Part shown: positions 1 to 64,000 of the stretch, one piece after another
Layout: every line of letters begins with the position of its first letter
How positions within the stretch are numbered: position 1 is the stretch's first letter
From: Octopus vulgaris
Taxonomy: Eukaryota
Assembly: GCA_951406725.2 (NCBI GenBank)
Contig: OX597818.1
Coordinates: 28,582,001-28,646,000, forward strand
Length of the DNA stretch: 64,000 nt
Direction: 5' to 3'
Translations under genes and position numbers: made by a program
The notes under the pieces: model-generated
The model's database searches: none
Seen by the model: the letters and a program-made list of their open reading frames with translations, nothing else
What the model was told of the DNA's origin: nothing

Positions 1-660
1 TTTCATCAAGTTTCAGAAAATCCCAAATATCAGTAATGCCAGATGGAATTTGCAAGCAATCCTAGCCCTTCTTATATTTTTACTTACGCCACATGTGAGA
101 GATTGCATATGGTCTGCCACTTCATCTCATATGACTGTGCAGACCACTGGTTATAGAGCTGAAGATTATGCAGAGCTATCACAAACCTTACTACTCTAGA
201 AGACTTCTTTGAAATGCTTGACAAATCACTGGAAACAAGAGCTCTCAAAACTAAAGATCAGCAGAAGCAATTAACGCTGTGAGTGAGCAATTAAGGTCAT
301 GCAAGAACTACACACCGCATGCAAGAACAAAGCTAACCTGCCATTGAGTTTCATTCTCTCTATTAGACTTGCCGCAACTTGACTATTGACTAATTTGACT
401 TTATATGACTTACCTTCTTTTTATTATTCTGGAATGCAGAATATAATTCTTTTAACAGTTATGGATCTTTTTTTCCTTTATTGTTTATTATTCTATCAGG
501 GTCCTAGTTTTTGGAAACCCACCCAAATGCAACCAAATATAAAAATTTCAAAGTTAGAGTGAACTTTTTTGAGCAAATAGAAAAAAAACCCATTGATTTG
601 CATAGTCTTCTAGCAAAAACTCGACAGAATATGATACAGGACTATGGAGTTACAAAAAAG
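1..660 (+). mobile_element. Degraded DNA-transposon-like fragment (C-terminal coding remnant plus 3' flank), family unassigned
   Basis: Broken frames read KFQKIPNISNARWN.. and ..ERAIKVMQELHTACKNKANLPL.FILS. An ERAIK-type motif resembles transposase C-termini. There is no intact ORF. Confidence 0.3.
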
Positions 661-1099
661 TTGTATCCTCAGTGCACACAGCACGGTGAGATACTGTGAC
701 CAGGTTTTGGGTAGGTGTTCTGCTTGCTATGGGCAGGTCTTCTTGAGCATGGCAGGGCACCAGCCCTCCCAATCCATTGTCATCTCTTCTGCAAGGCTCA
801 GCATTTTGAGGTCAGTTTACACAACCTCATCCCATACTGTTGGCAAAGATCTCTAATAGCAGTTACTAAGACATCTGAAGATGATGCAATACTACTATTT
901 AGTGCATCATTTTTATGAAACAAACAATTAGTATTGCATCATCTTTGAAGGAATGATGAAACATTGCATCATAATTCAACAAGTTAAAAACATTGACAGC
1001 TTGCCAACTATTCATTTGTCCTTTGTAATCCTTCCACGAAATATCAAAGAATCAAAAGCTAAGCCTTGAAGAGATTTCACAATTGTTATCCAACTTTCA

Positions 1100-1600
1100 T
1101 AAAGAATGGGAAAAAATTATTTGTGATGAATCTTCTTTTCCTGAAGAGGATAATGAAAATGATCATGCCAGTATTGCCTATTCAGAATTGGATATGATGA
1201 CAACAAAATGATTCTCCAAATCCTTCAATGATGTATGTACAGCATTATTTGAAGGATAAGTCTGAAACTGAAATGACTCAGGAAGAACAATATTGAAAGG
1301 GCACAAGAAGAACTCCATTCTACAATGTTTACATGAACAGCTTGGACCTTCCCATTTTGCAAGTAGATTTTATGATTCAGCTCTTTCATAATTTATATTA
1401 TTCATGAAGCCAAATCTGGAAATCCAAATATGGACAAATGCTGAAGGAACTTGGGTCTATAAAGATAAGTGAATAGAAATAAACTCTGCTGAATTTAGAA
1501 AGTTTATTGGATTGATTATTCTTACAGTAGTTTCCAAATCCAAGCATGAAAACATTACTCAAACTTAGAGTTTTGGAGAAAGACACCCCCTTTGCAAAAA
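1100..1600 (+). pseudogene. Degraded piggyBac-type transposase fragment
   Basis: Translation across stops and frameshifts gives GPSHFASR..WTNAEG..EFRKFIGLIILTVVSKSKHENITQ, which resembles the N-terminal half of piggyBac/PGBD transposases. Confidence 0.55.
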
Positions 1601-1839
1601 CACCGCCCCACACACACACACTCACATACACACATGAATGCATAAATGTACATATAAACTTATATACGAATACATACATCCACATGCACATATATATTGG
1701 TGATGTACACAAATACATAACAGGTATACATAATACTGAAATAAGCAACCCATATTGATTCCTGTGTGTAGAAATCAATGGCTTCATAAAGTGCAACTGT
1801 AACAACTAATGTGAAACAAACGCATACATACATACATAC

Positions 1840-3345
1840 ATCATCATCATTTAACGATGCTAGCATGGGTTGGATGGTTCGACCAGGGTCTGGGAAGCCA
1901 GGAGGCTACACCAGGCTCCAGTCTGATCTGGCAGTGTTTCTACAGCTGGCTGCCCTTCCTAAAGCCAACCACTCCGTGAGTGTAGTGGGTGCTTTTTACG
2001 TGCCACTGGTACGGAACCCAGTCAAGGCAGCGCTGGCATTGGTCATGTTCGGATGGTGCTTTTTATGTGCCACACGCACAGGTATCACAACTACAATTTC
2101 CATTTGATTTTTATTTTGATGTTGATGTACTTGACTCAATAGGTCTCCTTAAGCACAGCAGGTCGCCCTACAATCCAAGGTAAGCACAGCAAGCCGTCCT
2201 GCAGTCGATGGCACTTTGGATGGGCTGGGGCTGCTATGTGAAGCTGGTGCAGGAAACAGCCATGAACTCACGTTATTTGTCAGGTCTTCACAGTCACAGC
2301 ATATCTCCAGAGATCTCGGTCTTTCGTCATTGTCTCTGTGAGGCCCAATGATCAAAAGTCATGCTTGACCACCTCATCCCATGTCTTCCTGGGTCTACCT
2401 CTACCCCAGATTCCTTCAACTGTTTGGGTGTGGCACTTCTTCACTCATCTCTCCTCATCCATCCATAGTACATGACCATACCAGCGCAAACATCTCTCTT
2501 GCATGCCACATCCAATGCTTCTTATGTCCAGCATTTCTCTCAGGGCACTTACACTCTGTCGTCTGTGCACACTGACATTAAACATCCAGCGGATCATACT
2601 AGCTTCATTTCTTTCAAGCCTACACATGTTCTCTGCTGTCACAGCCCATATCTCACTACCTTGAAGCATGACAGTTCGCACACATGTGTCGTATAATCTA
2701 CCTTTCACTCTGAGCGAGAGACCATTTGTCACCAGTAAGGGTAGAAACTTTCTAAACTTTGCCCAGGCTATTCGTATTCTAGTGGTGACACTCTCTGAGC
2801 ATCCACCTCCACTACTAACTTGGTCATCTAGGTAGTGGAAACTATCAAGTACTTCTAGTTTCTCTCCCTGGAGTGTGATGGAATCTGCTTTCTGAGTATC
2901 TGTGGTGTCTATTGCCCCTGTGCATCTGCTGCACACGAAAGTTATCTTCTCAGTTAGTTTTCCTCTGATGTTGCTGCACCTCTTATGCGTCCATAGCTTA
3001 CAGTGGGTACATCTTATGGAGTTTCTACCTACACCTTTTCTACAGATCGAGCAGGGCCACCTACCTGAAGGGGTGCGTGGTGAGTTTGCCTTCCTACTTA
3101 CTAGAACTTTGGTCTTTGCAACATTGACTCTAAGGCCTTTTGATTCTAAACCTAGCTTCCACACCCAAAATTTCTTTTCTAGTTCCGGTAGTGATTCTGC
3201 TATGAGGGCCAGGTCATCAGCATAGAGGAACTCCCAGGGGCATCCCATCTTGAATTCCTCTGTTATTGCTTGGAGGACTATGATCAATAAAAGGGGACTG
3301 AGGGCTGAACCTTGGTGGACCCCTACTTCTACCCGGAATTATTCA
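1840..3345 (-). mobile_element. 5'-truncated RTE-clade LINE (RT C-terminus, 3' UTR, (GAT)n tail)
   Basis: ORF 2445..3287 contains YADD and LRWYGHV, with VHQGSALSPLL just upstream. The 3' UTR and tail match the copy at 57524-61150. Confidence 0.93.
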
Positions 3346-3762
3346 CTTATATTAATATAACAAATAAAAATAAAAATAATAAAAATATACAAAACATACA
3401 GAAATCAATGAAGAGAGAAAAGAAACAGTAAGATGATAGATGTTGACTTCATTAGGTATTTCTGTTTATTTAGAAACCTACAATGAACAGGTCATTTCAC
3501 AGATGCTAAACTATAAATTTCACAGGGTAAAACCTTAAAGTTGACACCACTAAGTTGAGAATGTTACAACGCAGAAAATTTCTGTCTCACTATTGGCTAA
3601 AAATACACAGTTTTTCGAGTTTTCATCAAATTCTTTCTCCACAAGTACATGGCTTCACAGGAATAAGCATGTAAAACTACATCAATATAACCGATTTTCA
3701 AATATTTTACTTCCTTTTAAGAGATGCAGATTTTATGAATGAAACAAACAAGATCTGATGCG

Positions 3763-3994
3763 GATAAGTTTAGAAAAAGGTAACTCTTGAATTCAGATAG
3801 TCAACCAAGGCATGGGTGAGGGCAGTTGCTGAGGCCATTGCTTCTGCTTTCCTTTTCTAAAGTTCTTCAGTGGCCTGTTGCTGTGGAAGGACCTTCAAGA
3901 AAAAAGGAAAGCAGAAGCAATGGCCTCAACAACTGCCCTCACCCATGTCTTGTTTGACTAACTGAATTCAGGAGTTACCCTTTTGTAAACTTAT
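3763..3994. repeat. Long imperfect inverted repeat (about 95-bp arms, about 40-bp spacer)
   Basis: CATGGGTGAGGGCAGTTGCTGAGGCCATTGCTTCTGCTTTCCTTTT is mirrored by AAAAGGAAAGCAGAAGCAATGGCCTCAACAACTGCCCTCACCCATG. Confidence 0.9.
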
Positions 3995-4453
3995 AAACAT
4001 CTAACTATTGAAGTAGAAAAATTATATCAGAAAAGCCATTTCTATTCTTTTTTCTACAAATATAATTATATATATACACATACATGTATTTAAAAACAAA
4101 AAATATTTAAATCCAGCCAGAGTCCATGTACAGTATATGATCTTCATCCTCTCATTTACATATTGTTAAAAAGAAAAGTATTGTCTAATAAATTTATTTG
4201 GTATGAACAAAAGGAAAAAAGGAGTAATTTTGGTTAATATGACATTTCAAAATTAGACTTTGGAAAGAGGGTTCCTCAGTAAAGTGGCACCCAAAATTCT
4301 ATTCTACAAGAAAGATGCTAATGATTATGTAAAAGTAGTACTTATTGAGAGGCTGATTGTACAAAATTTACTTCACTGGGATATAATATCAGAATGTACT
4401 AACACTAAATTTTTTGTTAATAATTTTTGTTAATAAATTGCTTATATACTTAC

Positions 4454-4495
4454 CAGTAGGTTTCTTTGAAACATTAACGTAAGTACCAACCATGT
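4454..4495 (-). CDS. Putative host micro-exon B' (42 nt, phase 1-1), xMVGTYVNVSKKPT
   Basis: Minus strand reads TTTCTTAAAG|ACATGG...CCTACTG|GTAAGT. The frame is open and it is a paralog of exon 5770-5811. Confidence 0.55.
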
Positions 4496-4740
4496 CTTTA
4501 AGAAATTAGAAAAAGAACAAATAGCATGGCTATAAATAATATTTAAATTAAGATAGCTGTGTACTGATTCTACCATAATAAATACTAATGAGATACACTC
4601 AAACACAGTCACATATACATACATGCATATTAATACACAAAAGTTAGAGAGTGACATACTTCATAATAGTTAGCTGTCTGTCTATTTTAAAGATAGGTTC
4701 TAAGATCGTGCTGTGTACTAACAATATCAATTGTACTTAT

Positions 4741-4800
4741 GTGGTTGTTTCATTTCTAAATATTTGGGCTCGCTAACTTCAGCATATTGTTCTTCCACAA
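4741..4800 (-). CDS. Putative host micro-exon A' (60 nt), xVEEQYAEVSEPKYLEMKQP; donor site reads ATAAGT
   Basis: Acceptor is TTTCTTGAAG and it is a paralog of exon 6025-6084. The donor GT is replaced by AT, and read-through gives HKYN-stop at 4727. Confidence 0.55.
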
Positions 4801-5307
4801 CTTCAAGAAATAGAATAAAAGGCATATTTATTGCTTTCAGGGTGTGATTTAAATATTTTGATGATACACAAAAAGTAGCAGCTATATATATTTAGTACAG
4901 TTTGCACTATTTCCATCACTTCAATATTTGGTTGTGATATTTAACTTTAAGGGAAGCTATTCACAAATATGTTTAGAGCAATAAGGGTTTTTCTAAGATA
5001 AATATCTTGCTAGAGTTATAAATAAACAGGAGTGATTTTGGATACTAGAGGAGAACAGTTAATCACATTTACTATTGCAAATTTATTCCCATTCATTGTA
5101 TCTCATGCCTTAGCAAATATCTACTGAATTCATCATTACTTAATTATTTAGATTTTTTTGTACAAATAAAGCTTTCAAAGTAAATGTTTATGAACTACAT
5201 CATTAAGGGTAAGGATTGATAAAAAGGTAAAATATTAGAGTTAAATAGGAATATCTGTAAGAAGTTTATCGTATATGCAATGGAATTTTAATATTTTGAA
5301 AGGTTTT

Positions 5308-5665
5308 TAGGTGTGGCTGTGAGGTAAGAAGTTTAATTTCCAAACACATGGGTCTGGGTTTAGTCACATGATGAGGCACCTTGGGCGAGTGTATTCTGCT
5401 ATAATCCTGGGCTGACCAAAATCTTGTGAATGGATTTGGTATATATATAAGGGAGTGTGTGTGCCTTTGCGTTTGATCCCCATCACCACTTGACAATTGT
5501 GTTGATTTGTTCACATCCACAAAACTTAGCAGTTTAGCAAAAGAAACCAATAGAATAAGTAAAAGGCTTAAAAATAATAAGTACTCAGGTGGATTTGTTG
5601 GACTAAACCCTTGAAAGTGGTGCCTTAGCATGGCTGCAGTCCATTGACTGAAACAAATAAAAGAC
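5308..5665 (+). mobile_element. Degraded tRNA-derived SINE
   Basis: A-box-like GTGGCTGTGAGGTAAG, a degenerate B box and a GGCACCTTGGGCGAGTG core. Related pieces occur near 14690-14890, 21360-21440 and 50830-50900. Confidence 0.7.
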
Positions 5666-5769
5666 ATGCATTAAGCTGCCTATACTACTCAAAGAAAGAG
5701 TGAACCAAAATTTTGCTAACTCTTGCTCTAATGAATGAAAATTTATTATTGGATTGCTTATATAATTAC

Positions 5770-5811
5770 CATCAGGTTTCCTTGAAACATTAACATAAGA
5801 AATCTTCATGT
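5770..5811 (-). CDS. Putative host micro-exon B (42 nt, phase 1-1), xMKISYVNVSRKPD
   Basis: Minus strand reads TTTTTAAAG|ACATGA...CCTGATG|GTAATT, with an open frame. Confidence 0.6.
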
Positions 5812-6024
5812 CTTTAAAAAATAAAAAATAAAAACAGCATTATGTTAGTATTGTGTTGATACTACAATAATAAATGCTAATGAGACAGACTCAAACTCAC
5901 TCATACACACATATTAATAGATAAAAGTTAGAGAATGATACATTTCATGACTGTTAGCTTTCTGTTAATGTTTAAGATAATTTTTAAGATCATGCTGTGT
6001 ACTAACAATATTGTTTATACTTAC

Positions 6025-6084
6025 CTGCTGGTTTCAATTCTAAATAACTGGGCCCACTAGCTTCAGCATATTGCTCTTCATTAG
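6025..6084 (-). CDS. Putative host micro-exon A (60 nt, phase 1-1), xNEEQYAEASGPSYLELKPA
   Basis: Minus strand reads TTTTTTGAAG|CTAATG...CCAGCAG|GTAAGT. The sites are canonical and the exon splices in frame to B and A'. Confidence 0.65.
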
Positions 6085-7081
6085 CTTCAAAAAATTATAT
6101 AAAGATGTGCACATTTATTGTTTGGAGAGGATAGTTTTAATATTTTGATATTGTACAAAAAGTAACTAAAAAAAATAAAATACTAGTGAGATCTGTGGAA
6201 ATTCCACAGAACGAAAGAGATTAAGCAAAGCTATTTAAGAAAGAAAGGATGATTGTTATTTGTATTTTGCTAAGTGATTTCACTTCCAGTTGCAAAATAG
6301 TATATGATTTTAAAATTTTCTTCTGCTAAGCACCTTATATTTCTCTCTTTCTCTCTACCTCTTCAACGAACATTTTAACCATGTAATTCCCCTCTTCATG
6401 TCTTTAACATTTCCCTCTTTCTCTTTCCAACCTACAGTATGTCATTAACACTTCTCTCTCCCACTTTCCTCTCATCGTATTTGTGTCTTGCTCTTTGCCT
6501 CCCACTTCAACTAACTACGTGATGCATTTGACCTTAGCGTATTATTATACTCCTCTCTTCTTGCTTCTCTAACCATATTTCTCCCTCTCTCTCATTCCAC
6601 TTCCACCTCTCTAACAAACGAAAGTATAACAGGTGAACAAAGAAGCAAATTATTATATAGATAGTGTATATTTTATATGCAACAATGTTTTCATACATGC
6701 TACCCCAAGAAACCGAACTAAATCACCTCTTTTAAACTGCATCTTTCTCTTCTTCACATTTCCTCTTCATGCCATTAAAAACCACTCCTAAGTATGGTTC
6801 ACCTATTGACATTTGTCCTTTATCCTTACCATCAATGAGCTAACCTCCACTATTGTTATTGATGTTCCCTTTTTCCACTATTCACCACATCTTACATCTG
6901 CTGCCACTTCCAACAGACAGCCATTCCATGTTCATACCACAAATGATCCTCCACCCTTCAAATTCGTATCCCTTTCTCAATTTCCCCACCAATCACAACT
7001 GCCAGCCCCACAACTCATGACCCTATAATGAGCCCTCCATCATTCTCCTGTCGAAAGTGCTATTCTGCTGCTGTAAGAAAC

Positions 7082-7418
7082 AAAAACAGAATACACCATA
7101 CATTTATACCATACATATTGCCATCTCTGTACTGTGAGTTACCACTTCCTTTCCTTTGTACTATTTCCAGTCAGCATCTATTCCTTATTCTTACTGTGTC
7201 CACTTATATACGTAAATCCTTTCCCTGTTCATGCTTTATTACATCTCCTAAAAACAGAATACACCATACATTTATACCATACATATTGCCATCTCTGTAC
7301 TGTGAGTTACCACTTCCTTTCCTTTGTACTATTTCCAGTCAGCATCTATTCCTTATTCTTACTGTTTCCACTTATATACGTAAATCCTTTCCCTGTTCAT
7401 GCTTTATTACATCTCCTA
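7082..7418. repeat. Tandem duplication, 2 x 168 bp
   Basis: AAAAACAGAATACACCATAC...TTACATCTCCT begins at 7082 and again at 7250, with one visible mismatch. Confidence 0.95.
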
Positions 7419-7618
7419 TGTTCATTTGACCTGTTTTATTCCATGGTTTGTATTCACCTCCTTTTCTCCCAAACTCTTACAACCTTACACACCAGCATCC
7501 CTGATTCTGAAGTATCATCACTATAAATACAGAATGGAAAAAGATATGTGAGTGGAGGTCAAGTAGACAGCACGAATGTGTGTGTGTATATGATTGATTG
7601 ATTCCATATATATATATA

Positions 7619-7684
<66 letters not shown>

Positions 7685-7737
7685 TGTGTGTGTGTGTGTA
7701 TGTATGCTTCTCTGGAGACTGTCAGAATGATATAAAT

Positions 7738-7780
7738 GTCTCCGATGAGAACCCAATAAGGTTCGAAAATCGATTAAGGT
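7738..7780 (+). ncRNA. Minimal type I hammerhead-like ribozyme motif (CCGAUGA core variant)
   Basis: gtct-CCGATGA-GAACC-caataa-GGTTC-GAAA-ATCGAT-TA-aggt: a paired stem II and the palindromic stem III typical of PLE hammerheads. Confidence 0.7.
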
Positions 7781-7848
7781 TGTTAATTGTATTTTTTCAG
7801 TCTGCAGAGAAATGGCTAAAATTTGCTTTGTTTATAATTATACCATAT

Positions 7849-7925
<77 letters not shown>

Positions 7926-7927
<2 letters not shown>

Positions 7928-8731
7928 CATCATCATAGCGTCCGTTTTCCATGCTAGCATGGGTTGGACGGGTCAACTGGGGTCTGTGAAGCTGGAAGGC
8001 TTCGTCAGGCCCAGTCAGATCTGGCAGTGTTTCTACGGCTGGATGCCCTTCCTAACGCCAACCACTCCGCGAGTGTAGTGGGTGTTTTTTACGTGCCACC
8101 TGCACAGGTGCCAGACAGAGCTGGCGAACGGCCACGAACGGATGGTGCTTTTACGTGTCACCGGCACGGGGCCAGGCGATGCTGGCAACGGACACGAACG
8201 GATGGTGCTTTTACGTGCCACCGACACGGGGCCAGACAGAGCTGGCAACCGGCCACGAATGGACGGTGCTTTTACGTGTCACCGGCACGGGGCCAGCCGA
8301 GGCTGGCAACGGACGCGAACGGATGGTGCTTTTACGTGCCACCGACACGGTTGCCAGACAGAGCTGGCAAACGGCCACGAGCGGACGGTGCTTTTACGTG
8401 TCACCGGCACGGGGGCCAGCCGAGGCTGGCAACGGACGCGAACAGATGGTGCTTTTACGTGCCACCGACATGGTTGCCAGACAGAGCTTGCAAACGGCCA
8501 CGAGCGGACGGTGCTTTTACGTGTCACCGGCACGGGGCCAGCCGAGGCTGGCAACGGACACGGACAGATGGTGCTTTTACGTGCCACCGACACGGGGCCA
8601 GACAGAGCTGGCAAACGGCCACGAACGGATGGTGCTTTTACGTGCCACCGACACGGGGCCAGACAGATGGCCAACGGCCACGAACGGATGGTGCTTTTAC
8701 GTGTCACCGGCACGGGGCCACGCGAGGCTGG

Positions 8732-8735
<4 letters not shown>
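7926..8735 (-). mobile_element. RTE 3'-tail/SINE-like element with an 11-unit expansion of a ~60-bp module
   Basis: 7926-8080 matches the RTE 3' terminus. GGTGCTTTTACGTG(C/T)CACC recurs 11 times at about 60-bp spacing. Both sides are (TA)n. Confidence 0.9.
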
Positions 8736-8780
<45 letters not shown>

Positions 8781-8809
8781 GCATATATATATATATATAT
8801 ATATATACA

Positions 8810-8864
<55 letters not shown>

Positions 8865-9003
8865 TGAAGGCAGCAGTTTGCAGTGTTTCACCAAAAAGGA
8901 AAACTATAATTGTCACTAAATGTGACTAGTGTGTTAGAAACACATACATTGCTAGAAATATGAGCTAAAATGCTCTAATGTTGTGTAAGTGTACGTATAT
9001 ATA

Positions 9004-9036
<33 letters not shown>

Positions 9037-9038
<2 letters not shown>

Positions 9039-10652
9039 GTGGGGGGAAATCAATATTCGTATATGTCAAAATTCTTTATCTATTTAATTTCTAATGAACA
9101 TAAATGGAATATACCAATACTATATTTGCATACACATGCATAAACTAAGAATATGCAAAAGAAACTAATAAATTATAGTAACTAAGGAATTTATAGACAA
9201 TTATAAATATTTAGGGTTGGAAAAAGTATTCGTACAGAATAAATTTTTGATTTTCTATGCCACAAAATACTGTTATAATATTTATTTTTAATAGAACTTT
9301 CTTGTTTGTTCCAATAATCTTATCAGTTGTCATTTTTAAGTATCAAAACGCTATCTTCTTCATTCAGCAGTGAGACAACATAAAGTAGTATCGTAATAAT
9401 GGCGAAAAGTAAAGAACTCCCAAATACAGTGAAAAACTTAATTATTGAACAGTGGAAAGGAGGTAAAAGTTACAGGAAAATATCAGAGACCCTTTGTATT
9501 CCATTTTCTACCATATCTTCATTTATTCAAAGATATAAAATATTGGGAACTGTTGAAAACAGAATAAGATCTGGTGCATCACGCAAGATTTCCCCTAGAG
9601 CTTTAAGAAAAATGAAGCGAAGAATCAAAAAAAAAAAAATGCAATGATCACCAGAAAGGAGTTGCAAGAAGATTTGTTAGCTTCAGGGACTAGTGTTACA
9701 CTACAAACAATCAGCAATGAACTTCATAGGAATGAACTGAAGTTACGCTCTCCTAGAATAACTCCACTGTTGACTAAAAGGCATAGAGATGCCCATTAAA
9801 AATTTGTTTTTTTGAACATAAAGATAAAACTGATACATTCTGGGAAAATGTTCTATAGACAGACGAGTCGAAAATTGAATTGTTTGGATGAAAGTTCGTG
9901 TAGCCATGTTTGGAGGAAAGATGGTACCGCCTATTCGCCGAAAAACACAATTCCTACCGTAAAGTTTGGAGGTTGCAGCATCATGGTGTGGGGGTGTTTC
10001 TCTGCAAATGATACTGGCAATTTACATGTGATAGATGGTGGAATGAATGCAGAGATGTACGAAAATATTTTGAACAATAATTTATGGGACCCTGTACAAA
10101 AGCTCCAGCTTTGTGAAGGGTGGGTTTTACTACAGGATAACGACCCTAAACACACAGCGAAGTCTACCAAAAAATGGATTGTTGATCACAATATAAAATT
10201 ATTAGAATGGCCAAGCCTGTCACCTGACTTGAACCTCATTGAAAATTTGTGGTGTTATTTGAAAATTAAGATTCATTCAAGAACCCCAACGTATTGCAGA
10301 TTTGAAGAAAATTTGTCAAGAAGAATGGGAAAAATTCCTAAAGAAACATGCAAGTCATTGATTAAGAACTACAAGGAGAGATTGGTTGAAGTGGAACTGA
10401 ATAATGGTTATGCTACGAAGTATTAAATCAGAATTATCAGTTATTTATGTTCTGTATGAATACTTTTTTCACCCCTAAATATTTATAATTGTATATAAGT
10501 TCCTTAGTTACTATAATTTATTAGTTTCTTTTGCATATTCTTAGTTTATGCATGCGTATGCAAATAGAATATTGGTATATCCTATTTATGTTCATTAGAA
10601 ATTAAATAAATAAAGAATTTTGACATATACGAATATTTATTTCCCCCCACTG
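9037..10652 (+). mobile_element. Tc1-family transposon with ~205-bp IR/DR-type TIRs
   Basis: CAGTGGGGGGAAAT... at the left and ...ATTTCCCCCCACTG followed by TA at the right. Each TIR has an internal direct repeat (TATTCGTA). Confidence 0.95.
9399..10426 (+). pseudogene. Tc1 DD34E transposase, frameshifted
   Basis: Paired-like HTH N-terminus plus TDESK, MVWGCF, QDNDPKH and SPDLNLIENLW, split by frameshifts and stops. Confidence 0.92.
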
Positions 10653-10693
10653 TATACATATATATATATATGTATATATATATACATATGTAC

Positions 10694-10797
10694 AGGGAGG
10701 TGTTTTGGGACCATAGTTTACATTCATGTGATGATTACAATATAATCTGTAATACCCATGTATATCTGGTGGGTCTCTGTGGGTGTGTAACATATAC
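10694..10797 (-). CDS. Candidate upstream exon of the Tyr-motif gene (104 nt, phase 2 to 1), YMLHTHRDPPDIHGYYRLYCNHHMNVNYGPKTPP
   Basis: Acceptor TTTCATCTAG. Only one frame is open and it is phase-compatible with exon 6025-6084, but the donor GTACAT is weak. Confidence 0.25.
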
Positions 10798-10899
10798 CTA
10801 GATGAAACTATGAAGATCATTACATTCAGAAACTATGTAATTAATAGGCATTAAGAAGTAATTGTATCATGCAAACATAAAATCAAAGCATCCTTTCTA

Positions 10900-12230
10900 A
10901 GATTCGAATAGAACCTTAAGAAACAGAGAAACACTAACAACCATTAGCGTCTAACTGAACAATAGAAGGAATTTGTAAATGAACAAAACAAAACTATCTG
11001 GACATTATCATTTTTGTAAATCTGATGTGAATCCTAAAATGGAATGGCTCTTGAATGTATGGGTTGGGGATCAGACTCATTGGAGTATACAGAAAAGCAT
11101 AATGGTAAATATAAAAAAATAAAAGACAGAAAAAAGCAATAGTTTGATTGAGGAGTTGCAGAAAAAGGAAGGTGAAACCTGTAATGAATATCTATTCCTA
11201 TCTACAAAAGAATGATTTGAAGGGTTTAAGAAGTACTTGAATTCATACAACAAAAATGATTGTGAAGCTGCCAATGCAGACAGAGAGACTGCATCTAATT
11301 ATCCTGAGTAGTTGATGACAAACATTGCTGACAGTAAGTATACAATGTTGATGAAACTAAACTTTTTTGCTATAACTATAATTTCTGAAGGAGAAAAATC
11401 AACACCAGGATTTAAAGCTTCCAAAATTCATCTGACACTCTGGGAACAAATGCTGCTAGTGATATGGTGATATGAAATTAAAATTCTTACTTGAGTATCG
11501 CCCTGAAAATCCTGGGATTTTCAAGGCAACACACAAAGTTTCATCTACCACTGAATTTTTGTTCAAATATGAAGAAAAGGGCTATTAAGTCCTTTCAAAG
11601 ATTGTTTTACAAATATTTTTCATCCTATAGAAGGGTAGTGTCACCCAATATTTTCAACAAACAATACACAAAGCTACCTAGTGAACTTAAATGAAGTTTC
11701 TGTTAGTGTAAAAGTAGAGCAAGAACTTTCTTCTTCCAGTCAATAGAACAGTGTGTGACAGCAAACATTAAGTCATTTCATTTGAGAACTTCCAAACAGC
11801 TTATGAAAACAATTGACAGGAAAGAAACTTATATTTAGAGACATCTGGAAGAAGTTAAGCATATTGGGAGCTGTGGATAATGTAGACGAGTGATGGGACA
11901 AAGTGAAACCCTAAAATTTGAATGGTGATTGAAAAAATATATGACCAGACTGCATCTGTGACTTTATAAAATTTCCACAAGCAGAAGGCCTATATCAAGT
12001 TTGGAAAGATGTTTTGACACTTGCATGTAATATAGGATTTTATGATGTCAAAGAAGATGACGGAGCTGAGTTGTTAGGGTACCATGGAGAAAGTATATTT
12101 AATGAAGAACTGATGCCCTCAGAAGAAGAACAATCTGAAAATATAGATAAGAATATAAGAATTCCTTCAAATCTCTTTAAATTATCTGGAAAAAAGATAT
12201 TGGTAAGAGGTTCACCCTTATAGTGGAAGA
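10900..12230 (+). mobile_element. Highly degraded pogo/Tigger transposase remnant
   Basis: Fragments EAANADRETASNYPE and ISEGEKSTPGFKASK..LTL..NAASD resemble Tigger/TIGD1. Confidence 0.6.
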
Positions 12231-13654
12231 CCTGCAATTGTAACATTAACTACAACACTTATCATGAATGTAGCATAAAAATTGTGAGAAGTATTTACAA
12301 TGAGCTCACTTCCTACACCAAGGTATGATGTACCACAAACACTAAACAATCTTGGATGAGTTCTGAAACTATCAGACAGAAGATACATCATCCTGGTAGC
12401 TTTCATACCACCACCACCACCACCACTTCTCACACAGTAGTCAACATCTTTATGGTAATATTAGAATTCTTATTCACTTTCTAAAGTGTCTCTTTTCAGA
12501 TGTTCTCATGTATACTTATTGCTCTGTGTATGATTAGGAATTATTTTCCTGCATAAAAGGGATCATGTTGGAATGCAGTCTTACTTTATAACATGAAAAT
12601 GGGAAAATGAATGTTGCTAAAGGATTCTCACTGCAACTATATTTTCATGAATGCATTACTTCCATAAAACAGAGTATTCCTGGATATATTTTATACGTCT
12701 GTGTGCATGTGCACGAGGTTCTCAAAATGACTTGCCCTCCTCAGCAAAATGAGTTGTAGAAATGCTATATTTTGAGTTCAACTGTGACAGTGACTACCCA
12801 CTCCTCATACATTATACATCTATTCTCCTGCTCCAGCAGACTACCCAATCATGTCATATCTCACCTTGTCCTCACCACTAGCAACTATATCATCTTTATT
12901 ACTTCTGCTGCTTGATCCTCATCATTATTCTTCTGTATCACTCTATCTACCCCAGCTCATATTTGTTGTTTCATCCACCCTTCAATCCTTCCCATTTTGG
13001 CAGTCTACTCCCTCACTCCTCATTCTCCTTCTCATACAACATTGCAAACCACTTACACATTTCTACTCAACAAGTACCTTGTGGGACCACATGGGTCCAT
13101 TATCTATCTCTCTTTTTCACTCCCCACTTCCTCCACTAGATGTGGCTATTCAACAAATGTGAATAGCCACATCTTGTAAATCCCTCTACAGAAATCTGCT
13201 TGGCTCCATCCTCACAAGCTTCCCCTCATCCCCTAGCATGACACTGACATTCCAACTTTCTCAGAGTTTGCAGTCCTGCGAACTGCATGCCGACTTCAAC
13301 AGTGCAAGCAGCATGAAAATGTACCTAGTCCATACTGTAAAGTGGTCAGCAATAGGAAGGGTGTCCAGCTGTAAGTACAATGCCAAAGCAAACACTGGAG
13401 CTCAATGCAGTCCTTAGATGCATGAAATCCAGTAGCTAACTTATGCCAGCATGAAACATGGTCAATAAATGATAATCTCCATAAATTCAAGCGTACATAT
13501 ATATGAAAGTACAGATGTGTCATTAAGAAGTCTGTATCCTCAATCAAATGGTTTCCAGTTATGTCCCTCTATGTAGCTCTTATGGCTAGTGCCCACAGGC
13601 TGGTTGAAGTCTTTTGAGTGGATGTGAAAAAGAGAAACAAAGAAGCATGTTGTT

Positions 13655-13692
<38 letters not shown>

Positions 13693-14888
13693 TGCTTGTG
13701 TGTGTGAATGAATAATAGTGTATGTTTGGGTCTCTTCGTCTTGACATCACATGATTTTTTTAAATTAGTGTCACCATCAAAGAAGCAGCATCTTTCACTT
13801 CCAAACTGAAGTTTGACCATGAGGAAATATCACCTTGCTAGAAAACAGGCTGGGGTTGGTGAAAGGAAGGTCATCTAGTTTTAGAAAATCTGTGTCAATA
13901 AATTTCATCTTATACTTGCAACCATGGAAAAGTGGACATGTAGAATGCATCTATTTCATCAGATATTCAGAGTGAAAGATTTCAGACAAACTCAAGATGG
14001 CTTGTTGATGTTAGGCCTTTAGTGGTCAGCTCAGATCATCTAGTGTTAATGCTATGGAAGCAACACCAGATATTTTCTTTATTCTTTGGTGGTAGGTTGT
14101 CATATAGCATATTTAGCGACACTAGTTCCTTGTATTGCACACCACCCATGGTAAGGTAGGACGTTGGCATGGATCAGTAGCTCAGTATCATTCAGTGCAG
14201 TATTAACACTGCAAAATCGTTTAAATTATTTTTGAGTGAATCACTCACTGGTCATTTCCTCACAAAACGTTTTGCTGATATTACGAGCAGTTTAAGCTGA
14301 TTTACATCCTTTTTTGAAGTTCAATAGCAAAATTACCCGAATATCGTGCTTTGATAGTTCCATTTCAGATGATTGTAACAATGGTGAAAAAAATAGCAAT
14401 GTTAATTTATCGATGCATTTGGGCAAGTCTATGTCTGTATTATCAGATAATTGCAAAAAAATGTTTAAAAAAATCAAAACTCCGCAAAAATCCAGTACAA
14501 ATTCTTCATGGTTTGAAACGTAGCTTACTTTTTACTCAACCTGATAGCAGCAGATGAAGAGATCTTCAACAGGGTTATTCCACTATAATGAAGCATTGGA
14601 AAGGGATGGAACCAATAAATTAGTATACGGACAACTTTTTTTTATCCACTGACTTTATGTTTGTATGCATCTATGAATATATGTATTCTTATTTATTCTT
14701 TTATTCCTTTATTTGTTTCAGTCATTTGACTGTGGCCATGCTGGAGCATTGCATTAGTTGAAGAAATCAACTCCAGGACTTATTCTTTGTAAGCCTAGTA
14801 CTTATATTGGTCTCTTTTGCTGAACTGCTAAGTTTCAGGGATGTAAACACACCAACATCAGTTGTCAAGTGATGTTTTGTGGGGGACA

Positions 14889-15621
14889 AACACAGATAGA
14901 CATGAAGACAGGGAAAGCACCTTGCCCATCAGGAATCGCTTCTGAGATGCTTAAAATATCAGGTGGTGTGGTTTATGGTCTTGTCACCTGCATCATAAAT
15001 CAGGTAGTTCATGAAAGGTTCATATCCAATGACTTGTGTAGCAGCACCATAGTCAACCACTACAAAGGTAAAGGTGATGCTTTAAACAGAAATAATTAGA
15101 GGGGTATCAAATTATCGGATCAGGTGATGACAGTTACAGAGAGGGTCATAGCTCAACTAATTAGGGAGACAGTTAGCCTACATGAGATGCAGTTTGGTTT
15201 TATGCCAGGGAGAAGTACCACTGATGCTATATTTTTGGTAAGGCAACTGCAGGAGAAATATCTAGCCAAACATAAACCTCTGTACTTAGCTTTTATTGAC
15301 TTGGAGAAAGCCTTTGACAGGGTCCCCCAATTCTTTATCTGATGATCAATGCAGAAACTGGGGATAGAGAAGAGGTTGGTAAGAGCTGTACAAGCCCTGT
15401 ACATGGATGCTTTCAGTAAGGTGAGGGTTGGCAACATGTATGGTGAAGAATTCCAGATAGAAGTATGTGTTCATCAAGGATCAGTCCTCAGCTCCCTCTT
15501 ATTCACTATAGTCCTCCAAGCAATAGCAGAGTAATTCAAGAGGGGCTGCATCTGGGAGCTCCTCTATGCTAATGACCTTGCTCTAATAGCTGAGTCATTG
15601 CCAGAACTAGAGACAAAGTTT
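14889..15621 (+). mobile_element. RTE LINE internal RT fragment
   Basis: MKTGKAPCPSGI, QFGFMPGRSTTDAIF, FIDLEKAFD and HQGSVLS are colinear with 58930-59652. The fragment ends abruptly at ELETKF. Confidence 0.92.
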
Positions 15622-17535
15622 ATTGACGACTGTATCGGTGCCACCTCACACTCCTGCGAACATCTAGACTCCTTCTTCTCTTTCATCAAATCTTTCCATC
15701 CTGCCCTCCACTTCTCCTGCACTATCTCTGACACCTCTGTCTCCTTTCTTGATATTTCGGTCAGCATTCATCACTCCACTCTTACCACCATCCACTACAA
15801 ACACACAGACTCACACCCATACCTAAACTTCTCCTCCGCCCACCCCAAACACACCAAGCTTTTCATCCCCTATTCCCAATTCCTCCGTCTACGCAGGCTC
15901 TGTAGTAACGACCATGACTTTGAGACTCAGTCTCAACTTATGGCTCGCCACTTCATCATATGTGGATGTCCCCTCACCACTATCCACACCGCCCTTGCCA
16001 GAGCACATTTCGTGGACTGTGCATCTGCTCTCTCCCATCGAACCCGCCCTGCAGTCTCCCGCCTCCATTTTCCCTCACCTACCACCCTAACTCTCCAACG
16101 CACCATTCTCCGAGCTTTCCGGCATCTCCAGTCCGACCCGTCCACTTTACACATCTTCCCTAACCGACCCCTCCCCTCCTTCAAACGAGCCCACAACCTA
16201 CGAGACCTCTTGGTCCACAGCTTCTTCACCAACCCTATCTCCCAAACTGGCTTGTTCTCCTGCTCCCGCCCATGCTGCCGCACTTGCCCTTACCTCTCCA
16301 ACACCACCCTCCTCACCAGCACCCATCATCGACCCAATCACATCATCAACTCTTTCACCTGCACTTCCAGCAATATCATCTATTGCATCTTCTGCTCTCT
16401 CTGCCATTCCCTGTACATCAGACAAATGAGACGCCGCTTGGCTGACCGGTTCACGGAACACCTCTGAGACATCTGCCTCGGCAATGACACCCCAGTCTCA
16501 TGCCATTTCCACTCCACCAGTCACTCCTTGCAACACCTGTCTGTGTTCGGATTGTCCTTGCACAGAGGCCATCCAGACTCCCATTTGCACCGTGAACAGG
16601 GATTTATCTTCTCTCTTCGCTCTTTTATGCCATTTGGGCTCAACTCTCCTCCCCTCTTCATCTAACCTCCTCCCTGACTCCTGCTTCTCTTCACTCCTAC
16701 ATCTTTACACCCCTACTCTCCTTCTCTCTTCTCTCCCCCTCCATCCTCTTTCTTCCCACCCAACTCTCCTCTCTTAACTGCTACATCTCTTCACCCCTAC
16801 TCTCTTTCTGTTCTCTCTTACTCTCTTCTCTTCTACTCTCTTTCTCTCCCCTCCTTTGCTCTTCCCTCTTAATCTCTTCCTCTTTTCTCTTTCTCTCTCC
16901 TCTTTTATTCTCTTTCTCTCTTCCTCTCTCTCCTCACATACCCACCTTCCCCTCCACCCATAAACCCACCCACCCCTACTCCTTCCCATTCCCCCATCCT
17001 ATCCCACACCCTCCCCCACATACCCCACCTCTACCTCCACCCTCTGCCTACCCACAAACTCCAACTCTATCCCAACCCCCAGCCGGACCCACACCCCACC
17101 TGTGCTTTCTCCACTCTCACCTCCCCCACCTCCCAACAACATCACATCACAACACACGACCCACACACCCATCCCCACATCTTCACACCTACACATACAT
17201 ACACGCACATGTCCAGACCACCAGCCCTCTTTCACATGCACATACATACTCTCTTATACACACATGCACCTTTATGTTGGGGGTCATCTTTACCTTGTTA
17301 TCTCCGCTACTTTCCTTCCCATGTTTGACCCTTCTGTCCGGCACGAGTCGCCATGATAGATCGTTAGCCACTACACACATTTTTTTCTCTCCTTGTTTTT
17401 TCTGTGTCCCTTTCTGCAGAAGAGCATAGGCTCGAAACGTTAAAGTCTTTTTCTATTCCTGAGCATTATACTAATACATGTTTGTTTTGTACACCACCTG
17501 TCTTCGTCTTTTGTTTTTTTTTCATAAACTCTCCC
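15622..17535 (+). mobile_element. 5'-truncated Penelope-like element (RT C-terminus, GIY-YIG, pyrimidine-rich 3' region)
   Basis: IDDCIG, SFLDISV, YKHTDSHPYL, IPYSQFLRLRRLCS, CSRPCCRTC and NIIYCIFC..LYIRQ..RLADRFTEH. It has a hammerhead-like motif at 17410 and ends at (TA)n. Confidence 0.9.
17410..17445 (+). ncRNA. Hammerhead-like motif, variant core CUGCAGAA
   Basis: cttt-CTGCAGAA-GAGC-atag-GCTC-GAAA-CG-TT-aaag. A second family copy lies at 63401-63436. Confidence 0.55.
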
Positions 17536-17849
17536 TATATATATATGTATAATGATGAAATCTATATAAGATTTTAGTGAGTACCAGCATGTAAACCAAT
17601 TAAGGAAAAAAAATCTAAATTCTTCCTCTATTTATAAAATACATTATAATATAAAGGGCTATAACTGTGTGTAAAAGCCACATGCTTTAATGGGACTCTA
17701 AAGTCAAACTACTTCAATAAGTATACATACGTGCCCACATCGATGTCGATGCATGTATATATTTATTGAAGTAGTTTGACTTTAGAATCCCATTAAAGAG
17801 TGTGGCTTTTTGCACAGTAATAGCCCTTGATATTATAATGCATGTATGC

Positions 17850-17886
<37 letters not shown>

Positions 17887-17888
<2 letters not shown>

Positions 17889-18360
17889 TTATGAGAGATA
17901 ATGGTGCCAATAAGACCCAAAAGTGTCAGGTAATGCTGAGTAAGTGCTATGGACAGACCATAGTTAAGCTCCAGGTTCGGAGATTATGCGAATAAAGAGT
18001 CCAAAGTTGGTCATATATCAGCAAGTGTATATAAAAAAAATCCAAGGCTGTGAAGATTTTAGAACATTTAGAAATAGAAGGTCTTACAGCTGTTTCCGGG
18101 ACGTTTTATACATCCCTTCATCGGAGACAGTGTGAGAAAATGGTTAAGAAATAGTTAATTTAGATAAGATATGAAATAGAGAGTGAAGTGGAGGAATGAA
18201 AATATATGTGAGATATGTAGGGATATTGCATTTGTAGATCCATTATTTAGGTAGAATGGTATACATATAAGATTCCAATACCTTGTGAGTAAATTCCAGT
18301 AGTATTTAAAATTGGTCACTCCAAGTATAGAGTTTGTACACAGTGTTATTGATACACGTA
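17887..18360 (-). mobile_element. PLE 3'-end (pLTR) remnant
   Basis: Contains the hammerhead at 18081-18128 and terminates in (TA)n. The inner boundary is approximate. Confidence 0.6.
18081..18128 (-). ncRNA. Minimal type I hammerhead motif (CCGAUGA core)
   Basis: Minus strand reads gtct-CCGATGA-a-GGGATG-tataaaa-CGTCCC-g-GAAA-CAGCTG-TA-agac, with stems I and II and a palindromic stem III. Confidence 0.8.
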
Positions 18361-18381
18361 TATATGAGTATACATATGTTA

Positions 18382-18819
18382 ACGTTAAGTTGAGAGTATA
18401 CAACTGCTCTATCATTCCACCACTGCTTATATCTCTCTGAGATATTTAGAAATTTAATATTTCTATTTTTTTCTTTGTGATCAGTGAATTTACTTCACTG
18501 AAATTATATATGTTTACAAGTTCTAGACAAGTATCTGCAGCCAGCTAGCAAGCCATGCTACTCAAGACTGATGACGAGCAAGACTCAAAAACATGTCTCT
18601 GGTGCAGGCTTAGCTGGATGGGGGTGCTTGTCTCCTCCTTGTAAACATAAGGACACAGGAAATATGTCAAGGCCGACAGGAAGCCTTGATGCTTCCTAGG
18701 GCTAAATGGTGTGATTCCCTTTATGAAACTGTCACGTTAAGTTGACAGTATACAACTGCTCTATCGTTACACCACTGCTTATATCTCTCTGAGATATTTA
18801 GAAATTTAATATATCTATT

Positions 18820-18820
<1 letters not shown>
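18382..18820 (+). mobile_element. 352-bp-period non-coding unit with 87-bp direct repeats and an internal hammerhead-like motif (retrozyme/pLTR-like)
   Basis: 18382-18468 is repeated at 18734-18820. The motif aga-CTGATGA-cGAG-caaga-CTCa-AAAA-CATG-TC-tct lies at 18565-18600. Confidence 0.6.
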
Positions 18821-18883
<63 letters not shown>

Positions 18884-19994
18884 CAGACATGAAAGTAAAC
18901 TTTGAATGCAGCATTGCTGTTAAAACAACTGAGAAGGATAGGGTGTTTTCCCTAGGGAGATAAAAATAATGTTGCCAGTAGACAGCTATGGAGAATTGAA
19001 GCCTGCTTCTCTCAAATACAGGCTGAATGCTCCTTCTAAATTCCAGGCCTTGCATCTATAATTGGAAGAACTATTACTATTTATACTCTTGATGCTTATT
19101 TGAAAAATGACTACTATATCATTGAGACATAAGATAAAGAATAAATAGATAACACAATAAAACAAAATATTAAATTTTACTATGTATCCTGCTGCACTTC
19201 CAACATCATCTTCTTCTGTCTGTCTTTCACTCTGACTCTAACTCTCCTTTCTTTTTCTACTGGTGTAGCCAAGTATGGTAAGACATCTCTCTATCTCTCT
19301 ATTACACTTTAACCTCTCAACTGGCACAATGCTTCTTTGCTTACTCCCAGCCAAGAGGTTTTTGTCTTGCATGTTACTTTGCAATCCAATGTAAAGTGGT
19401 TAGAATTAGGAAGGACATCCAGGCATAGAAATCTTGCCAAAGCAGACAAAGGATCCTGATGTAGTTCTCCAGCTTGCCATTTCCTGTCAAACCATCTATC
19501 CCATGCTAGCAGGAATATAGATGTTAAAACATGATGACATTGATGATGATGATGGTGCTTGCATTCATGCAGATGTCTGAATGTATATATATGTGTGTAT
19601 AAATATATATTTTTGGCTTATACCTAAATACTGCTTGGTGCTAATATTACTGTAACTTTCATGACCTTGGTGGTCTACTGGCGCACATCAGTAATTGTTG
19701 TTGACTGTGTTTTAGTTAAAGGTCTGTCCAGAGTTGTCTCTCTTTGGTATTTCACATTGATAATGGCTAGAAGCTAGAAACATCCATGTCTGAGAATCTG
19801 ACAGGTGACAGCACTGGATAGATATGGTGTTTTTACACCTTTTTTTACAGTAAGAGAGAATTTTTCTCTCTGGTAACTGCTCTGAATTTGCCTTTTGTAT
19901 TTGAAATATGTCACAAACATAAATTTAGCTTATACCTAAACTGCTTGGCACAGATACTACAGTAATACATACACATACACACACACACACACAT

Positions 19995-20415
19995 ATATTG
20001 TGTGATACAAACAAAAGTTGATATTTTTTTAATGCAGTGTTATCATTTGAACAGCGGAAGTAATGGGTAAATACCCTTAAAAGGTGGAAAAAGTTGTTGA
20101 CAAACAGCCATGGGACTTGAATCCACATCCCCCAAGACTCCAGCTGAGTGATTTGCCATTAAGTTAAACTGCCTGCTGACAAATTCATCTGCCGATTTAG
20201 ATGCTAAATAACTTATTGAACAACCACGCATGTTGCTTTTATTAGAAGTGTCAAAATGTGCATTGTACAATACAAATAAGAAGTTGATATTTTTTCAAAC
20301 AAAGTTTGTTGACAACTTTTTTCGCCTTGTAAAGCTATTTACCCATTATCTCTGTTGTTCTGACAGCAATACTGAAATAAAAAAACATCAGCTTCTTGTT
20401 TCTTTCATAGAATAC
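19995..20415. mobile_element. Old MITE-like element with ~110-bp diverged inverted arms
   Basis: TAATGGGTAAATA..AAAAAGTTGTTGACAAAC is mirrored by GTTTGTTGACAACTTTTT..TATTTACCCATTA. Confidence 0.55.
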
Positions 20416-20471
20416 ATATTTCAATGCTCCAAATAAAAATTACCATTAGTTTGTTTATATTTATATGCATG

Positions 20472-20502
<31 letters not shown>

Positions 20503-21658
20503 AAGTATATAAGTATAGATATATGTGTACATATGTATGTGTGTACATGTATATACATAAATATATGTATTTTCTCTATCTTGTTTTCACTCCTCTTAAT
20601 ATTTTAAACTCTTTGAAGAATTATAGACAGAGGTTCTATACATTTTTCAACATGTATACTTTTGTGACACCAATTCTATAATGAAACATGCGTAACGTAA
20701 AATTAAATTATACCAAACATTTTCATTCTTCTGTTTTGACATTTGTATTTGTGCGTGTGTGTGTATGCATGCATATGTTTGGGTGTGTGTAGTGTACATA
20801 TTACTATTATATATATTAACTGTATATATATAATTCTGAAAGTAATGGCATTAATTATACTTACTGTTTGGCTTGGATGAAATTGCATTAGCACGTGCCG
20901 CATCTTTAAAAGAGAAAATGAAAAATTATTTATTGTTTGTATGTGTGAGTGTGGTGCATGATATTTGAAATGAACTACTTCTAAGATGCATTGAAAAATA
21001 TCAATAATATAATATTATAATAAAATATATGGATATAGATGATACAGAAAAGTCAAATAAAAATAATTGACATATATAGGAGTGCATAATAAATTTAACT
21101 ATCATTGCAAGTGTGATAAATCAAGAAAAAGAGCATTTTCTCTTCCACTTTTTCATACTCAGCATTAAAAGTGGATAGATGATCAAGTCCTTTTGTTGTT
21201 GTTTACACCCAAGTCAGACATATGATCAAATGCATTTCCTTCATTGCATCAAAACACTGAAGTAAGATCTGGACCTCCAATCCATTGAATCCTGTCAATC
21301 CATCCAATTCATATCACCATAGAAAGTAGAAACAGCATGATGTTATATTATATGTGTAGAGGAGTAGACATGGCTGTGCGGTTAAGAAGCTTGCTTTGCA
21401 ACCATGTGGTTTGAGGTTCAGTCCCACTGAGTGGCACCATCTTTCTTTGTTTTCACATTTTGACTTCTTTTCAGATGGCAAGTTACCAATAACCTTTGTT
21501 ACAACATTTTTTGAAATAGTTTGTGTAAATAATCAATATGTTTACTTAACTGAGAAATGTGTGGAAAAATAAAATCAACTGATTCACTATTAATTCAATT
21601 CTGAATTTGATCTGCAAGAATTTCAAGAACTTTTACCTATATACATATATACATGCAC

Positions 21659-24600
21659 CAGGGGCGTGCACTCTCAGCAATGCAAGGTATGTGCTGCATG
21701 CCTTCCTTGTTTCAAAGAAAATACGTCCAGTTGTTTTAGAAATATTGTCTCCACTTCGTACATCTGCTTTGATAAATGCTTTTAGAAGATCGCATGATAC
21801 ACACTCCCTCTCTGTCTGTATTAGTTTGTCCTTCCTTCCTCTCTCTCTCTCTATCTTAGTGACTCGATAAATTTATCGCTTGTCATGCGTTGGGAAGACA
21901 GCATGAGTCCCTTCTCTCTGTCTTTGATAGTTTGTCCCTTCTCCCTCTTTCTTTGTTTAAAAGATATACTACGAGGAATGGTCACCCCCTTCTCTCTCAG
22001 CGATTCGACAAATTCAGTTTGGCGTGTCATGCTGTGCTTAGATCGCATATCACGCCTCTGGCTATTTTGACCGGAACACGAGCCGTCCCATAATTCTTGT
22101 TTTAGCCAGCTGAAATGTTGGAATAGCCTTCGCATGTAAGTTTGAAATTTTTTATCCAAAACATCCGTTTGCACTATCATATTTTTAGAATGTTTTGAAA
22201 GCAAAAATATCTACATTATATTTCTTATTTCAGAAATAGCTAATTAATCTTAAATTAATTTAACAAAGGGTATTTTTCCGTTTTGTTGAAATTGACTTAA
22301 AATTTACGCCGGCGCTTCCACGTGGGTCCTTAAATAAGAGCAGCCTTTTTAAAAATGAGTGAAATGTGTGCTATAAACGATATTTTGAGAACTAGTTTTT
22401 CTAAAAGGGACTTCGATGGGAAAAAATTAATTATAAATCGCGGGAGACCAACACCGAATTTACCTAATTTGCGAAGCTACAACAAGAAATTCACGAGACA
22501 ATTTCAGGTTAATTCGTATGAAAAGAAGAAATGGTTAACTGGAAGTGTTGCTCTTAATAAATTATTCTGTTGGCCGTGTTTACTTTTTGGCTTAGAAAAA
22601 AATGTTTGGAATGATAAAGGCTATGATGATTTAAATAATTTACATATGGCTATGCTAAAGCACGAGCGTTCTCAAAGGCATATAAAATGTTTGATAGACC
22701 TTAAAATATTCGGGAATGTTCGCATAGACTTACAATTAGATGCACGTTAAAATCAAAGCATACAACAGCATAATGAGAAAGTTCGACGAAACAGATCCAT
22801 TCTGCAACGATTGATCGATGTTGTTATTTTTTTAGGCCTCCAGGAATTATCGTTTCGGGGTCATTTTGAATCTGAAGGCTCTAATAATCGGGGAAATTAT
22901 AAAGAACTCGTTTATTTGATCAGTAAGTATGACAAACAAATGGAAAGTCATTTAGATACAGCTTCTATCTTCACTGGTCTGTCGAACAGAATTCAAAATG
23001 ACTTGATCGAAGCAATTCATAAAGTTATGTTGAATGAGATGCAGAAGGAAATTGACCAAGCTAAGTTTGTTTCTATTCTTGTTGATGAGACATCTGATGT
23101 CTCAGCATCTTCACAACTGTCAACAGTTTTACGTTATGTTACAGAAGACTGTGTGACGAAAGAACGATTTATCGGTTTTAGTGATGTTAGTGCAGATCGA
23201 TCTGCAAATGCTTTATCTGAACATGTTTTTAAATGCATTGAGACGTGGGAATGTGGAAACAAATTGATTGCGCAGACATATGATGGTGCCGCTACAATGG
23301 CAGGACAACTAAATGGGTTACAGGCAAAAGTAAGAAAGAAATATGAATGTGCGATCTTTATTCATTGTTGTGCCCATATCCTAAATTTAGTTCTTTCACA
23401 ATCATGCTCTGCTATGAAAGAATGCAAGATATTTTTTTCTACAATAAATGGACTCGGTACATTTTTTACGAAATCACCGAAAAGGACTAATGCATTAGAT
23501 AATATTGTTAAAAAAAGATTTCCGAAAGCAACAGCAACTAGATGGAATTACTCCTCACGTCTTATTATTACCACAAAGGAAAATTATAATTTCATAATCA
23601 GCCTTTTTGAACACATCATTGAAAATCCTGAAGCATGGGATGAGACCACCATAAATTCAGCAATTGGATTCTTACACATTTTAAAAGCTCCTGATTTCTT
23701 ATTTTTGTTAGAGGTATTCAGTGACATTTTTTCTTTTACTGACGTCTTATTTAACATACTCCAGAGTAAAAGTCATGACATAGTGTATTGTAAACAGCAA
23801 ATAGATAAAACTAGAACTGTACTCGAAAACAAACTTGATAATTTTTCAGTCTTTTATGATAGGTTAGGGGAAAAATATGGAGTCGATGCAGGAATCGGAA
23901 TTCAGAGATCCAAGAATATATCTATTGATCCCCAACGACATTATAGAACGCTTTATAACAAAATTATAAGTACAATAGTTGACCAAATAAAAGCACGATA
24001 TTCATCCTTAGAAGAGTTTAAATTCATGGAACTTTTGAATTTCAACAAAGTTGATGAGTATTGCAAACAATTTCCTGTGGACTCTTTAGATTCTTTAAGA
24101 ACAACTTATGGCAGATTTTTTGATGTAATATGATTACAAAGTGAGCTCAATGTGATGTATTCAATGAAAGATTTTAAAAAACCAAGTGTAAGTCATTTAA
24201 TGAGTTACATTAACAGCACTGATCTTGTTGAAGCTATGCCAGAACTCTTCAATCTGTGCAAGTTGATTTTGACAATTCCGTCTACCACTGCTTCTGTAGA
24301 GCGATCCTTTTCTGCATTAAGTAGAATTAAAACATACCAAAGAAATGCGACAGGAGAAAGAAGACTGTCTGGGTTAGCACTAATGTCAATTGAAAAAGAT
24401 TTATTACAAGAATTGATGAAAAGAGAAGATTTCTATGAAAATGTGATAGATATATTTGCCCAGAAAGATCGAAGAATTGAATTAATTTATAAATGAGCTA
24501 AGTAACATTTTAAAACATTAAAAAATATATATATTAAAGAGCATATATTACAGGTTTTGCTTAGTGTTTGTTATAACGTAAGGTTCGACCTTCTTACATC

Positions 24601-25453
24601 AGTATTGTTTCGCAGGAGAAATGTTTTGATTTCTTCGTGAAACCTACCTACATAGATTTCCCTTTCTGTGCTGCTGGGTGTAGTCTATTTACGGCCGTAA
24701 ATAAGTGTTTTGTTTCACTTTCAATAAGTGTCTTGTTTCAATCTCAGAGATGTTGACTTCTGCCACAACAGTTTTGGGAGGCTTTTTACAATGTTGAATT
24801 TTCGCTGTCTTTCATTGTGTGCGTATTCATGTATATGCGTGTATTTTCAATGTTTGTGCGTGAGACGTAGTCCTTTAATGTACGGAGTTCAGTAAGTCTC
24901 AGAACAGTCAATAATTTTCCCGGAATTGACAAGTAGCATGATAAAGAACCTGACTTGTCTTCGAGAGCGTAACGATCTAAAACCATGGCCATATAATGTA
25001 ACTAAATGTGTTCTTTTAATTAAATCATTTCATTCAGCTCAACCGATAGGTATAGGGGCTAATGCAGAATCGCAGCCCTTTGAAAAACGAATTTATGTGA
25101 AAATTTTTTTTCGGATTCCTACCTTTAACAGAGATTCTGAATATGCAAAAATATTGACAGAATCCAATTTCATCTTTATTACATTTCACTTATGATTTTT
25201 AGACTTTTCTAAGGGAGAATGAGGATGGGAAAGTACTGACGTTTCGAAGAGCAAAGAATAATACAAACAATACACTTATTTCAGGATCATCTCTGCACAG
25301 CCATTTTTTATTCCCTGTTTATTCTGCATATTCAGAATCTCTTATATGTAAATCGTAGGAATACGAAAATGTTTTACTGAAAAATTGCCGGTGGGAGCGG
25401 GGGGCAATGAAATTAATTGCATGCCCAACGCCGGAAGTCACCGCACGCCACTG
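21659..25453 (+). mobile_element. Full-length hAT transposon with 8-bp TSD
   Basis: TIRs are CAGGGGCGTGC / GCACGCCACTG. A perfect TSD ACATGCAC occurs at 21651-21658 and 25454-25461. Confidence 0.96.
22355..24496 (+). pseudogene. hAT transposase (ZMYM1/Tip100-like), single 713-codon frame with two premature stops
   Basis: Three listed ORFs share one frame. Motifs are FCWPCLLF, FRGH, ILVDETSD, YDGAA, HCCAH, TRW and SVERSFS. Stops are TAA at 22748 and TGA at 24131. Confidence 0.93.
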
Positions 25454-25489
25454 ACATGCACACACATACACACACATACATTCATGTAT

Positions 25490-25815
25490 TACTACTGGCA
25501 CTTAGTCAGTTACAATGACAAGGGTTCCTGTTGATCCTATAAATTGAACAGCCTGCTTGTGAAATTAACATGGAATCAGCTGAGCATTCCACAAACACAC
25601 CCACCCTCAATGTAGTTCTCAGGAAGATTCAGTGCAACACAATCTGACACGTCCAGTCTGTTGAAATATAAGTACTAATCATTTTTGTCAGCTGAGTGAA
25701 CTGAAGCAATGTGAAATAAAGTGTCTTGTTCAAAAACACAACAAGCCACCAGGAATCAAACACACGACCTTACAATCAGTAGCCAGATACCCTAACCACT
25801 AAGCAACATGCCTTT
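25490..25815 (-). mobile_element. Degraded SINE (same family as 35975-36130 and 36629-36972)
   Basis: Shared GTCAGTTAC..AGGGTTCC..TGATC..AACAGCCTGCT..GAAATTAAC block, with a tRNA-like head (CCCTAACCACT) at the right end. Confidence 0.6.
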
Positions 25816-26449
25816 GTAGTAAGTCAAGGAGGTGCTATATACAGTCGTGCTTTGGCAATTACAGCCAATCACAGCTGGTTGCATAGTTATAAATACAGCA
25901 TCATCCATCCAGAAATGAATTCTGTTCCAGTCAATCAGACAGCAGTTAGCAGAAGACTTTGACGAGAAAACAGCTATTTTCAGTGGGACTTCGGAAGGAC
26001 ACTACCCCTGATGGCATTACATCAACATAAACATCATCATCACCATCATTGTTTAATGTCCGCCTTCCATGCTAGTATAGGTGGGACTCATTATAACACT
26101 GTAATCTTAGGGATATACATTAAGTTCACACAGCGAATCCCATTATTCTCTATGGATGGAACCTGCCTGTTTAAACTTCTTCCTACCTTTATTGTGGTAT
26201 GCTTCTACTCATTTCTGTAATAGTAAGTTCAATGGCCTTCCTTGATTCCTACATACAACAATTGCCTACTCTCATTGCCATCCTAATAAATTACGATGTT
26301 TGTTCTAATATAGCCTTCTGATGTATTTTCTCAATGCCTCACAGCTGCAGCTATTTCATTGACTTTCCACATTGTGTATTTATTTGGCAACATGCTATTC
26401 TGAGACCTTTGGAGATATGCTGTGATTGAGAAGACCCGGCAACTAAAGT

Positions 26450-26905
26450 CAGATTGCAGCCACACATGTCCAGCCCAGTTAAGAGTACCCCTGATGTATC
26501 GTGTGATATGATATGCTTGAAAAGACCTGTTGAGTCAAGTAAAACCAATATTGTAGCTGTGGCTAGTGCCCCCTGACTGGCTCCTGTGCCAGTGGCACAT
26601 AAAAAGCACCATCTCAATGCAGTTGAAGCCAGATCTGCCTGACTGGCTCCCATGCTGGTGGCATGTAAAAGGCACCAACTAAACATGGCTAATGCCAATA
26701 CCCGCTGACTGGCCCCCCTGCCGGTGGCATGTAAAAAGCACCCACTGCACTCTCGGAGTTGTTGGCTTTAGAAAGGGCTTCCAGTTGCAGAAACATTGCC
26801 AGATCAGATTGGAGCCTGGTGCAGCTGCTGGCTCTCCAGACCTCAGTCAAACAGTCGAACCTGTGCATGCATGGAAAATGCACGTTAAATGATGATGATG
26901 ATGAT
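26450..26905 (+). mobile_element. RTE 3'-tail/SINE-like element with three GGTGGCACGTAAAAAGCACC-type modules
   Basis: Ends in ..CATGGAAAATGCACGTTAAATGATGATGAT. Confidence 0.8.
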
Positions 26906-27154
26906 ATATATATTGAATGGAGGAATAATTCACGAGAATTTTTCCCAAACTTAAAATACAAGCAGAAATAAAACACATAGGCAAAATGTTTTATGTTATT
27001 TGAAAGAGAACTTTTTGCTCTACAACCTTGGTTCCCAAACTTTTTCAAAATTTTCGTCCTATGGACCACCCTGCATTTTTCGAGGCTTTGCAGAGCCACA
27101 CCTCTGCTACAAAATGAGAAAACTAGGGTAGATGAACAAAAGAAAAAGACCTTG

Positions 27155-27470
27155 TCTATATATATAAAACGGAGAATGCGTGTCTGTCTGTCTGTCTGTC
27201 TACGTGTCTGTAGGTGTGGATCACTAAAATTTGAGAAGCACCCAACTGATTTCATTCAAATTTTACACATGCATTACTTTGGGTCCATGCTGTGTCATAG
27301 GCCCAAAAAGTTCTCAACTTCTTGCCTAACGCAAGCCTGGAGCAATCTCTTATCTTGTACGCTATTTCAGTATCATGTGTCAAAAGTGAAACAATAACAT
27401 CTCCATTATTGTAATGTGAGATAATACTTTCAGGTTTAATAGTTTCATTATTAATACTGAAACTATTATC
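27155..27470 (+). mobile_element. Helitron 5'-end fragment (non-autonomous family)
   Basis: TCTATATATATAAAACGGAGAATG followed by (GTCT)n. A paralog is at 44776-45090. Confidence 0.6.
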
Positions 27471-27486
27471 TCACTTACATACATGC

Positions 27487-27531
<45 letters not shown>

Positions 27532-27564
27532 TGTATATATACATTTGTACATTTATATGTATGC

Positions 27565-27611
<47 letters not shown>

Positions 27612-27612
<1 letters not shown>

Positions 27613-29994
27613 TAGCAGAATTGCCCAGCGATGCTCGGGGCTGAATTGCTTGAAAGTACTGTTAATGATTGCACTGAATTATGATGATTATTCAGGCAAA
27701 TATTGATATAAGTTTACGGTGGGAGATAAGGACTTAACGATCGAACGTGTGCCATTGCATTGTTTTGGGGAACCAAATTTCTAATGAGCATTATAGGGGC
27801 ACCAACTTTAAGTTTGAGAATGTGTGGTGTTAGTCCGGGGGGCTCAAAGGAATTGAGTACCTCTGTTGGATAGTTGATGACGTCCTCTTGGTCAGGAGTT
27901 GTATCGATAGACTTATATACATAGACATCCCCAGGAATGAGTTTTAGCATTTCATCATTAATATGGTGAACAGTTTTATTCCTCGGGGCCAGAATAGCCC
28001 TTTGGCCAATCCAATCCATTTTCTGATAATTAGCTTGTAGATCTGGGAACACTGCATCTCTGAGATCAGAAGGCGTTTTAACAATGGTACAAATGGAATC
28101 GATGGCAATATTACCATTTTCATCCCCTGGTATTTTGCCTTCGCCAAGTGCAAGGAGGGTGTGAGAAAATGCTGCTGATGTGATATTACGTCGCATATGA
28201 GCACGCATATTGGTGTGAAGTTTGAGTCTTCACCAGTGGCCACAATGTGGATGACTTAAGACACGCACATACTGCATCAGTTGTAGTCCCTTTGGGAATA
28301 ACGGGAAGTGTTTGTCGAAAGTCCCCTGAAAGAAGAAGTGTTATGCCTCCCATGGGAGCTGAAGAATGTTTGATGTCTCTGAGAGATCTATCTAGTGCCT
28401 CAAGAGCACCTCTGTGGGCCATCGTGCATTCATCCCAAACGATAAGCTTGCATCGTCTGAAGACTTCTGCCTGATCGGAGCTGTTACTGATGTTGCAAGT
28501 TGGTGTCTCAGTCTTCGTTAAGTCAAGCGGAAGCTTGAAAGTGGAGTGAGCTGTCTTGCCGCCTGGCAACAAAGTAGCCGCAATTCCAGGTGATGCCACA
28601 GCTAGGGCAATGCCTTGTGTTCGCCTAATCTCAGCCAATATTAATTTGTTGAGAAAAGTTTTCCCAGTGCCCCCAGGAAAAATATCCCCACAGCTTTGGC
28701 CCGGACTGAATTAACAACGGAGTTGTAAGCGAACTTCTGTTCTGGAAGGAGCTTTGGCTCATTGTCGGCTATGTACTCGGCAAGCTCGTCAACATTAAAA
28801 CATGTCTCACGCAGCAAATGGGAAGACAGAGTGTTTGTGCCTTCCCGGTTTGTTGAAGGTAGGCCATAGACCGGCAAGGCACTACTGCCCATATCAAGTA
28901 CAGTATCTTCGAACGTAGTTTGTTACCACACAGCCACATCTGCCCCTATGTATGTGTGTGTGTGTGTGTGTGTGTACATGTGTGCGTATGGGTAGATATA
29001 TTATGCATGTATATATGTGTATATATATATGTGTACATATTACATGTACATCTATATATATATATACATCTACACATAAAATACAAAATAGAAAGTTATA
29101 TCTTGATATCGCTAGTGATAACAATACTCAAAATATATAACAGACTGGAATTGTAGGCCCGTCTCTTGCAATTTCGATCAATTGGATCTTGTCCTCCCTC
29201 TTGTATAGAAGTGTACGGCTGCAGCGAAATTCATTTTTGGACTTTCTTCTATCGAAGGCATTTTAACAAAAATGCTTCCGTAAAGACAGTGAAAATATTG
29301 TCAATTTCCCCAAACAGGGACGCAATTCAATTTTAAAACAATAACCAAAGCCCCTTCTCCGAAAGGGGGGGGGTTACGATTTACAATTATTTAACAAATG
29401 CAACACAACAACGTTTCCCTGACGAGGAACCAACAAACATGATTACAATAGTCAAACAGTAATAATAATAACAACAAACCTTTTTAATGTATCCCCATTT
29501 ATGTGAAACCACTTATTCAAGTTCAAGTCATTGATGCAATTTTATACGAATTGCTAATACACACACACATAATAAGGGTGAAAAATTGAATATTAATTTG
29601 ATTAATATGAATTGAAAACCAGTGGTGTAGCATATAAGACCACAGCGGATCTTCTTCTAGCAAAAAGGATGACCAGTATTAATTGCTCATCCCTTTTATA
29701 TAAATACTTTCACTTTAATTGTTGCACACTTGCAAAGAGAAAGGAGGAGAAAGTGTAGTGGTAATGGTAGGAGTGAAGCACTTGAAATGAAAGAGGGAAA
29801 TCGTAAAATATTTACATTTCTCGAATTTTTGTTTAATTGGGGGTGAAATTGAAAAAACCTTACATGCCACAACCCGATGGAATCTACTTGTAAAAATGAT
29901 AGGTAAATTCCAATTGAAGAAATTCTATATTGTAGAATTGTAAAAAAACGAACTGTTTGGGAGGCAGAGAAAATCTGCCTTTTATCATAAGAGA
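27612..29994 (-). mobile_element. Internally deleted Helitron with Pif1 helicase remnant
   Basis: 5' TC at 29994. 3' CTAG at 27612 is preceded by the GC hairpin GCCCCGAGCATCGCTGGGC, and the insertion lies between A and T. Motifs are GIAATLLPGGKTAHS, IVWDECTM, GDFRQTLPV, RAILAPRN and LKVGAPIMLIRN. Confidence 0.9.
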
Positions 29995-30130
29995 TGTATA
30001 CATGCATATGTGTATGTATATATACATGCATATATATATGCATGTATATATATGTATATTTATATATACATATATATACACATATATATACATATATATA
30101 CATACATACATATATATATCTATAGATATA

Positions 30131-30166
<36 letters not shown>

Positions 30167-30179
30167 CATGTATGTATAT

Positions 30180-30714
30180 AAAGTATCAAACCGAGGAAAA
30201 GAAATCCTTCAAAGGATTGTGTTAAACATCAAATTCACTCGTACATCAGTAGGATACTATATAAATATTGGTATAATTCAATTATAAAGATAAATTAAAT
30301 ACAGAGATATGCTCTTGACAATCCTATAATTTATTTATATAACAACATTACATTAAACATTATGAATATAATATATAACGTAACATAATATTATATAACA
30401 TAAACAATTACTAAAACCATAAAAGGCCAACAAATTGTTTCGACTTGTATATAATTTTTCTTATATACATAATAACAGTTCCCTTATATATAAAGTCATT
30501 TCAGGGTCATGATTTAGAAATAGACGAAATTCTGTGTGAAAAGATGGCTGGATTGTAAAAATTAATTCCAATGTCCATTAATTCAAATTTTTACAATCCA
30601 ACTATCCTTTCACACAGAATTTCGTCTATTTCTAAACCATGACCCTGAAGTGACTTTATATATAAGGGAATTGTTATTATGTGTATCAGAAAAAATACAT
30701 ATAAGTTGAAACAA
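30180..30714. mobile_element. Head-to-head PLE-like terminal remnant forming a ~130-bp inverted repeat with hammerhead-like motifs
   Basis: 30434-30563 mirrors 30586-30714. Each arm has gacc-CTGAA(G/A)T-GACTT...AAGT(C/T)-GAAA-CAA. Confidence 0.6.
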
Positions 30715-31940
30715 GCCTGGCAATATGTTTGATATACTATGTTATCAACCGTACGTAAGGCTGTATATGATGTGGGTCTCTTGACATGGTGTAATAGAAG
30801 CTTTAGATAGTAGCACTCTAAGTAGTTGGGATGGACAACATAGACTCTGATTTCTTGATTCCTGGATGATGTGTGGGTACTCCAAGTGCATGTCTTTTCC
30901 ATTTGTTTTGGTACCAGGTATAGAATTGTGGACTTCATTGTATAGCAGTCTTGTAGCAATTTCCTCCTCTTGACAGAGCTTGAAGACTGCTGTGAGTATG
31001 GTATTTTGGAGAGCTTCCATTTGTAGTTGGACTGTGTCTGTCTGTGTGCTGTCTCTGAGATGGAGAACAATGTCACGCTTGTCATATTCTTGCCCAACCA
31101 GAAGTACAGCTATTTCATTTGCTGTTGGCGCATTAAACCTCCCTACATGTTGACAAGATGGTTTCTTGTTTGATCTGATAACTATCTTGTAATTCATGGA
31201 GTCAAGTGGAATTGTTTCAAGTGCAGTCTTGAAGCTTTTGATCAGGTTGCTGTTGTTGTTATGCAGCATCTTTTGCAAAGATACTACAATGTTCATTGTG
31301 ATGCTGGAAATGTTCTTGCACCTCTCTTGCCCTTCTTGTTGAGAATCATCCACTAAAAATATTTGAAGGAATTTTGGTGATTCATTTGATAGAGGTAGTT
31401 GAGAGCCAATCTGATGATAAATCTGACATTGGATCTTGAAAGTTTGCATGAATCCTGGCTCAGTTATATCTCTAGTGGCTCCAAATGATGTCTTCGAGTG
31501 CAGCATTGTATTGTCTAATTTTGATTTGGAAGTGCTTGGAATCTTAGTGAGTTGATGACAACAGTTTCTTCAATGGCTCTGGAGGCGAGGGGATTGCAGG
31601 GAGTTTAACCTTTCCACCACTGCAGTACAGTGCAGGCATATCTCCAGACTGCTTCTTTGCTTTACAACGTATGCACCCAGTTGTCATTGCATGAATGGAA
31701 ACTCTAGTGTCATCTGCATAATGAACTGCTGGATCATAATTGAAAGCTACTTCATAGAAGTTGCTTCTCTGAGCTGTTGCAACTACTCTTCGTTCTGCAG
31801 TGGAAATCCTATACCTTGTCAGTTGTGCATACCTCAGCTCATCATTTGAGATGCTCTGTATTTTGTAGTGCAGTCTGTTCATTTCTTGGCATGCTTCCAT
31901 TTCTGCAGCTGTCTCACCTTCCCTGGATAGAGACATTATT
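30715..31940 (-). pseudogene. Helitron Rep-Hel N-terminal/internal fragments
   Basis: CSGGKVKLP, TSFGA..FKIQCQIYHQIGS, GRFNAPTANEIA and YYLKLLLHHVKRPTSYTALRTV. Confidence 0.88.
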
Positions 31941-31946
31941 TTGGCT

Positions 31947-33180
31947 GACCAAAATTGGCATAACTAGGGATTTCTGCATCCTGCCACCCATGACTTTGTA
32001 GACAAATTGGCATAACTACAGATTTCTGCACCCCAACCACACAACTTTCGATGATTGTAACTTTCTGAAAAATGGATATTTTTATTGAAATTTTCTACAA
32101 ATATATGTTATATGATATAGATTCTGAATACACAAAAACTTTGGGGGAAGTGTTTTAGGAGAATGTGGGGTGGGGAATTTCAGAAAATTCACCAGAGTCC
32201 ACTTCAATTCATTTTAACTTTCAAGAAAATGAATATTTTTTAATGAAATTCTCTACAAATATACATCCTACTATGAAGATTCTGAGGACAAAGGAATTTG
32301 GGGGAAAAACAACTGGGGGTTACTTTTGAGAACTGCTCCTCACTCGGAGGTGTTTCGAAAAAATTCATCCATATTTGTTTCATTTTCTCCATTTTGTGCA
32401 TTTGTGCATCCATAGATATATACCACACACACACACATAATTAAAAAAGTTCAAATGGAAACTTATTCCATTCAATACCATGTTTATTATAGAGATTATG
32501 TAAAAAATTATACTTTACACTTCTATATTTAACTGCACATGTATATTCCTTATTTTTGCTTCTGGTGTCTTCCGCCTTTCAATTAGGAATGTTTACCTGG
32601 GAATTTACTTAAAATGAGAAAAAAATCGTATGCAACAGATAAGTCGTTTTAGTAAACTGTTTCTGTGTACCAAACCTTCAGATGTTATTTTTAGCATAAC
32701 GAGTTTTCTGATGAGAGCTTCATTTGTCTTAATTGCCTGTTTGGTGCTTCGGTAGAAATCTACGGATGCACAAACGGAGAAAGTGAAACAAATATGGATG
32801 ACTTGCTCTGAAATATCTCTGAGGGGAAAACAGTTCTCAAAAATAACCCCCAATTGTTTTCCTTGCCAAATTCCTATGTCCTCGGAATCTACATAGTCAA
32901 AGGTATATATGTAGAGAATTTCATTAAAAAATATCCATTTTCTTGAAAGTTAAGATGAACTGAAGTGGACACCAGTGAATTTTCCAAAATTCCCCACCCC
33001 ACCCCTCCTAAAACAATTACCCTACAAAATTTTGCATATTCGGAATCTACATGATATAACACATATTCATAGAAAAGTTTGATAAAATATATAGATTTTT
33101 CTGAATGTTATGATCATCAAAATTGGTGGGTGGGGTGCAGAAATCTGTAGTTGTGCGACAAATTTGATACCTTCCTTCTA
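31947..33180. mobile_element. Foldback/MITE-like element with ~410-bp diverged TIRs
   Basis: 32003-32417 mirrors 32758-33167 (AACTACAGATTTCTGCACCCC / GGGGTGCAGAAATCTGTAGTT). The left terminus is locally duplicated at 31947. Confidence 0.8.
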
Positions 33181-33978
33181 GGCATGGTTGTATATGTATA
33201 CAGAAATACTTAAGTGCAGAAGATAGTAAACAATGAAAATAACTTCGTAACGTTAATTATATTACTTAATAAGATGGGAAGAAAGTAAATAAAAAATTTT
33301 AATGGAAAATAAAGTATTGTATGGGATGAAACTAGTCTATAGATGCCAGACCAGCAAGGGGAAGTGGCTGACCTTCCCTTTTCGAAGGTTATAATGGACA
33401 CAGGTTCGTGTGTCACATAGCTTGCTAGAGGCGATGGCCTCTTGGAGCTAATCAACGGCAGCATTCATCCTATTTTTCTGGATTGCCATGTTAGCTTGGC
33501 GATAACTATTAGTGTGTGTGTGTGTGTGTGTGTGTGCGTGTACACACACACATATATATATATAAGATGTGTTTCAAAGCACAGTAAGTTCTTATTCATG
33601 CAGAAGTTACTTTGAAATTGGTTAATTTTGTTTTACTTCAATATCCTCATTTTAGTCATTCAGTTTGACTTAGGTCAAGTTTCTTACCATTGTAATGTTT
33701 TGTAGCTACTTGAAGAAAGTTCAGCTAAAAGTCACTAAATACTTTATGTGGAATGAATGTCTTAATTCTGACAGCACTAGTAGCTTATCTTTTTATTGGC
33801 CTATTAGGTCCATAATTATTGACGCTTAATAAAAAAATAAGTAAAATTAAGAATGAACTTATGATGATAAATATGTTGAAAATATAGGCGTTCGTAAATG
33901 TATGATGGTGAAAACAAATTGCAATCTCTTCATAAACCACTCTTGCAGACCATGTCATGAATGTGCTAGTGTTACGGC

Positions 33979-34623
33979 CACTGTAACAGCCCAGAATATA
34001 CCCCTGCCCAGACTATACCTGTGGCCCCCTCCAGACAGCCAGCCTTGGATATAACCCTGTTCAGACTATACCCCATGCTTGTAGACAATGACACAGATAT
34101 ACCTCACTTATAAAAGTTGTCTCAGAACATATATAAAATTTGATGACAATCGATGAAGGATTTTGATTTAAACATAGGAATTTAAAATTATCAAATGCAA
34201 ATATTCCATGTACCAATATAAACCCAATGTATAGGTAGACTGGGAAAAGCTGATGACTCATGCATGCTTTGCAGCATGCTGATACTATGAGTCATAGCAT
34301 AGACTCGCACAAATGTGGCCATTCATGCTGGGTTTACATTGGTACATTTTAAAAGTATTTTGCATTTGATAATTCTAAATTGCTGTTTAAATCAAAATTT
34401 ATATGTAACTTTTAATTCTTCATCCAGTGATATCAAATTTTACATGTGTTCTGAAGTAACTTTTATAAGTGAGGTACATCTGTGTTATTTATGTGCAAGC
34501 CTGGGGTATAGTCCTGACAGGGGTATATTCTGGCCAGGTTGTTTGGATGGGGTATAGTCAGGGCTAGCCCAGACTAGCCCCAAGTACAGTCTGGGCAGGA
34601 GTATATTCTGGGCTCTTACACTG
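33979..34623. mobile_element. MITE with ~260-bp inverted arms
   Basis: CACTGTAACAGCCCAGAATATA ... TATATTCTGGGCTCTTACACTG, and ACCTCACTTATAAAAGTT / AACTTTTATAAGTGAGGT. Confidence 0.8.
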
Positions 34624-34951
34624 CCAATTTTCAGACAATGTTTAGACTTGTTGCACCCATACTCTGGCACTGATTGATTAAGCCACAGAGAGACACTTAC
34701 ATTTAAGTATGTGTATGTGTGTGCATTACCTCAAATGCATTCTATCTGTAAGGTTTTTGCTTAATCGTAAATTAGGGGTTCTGTGTAGTGCGTGTATGTT
34801 CAATGATTTTAGTTTTAGCTAAAACTGGAAAACCTAGATTTTTGAATATTAAATATCTGAAAATTGTTGAACCAAGACCCCCTAATTTTGCTTTGCAGAC
34901 CTCGGAAGTCCACAAACCCCAGTTTGGCAGCCAAGGCTCTACAAAACAGTG

Positions 34952-35729
34952 TTTTGATTTTTTAAATTTTATTGATTTTTGTGTATTGTCAGATCATTAA
35001 AAGGGAATGTCAAATGGACAAAATGAACATTTTTAACACCATTTGTTTTTGCATTTAATTGAGGTGTTAATACTAAAGCTGCTTGTGAGATTTGTGATGT
35101 GTATGGAGAAGCAGCACTTTCTCAAAGTACTGTTTGCCATTGGTTTACGTGCTTCAAAAATGGGCATTTTGACTTTAAGGACAGATCACACACTGGTCAA
35201 CCAATTGAGTTTGATGAACCTTGCCCATTGGGTGAAGTTGTTTCACCACAGCTTTTTTTATTACAATCTTTCTGCTCTGCCAATTCTCTGGTCATTTTAT
35301 GTGAATTTTTGTGAAGAAGATGATTCAATCACTCTTCATTGAACTGAATTGGTTGACTGCTGTGTAATTCATCCTTGAGGTCGAAATTCCCATTTTTGAA
35401 GCTCAAAAACCAATGGCGGGTAGTAGTTTGAGAAATTGCTCCTTCTCAATACACAGGACAAATCTCAAAAGCAGCTTTGGCAGGATTAACAAATTGATTA
35501 AATGAAAAAGTGAATGGTGTCGAAAATGCTAAGTTTTGTCCTCTTGAAAGTGCATTTTAATGATCTGAAAATGCACAAAAATCAATAAAATTTTAAAAAA
35601 TCAAAATACATTATCTTGTTGAGCAGAAACTTCTCTCAAATAACATAAAACGTTTTGCCAATTGTTAAATTGTTAAGTGCACATTGTTAAATGTGAAGAA
35701 AAGGCCTATGAATTATTCCTCAGCCCAAT
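34952..35729. mobile_element. Mariner-derived foldback made of two opposed 5' ends
   Basis: The plus arm encodes a mariner HTH (VYGEAALSQSTVCHWFTCFKNGHFDFKD..GQP). 35335-35606 is a diverged reverse complement of that arm. Confidence 0.8.
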
Positions 35730-36140
35730 GCGTTAAGAGCTGGCCAAAAGTCACCGGACAGCAAATCAAAACCACTTAATTCCAAGATTTATTTATGTTT
35801 AACAACTGAATGGGTTTAATAAAAGCAACTAAATGTAAAACATCATGAAAATTGTTCCAACTGAAGTCCTTCTTGAGTAACACATTTTTCCATTTGAGTC
35901 AATACAGAATTACAGATAGTATTTATGGAAATTTTATTTGCTGTTGGGTAACTTTTCATCAAACTGTATATATATATGCTGGTAGTACTCTGTCAGTTAC
36001 GACAACGAGGGTTCCATTTGATCTGATTAATGGAACCGCTGGCTCATGAAATTAACGTGCAAGTGGCTGAGCACTCCACAGATGTGACTGCAAGTATGCT
36101 GCCCTAACAACTGGGCTATTGTGCCTCCACTATCTATCTA

Positions 36141-36176
<36 letters not shown>

Positions 36177-36968
36177 CATATATACACACATATACATAAA
36201 GTAAGTACAGATTGAGCAATGGGGTTGATGAAATTGATTTCTCCCTCCTAAAAAATTGCTGGCCTTGTGCCAAACATTGAAACCAATGCAAAATTATCTG
36301 TCATTTGGTGTTAATTATACTTACTGAGAGCTTCATCTGGAATAGTTGCATAATTATTTTCAGCACCTTGAAGAAAAGAAATGGAAAATGCAAAACTTAT
36401 TATTTCAGTGTGTAGTGCATGGTATCTAAAATTAAATGTAAGTATATATATATATACATACACATATACATGCACACACACACATGAAGTCCTTCTTGAG
36501 AGACACATTTTTCCATTAGCCAATACAGAATTACAGATAGTATTTATGGAAATTTGATTTACTGTTGGGTGACTTTTGGTCAAATTGTGTGCGTATATAT
36601 ATTATATATATATATGTATATATATATGATGGTGGTACTCTGTCAGTAACAACAACGAGGATTCCAGCTGATCTGATCAATGGAACAGCTGGCTCATGAA
36701 ATTAACATGCAAGAGGCTGCTGAGCACTCCATAGACATGTGTACCCGTAACATAGTTCTCGGGGAGATTCAGGGTGACAGAAACAGGAAGTAAGAGTGAG
36801 AGAAAGTTGTGGTGAAGAGTATAGCAGGGTTGCCCCCACCCCTGCTGGAGCTTAATGGAGCTTTAGGTGTTTTCATTCAATAAACATTCATAAAGCCCGA
36901 TCTGGGAATTGAAACTGCAATCCCATGACTGCAAGTATGCTGCCCTAACCACTGGGCTATTGCACCTC

Positions 36969-37020
<52 letters not shown>

Positions 37021-37134
37021 ATATTTCGGAATGGTCATATTGCCAGTTTAGCCAATAAAAACACACGCACTATATATTTGGTGTTATTTTGCTTCAGTGA
37101 TATTTATTTTTTACATTAATCTTAATCTTATTTC

Positions 37135-37179
37135 GGCCAAAGTTCTTTCGTCACACTCCTGTGACCGCATCAGTGGTCC
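37135..37179 (-). ncRNA. Variant hammerhead-like motif (left inverted-repeat copy)
   Basis: Reverse complement of 40005-40049. Confidence 0.55.
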
Positions 37180-37472
37180 TTTGTTTTCTTCTCACTTACT
37201 TGTGTCTCTCCTTACTAACCGTCAGCCATTTTATATTTCTATTGTATGTCTTCATTTGCGCATGTTTATATCTCTATGTGCGTCTATGTTTATTTAGTGT
37301 GTGTGTGGGGGGGATGCCTGTAATATTTGTATCTTCTGGTTATATACATTCTTGTAATTTGTATTTTGTTTTTGTTGTTGTTGCTTTTGTTCTAATTTTG
37401 TTCATGTGTTTACATCCACCCATTATTATCATTACATATGCTTGTATGTATGTATAACAACAATATTAGTAA

Positions 37473-39490
37473 CAACTGTACAGGCGCATGAGGAGAGAGA
37501 AAAGGTCCTCAATGCCCACATGATGATGTGGACAATTGTTCTGGGACCTCAGAAACGTACTGCAAAGAATTTCCAAGCCTGGAACAATGATATCCCGGCA
37601 CTGTATGGACTTCGCAAGGACCATAAAGGTTTTACTGACCCTATAGCAGGACCACCAACAAGACCAGTCTGTGGAGCGAATATTGCTAGCAATTACAGAA
37701 TCTCCTACTTCCTCTCAATGATCATACGCCCTATAATCAGGATGTCACCTGATGTGTGTGACAGCACAGAAGATCTCCTAAGCAGGATCAGTGACTGTAA
37801 CAAAACTTGTGACTTGACAGGATGTATAGTAGGTAGCATGGATGTGGTATCCCTATACCCATCGATTGACGTAGATTTTGCAGTGGAGAAGTGCGTGGAG
37901 ATGATCAACGAGAGCCAGGTGGAGTTCTGTAATGTCGACACAGAAGAACTGGGCCTCCTACTTAGACTGACATATAATAGTGAATACTTAGATAAACATA
38001 ATCTTAGTAGTTTCTGCCCCAGTAGATGTTTAAGAGGTAGACCGCCTACAATTACTTCTATGGCTAGGAAGACACATATAGAAAGATGGCGCGGATGGAC
38101 CAGAGCCATACGGAGCCCCGCAAATGTCCATCAGGTAAAGAAAATGATCGCACATGCACTAGGAGCTAGTATAAGAGTTACCCTAAAAGGCCACACATTT
38201 AAATTTAATAATAAAATATATGCCCAGGACGAGGGGGCAGCCATCGGTGTTAGTATCGCTGGTGATGTGGCCAACCTCTTCATGGTATGGTGGGACAGAA
38301 GGCTTAAAGAATGCCTACTGCAGAAATCCATACTCGTAAACATGTACTCTCGCTATGTTGATGATATCAATATAGTAGTAAAGGCACCCCCACAAGAGAG
38401 TACTGTTGATATAGTAATAGAAACTAATACTATGGAGAGCATCCAGCAAATAGCTAACTCCATCCACCAGAGTATTAAGGTCACAATAGACTACCCCACT
38501 AAACACCCCAACCATAGACTACCAGTACTAGACACTGAACTCTGGCTAGAAATTGTGAAAAATAAAACCCAAATCCTTCATTCATACTATGCAAAACCTA
38601 TGGCCTCAAAATACCTGATCCACCGGAACTCAGCCATTGCGGGCAATGCCAAATTCAATATTTTGATGGCAGACCTCGTCAGAATAATGAGAAATGTGTC
38701 ACGCATGTGCGAGCCTACAGAATTAAAAAGACACATACAGTACTTCATTCACCGCATGCAGTTCTCAGGTTACAGCCATAAAGAAAGGATCAGAGTATAC
38801 AAAGGAGCCATGAAGAAATTTGATAATATATTATGTAATGATAGGAATGGGATTTGCCCACTCTATAGGAACAAGTCATGGAACACTATAGAAAGGACAA
38901 CAAAGAAAATAGGGAAGGCCAACTCTTGGTATGATAGCCATAAATACCAGAGTGTCATGTTCGTTGACACCACCCCTGGAGGTGAACTAGCGTACCGCTT
39001 TAGAAGGACCCTAGATAAACTTAAACTAAGAATTAAGGTTGTTGAAAAGCCAGGCAACCCTATCAGATCTATAATTGGTAGAAGCTATCCTTTTAGTAGA
39101 ACTCTCTGTACGGATAACTATTGCACTGTATGTAGATTTAGCCCACAAACGAACTGTAAAGCCAGAAATGTGGTCTATAGTATAAGATGTATAGAGGGAC
39201 GATGCAGTAACAAGACAGTAACATACGTAGGGGAAACTGCAAGAAGCATTGGTGAGCAGGTGAATGAACATTGGAGACAACTCAAGGAAGGTAAAAGCTC
39301 ATCGATTCTGTACCAACACGCCGAACAAGAACACGGGGGATCAATCAATAACATAGAGATTAAGATATTGTCCACACATAGAACAGATGCAACAATTAGA
39401 CAAATTACAGAAGCTACACATATAATAGAAAATAAACCTAGCCTGAATAGAAAACTAGAATGGAGCAATAGCGCACACCACAACATATGA
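37473..39490 (+). CDS. PLE reverse transcriptase + GIY-YIG endonuclease, 5'-truncated but uninterrupted
   Basis: LYGLRKDHK, TRPV, SMDVVSLYPSI, QDEGAAIG, YSRYVDD, LPVLD, a Cys-rich linker and NVVYSIRC..YVGETARS. The listed start at 37406 lies inside the inverted repeat. Confidence 0.9.
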
Positions 39491-40004
39491 CAATAGTGGA
39501 TCCTGCAAACATAATAAATACACAGGTAATTAAAGAAATAGAAATGAATATCTATATATATGTATATGTGTATATATATGTATATGTATATGTGTATATA
39601 TGTGTGTGTATATATATATATATGTATATGTATATGTATGTATATATATATATGTATATGTATATTCTTTTTTTTTTTTTTTTTTTTTTTCCGATTAGAT
39701 TTATTATTATTATTACTAATATTGTTGTTATACATAAATACAAGCATATGTAATGATAATAATGGGTGGATGTAAACACATGAACAAAATTAAAACAAAA
39801 GCAACAACAACAAAAACAAAATACAAATTACAAGAATGTATATAACCAGAAGATACAAATATTACAGGCATCCCCCCCACACACACACTAAATAAACATA
39901 GACGCACATAGAGATATAAGCATGCGCAAATGAAGACATACAATAGAAATACAAAATGGCTGACGGTTAGTAAGGAGAGACACAAGTAAGTGAGAAGAAA
40001 AAAA

Positions 40005-40049
40005 GGACCACTGATGCGGTCACAGGAGTGTGACGAAAGAACTTTGGCC
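40005..40049 (+). ncRNA. Variant hammerhead-like motif (core CUGAUGCG)
   Basis: ggacca-CTGATGCG-GTCACA-ggag-TGTGAC-GAAA-GAAC-TT-tggcc, located in the PLE terminal repeat. Confidence 0.55.
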
Positions 40050-40224
40050 GAAATAAGATTAAGATTAATGTAAAAAATAAATATCACTGAAGCAAAATAA
40101 CACCAAATATATAGTGCGTGTGTTTTTATTGGCTAAACTGGCAATATGACCATTCCGAAATATAACAATATCTGTTTCAACACACGACTTCACATAAAAA
40201 ATCTTGCACAACAAATATTTAAAC

Positions 40225-40260
<36 letters not shown>

Positions 40261-40265
<5 letters not shown>

Positions 40266-40720
40266 ACACTGGTCAACCAATTGAGTTTGATGAACCTTGC
40301 CCATTGGGTGAAGTTGTTTCACCACAGCTTTTTTTATTACAATCCTTCTGCTCTGCCAATTCTCTGGTCATTTTATGTGAATTTTTGTGAAGAAGATGAT
40401 TCAATCACTCTTCATTGAACTGAATTGGTTGACTGCGGTGTAATTCATCCTTGAGGTCGAAATTCCCATTTTTGAAGCTCAAAAACCAATGGCGGGTAGT
40501 AGTTTGAGAAATTGCTCCTTCTCAATACACAGGACAAATCTCAAAAGCAGCTTTGGCAGGATTAACAAATTGATTAAATGAAAAAGTGAACTATGTTACG
40601 GGTACACATGTCTATGGAGTGCTCAGCAGCCTCTTGCATGTTAATTTCATGAGCCAGCTGTTCCATTGATCAAATCAGCTGGAATCCTCGTTGTTGTAAC
40701 TGACAGAGTACTACCACCAT
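40261..40720. repeat. Composite local duplication: direct copy of 35185-35514 joined to an inverted copy of 36629-36758
   Basis: 330 bp with two visible mismatches, then a reverse-complement SINE segment. A GAA microhomology is at 40588-40590. Confidence 0.9.
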
Positions 40721-41294
40721 AATGACATTTTGTCTGTCTTCACACTCTGAGTTCAGATGCTGCCGAGATCAATAAAATAAGCCCCACTTGAGTACTGGGG
40801 GTCGATGTACTCAACATATCCCTTCCCCAAAAATTTCAGGCCTTGTGCCTATACTAGAATGGATTATTATTATTATTAAGGCAGCAAGCTGTCAGAATTC
40901 TTAGCAGTATTTTTCCTGCCTTTACATTGAGTTCAAATTCTGCCAAGGCAACTTTGCTTGTCATCATTTCAGGGTCAGTAATATATATACCAGTTGAACA
41001 CTGGGTCGATGTAATCAATTAGCCCCACTTCCTCTCCACTCCCCTCAGATTTCAGGCCTTATGCCTATAGTTGAAAGGATTATTATTATAAGAGTATAAG
41101 AGATTATTTCTTCTCATGGAGTGGTTGGCGTTAGGAAGGGCATCCAGCCGTAGAAATATTGCCAGATCAAACTGGGCCTGGTGCAGCCTTCTGGCTTCCC
41201 AGACCCCAGTTGAACCGTCCAACCCATGCTAGCATGGAAAGCGAACGCTAAACGATGATGATGATGATGATGATATATATATATATATATATAT

Positions 41295-42196
41295 ATTGTA
41301 TGATGCATGTGTACGAACAGCCATGCTACATGGCAGTGAAACATGGGCCGTGACTGCTGAGGATATGCATAAGCTCACAAGAAATGAAGCCAGTATGCTC
41401 CGATAGATGTGTAATGTCAGTGTTCATACTCGACAGAGTGTAAGTACCTTGAGAGAAAAGTTGGACCTAAGAAGCATCAGTTGTGGTGTGCAGGAGAGAC
41501 GTTTGCGCTGGTATGGTCATGTGGCGAGAATGGATGAAGATAGTTGTGTGAAAAAGTGCCACACCCTAGCTGTTGAGGGAACCTGTGGAAGAGGTAGACC
41601 CAGGAAAACCTGGGATGAGGTGGTGAAGCACGACCTTCGAACTTTAGGTCTCACTGAGGAAATGGCTAGAGACCGAGACCTCTGGAAGTATGCGGTGCAT
41701 GAGAAGACCCGGCAGGACAAGTGAGACCATAACCCATGGCCTCAGTCCACTTATGCATACCTTTCCTTCTTGGGACACAAAACTCTATTTGTGAAGACCT
41801 GTTGAGGCAAGTGAAAATCAAAATCAAAATCAAAAATCAAAATCGATCAACATCAATGGAAATTGTAGCTGTGATACCAGTGCCGGTGGCACATAAGAGA
41901 ACCATCTGAACGTGGCCGTTCCCAGTGCCGCCCCGACTGGCTTCCATGCTGGTGGCACGTAAAAAGCACCATCCGCTCGTGGCCGTTTGCCAGCCTTGTC
42001 TGGCACCTGTGCTGGTGGCACGTAAAAATCACCCACTACACTCATGGAGTGGTAGGCGTTAGGAAGGGCATCCAGCTTTAGAAACATTGCCAGATTAGAC
42101 TGGGCCTGGTGCAGCCTTCTGGCTTCCCAGACCACAGTTGCACCATCCAACCCATGCCACCATGGAAACCGGACGCTAAACGATGATGATGATGAT
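41295..42196 (+). mobile_element. 5'-truncated RTE LINE (C-terminus, 3' UTR, tail)
   Basis: RRLRWYGHVARM..GRGRPRKTWDEVV with a (GAT)n tail. A second tail fragment lies at 41116-41273. Confidence 0.93.
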
Positions 42197-42207
42197 ATAT
42201 ATATATT

Positions 42208-42239
<32 letters not shown>

Positions 42240-42498
42240 TATATACACGCACACACACATAAAGTAAGTACAGATTGAGCAATGGGGCTGATGAAATTGA
42301 TTTCTCCCTCCCAAAAAATTGCTGGCCTTGTGCCAAACATTGAAACCAATACAAAATTATTTGTTATTTGGTGTTAATTATACTTACTGAGAGCTTCATC
42401 TGAAATAGTCGCATAATTATCTTCAGTACCTTTAAGAAAAGAAATGGAAAATGCAAAACTTATTATTTCAGTGTGTAGTGCATCATACTAAAATTAAC

Positions 42499-44612
<2,114 letters not shown>

Positions 44613-44775
44613 TAATGGCAATTATGTAAATTTTTTTGAATTCATACTATTCTATGTTACTTTTGACAAACTTTTTCCAAAGAGTGAAACCGGTTAAGTA
44701 AATAAACATCTTTTAAATTGCATTTTCAAACCTTCTTTCGTATATATATATGTATATATATATATATATAAATTT

Positions 44776-45090
44776 CTATATATATATAAAACTGAGAATG
44801 TGTCTGTCAGTCTGTCTGTGTGTTTCCCTAAAACTTGAGAACTACACAACCAATTTCATTCAAATTTCACACATGCCTTACTTAGGGTCCATGTACTTTC
44901 ATGATCAAAAAAACGTTCGACTTCTTGTCTAAGGCGAGCCCATAGCAATATCATATCTTCTCCACTATTTCAGTATTACGTGTTAAAAGTGAAACAAAAA
45001 CTGACAATATTTTCACCATTTATACGGAAGCATTTTTGTTAGAATGCCTTCGATAGAAGAAAGTCCAAAAATGAATTTCACTGCAGCCGT
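44776..45090 (+). mobile_element. Helitron 5'-end fragment
   Basis: Paralog of 27155-27400. 45001-45090 matches the minus-strand Helitron interior at 29215-29305. Confidence 0.65.
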
Positions 45091-45399
45091 CAGCGAGTGC
45101 GAACTCTGGATCTGTATTATGTCTGTTTGGGTGTGTACTCATAATTGTGAGGTTTCACATATCTTTCACATAATTCATGTGATACTTATGGTGTTATGGG
45201 TTCATAAGTTTGTATATAACTTGTAATGTCATGGATATGTGTGAGACCCATATATTTCTGTGAGGGGAGCTCAGCATAAGTTTATGAGGTCATGTGTTTT
45301 TTTATGCATGAAGTTCATATAATGCATATAACTGATGTTTGGAATGAAAATTTATCCAGGTTGCACAGGAGGCAGAGTAGGTGGGGATATTTGCTGGAA

Positions 45400-45795
45400 A
45401 TTTCAGAGTGTGAAATGCTGCTTATGCATGCAAGGGAAGAAGGTTTCATCCCTAATATTTAAAATATTCACTTTTGGTGTGATAATGTATAATTTTTCAG
45501 TGATGTAAAGCATGCATTTCCTGCCCTGTCCTCTGTACTTGTTGGCCTTAGCAATAATACTCCAGATCATCTGGATGTTGCTCACACCTCTCTTTTTCAG
45601 TCTCTATACTATATTGGCTAGGATTATTGTGTGTTTTTTTGTTTTTGGCTCTGAACAAAGCCAGGTGCAATGTATATCTTTATTTGAAGGTGTTCCCTAT
45701 CATTCCAATATATGTATTTGTTACTGTTCAAACCCATGATTTTGGTCTTATATACTAGTTCTTTTTCTGGGCACCCATTGTTCAGGAACAGCTAT
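45400..45795 (-). pseudogene. Degraded Naiad-like GIY-YIG fragment
   Basis: IWSIIAKANKY..KCMLYITEKLYII..LNIRDE..CMH. Interrupted by the adjacent Tc1. Confidence 0.65.
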
Positions 45796-45806
45796 GTGAA
45801 GATCTA

Positions 45807-47065
45807 GAGGGGTTGGACAAAATAATGGAAACACGTAGCATCATAATTTTGAAATATCTATAAAACCATCAAAAGCTTGTTTATATTTATGTTATTTGAT
45901 TTATTATTAGTATTGCTTAATATGTTTTGCTAAAATTGCTGTTTCTTTTCAGATATCAAAAGAAAAAGTTAATTGAAATTCATTAAAATAACAGATCTAT
46001 TGGACTTTCAAAGAGGTCAAATTGTGGTATGCGTATAGCAGGCGCTAGCATAATGAAAACAGCCAAAATGTTTGGTGTATCATGAAGTCCTGTCTCAAAA
46101 GTAATGACAGCCTTTGAGGAAGTGGGAAAAACCTTCTAGTCAAAACAAAACTCTGGAAGAAAACCAAAACCTTCAGATAAGGACTGTTGGACTCTTACGC
46201 AAATTGTTAGAAAGGATCACAAAAGTACAGCTCCCAAAGTAACTGTAGAGCTTAATGACCATCTCAAGAACCCAGTTTCCACAAAACTGATTGCTGGGAG
46301 TTTCACAAAGCTGGATTTCATGGGAGGGCTGCAATCAGAAAACCACTACTTTCAAAAACCAACTTTGCAAAGCGTTTAGAGTGGGGTAAAAACCTACAAA
46401 ACTGATCCCTAGAGCAGTGGAAGAATGTCATTTTCTTGGACAAGTCATCTTTTACCATATTTCTGACCACTGGCCGAGTATACATGTGGAGACATCCAAA
46501 ACAAGCCTTTGACCCAGACTACCTTCTTCCAACTGTTAAACATGGAGGAGGATCTATGATGATCTGAGAGGAGGGGGCTATATCTTGGAAATCTGCCAGC
46601 CCAATGATTTCCCTTCATGGCAGACTATTTAAGCATTTTATCTGATCAAATTCATCCTATGATTGCAGAACTGTTTCTGAAGGGAAATGCAATCTTTCAG
46701 GATGATAATGCACCAATTCATAGAACAGCTAAAGTTGTTACTGAATGGCATGAGAAACATTCTAGAGAAGTTGAACATCTTATCTTGCCACCACAGCCAC
46801 CAGATCTCAATATTATTGAACATTTGTGGTGCATTTTAGGAAAACAGGAAAAGGAGTCAATATCCTCCACCATCATCACTGCAAGAACTGGAGACTCTTT
46901 TAGCTGAAGAATTGACAAAAATTCTTTTGGAAACAATTCAAACTTTGTACAAGTTCATACCTTGTAGAATTCAAGCTGTAATTACTGCTACAGGCAGTCC
47001 TACCCCATATTAAAATAAATTTGTTTGAAATTTTAAGGTGTTTCCATTATTTTGTTCAACCCCTG
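45807..47065 (+). mobile_element. Tc1-like transposon with 28-bp TIRs, TA TSD and a degraded transposase
   Basis: TA-(G)AGGGGTTGGACAAAATAATGGAAACAC ... GTGTTTCCATTATTTTGTTCAACCCCTG-TA, with DFQRGQIV and QDDNAPIH..PDLNIIEHLW. Confidence 0.93.
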
Positions 47066-47099
47066 TATGTTTACACAATATATATATATATATATATGT

Positions 47100-48910
47100 T
47101 ATATAGCCAGAAGATGAGGTCCAGAGATTTTCAGTGTAGAAGACGCTTAGTAGTGCTCAAATGATCCAAACCTAGACTGATATCTTTACAGGGAATCAAT
47201 TCTACAGGATTTAAAAAAATCATAACCTAGGTATCTCATTCGAAAATGACACACACTGGAAACATCTTAAATCTATATCACCCTTTCTAGAAACCCTATC
47301 AATCATTACAATATATCTACATCCTATCAAATTACCCTAAACTTACTCCTAATAGAATAGTCACAGACATTTTTATCAGTATCTCCAGCTTATCTACTAA
47401 CAAAGATATTTTTAATAATCATGCCCCACACTATAACCAAGCTCAGCAGATAAGTGGTTTCTGTAAAAAGAACTCTTATATCTCCAACACTAAACTTAAG
47501 GCAAAAATTGCACACTTCTTTCCTAGAGCAGGTAGGAAGACCACAGAGTAGGTAGGAAAACCACAGAGCAGGTAGGAAAACTTGCAATTATTAGGTGTTT
47601 CAATTTAGCCCTCTTGGAGGTTTCTGTCTATGCAAAAATATATTCTACAAGTGCAGAGTAATAATACTATGCTCCCACCAAGTAAGGGTCTATAACGACA
47701 GCATGTCAATTTCAAGCACTGCTACTGAGGACAAATGGACTCTTTCTCCAATCCAAATTCTAAATATTCTACCACCTTAGCAACTTAAATACATAACCTC
47801 AAATCCTCAAACTACTCTATCCCGATCCATCATTAGGAGGCTCCCTCGTTCAACTCAAACCTTGGTATTTGTAAGGGATCACTAATCATCCTTTGCAACC
47901 ACAATCCCTGATTACTTAATAGATTCTCAGATGTAATACTCTCCTATAAACACAGGTTCTACTCATTCATTTACTCATTTTATTAAATCTATGTAATCTC
48001 ATAACAATGATTATCATTAATTATAATTAACCTTGGGGTACAACAAGGTCAGCGAAGCAACGCATCTTCTCCAGTAATACCATCCTTCTCATGATTACCT
48101 TTGAAAATTCTTCTTACCCACAACATACCACCTCCCTCACAAATTGTATTCTTTCCCCATTATCTCATTTCTCATCTTCAACCAAGAGCACTTGCAACTA
48201 CCACAATCAATTAGCTGCTAAACAATCAACACCCACCCCTCTACCCAATTTCAAACACATTTGCAAACGTCAGTACTCCCCCTCCACCACCAATCCACCT
48301 TCATTATAGTACTAACCACAGCTACTCTGATCACCGACTAACTCCCCACTCTATGCACCTCCCTTTATCTTCTCTCATATCTCTGTTCATACTTTAGTAA
48401 TCTCCCTCTACTGCCTAATTAGAGTCTTTCCCTCCCTCAAATAATTGTCATCCCTTTTCTCACTATCTCAACACTATACACAAACCCAATAATTGACTAC
48501 CCTTCAATTACTACCCATTGCATTCCTCCCACTCATCTCTCAACACTCCACATCACTACCACTTCCTTAATACTCCCATTCTTAAGGCCCCCCCCCACTC
48601 TCTTTCTGAACTAGTTTATTTATTTCCTCTCACCATTCTGTCTTAACACTCGCGGTAACTCCTTCCTACCTCCTTCCTCTAATAGTGCTTGCTCTCCACA
48701 TTTAATCTGTCCACCTTTGAACTTCTTGATGGCAGCTCAATTTATCCAATTCTGATTGCCTTCCATTATGGCCTACATACTGTGATGAATACATCTACAA
48801 ACATTCTCCCAGAAACAGCTGTTAGACTTATATCCTCCCCTTTAATTTTCTCTGTCATTTGCACTCTGTAAGTTGGATCTACTCCTTTTCTCCTTCACTC
48901 AACTCTCTCT
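47100..48910 (+). mobile_element. Old degraded PLE with a degenerate hammerhead at about 48780-48828
   Basis: GAAACAGCTGTTAGAC matches the 18081 family, and a pyrimidine-rich 3' region is present. Only faint GIY-YIG-like residues remain near 47990-48200. Confidence 0.4.
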
Positions 48911-48935
48911 CTCTTTCTCTAAATATATATATATA

Positions 48936-48981
<46 letters not shown>

Positions 48982-49419
48982 CATGTATATATAGTTATGT
49001 CATCACTTCATCATTTAAAGTCTGTTTCAATGCTTACATGCTTTGTTAGAAGCTGGTAAGCTAGAAGACTGTGCCAAACTCAACTGTCTGTTTTGGCATG
49101 GCTTCTACAGCTGGATGCTTTTCTTAATGCTCACCACTTTACAGACTGTACTAGGTGCCTTTTATGTGACAGCAGCACTGGTGAGATCACAAAGTAATGT
49201 ACAAGACAAAAACCCTCAACAGAGGAGGGAGGTAGTTTTGTGCCATGTGTGTATCTAATGGGAGACCATGAGAAGTTACATTATTAGGAATCCACAGTTG
49301 GGTATGTCACAGAATATATACACATGGCAAAACAAGAAAGTTTGTGTATAAAATATTTAATTCGTACCAGCTTACATATGTTTCATAAACAAAAAAGAAA
49401 CTATATAACTAAATTCTTT

Positions 49420-50230
49420 TTGGTATTGCTTCCAATTCTTTATATTCTGAGTTCTAATCCCACTGAAGTCAACTTGACTCATCCCCTCAATCCAAAAATT
49501 GTCGCCCTTGTGCAAAATTTGATAGACATTATAACAACAACAACAACAATAATAATAATTATTATTATAATTATTATTAAGGTAGTGAGGTGACAAAAAT
49601 CATTAGTATGCTAGACAAAATGCTTCGCAGCATTTTCTTCATCTTTATGTTGTTTTAAAATTCTGTGAAGATTGTCTGCCTTTGATCCTTAGAGGGAGGA
49701 GAGAAGGCTTGATAAAATAAGTATTAGTTGAACACTGGGGTCGATATAATTGATTTATCCTCCCCACTAAATATTGCTGGCCTTATTTTTAAATTTGAGA
49801 CATTTAACCTTATTATTATAAGGGCATGTGCTGGCAGGATCATTGCTGTGTTGGACAAGAAGCTTTGTGGTATTTCTTCTGGCTCTACATTCTGAATTCA
49901 AATACCACTGAACTCAGCTTTGCCTTTCATCTTTTTGGTGTCAATAATATAAAATACTAATTTAGTAGTGGGATAATGTAATCAACTTGCCCTGCCCACT
50001 AAAAGTACTAAAAGTTGAAACTATTATCATTAAGAGCAGGATTATAAGAACATGGAAAAAATGATCAGTGATACTTCTGTTCATACTTTATGTTCTGAGT
50101 TCAAATCTTGCCTGAATCAACTTTGCTTTTCATTGCTTTAAGTTTGATCAAGTACCAATTATAGGGGTGAATGTAATTTACTTTTTTCCTCCCCTTAAAA
50201 ATGCTGGCCTTGTGCCAAAATTTGAAAATT
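49420..50230 (+). repeat. Cluster of degenerate short SINE-like monomers in tandem
   Basis: Recurring TTCTGAGTTCAAAT..CTTTGCCTTTCAT..GCTGGCCTTGTGCCAAAATTTGAA blocks. Similar blocks are at 40745-41085. Confidence 0.55.
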
Positions 50231-50249
50231 ACTAATGTTCTTTTTTTTT

Positions 50250-50294
<45 letters not shown>

Positions 50295-51478
50295 CAGCAG
50301 CAGTAGTAGTAATAGAGGTAGTGGAGGTACTGGTAGTAGTAGTATTGATGGTAGAAGTAGTAGTAGTAAGAATAGGAGTAGCAGTGGTAGTAGTAATGGT
50401 GGTAGTTTCGGTTGCAGAAATGGTACATGGTAACAGATTAGAGTCACAAGAAGAGCATGTCCATAGCACTAAATTACTGTAATTATTTTAACCAATAGAA
50501 TATATGATTTCCATACAATCATTTTGTTTTCTTTAAATTTTTTAATCTGATTCCTCTTTGAATACTGTCAATCAAAAACATCATCATAGACATGAATGAT
50601 CACAACTGCCATGCACCTATCAATGCTACAACCCCAACCAAAAACAGAAAACAGTATCCACACATACATAGATTTAGTTTTTGGATTATTCTTTAATGTA
50701 TTAACAATAAGAAAGCGGAATCTATAATTAAATATGTCATAGAAAAGAGGAAATAATTTATGTTTAATTCAAAATAATTATCTATATATATCATATATGA
50801 TGACACAGAGCACAAGTGTGATTAAGGCCCAGTGATGGCTGTGTGGCTGAGAAGATTGCTTCTCAACCCCATGGTCTTGGGTTCAGTCTCATAGTGTGGC
50901 ACATAAGCTAGATAAATAAATACTTTGATAACGATGCTAGGTAAATGGTGGAAGTCATAGAAGGATGTGATTTCACAGCTGCAGTAAGGAGATCCATCTA
51001 CAAAGTGGGAAACATGAACAAACCTAACATTTAATGAAAAGATTTCTAGACTAGACATGTAAGAGGCAAGAAATTTGCAAGCTGGAACAACAACAACTTT
51101 ACTAGGAGAGCAGTAAAAAGTGTTACAGTGTAGAAGAAACCAGAAAGGCCAGCTTTCTAGTGTCACTGACATGATAGTATACACTATGATATAAAGTAGT
51201 TAGTGATTTGAAAGGAATGAACTCCTTAAAAACCATACCAAAATTATGTTAATCATAAATACTACGTAAAATCCTAACCATTACATATAAGAAAGTGTTA
51301 GAGCACTTAGCTCCAGTCACTCTTGAACTTTCTTAGCCAGATTTGTAGATAACTCATGTTGACTTCTCATGAAAAGGAAAACATATATCTTGTTCAACTG
51401 TATAAAGAAATACAGACTTTGAAATGAAACATCCTGATAATACCAGCTCTCCCCACTCTCTCTTCTTTCTTTATATAA

Positions 51479-51526
<48 letters not shown>

Positions 51527-52084
51527 CTCCATCTATTTCTGATTTGAAGTCATAGGAAGAATGGTGTATTAATTCTTTCTTTCATGGGAAAGCTACCTGC
51601 AGGAACCTATCAATTTATGAATCAGCCCTACCAATCAGTGCCAAGGCTGCCTATGTATGGAATGAAATATGTAAAAACAGTATATGTAGTAAAATAAGGA
51701 ATAGATCCTCAAACATTAAGCATCTTCCTTATATTTCCACTAAGAAATATCTTGTATTTCAATAGTTAAGCTTTATAAAGAGAAATTGATTGAGTTTAGC
51801 TTTGGTCTTTACAAATACCTTGACAAAGGCTTTTTAAGACTGAAATATTGAAATATAAGGCAAAAGCTGAAATCTTTTGAGTTTGCTTTTGTTTAAACTC
51901 TTTTATAACAAGCTAGATCAGTGTTGGCTTTCTAAAATACTTTCAATTCAATTTCATAATGACACATATATACTATACCACTTGTATACAGACACATATA
52001 CATGCATACATGCAAAGATGAGCATATATGAGCAGAAAACTATGCATGTATATGTTAGTAGAAAGCTCTGAGATGATAGTAACA

Positions 52085-52520
52085 TTGATCATCAAAGCAG
52101 TCTATCATTGACCAACAGCCGGGTTATGACCTTCCACTTTGAAGGGGATGCGTTTGCAATCCTGGAACAGGAAACATCAACGAATACCTGATGCACAAAA
52201 TGGATAGAGATGCGGGAAAAGCAGTGAAATGTGACAAACCATGCAGACCTTGTGGAGTTGACACCAAAGACATCACCCACATCATAAGCAGTTGTCCGAA
52301 AATATTATCCCAATATTATCTTCCGATAAGATATGATGTTGTAGCTAGGATATTCTCTAATATGTAACCTGTCAGAAGGATAACCCCAAGGACAAAGAAA
52401 TAAAAACCCACTGTATGGAAGAAGTCAAAGTCACTCATAATAAAAAAAGAGTACTGGTGGAATGTTCCAGTGAAAATCTCAATAAAACGTAAGCACAACA
52501 AACCTAATATAATGATCTAG
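52085..52520 (+). pseudogene. R4/Dong-type LINE C-terminal fragment (CCHC knuckle region)
   Basis: FEGDAFAILEQE, CRPCG..DITHIISSC, YYLPIRYDVVA and YWWNVPV..HNKP. Confidence 0.75.
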
Positions 52521-53199
52521 GTTAGAAATCAACTCTATCTCTACTGGCAAGAAATCTTGAAATAAAACTGAATCATGACATATGTACATATGGAAAACAA
52601 ATGCTAAATGATTATGATGATGATGATGATGATAAAGAAACATCATCATCACCATCATTTAACATCTGTTTTCTATAGACATTTGTGTGTGTGTGTGTGT
52701 GTGACCGAAAGTGCGTAAGGTGATAAATTATCCAGGTGGGTACTGTAATAGCTCCCAGGTATATTTCAGGATATGGCTAATTGAATAAAACAGTAATAAG
52801 CATCAATGCTCACTTAGTATGAGCAATCTTGCTTTGATTCTTTTGATGGGTGACTCTTCATTCATTCTTCTGGATCAGGAATATTATTAGGAGTGTAAAT
52901 TTCAAACAATTACAAGAAATACAGAGACTGGTACATCATCAAATTTTTCTTTTAATCTTACAGTTGGTCATACATAATTAGTTGGTTAAAATGACCAACA
53001 GGTTTCTGCTCCACAGAGTATGTACAAATGCACATGCAACCCAGCATAATCTGCTGTGCACCTTCATTCAGGGTCTTTCAACAAGTGTAGTTTGAAGCAA
53101 ACTGAGTTTATTTATTTTTTCATGGCAAGTTTATTTCCTTATTCTTCCCTGTTTAAGATATAAAGGGAAGTGATGAGGGATATGTTGAAATCTGATATG

Positions 53200-53860
53200 G
53201 CTATAAAGTTTATCTTTAGGCTGACGTCTAATTAACATCAGTTCCAGGAGGAAATTGGGAGTTTTATATATATATATATTAAATTAGATCAAAGTATATC
53301 TTAGTATTTTGATAGGCTTTTTCTTTATGTTACAAGAGATTGAATAGAATTAATATTAAACTTTGTTATATTGATGGAGTTTTGTCAATATATTGTTTAT
53401 GAAATCCAGAAGGAAGGTACACTTTAAAGTGACTTTTATGTTATACATAAGTTATTGTACCTGTATGTGTTAGAATCACTTCTATGAAAAAAAAAAAAAA
53501 AAAGGAAAATATTTTAAGCTAGTGATTAAAACGATATTTAGTTGAAAGTTGGCCAGATAAAGTTCCAACATATACTTCTACCATTCGGCACCTCCCTTTT
53601 GTGTATTGGATATCATTCTTACTTCCATATAAGTGGAGCATCAACAAGCATTAAGGTGAGACTGGCAAATCAATTAAATTCATTTGAGGATAGAAATAAG
53701 TTGAACAACACTAGCTTCAGTCCATTCATCTTGTTGCTTAAGGATAAAAATGCTAACTTTAGTATAGAATGAGAAAAAATTAGCATGGTTATACCTTATA
53801 AAACAAGGACAAAGAGTTGTGATTTGTGCATAGAAAAATGTACCATATTTTTACATTCAA
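53200..53860 (+). pseudogene. Degraded Naiad-like PLE GIY-YIG fragment
   Basis: SIKVRLANQLNSFEDRNKLNNTSFS..PYKTRTKSCDLCIEK. Confidence 0.55.
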
Positions 53861-56367
53861 ACACTTATTGCTAAATAGTAGACAAGAACAGGCCTTGAGA
53901 TGTTTACATCTGCATGGTAAAGCCTCTCATACAGGTATTGGGTAGAATGATAACACAGTCTTCTCACTTGCACACCACAGTGAATGCCTCTGATGCTTAG
54001 TTTTTCTGTCTGCACAATTCTGCATAAAGAAGTGCAGATCACTGAAAGTGGATGGTACCTGCAGAAAAGGGAGACCCAAGAAGTCATGAAATGAAGTAGT
54101 AAGGACCGATCTCAGGATGTTAGTGAAACTAAGTCCTAGAAGTGTTGTGTCACACCAAAGTTAACAAGAAAACTTCTCTCACACCTTACCATAACAAACT
54201 AAACCACATTTCTACATCTCTTCTCTTCCTTGCATTTCCACTTCATACACTATGCTTACCTTCCACTTCCCAATCCTGTCCTCTTGGCCACTTAAAAAGA
54301 ATCCAGTCTACACTGAAAAATGGTTAGTATTTGTAAGGGCATCCAAACCTTGCTAAAACTGACCTTGTCTGTGCTTGTGCCATGTAAAAATCACTAAGCC
54401 CACTCTGGTGAGTAGTTGGTGTTAGGAAGGGCATCCAGCTGTAAAAATCCTGCCCAAACAGTAACAGAAGTCTGGTGCAGGATTCTACCTGGCCAGCTCC
54501 TATCAAACTGTCCTACCCTTGCCAGCATGGAAAGTGGATGTTAAACGACAATGACGATGATGATGTTATGCATGTTGTCTATACAACTGGAATATACCTG
54601 ATGCATTTCTTTCCGGAGATTTAGCATCCACAGAGAGAACCTCTCTGTTGTCAACAAAGGCAGTTGCTCCCTGGACTTTTATAACCTATCCTTACTCCAC
54701 CTATTATGCTTTCACAACACTCATTTCTAATGCTGATTAAGACTGTTAAGTTATGGAAGATACCAACTATTATCAAACTCGAGAAATTTCCTTTATTTCT
54801 TGGGAGTGCTTTTATTGCTACTCTTATGAATGAAATCCCTTTCTCTATAAGCCTGTCTTGTACCTTTTGTGTACTTATTGTTTACATTGGTTATATAGTA
54901 TAGAGTGTTTACTGGCTCCCTTTCTACATAATGAGTGTGGCTACATCCAGTTTGGAGTAGTGTTTTGTTTTATTTTCTGCAAGCTAAAAATTTCATTTTT
55001 TCCAAATTAACCTTTAGGCCCTTTCATTCTAGGCTCTGCTTTTATGTTAGGAACTTTTCTCCAAAACCTTTACCTGAACTGATTATGAGTACCTATGGCT
55101 GCATTTATGTAGAACGAATTGTTCTTGATGGCTGACCACTTAATATCTTACTTTTTCGCAACATGGTCTCTTCATAATTTGTCTGTCTAACTAAATTCAT
55201 CTTTTCCTCATACTTAAAGGTGAAGTTTGTTTAAAGAAATGGCTAAACAATACCGTAGTATCTAAAAACAAGGAATACCTAACTTAGTTACTCGTTGTCA
55301 ATTATTGTAGCATTGCCACTATTTATAATGATACTTGTTTACACTATAACTATGTAGTAACAATAAATATATAATGAAGCAGGGTAACAACCTAACAATA
55401 CAACAAGTGCTCCACAAACTATAAATGAACCAACAAATGATATTCCGACAAACTCTCCAAATGGTACCTTATGACTTTCTGCAATTAACGCGTATTCTCT
55501 CTCATTCTGACCACTATTATTTATAGTCGTTCGGTCAAGTCTATTCTCACAGGGGGTGTCATGACTCTCGCCACAACACAGGGAAAGGATGAAAAGATCA
55601 TAACTAGAATGCCTTTGGTAAAATGTCTGTTCAATCAAGGCTAACTTATTAAGATATAATGTTTTTCAGCTTTTTCATAACCTTTAACTTGAGATGATTG
55701 ACTTAACCAATGAACAGATTGTTTCCTTTCAGCTTATATTCAGTTTCTTGGATGCTGCTCTTGAATTTCATTTCTAAAATATAGTTGGCATTTCTTATGC
55801 ATCACAAACTTTGAAAAGTATTCTATAGAATATATATTTTAAAGTAGCTGGTTGGTTGATAAAAGCTTTCTGATTAATATAACGAAATTTATAGATAGAT
55901 TTGATGTTACATTTTCACTAAGCAGTTGGTTCAACCAGATAATATTTCATTGTCTACACTGCTTCTAGTGCTGGTATTTTTAAGGCATTGCATAATAATT
56001 TGTCAGTTTTAATAGAACAAACATCATACTAATATCGATTAGTGCTCTTGTTGATATAGTTTCTCATTCAGCTTTTTATACAATTCTATTTTCTTGTATG
56101 ATACTGCCATTTAGATCTATGCCAAGGTTAGTTGTTTCTCTAAATTTTAGGCAAAGTTTCCTAGAATGTTAATCAAGTTCCCATATATTTATCATATTTA
56201 GGGTCTTAGAATAGAACAATTTGCTACTCATTCGAAAATAAGTATGGAAGAAGCAGTTAGGTAAGCCAAAATGCAAATTTCTTAAAAACAAAACTTACCT
56301 TTTGCTGATGAAGTCCTATTAAATTCATAAAATAATTATAAAATAAAATATTTACAATATTTTCAAT

Positions 56368-57320
56368 CTTATTATTATTATTATTATTATTATCATTATT
56401 ATTATTGTATAATTGTTCAATATTTGTTAGATTGAGACAAATTTCTACTGCATCACCTGCTACACAACTGTGTTGCTGGGGGTTGCAGCATTGTATGTTC
56501 TTTTCTGCTGTTGGGAGTGTGCATCTTCCCAGTACTGTACTGTATTAACTTTTTTTCCCTTGAGATGTGGTTCTGTCTTCTGTTGCTTATATTATGTGTT
56601 GAGTGTGTAGTGCTTTGGTTGTTTTAGCTTGCTGGTGGAAGTATATTTCACTGGGTAAATGATGTATAGAGTGTGTCTTGTATTTGTAGGTTGTTTTGTT
56701 TAGGTTGTATTATTGGATTGATAGTGTCTTGCATAGAATGTGGGCTGTTCCTAGTAGGGCTATTTTTTAAAAAGTGTGTAGTGTTGAGGATCCAGGTATA
56801 GCTTCTACACTTTTGTTCATATGTTTTTTATCATGCCCAATGCTCCAGTTATTATTGGTATTATTTTTACCTTCATGCCCCACACTTTGAATACTTCATT
56901 ATCACTATTATCATTATTCATATACACACAACACATTAGACTGTTGGAAAAGAAAAAATTCTAACATTGGGCTACAACACGTAACCTTAGATGCCAAGAA
57001 CCCTTCTAAGTATCCTAACTGTCCCTAATAATACTGTTTTCTGCAACTGTACTAAACTGGGTTTTATACCTATTTCCTCTATTCATCTTTTCAAATACTT
57101 AGAGATATTTCCTAATGCACCTATAAGTACTGGAAGACATTTTACCAGCACTTTCCATAGTCTCTGTAATTCAATGGCTAGGTTCTAATACTTTGCTGTT
57201 TTTTCTATACCTCTCATATTGATTTTTTCATCATTTGGAACTGTAAAGTCAATTATCTAGCACTTTCTATTCTCTTTATATACTACTACTAAATCAGGCC
57301 TTCTAACTTGCAAAATACGA
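56368..57320 (-). mobile_element. Two R4/Dong-type LINE 3' fragments (RLE endonuclease region) with TAA-repeat tails
   Basis: RPDLVVV..IIDFTVPND..LAIELQRLWKV..PVLIGALG, then a second PIITGALG..LGTAHIL copy. Confidence 0.75.
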
Positions 57321-57423
57321 TTATTTGCACCTCTGAGGATTGTGAATGAAATTGTCTTTTTCTTAATGTCAGACACCAATGACCAGATGTCCAATCTTCA
57401 ACCACAACTGAGATGGTAATGAT

Positions 57424-57523
57424 NNNNNNNNNNNNNNNNNNNNNNNNNNNNNNNNNNNNNNNNNNNNNNNNNNNNNNNNNNNNNNNNNNNNNNNNNNNNN
57501 NNNNNNNNNNNNNNNNNNNNNNN
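57424..57523. other. Assembly gap (100 N)
   Basis: Run of n characters. Confidence 1.
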
Positions 57524-60500
57524 TCAAGGGCCCATACCTCCCACACCCTCAGAGTTCGCACTCTCAACGTTGGCACACTGAAAGGTAGGTCTGGTGAGAT
57601 TGTTGAAATGCTTGAACGTAGATGTGTTGATATGTGCTGCATCCAAGAAGTAAGGTGGAGAGGAGGTTCTGCTAGGTTCCTCACAGGCAAAGAACACAGG
57701 TACAAGATTTTCTGGGCAGGGAACATTGACGGGTTTGGGGGCGTGGGTATACTTCTAGCTGAAAAATGGGTAGATAAGGTAATAGAGGTAATCAGAGTAA
57801 GTGACAGAATACTTAAGATTAGAATAGTGCTTCATCATGGATTAGCAACCATTATATCGGCATATGCCCCTCAGCCGGGACTACCCGATGGACAGAAAGA
57901 CTAATTTTATGACACCCTACTGCAGACTACCTCGTTGACGAACGACAGAGACCTTCTCTTTTTGACTGGTGACTTCAATGGTCACGTTGGACGACATGCT
58001 GGGGGCTTCCATGGTGTATATGGTTATGGTTCCCGAAACGAGGAGGGAACAAGGCTACTGGAGTTCTGCGATGCAAATGATCTTATGGTTTGCAACCCTA
58101 ACTTCAGGATACCTACCAGCCACCTAGTCACCTACTGATCAGGCCGACATACCAGTCAAATTGACTACATCCATACCAGGAAAAGGAAAAGATGGCTGCT
58201 TATAAATGCCAAAACCTTCCCAGGCGAAGAATGAACCCCACAACATTAAGTGATAGTTAGTGACTTTAGGATCAGGACTAAGAGGATGACCAACATGGAG
58301 AAGAAGGATCTGGAAGCTTAAAGATCCTGCGAATGGACAGAGACTTAGGGACATATTACTTGAAGCCTTTGACAAAGTAGAAGGGGATATAGCTTCACAT
58401 GGGGTAGAAGACAACCGGAGGTCTCTAAGGGACAACCTGCTGAGAGCCATGGACCAGATCTGTGGCTGGTGCAAAGTCCCCTCTCGACCCAAAATAACGT
58501 GGTGGTGGAACAATGTTGTACACAGGGCTATTAGACAAAAGAAACAGGCTTGGAAAAATAGTGGTAGCAGGGAATTGTATCAGACTACCAAAAGAGAAGC
58601 TAGGAGACAGGTTTATTTAGCCAGGGGGGAAGCAGATAAGAAAAAATTTGCCAATGTTCTGCGCCATGAGGACAAAAGACTTGAGGTATTCCGTGTTGCA
58701 AGACAGTGTGTGAGAGAGAATTGTGATGTGGTACGAGAGAAATGTGTTTGCATGGATGATGGTTTATTTGTGCTAAATGAGGATGCAAAGAGAGAGGTTT
58801 GGAGACGCCACTATGAAAGATTGCTGAATAAAGAAAATGAATGGGATAAAGAGAGTCTGCCGAATGTCGATCCAACAGAGGAACCAGCTATCCAAGTTGA
58901 CAGTTCCTTAGTAGTTAAGGCAATTAGAAGCATGAAGACAGGGAAAGCCCCAGGCCCATCAGGAATTACTGCGGAGATGCTTAAAGTACCTGATAGTGTT
59001 GGCTATAGCCTAGTCACCCGTAGAGTTAACCAGGTGATACACAAAGGAGTCATACCCAATGACTGGTGTAGCAGCATAATAGTCAACTGCTACAAAGGTA
59101 AGGGTGACACTTTAGATACAAATTATTACAGAGGTATCAAGATGTTGGATCAGGTAATGAAGGTTACGGAGAGTGTCATAGCCCAACTGATTAGGGAGAG
59201 AGTCAGCTTGGATCAGATGCAGTTCAGTTTCGTGCCAAGGAAAAAGCACCACTGATGCCATATTTCTGGTGAGACAGCTGCAGGAGAAATACCTAGACAA
59301 GGATAAGCCCCTGTACCTGGCTTTCGTTGGCATGGAGAACGTCTTTGACAGGGTCCCTTGATCCCTTATCTGGTGGTCAATGAGGAAACTAGGGATAAAT
59401 GAATGGTTAGTGAGAGCTGTGCAAGCCATGTACAGAGATGCTGTTAGTAAGGTGAGGGTTGGCAACAAGTGCACTAAAGAATTCAGGGTAGAGGTAGGGG
59501 TCCAGCAAGGTTCCATCCTCAGCCCCCTCCTATTTATCATAGTCCTCCAGGCAATAACGGAGGAATTCAAGACAGGATGCCCTGGGAGCTCCTATATGCT
59601 GACGACCTTGCTCTAATTGCTGAGTCACTATCAGAATTAGAGGCAAAGTTTCAAGAATGGAGACAAGGACTAGAATCGAAGGGCATTAAAATCAACCTAG
59701 TTAAAACCAAAGTCCTAATATGTAGGAAGGCAGGCAAATCACATACACCTTCAGGTAGATGGTCCTGCTCGATCTATAGAAAAGGCGTAGGTAGAAACTC
59801 TATAAGATGCACCAAGTGTAAGCTATGCACACATAAGAGGTGCAGCAATGTCAAAGGAAGGCTAACTGGGAAGATAATTTTTGTATGTGGCAGATGCTCA
59901 GGAGCAATAAACACTGAAAATATGCAGAGACCAACTCCCGCCACATTCCAGGGAGAAAAACTAGAAGTAGTTGATAGCTTCTGTTACCTAGGTGACCTAG
60001 TCAGTAGCGGGGGCGGGTGTGCTGAAAGTGTAACTGCTAGAGTAAGACTAGCCTGGGGTGAGTTCAGAGAGCTCTTACCTCTGCTGGTGACAAAAGGCCT
60101 CTCGCTCAGAATAAAAGGCAGACTGTATGACGCATGTGTATGAACAGCCATGCTACATGGCAGTGAAACTTGGGCCGTGACTGCTGAGGATATGCATAAG
60201 CCCGCAAGAAATGAAGCCAGTATGCTCTGATGGATGTGTAATGTCAGTGTTCATACTCAACAGAGTGTAAGTACCTTGAGAGAGAAGTTGGACCTAAAAA
60301 GCATCAGATGTGGTGTGCAAGAAAGACGACTGTGCTGGTATGGCCATGTGGTGAGCATGGATGTGGATAGTTGTGTGAAAAAGTGTCACACCCTAGTGGT
60401 TGAGGGAACGTGTGGAAGAGGTAGACCCAGGAAAACATGGGACGATGTGGTGAAGAAGGACCTTCGAACTCTAGGTCTCACTGAGGAAATGACCAGAGAC

Positions 60501-61150
60501 CGAGACCTTTGGAAGTATGCTGTAAGTGGGAAGACCTGGCAGGACAAGTGAGACCATAACCCGTGGCCTCTACCTGGGACGTAGCCAGCCCGCTTATGCA
60601 TACCTTTCCTTCTTGTGACAGAAACCCTACTCGTGAAGACTTGTTGAGGCAAGTGAAAATCGAAATCGAAATCGTTCAACATCAATGAAAATTGTAGCTG
60701 AGATACCAGTGCCGGTGGCACGTAAGAGAACCATTCGAACGTGGCCGTTGCCAGCGACGCCCCGACTGGCCTCCGTGCTGGTGGCATGTAAAAAGCACCA
60801 TCCAATTGTGGCCGTTGCCAGCCTCGTCTGGCCCCCGTGCTGGTGGCACGTAAAAAGCACCATCCGATTGTGGCCGTTGCCAGCCTCGTCTGGACCCCGT
60901 GCTGGTGGCACGTAAAAAGCACCATCCGATTGTGGCCGTTGCCAGCCTCGTCTGGACCCCGTGCTGGTGGCACATAAAAAGCACCCACTACACTCTCGGA
61001 GTGGTTGGCGTTAGGAAGGGCATCCAGCTGTAGAAACACTGCCAGATCAGACTGGAGCCTGGTGCAGCCCTGGCTTCCCAGACTCCGGTCGAACCATCCA
61101 ACCCGTGCTAGCGCGGAAAACGGACGTTAAACGATGATGATGATGATGAT
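57524..61150 (+). mobile_element. Near full-length RTE-clade LINE (APE endonuclease + RT), inactivated by stops and frameshifts
   Basis: TLNVGTL, CIQEVRW, SAYAPQ, GDFNGHVG, QQGSILSPLLF, YADD and LCWYGHV. The 3' UTR has five modules and a (GAT)n tail. Confidence 0.96.
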
Positions 61151-61169
61151 ATCCATATATATATATATC

Positions 61170-61213
<44 letters not shown>

Positions 61214-61515
61214 CACATATATATATGCATATATATATATCTATATATATATCACCACATATATATATGCATATATATATATCTATGTATATATATGCAT
61301 ATATATATATATATATATATATGCATATATATATATATATATCCATGTATATATATGCATAAATATATATATATCCATGTATATATATGCATATATATAT
61401 ATATATCCATGTATATATATGCATATATATATATATATCCATGTATATATAGGCATATATATATATATCCACGTATATATATATATATCCACATATATAT
61501 ATATATATATATATC

Positions 61516-61580
<65 letters not shown>

Positions 61581-61621
61581 ACATATCCACATATATATAT
61601 ATATATATATATCCACATATC

Positions 61622-61668
<47 letters not shown>

Positions 61669-61674
61669 ACACAC
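61151..61674. repeat. Compound (TA)n microsatellite with CCAC/GCAT/CCAT interruptions
   Basis: Directly visible. It generates the YIYIYI pseudo-ORFs. Confidence 0.95.
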
Positions 61675-61950
61675 ATCATCATCATCATCATCATCGTTTA
61701 ACGTCCGCTTTCCATGCTAGCATGGGTTGGACGGTTCAACTGGGGTCTCGGGAGCCTGAAGGCTGCACCAGGCCAGTCAGATCTGGCAGTGTTTCTACAG
61801 CTGGATGCCCTTCCTAACGCCAACCACTCCGAGAGTGTAGTGGGTGATTTTATGTGCCACCGACACAGGTGCCAGACGATCGGATGGTGTTTGTTACGTG
61901 TCCACAGCGCGGAGGCCAGTCGATGCGGTACTGGCTACGGCCACGTTCGG
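61675..61950 (-). mobile_element. RTE 3'-tail fragment, tail-to-tail with the preceding LINE
   Basis: (CAT)n-CGTTTAACGTCCGCTTTCCATGCTAGCATGGG.. is the reverse complement of the RTE terminus. Confidence 0.9.
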
Positions 61951-62000
61951 ATATATATATATATATCTCCACATACATATATATATATCCATATCCATAT

Positions 62001-62042
<42 letters not shown>

Positions 62043-62077
62043 ACATGTATATATCCATATATATATACATATATATA

Positions 62078-63259
62078 ATTGGCAAAGTTGGAATCCGTGG
62101 AAAAGTTCTACACTGGATTAAGTATTTCCTGGCGAATAGAACACAACATGTTGTAGTTGATGGAGTCCACTCAAGCCCAGCAAAAGTCACCAGCGGTGTT
62201 CCCCAGGGGACTGTCTTGGGCCCGCTACTCTTTATAATTTACATAAACGACCTTTCCAGTGTTGTACATTACTGTAAAGTGAAAATATTTGCTGATGACA
62301 CTAAGCTCCAGCAAATCGTCAATGAAGAAGCAGACCAAACTCAACTCCAGTCTGATCTATATGCTGTGAGTCAATGGGCAGACAGAAACAAAATGCAACT
62401 GAACGAGGGAAAATTTGAGCTGATGCATTTTGGAAGAAATTCCTCACTAAAACAGCCATACTCTCTTCCTTCAGGGGAACTGCTCACAGCCTCTAACAAT
62501 ATCAGAGACCTGGGTGTAATTGTTGATGCCGATCTCAGTTGGAGTGCACACATCAAGAAGAAGGTCGATATAGCTCGTAGGATGAGTTCCTGGATCTTAA
62601 GAACTTTCCGGTCCAGAGAACAAGGTGTCATCATACCACTTTTCTCCTCCTTTGTACGGCCACACCTCGAATACTGCTGCCCACTGTGGTCTCCCCATAC
62701 AAGACGAAACATCTCGAGGATTGAATCAGCCCAGAGGGCACTCACTAAACGAATTGAAGGCATGGCTGCTCTTGATTATTGGGATCGCCTTAAAGCCTTG
62801 AAACTCTACTCTCTCCAGCGTCGCCGTGAGCGGTACATCATTTGTACGACGTGGAGAATATACCGCCAACTTTGCCCAAACGACCTGAACATTAGCTTCA
62901 AGGTTCATCCAAGACTGGGACCACGGGCCATACGTCCCCTGCCCAATTCAAGATCACAGCATACATGTACACTGCAACATAATTTCTTTTCCTCAACAGG
63001 CCCTGCTCTATTTAACATTGTCCCGAAAGAGATCAAAGAGGAAAAGGATCCCATCAACTTTAAACGGAGTCTGGATAGATTCCTTCAAGGAATACCAGAT
63101 AAGCCACCCATAATTAGATACAACTCACCCAACAAGACTCACTACTTGAATGGACCATAAACAAAACTTGACTTAAACAGGATTCAGATAATCCTATCAG
63201 GTGGTGCTATTAAGTTAGACATGGCCTGGACCAATCTTTGGTCGAAACATATCTAAGTT

Positions 63260-63262
<3 letters not shown>
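62078..63262 (+). mobile_element. 5'-truncated CR1-group LINE (RT C-terminal half, open frame to 63160)
   Basis: [42 protein letters not shown] and LYSLQRRRERY. A 3' hairpin GACCAA-tct-TTGGTC is present and both flanks are (TA)n. Confidence 0.92.
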
Positions 63263-63300
<38 letters not shown>

Positions 63301-63310
63301 ATATATATAT

Positions 63311-63550
63311 AGGGAGGGTTTACGAAAAAAACAAAAGACAAAGACAGGTGGTGTACAAAACAAACAGATGTATTAGTACAACGCTCAGGAACAGAAAAGT
63401 CTTTTACGTTTCAAGCCTACGCTCTTCTACAGAAAGGGACACAGAAAAAACAAGGAGAGAAAAAAATGTGTGTAGTGGCTTTGTGGGTAAGCAGAGGGTG
63501 GGTGCAGAGGTGGGGGAGGGGTGTGGGATAGCATGGGGGGATGGGAAGGA
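63311..63550 (-). mobile_element. PLE 3'-end fragment of the 15622-17535 family, with a hammerhead-like motif at 63401-63436
   Basis: Matches the reverse complement of 17365-17535. The motif is cttt-CTGTAGAA-GAGC-gtag-GCTT-GAAA-CG-TA-aaag. Confidence 0.85.
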
Positions 63551-63662
63551 TATATATATATATATATCCATATATATATTCCTTTAACGTCCGCTTTCCA
63601 TGCTAGCATGGGTTGGACGATTTTGACTCAGGGCATCCAGCTCTAGAAACACTTCCAGATCA

Positions 63663-64000: not shown

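Follow-up and report, generated by a model that had tools for sequence, protein, structure and literature searches.

An octopus locus of small tyrosine-bearing segments raises the question of whether these segments belong to a real gene and, if so, what that gene encodes. The stretch of Octopus vulgaris DNA analyzed here, 64,000 nucleotides long and called the window below, was first read from its letters alone, and that earlier note proposed a hidden host gene, on the minus strand, in which exon duplication had added tyrosine docking sites to the tail of a signaling or immune-type receptor. We compared the window with itself, with its paralogues, with public sequencing runs and with public gene models.

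RESULTS

A duplicated block with four micro-exons

The direct duplication of about 430 bp that had been read from the letters was borne out by self-comparison of the window, in which the two units listed in Table 1 share 73% identity (E 3e-72), and no second comparable match was found within the 64 kb. Each unit does hold a 60-nt and a 42-nt minus-strand segment, as described; all four reading frames are open, all are phase 1-1, and three tyrosines stand at equal positions in A/B and A'/B', just as had been claimed for the two copies. The proposed AG/GT boundaries held at seven of the eight splice sites and failed at the donor of A', which reads ATAAGT instead of GT. As written, A' cannot splice onward, and it is either skipped in frame or dead in the window copy. 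Identity between the copies is 46/60 nt for A against A' and 32/42 nt for B against B', barely above the 73% of the block as a whole. The dN/dS comparison of the two copies, suggested earlier as a check, gave no deficit and was uninformative, with pN at 0.24 (77 sites) not below pS at 0.19 (19 sites).

Table 1. Features of the tail gene in the window (position 1 is the first letter of the window)
Feature	Position	Strand	Description
Tail exon A, 60 nt	6025-6084	-	Phase 1-1, AG/GT; motifs YAEA and YLEL
Tail exon B, 42 nt	5770-5811	-	Phase 1-1, AG/GT; YVNV motif
Tail exon A', 60 nt	4741-4800	-	Phase 1-1; acceptor intact, donor mutated to AT; motifs YAEV and YLEM
Tail exon B', 42 nt	4454-4495	-	Phase 1-1, AG/GT; YVNV motif
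Duplication unit 1	5742-6164	-	Exon A, intron, exon B and flanks
Duplication unit 2	4426-4877	-	Exon A', intron, exon B' and flanks
Upstream tail exon, 39 nt	20865-20903	-	Phase 1-1, B-like, without tyrosine; peptide in P0037
Upstream tail exon N2, 42 nt	36325-36366	-	YATI motif; peptide in P0008 and P0012
Upstream tail exon N1, 42 nt	42388-42429	-	YATI motif; together with N2 only in P0012
Juxtamembrane exon, 17 nt	56299-56315	-	Phase 2-1; conserved in paralogues; peptide in P0037
Assembly gap, 100 N	57424-57523	.	Expected place of the window copy's membrane-helix and Ig exons

The micro-exons are spliced

Contigs from four public runs (X1, X2, X3 and X16), whose RNA nature is a guess and which cannot separate the window copy from its sister, were aligned to window positions 4010-5800 at 90% likeness. 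Predicted splice joints with GT-AG ends were present in three of the four runs (X1, X3 and X16), which come from three studies and two organisms; over the same positions X2 had no splice joints and covers introns. The donor of exon B is in use in contigs of all three of the former. One joint leads from B to an A'-type exon (4800|5770, in X3 and X16), and another runs from B directly to B' with A' skipped (4495|5770, at depth 20.8 in X1 and 29.6 in X16), each in two of the four runs. Because the 4800|5770 pieces, where listed, differ from the window at 4-5 letters, they probably originate from another copy than the window's. One X16 contig, identical to B' (0 differences), continues into the following A-type exon but skips its first 9 nt. 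This third A-type exon is situated outside the window, about 4.2 kb beyond its start; the normal acceptor is mutated, but an AG that could serve lies 9 nt further on, exactly where the contig enters, and so the reading frame is preserved. In X3, a loose end corresponds to a stop-codon-bearing terminal exon, again outside the window and about 8.8 kb beyond its start.

Public gene models add to this picture. The A-to-B join is found in P0008 and P0037 only, the peptide of exon A occurs in P0008, P0009 and P0037, and 18 of its 19 residues are alike in P0047 of O. bimaculoides; P0008, P0037 and P0047 hold exon peptides of the window's micro-exons. The micro-exons are real and spliced. Of the order A-B-A' that had been proposed, the step from B to an A'-type exon (5770|4800) was recovered in X3 and X16; the path onward from A' was lost with its dead donor, and contigs skip it. 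As the exons are symmetric (phase 1-1), tail cassettes can be skipped without a break in frame, and isoform models of O. bimaculoides differ by 14- and 20-residue cassettes in all three paralogues aligned.

A multi-Ig receptor gene interrupted by an assembly gap

Comparison of paralogous regions yielded four further small exons (Table 1), and a search for TM and ectodomain exons upstream, also proposed earlier, was successful in two other copies. In the sister copy, 179 kb away and 98.5-99.3% identical over the tail, Ig and TM exons lie upstream of the tail exons with no assembly gap between, and in the copy on C28 Ig exons and a membrane-helix exon precede the tail exons, again gap-free; a signal peptide is likewise encoded upstream in both copies. 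It is near certain that the micro-exons are part of the cytoplasmic tail of a multi-Ig, single-pass receptor. The proposal of a signaling or immune-type receptor tail that gained tyrosine sites by exon duplication is thus supported by the spliced exons and by the gap-free Ig-TM-tail order in the sister and C28 copies. The hidden host gene is indeed a gene, but not a hidden one, as public models already carry it as an uncharacterized protein.

A hydrophobic segment at 55390-55470 was rejected as the TM exon, the stretch being not common to the paralogues and matching no family protein. The 108-residue open frame around it (55339-55665, minus strand), whose hydrophobic stretch mimics a TM exon, is not conserved in paralogues. 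A MEGF10/Draper-type receptor was dropped when motif scans for EGF, SRCR, PTP and similar exons came back empty.

The window also carries repetitive and mobile sequence. An intron of the gene holds a 710-residue open frame (37358-39490, plus strand) whose motifs are of the reverse-transcriptase and GIY-YIG-like kinds, and which we take to be Penelope-type. Two further intronic elements are one with 229-nt inverted ends (9011-10678), presumably Tc1-like, and a transposase with stops (22334-24496), presumably hAT-like. Ten copies of a 60-61-nt tandem repeat occupy 8119-8720, and a 168-nt near-perfect tandem duplication lies at 7082-7417.

Positions 1-57423 of the window lie in a gap-bounded piece (C5:28376708-28639423) that is colinear with C5:28.646-28.816 Mb, and that piece represents a duplicated haplotype or, alternatively, a tandem copy of the gene whose Ig exons are unassembled. 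The chance that the window copy represents the neighboring gene's second haplotype, left uncollapsed, and not a gene of its own, falls just short of even. It would account for a 263-kb piece that is bounded by two gaps and colinear with the adjacent one, that matches it at 98.5-99.3% in the tail and at 89-99%, with large indels, in the flanks, and that ends after an identical signal-peptide exon. There is, however, a signal-peptide exon downstream of the tail, which means a tandem array in at least one haplotype; a signal-peptide exon lies 6.8 kb beyond the window end. Moreover, the signal-peptide exon matches P0013 of O. sinensis, the first domain of which has no match above 65% in the assembly, so one gene's Ig exons are missing.

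A clustered octopus receptor family

The duplicated block has at least 43 matches genome-wide (40 of 57 candidates scored), clustered at C5:27.67-28.77 Mb, at C28:8.0 Mb and in three places on C31, same-strand within each gene and mostly behind Ig genes. The pair described in the earlier note does not stand alone, making up two of a gene cluster's 43 or more units. With a paralogue's Ig exon as query we obtained 14 Octopus proteins, each labeled either uncharacterized or 'Ig-like'. In full-length family members a signal peptide is followed by about eight Ig domains, one uncharged TM and a tail of 60-430 residues that carries up to 30 tyrosines. Pfam placed Ig_3/I-set above cut-off in seven of seven proteins, with no FN3 family among the matches of those seven, and a TM was found in 9 of 16 proteins among those listed. 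Structure prediction gave P0013 as a string of beta-sandwich domains, in agreement with tandem-Ig structures; the fold matches are generic (9-16% identity, TM-score 0.15-0.36), the top ones including neurofascin, Dscam, contactin and SYG-2. Close full-length matches in the genome number eight for domain 1, seven for domain 2 and eight for domain 4, so the stretch C5:27.4-29.4 Mb holds at least seven distinct genes of the family.

O. sinensis, O. bimaculoides and Argonauta hians (43-45%) all have close homologues. The cuttlefish homologue, P0024, stands at 34% and has a repeated tyrosine tail of its own; below that level come generic Ig proteins, at about 22-35%. The family appears in public models as LOC115212249 and LOC115229375 (O. 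sinensis), LOC106880794 (O. bimaculoides) and LOC115212114-like (O. vulgaris, Argonauta hians), where the annotation goes no further than uncharacterized or Ig-like and the exon peptides are already predicted. We found no mention in the literature of six LOC identifiers of family models and no description of the family, its cassette-built tails or the selection pattern, in a search whose coverage left most subscription journals and supplementary gene tables outside. The family is absent from the text of PMC13230822 and its one supplement, and the accessible part of PMC13428168 holds nothing on it. While the gene is already in databases, the family, its cassette tails and its selection pattern are apparently undescribed.

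At C31:2845000-2940000, a block of tail exons matching the C28 copy at 99% follows part of an LRR adhesion-GPCR gene on that gene's strand, at a distance of about 11 kb; the 60 kb upstream hold no Ig or TM exon of the family. Public model P0111 fuses this block to the LRR adhesion-GPCR, either as an annotation chimera or through tail capture. An isolated first-domain exon at C5:28363273-28363548 (plus strand), 13 kb from a gap, is 13 nucleotides off the sister gene's, and no further family exon was found after it. Two distant matches to domain 2 (34%), in opposite orientations at C5:98632679-98757893 and 70 Mb from the cluster, possibly represent a related Ig family.

Constraint on the tail exons and selection on the outer Ig domains

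Profile searches over the fetched stretches gave 42 A-type and 54 B-type hits. The exact length is kept in 33 of the A and 49 of the B hits, and both AG and GT are kept in 29 and 48, respectively, which exceeds chance, with AG or GT missing in 13 and 6. Lengths divisible by three, found in 27/31 distinct A and 37/41 distinct B exon sequences, likewise exceed chance. The remark that exon lengths are kept while introns take indels also stood up, the gap fraction across copies being 0-1% in exons versus 2-9% in flanking introns. In sequence, the introns are nearly as conserved as the exons across copies of the block, and exon identity at codon positions 1-2 is not above that at position 3. Whole-exon omega is weakly below one, near neutral, at 0.57 for A and 0.79 for B by IQ-TREE and at 0.71 and 0.90 by our own model.

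Among distinct full-length exons, the second A tyrosine is present in 21/22 (site omega about 0.15, p 0.010, uncorrected), the B tyrosine in 32/35 (about 0.5, p 0.09, uncorrected) and the first A tyrosine in 8/22 (about 1.0, uncorrected). Only the second A tyrosine is clearly constrained, so the conservation of six tyrosines that had been noted is true of the window's two copies and does not extend to the whole family. Several Q, P, E and S sites in the tail exons are as constrained as the tyrosines.

For the outer Ig domains, M2a was preferred to M1a, with a 2dL of 31.6 in domain 1 and 34.0 in domain 2, and the selected sites of domain 2 are grouped in loop-like variable segments. Site models gave no positive selection in domain 4 (2dL 1.3) or in the tail exons. 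These models, run with our own code on 7-8 sequences in which gene conversion can inflate the signal, favor positive selection on the two outer Ig domains.

Tail motifs and a contrasting neighbor

When A is followed by B, two tyrosines stand with 11 residues between them, as YxxL/M-x8-YxNV, a pair that reads as ITAM-like in spacing and fails the strict consensus. The strict form, YxxI/L-x(6-12)-YxxI/L, occurs 0 times in the A/B arrays of P0001, P0002 and P0008, in which the relaxed form YxxL/M/V-x8-YxxV occurs seven, two and three times, respectively. Exon B fits the ITIM consensus once. YxxM is a binding site for PI3K p85. The motifs make it probable that the tail tyrosines are phosphotyrosine docking sites. 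YVNV is described as a classical Grb2 motif in the accessible part of PMC2194190. The N1 and N2 exons, which occur together in model P0012 alone, would jointly give YATI-x10-YATI; the x10 spacer fits the 6-12 range stated in the accessible part of PMC6994640 and lies outside the 6-9 range in that of the Hydractinia Alr paper (bioRxiv 10.1101/2022.03.04.482883).

One family gene has a tail of another kind. The P0006 gene, at C5:29.10-29.39 Mb, encodes a first domain two residues from the sister gene's, and the domain 1 exons of the two differ by 2 replacement and 0 silent changes, with flanks identical at 389/390 and 390/390 positions. The corresponding changes are 16 replacement and 2 silent in domain 2 and 22 and 4 in domain 4, and identity is 98.8% over 38 kb that include the first domain. 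In the assembly the gene is inverted relative to the sister gene, with two N gaps between them, so the orientation is insecure. Its tail is also built of micro-exons, four of 51 nt. It ends in a YAEL...TIYADL pair, a form common to P0016 of Argonauta, which we take to resemble a phosphatase-recruiting ITIM/ITSM pair. By strict scoring, this putative inhibitory tail has 0 ITIMs and 0 ITSMs, and P0016, scored with the generally used ITSM consensus, has one strict ITSM, the only tail with one. A homologue search with the P0006 tail returned only itself, among proteins of 436-1390 residues. At C5:29300001-29390000 the 51-nt array of this ITIM-type paralogue shows a YAKV motif and B-like splice contexts and is an independent expansion.

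DISCUSSION

The 43 or more matches, with introns nearly as conserved as exons, are what might be expected if the block were a dispersed repeat or a transposon fragment with chance splice-like signals. We regard this as vanishingly improbable. The matches keep to a few clusters on C5, C28 and C31, same-strand per gene and mostly behind Ig genes; the scattered, gene-independent copies in both orientations expected of a transposon were not seen; and the exact spliced joints in contigs, the exon peptides in gene models and the gap-free Ig-TM-tail order refute it. A quite different thought is that the exons are genuine and that the arrays largely reflect unequal crossing-over, as its neutral by-product, the exons being tolerated because their symmetry keeps the frame and only one or two tyrosines mattering. 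Near-neutral omega, the lack of an excess at codon positions 1-2, the many broken copies, A' included, and pN not below pS between the window's copies all fit this. We nevertheless think it quite unlikely, as constraint is seen on splice sites, on lengths and on the second A tyrosine, and tyrosine tail repeats recur in the ITIM-type neighbor, with its 51-nt exons, and in cuttlefish.

The family might also serve adhesion or neural wiring, in the manner of nephrin, SYG or Dscam, with tyrosines coupling contact to the cytoskeleton and diversity serving cell identity. Adhesion receptors with tyrosine-cluster tails are known, the ectodomain is a long tandem-Ig chain, and neurofascin, Dscam, contactin and SYG-2 head the fold matches. 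Those matches are, however, generic at their low identity and TM-scores, Pfam finds no FN3 domain, and positive selection on outer domains together with species-level turnover would fit wiring genes poorly, which leaves this an unlikely reading. Fast-evolving outer domains suggest instead that the family likely recognizes microbes or foreign cells, and the balance tips slightly toward an immune role.

The reading that we prefer, and hold to be reasonably probable, is that duplicated, skippable tyrosine exons relay recognition from the fast-evolving outer domains, probably in immunity. The tails would have grown as 60-nt and 42-nt exons, which preserve the frame, were copied in tandem. Ligand binding would cluster the receptor, and a Src-family kinase could then phosphorylate the acidic-flanked tyrosines, YVNV/YxN sites recruiting Grb2-type adaptors and YxxM sites PI3K p85, with the tail acting as a LAT-type scaffold built into the receptor. 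How many docking sites there are, and hence how strong the signal is, would depend on gene copy and exon skipping, and the neighbor with the same first domain and a terminal ITIM/ITSM-like pair might be a damping partner. More speculatively, and on the doubtful side in our view, the cluster could be a cephalopod paired immune-receptor system, in which pathogen-selected Ig receptors swap their outer domain between an ancestral inhibitory gene and activating genes, the strength of whose signal is dialed as one-tyrosine micro-exons are copied, lost or skipped.

Little of cephalopod immune recognition has been mapped, and the family offers named, testable candidate receptors. It has hallmarks of vertebrate leukocyte receptor clusters, namely, tandem birth and death, first domains held in common, positive selection on the outer domains and tails that contrast. 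It also points to a route to a signaling scaffold, with one predicted docking site per symmetric micro-exon, the number of sites being changeable by duplication, splice-site loss or exon skipping with the frame intact. Because site number can change without a frame break, whether it tunes output becomes directly testable.

By analogy, the octopus family would work like oyster CgIgR, Hydractinia Alr and Siglec-11/16, with membership in none of them shown. As described in the accessible part of PMC6994640, CgIgR is a hemocyte receptor that binds bacteria and recruits Syk. Like the octopus proteins, it is a type I receptor of a mollusc in which tandem Ig domains and one TM precede a tail with tyrosine motifs. 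Its Ig domains number five, against about eight in the octopus proteins, and it has one classical ITAM where they carry up to 30 tail tyrosines, on cassette exons. The Hydractinia Alr genes, so far as the accessible part of their description goes (bioRxiv 10.1101/2022.03.04.482883), are likewise clustered invertebrate IgSF genes with alternative splicing, and their tails diverge more than their ectodomains, with an ITAM in some and an ITIM in others. Alr proteins combine V-set, I-set and Fn3-like domains and have a shown role in allorecognition; the octopus family differs in having no Fn3 by Pfam (the Alr Fn3-like fold is itself unusual), a longer ectodomain and repeated micro-exon tails. Siglec-11 and Siglec-16, from the accessible part of PMC5701461, are similar as neighboring genes that are near-identical in the N-terminal domain and differ in their signaling ends; an apparent head-to-head order would be a further likeness, the octopus orientation spanning two assembly gaps. 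Siglec-16 lacks tail motifs and signals via an adaptor (PMC5701461), whereas both octopus partners have long tyrosine tails and uncharged TMs. The charged TM and motif-free tail of an activating paired receptor were not seen in the octopus proteins, whose TM cores are uncharged and whose tails are long.

LAT is an adaptor in its own right and has hardly any ectodomain, whereas in the octopus family the scaffold would be fused to a putative ligand-binding receptor. The likeness is in the tail, where LAT-type transmembrane adaptors, in the accessible part of PMC2194190, also carry several Grb2-type motifs of the YVNV/YxN kind.
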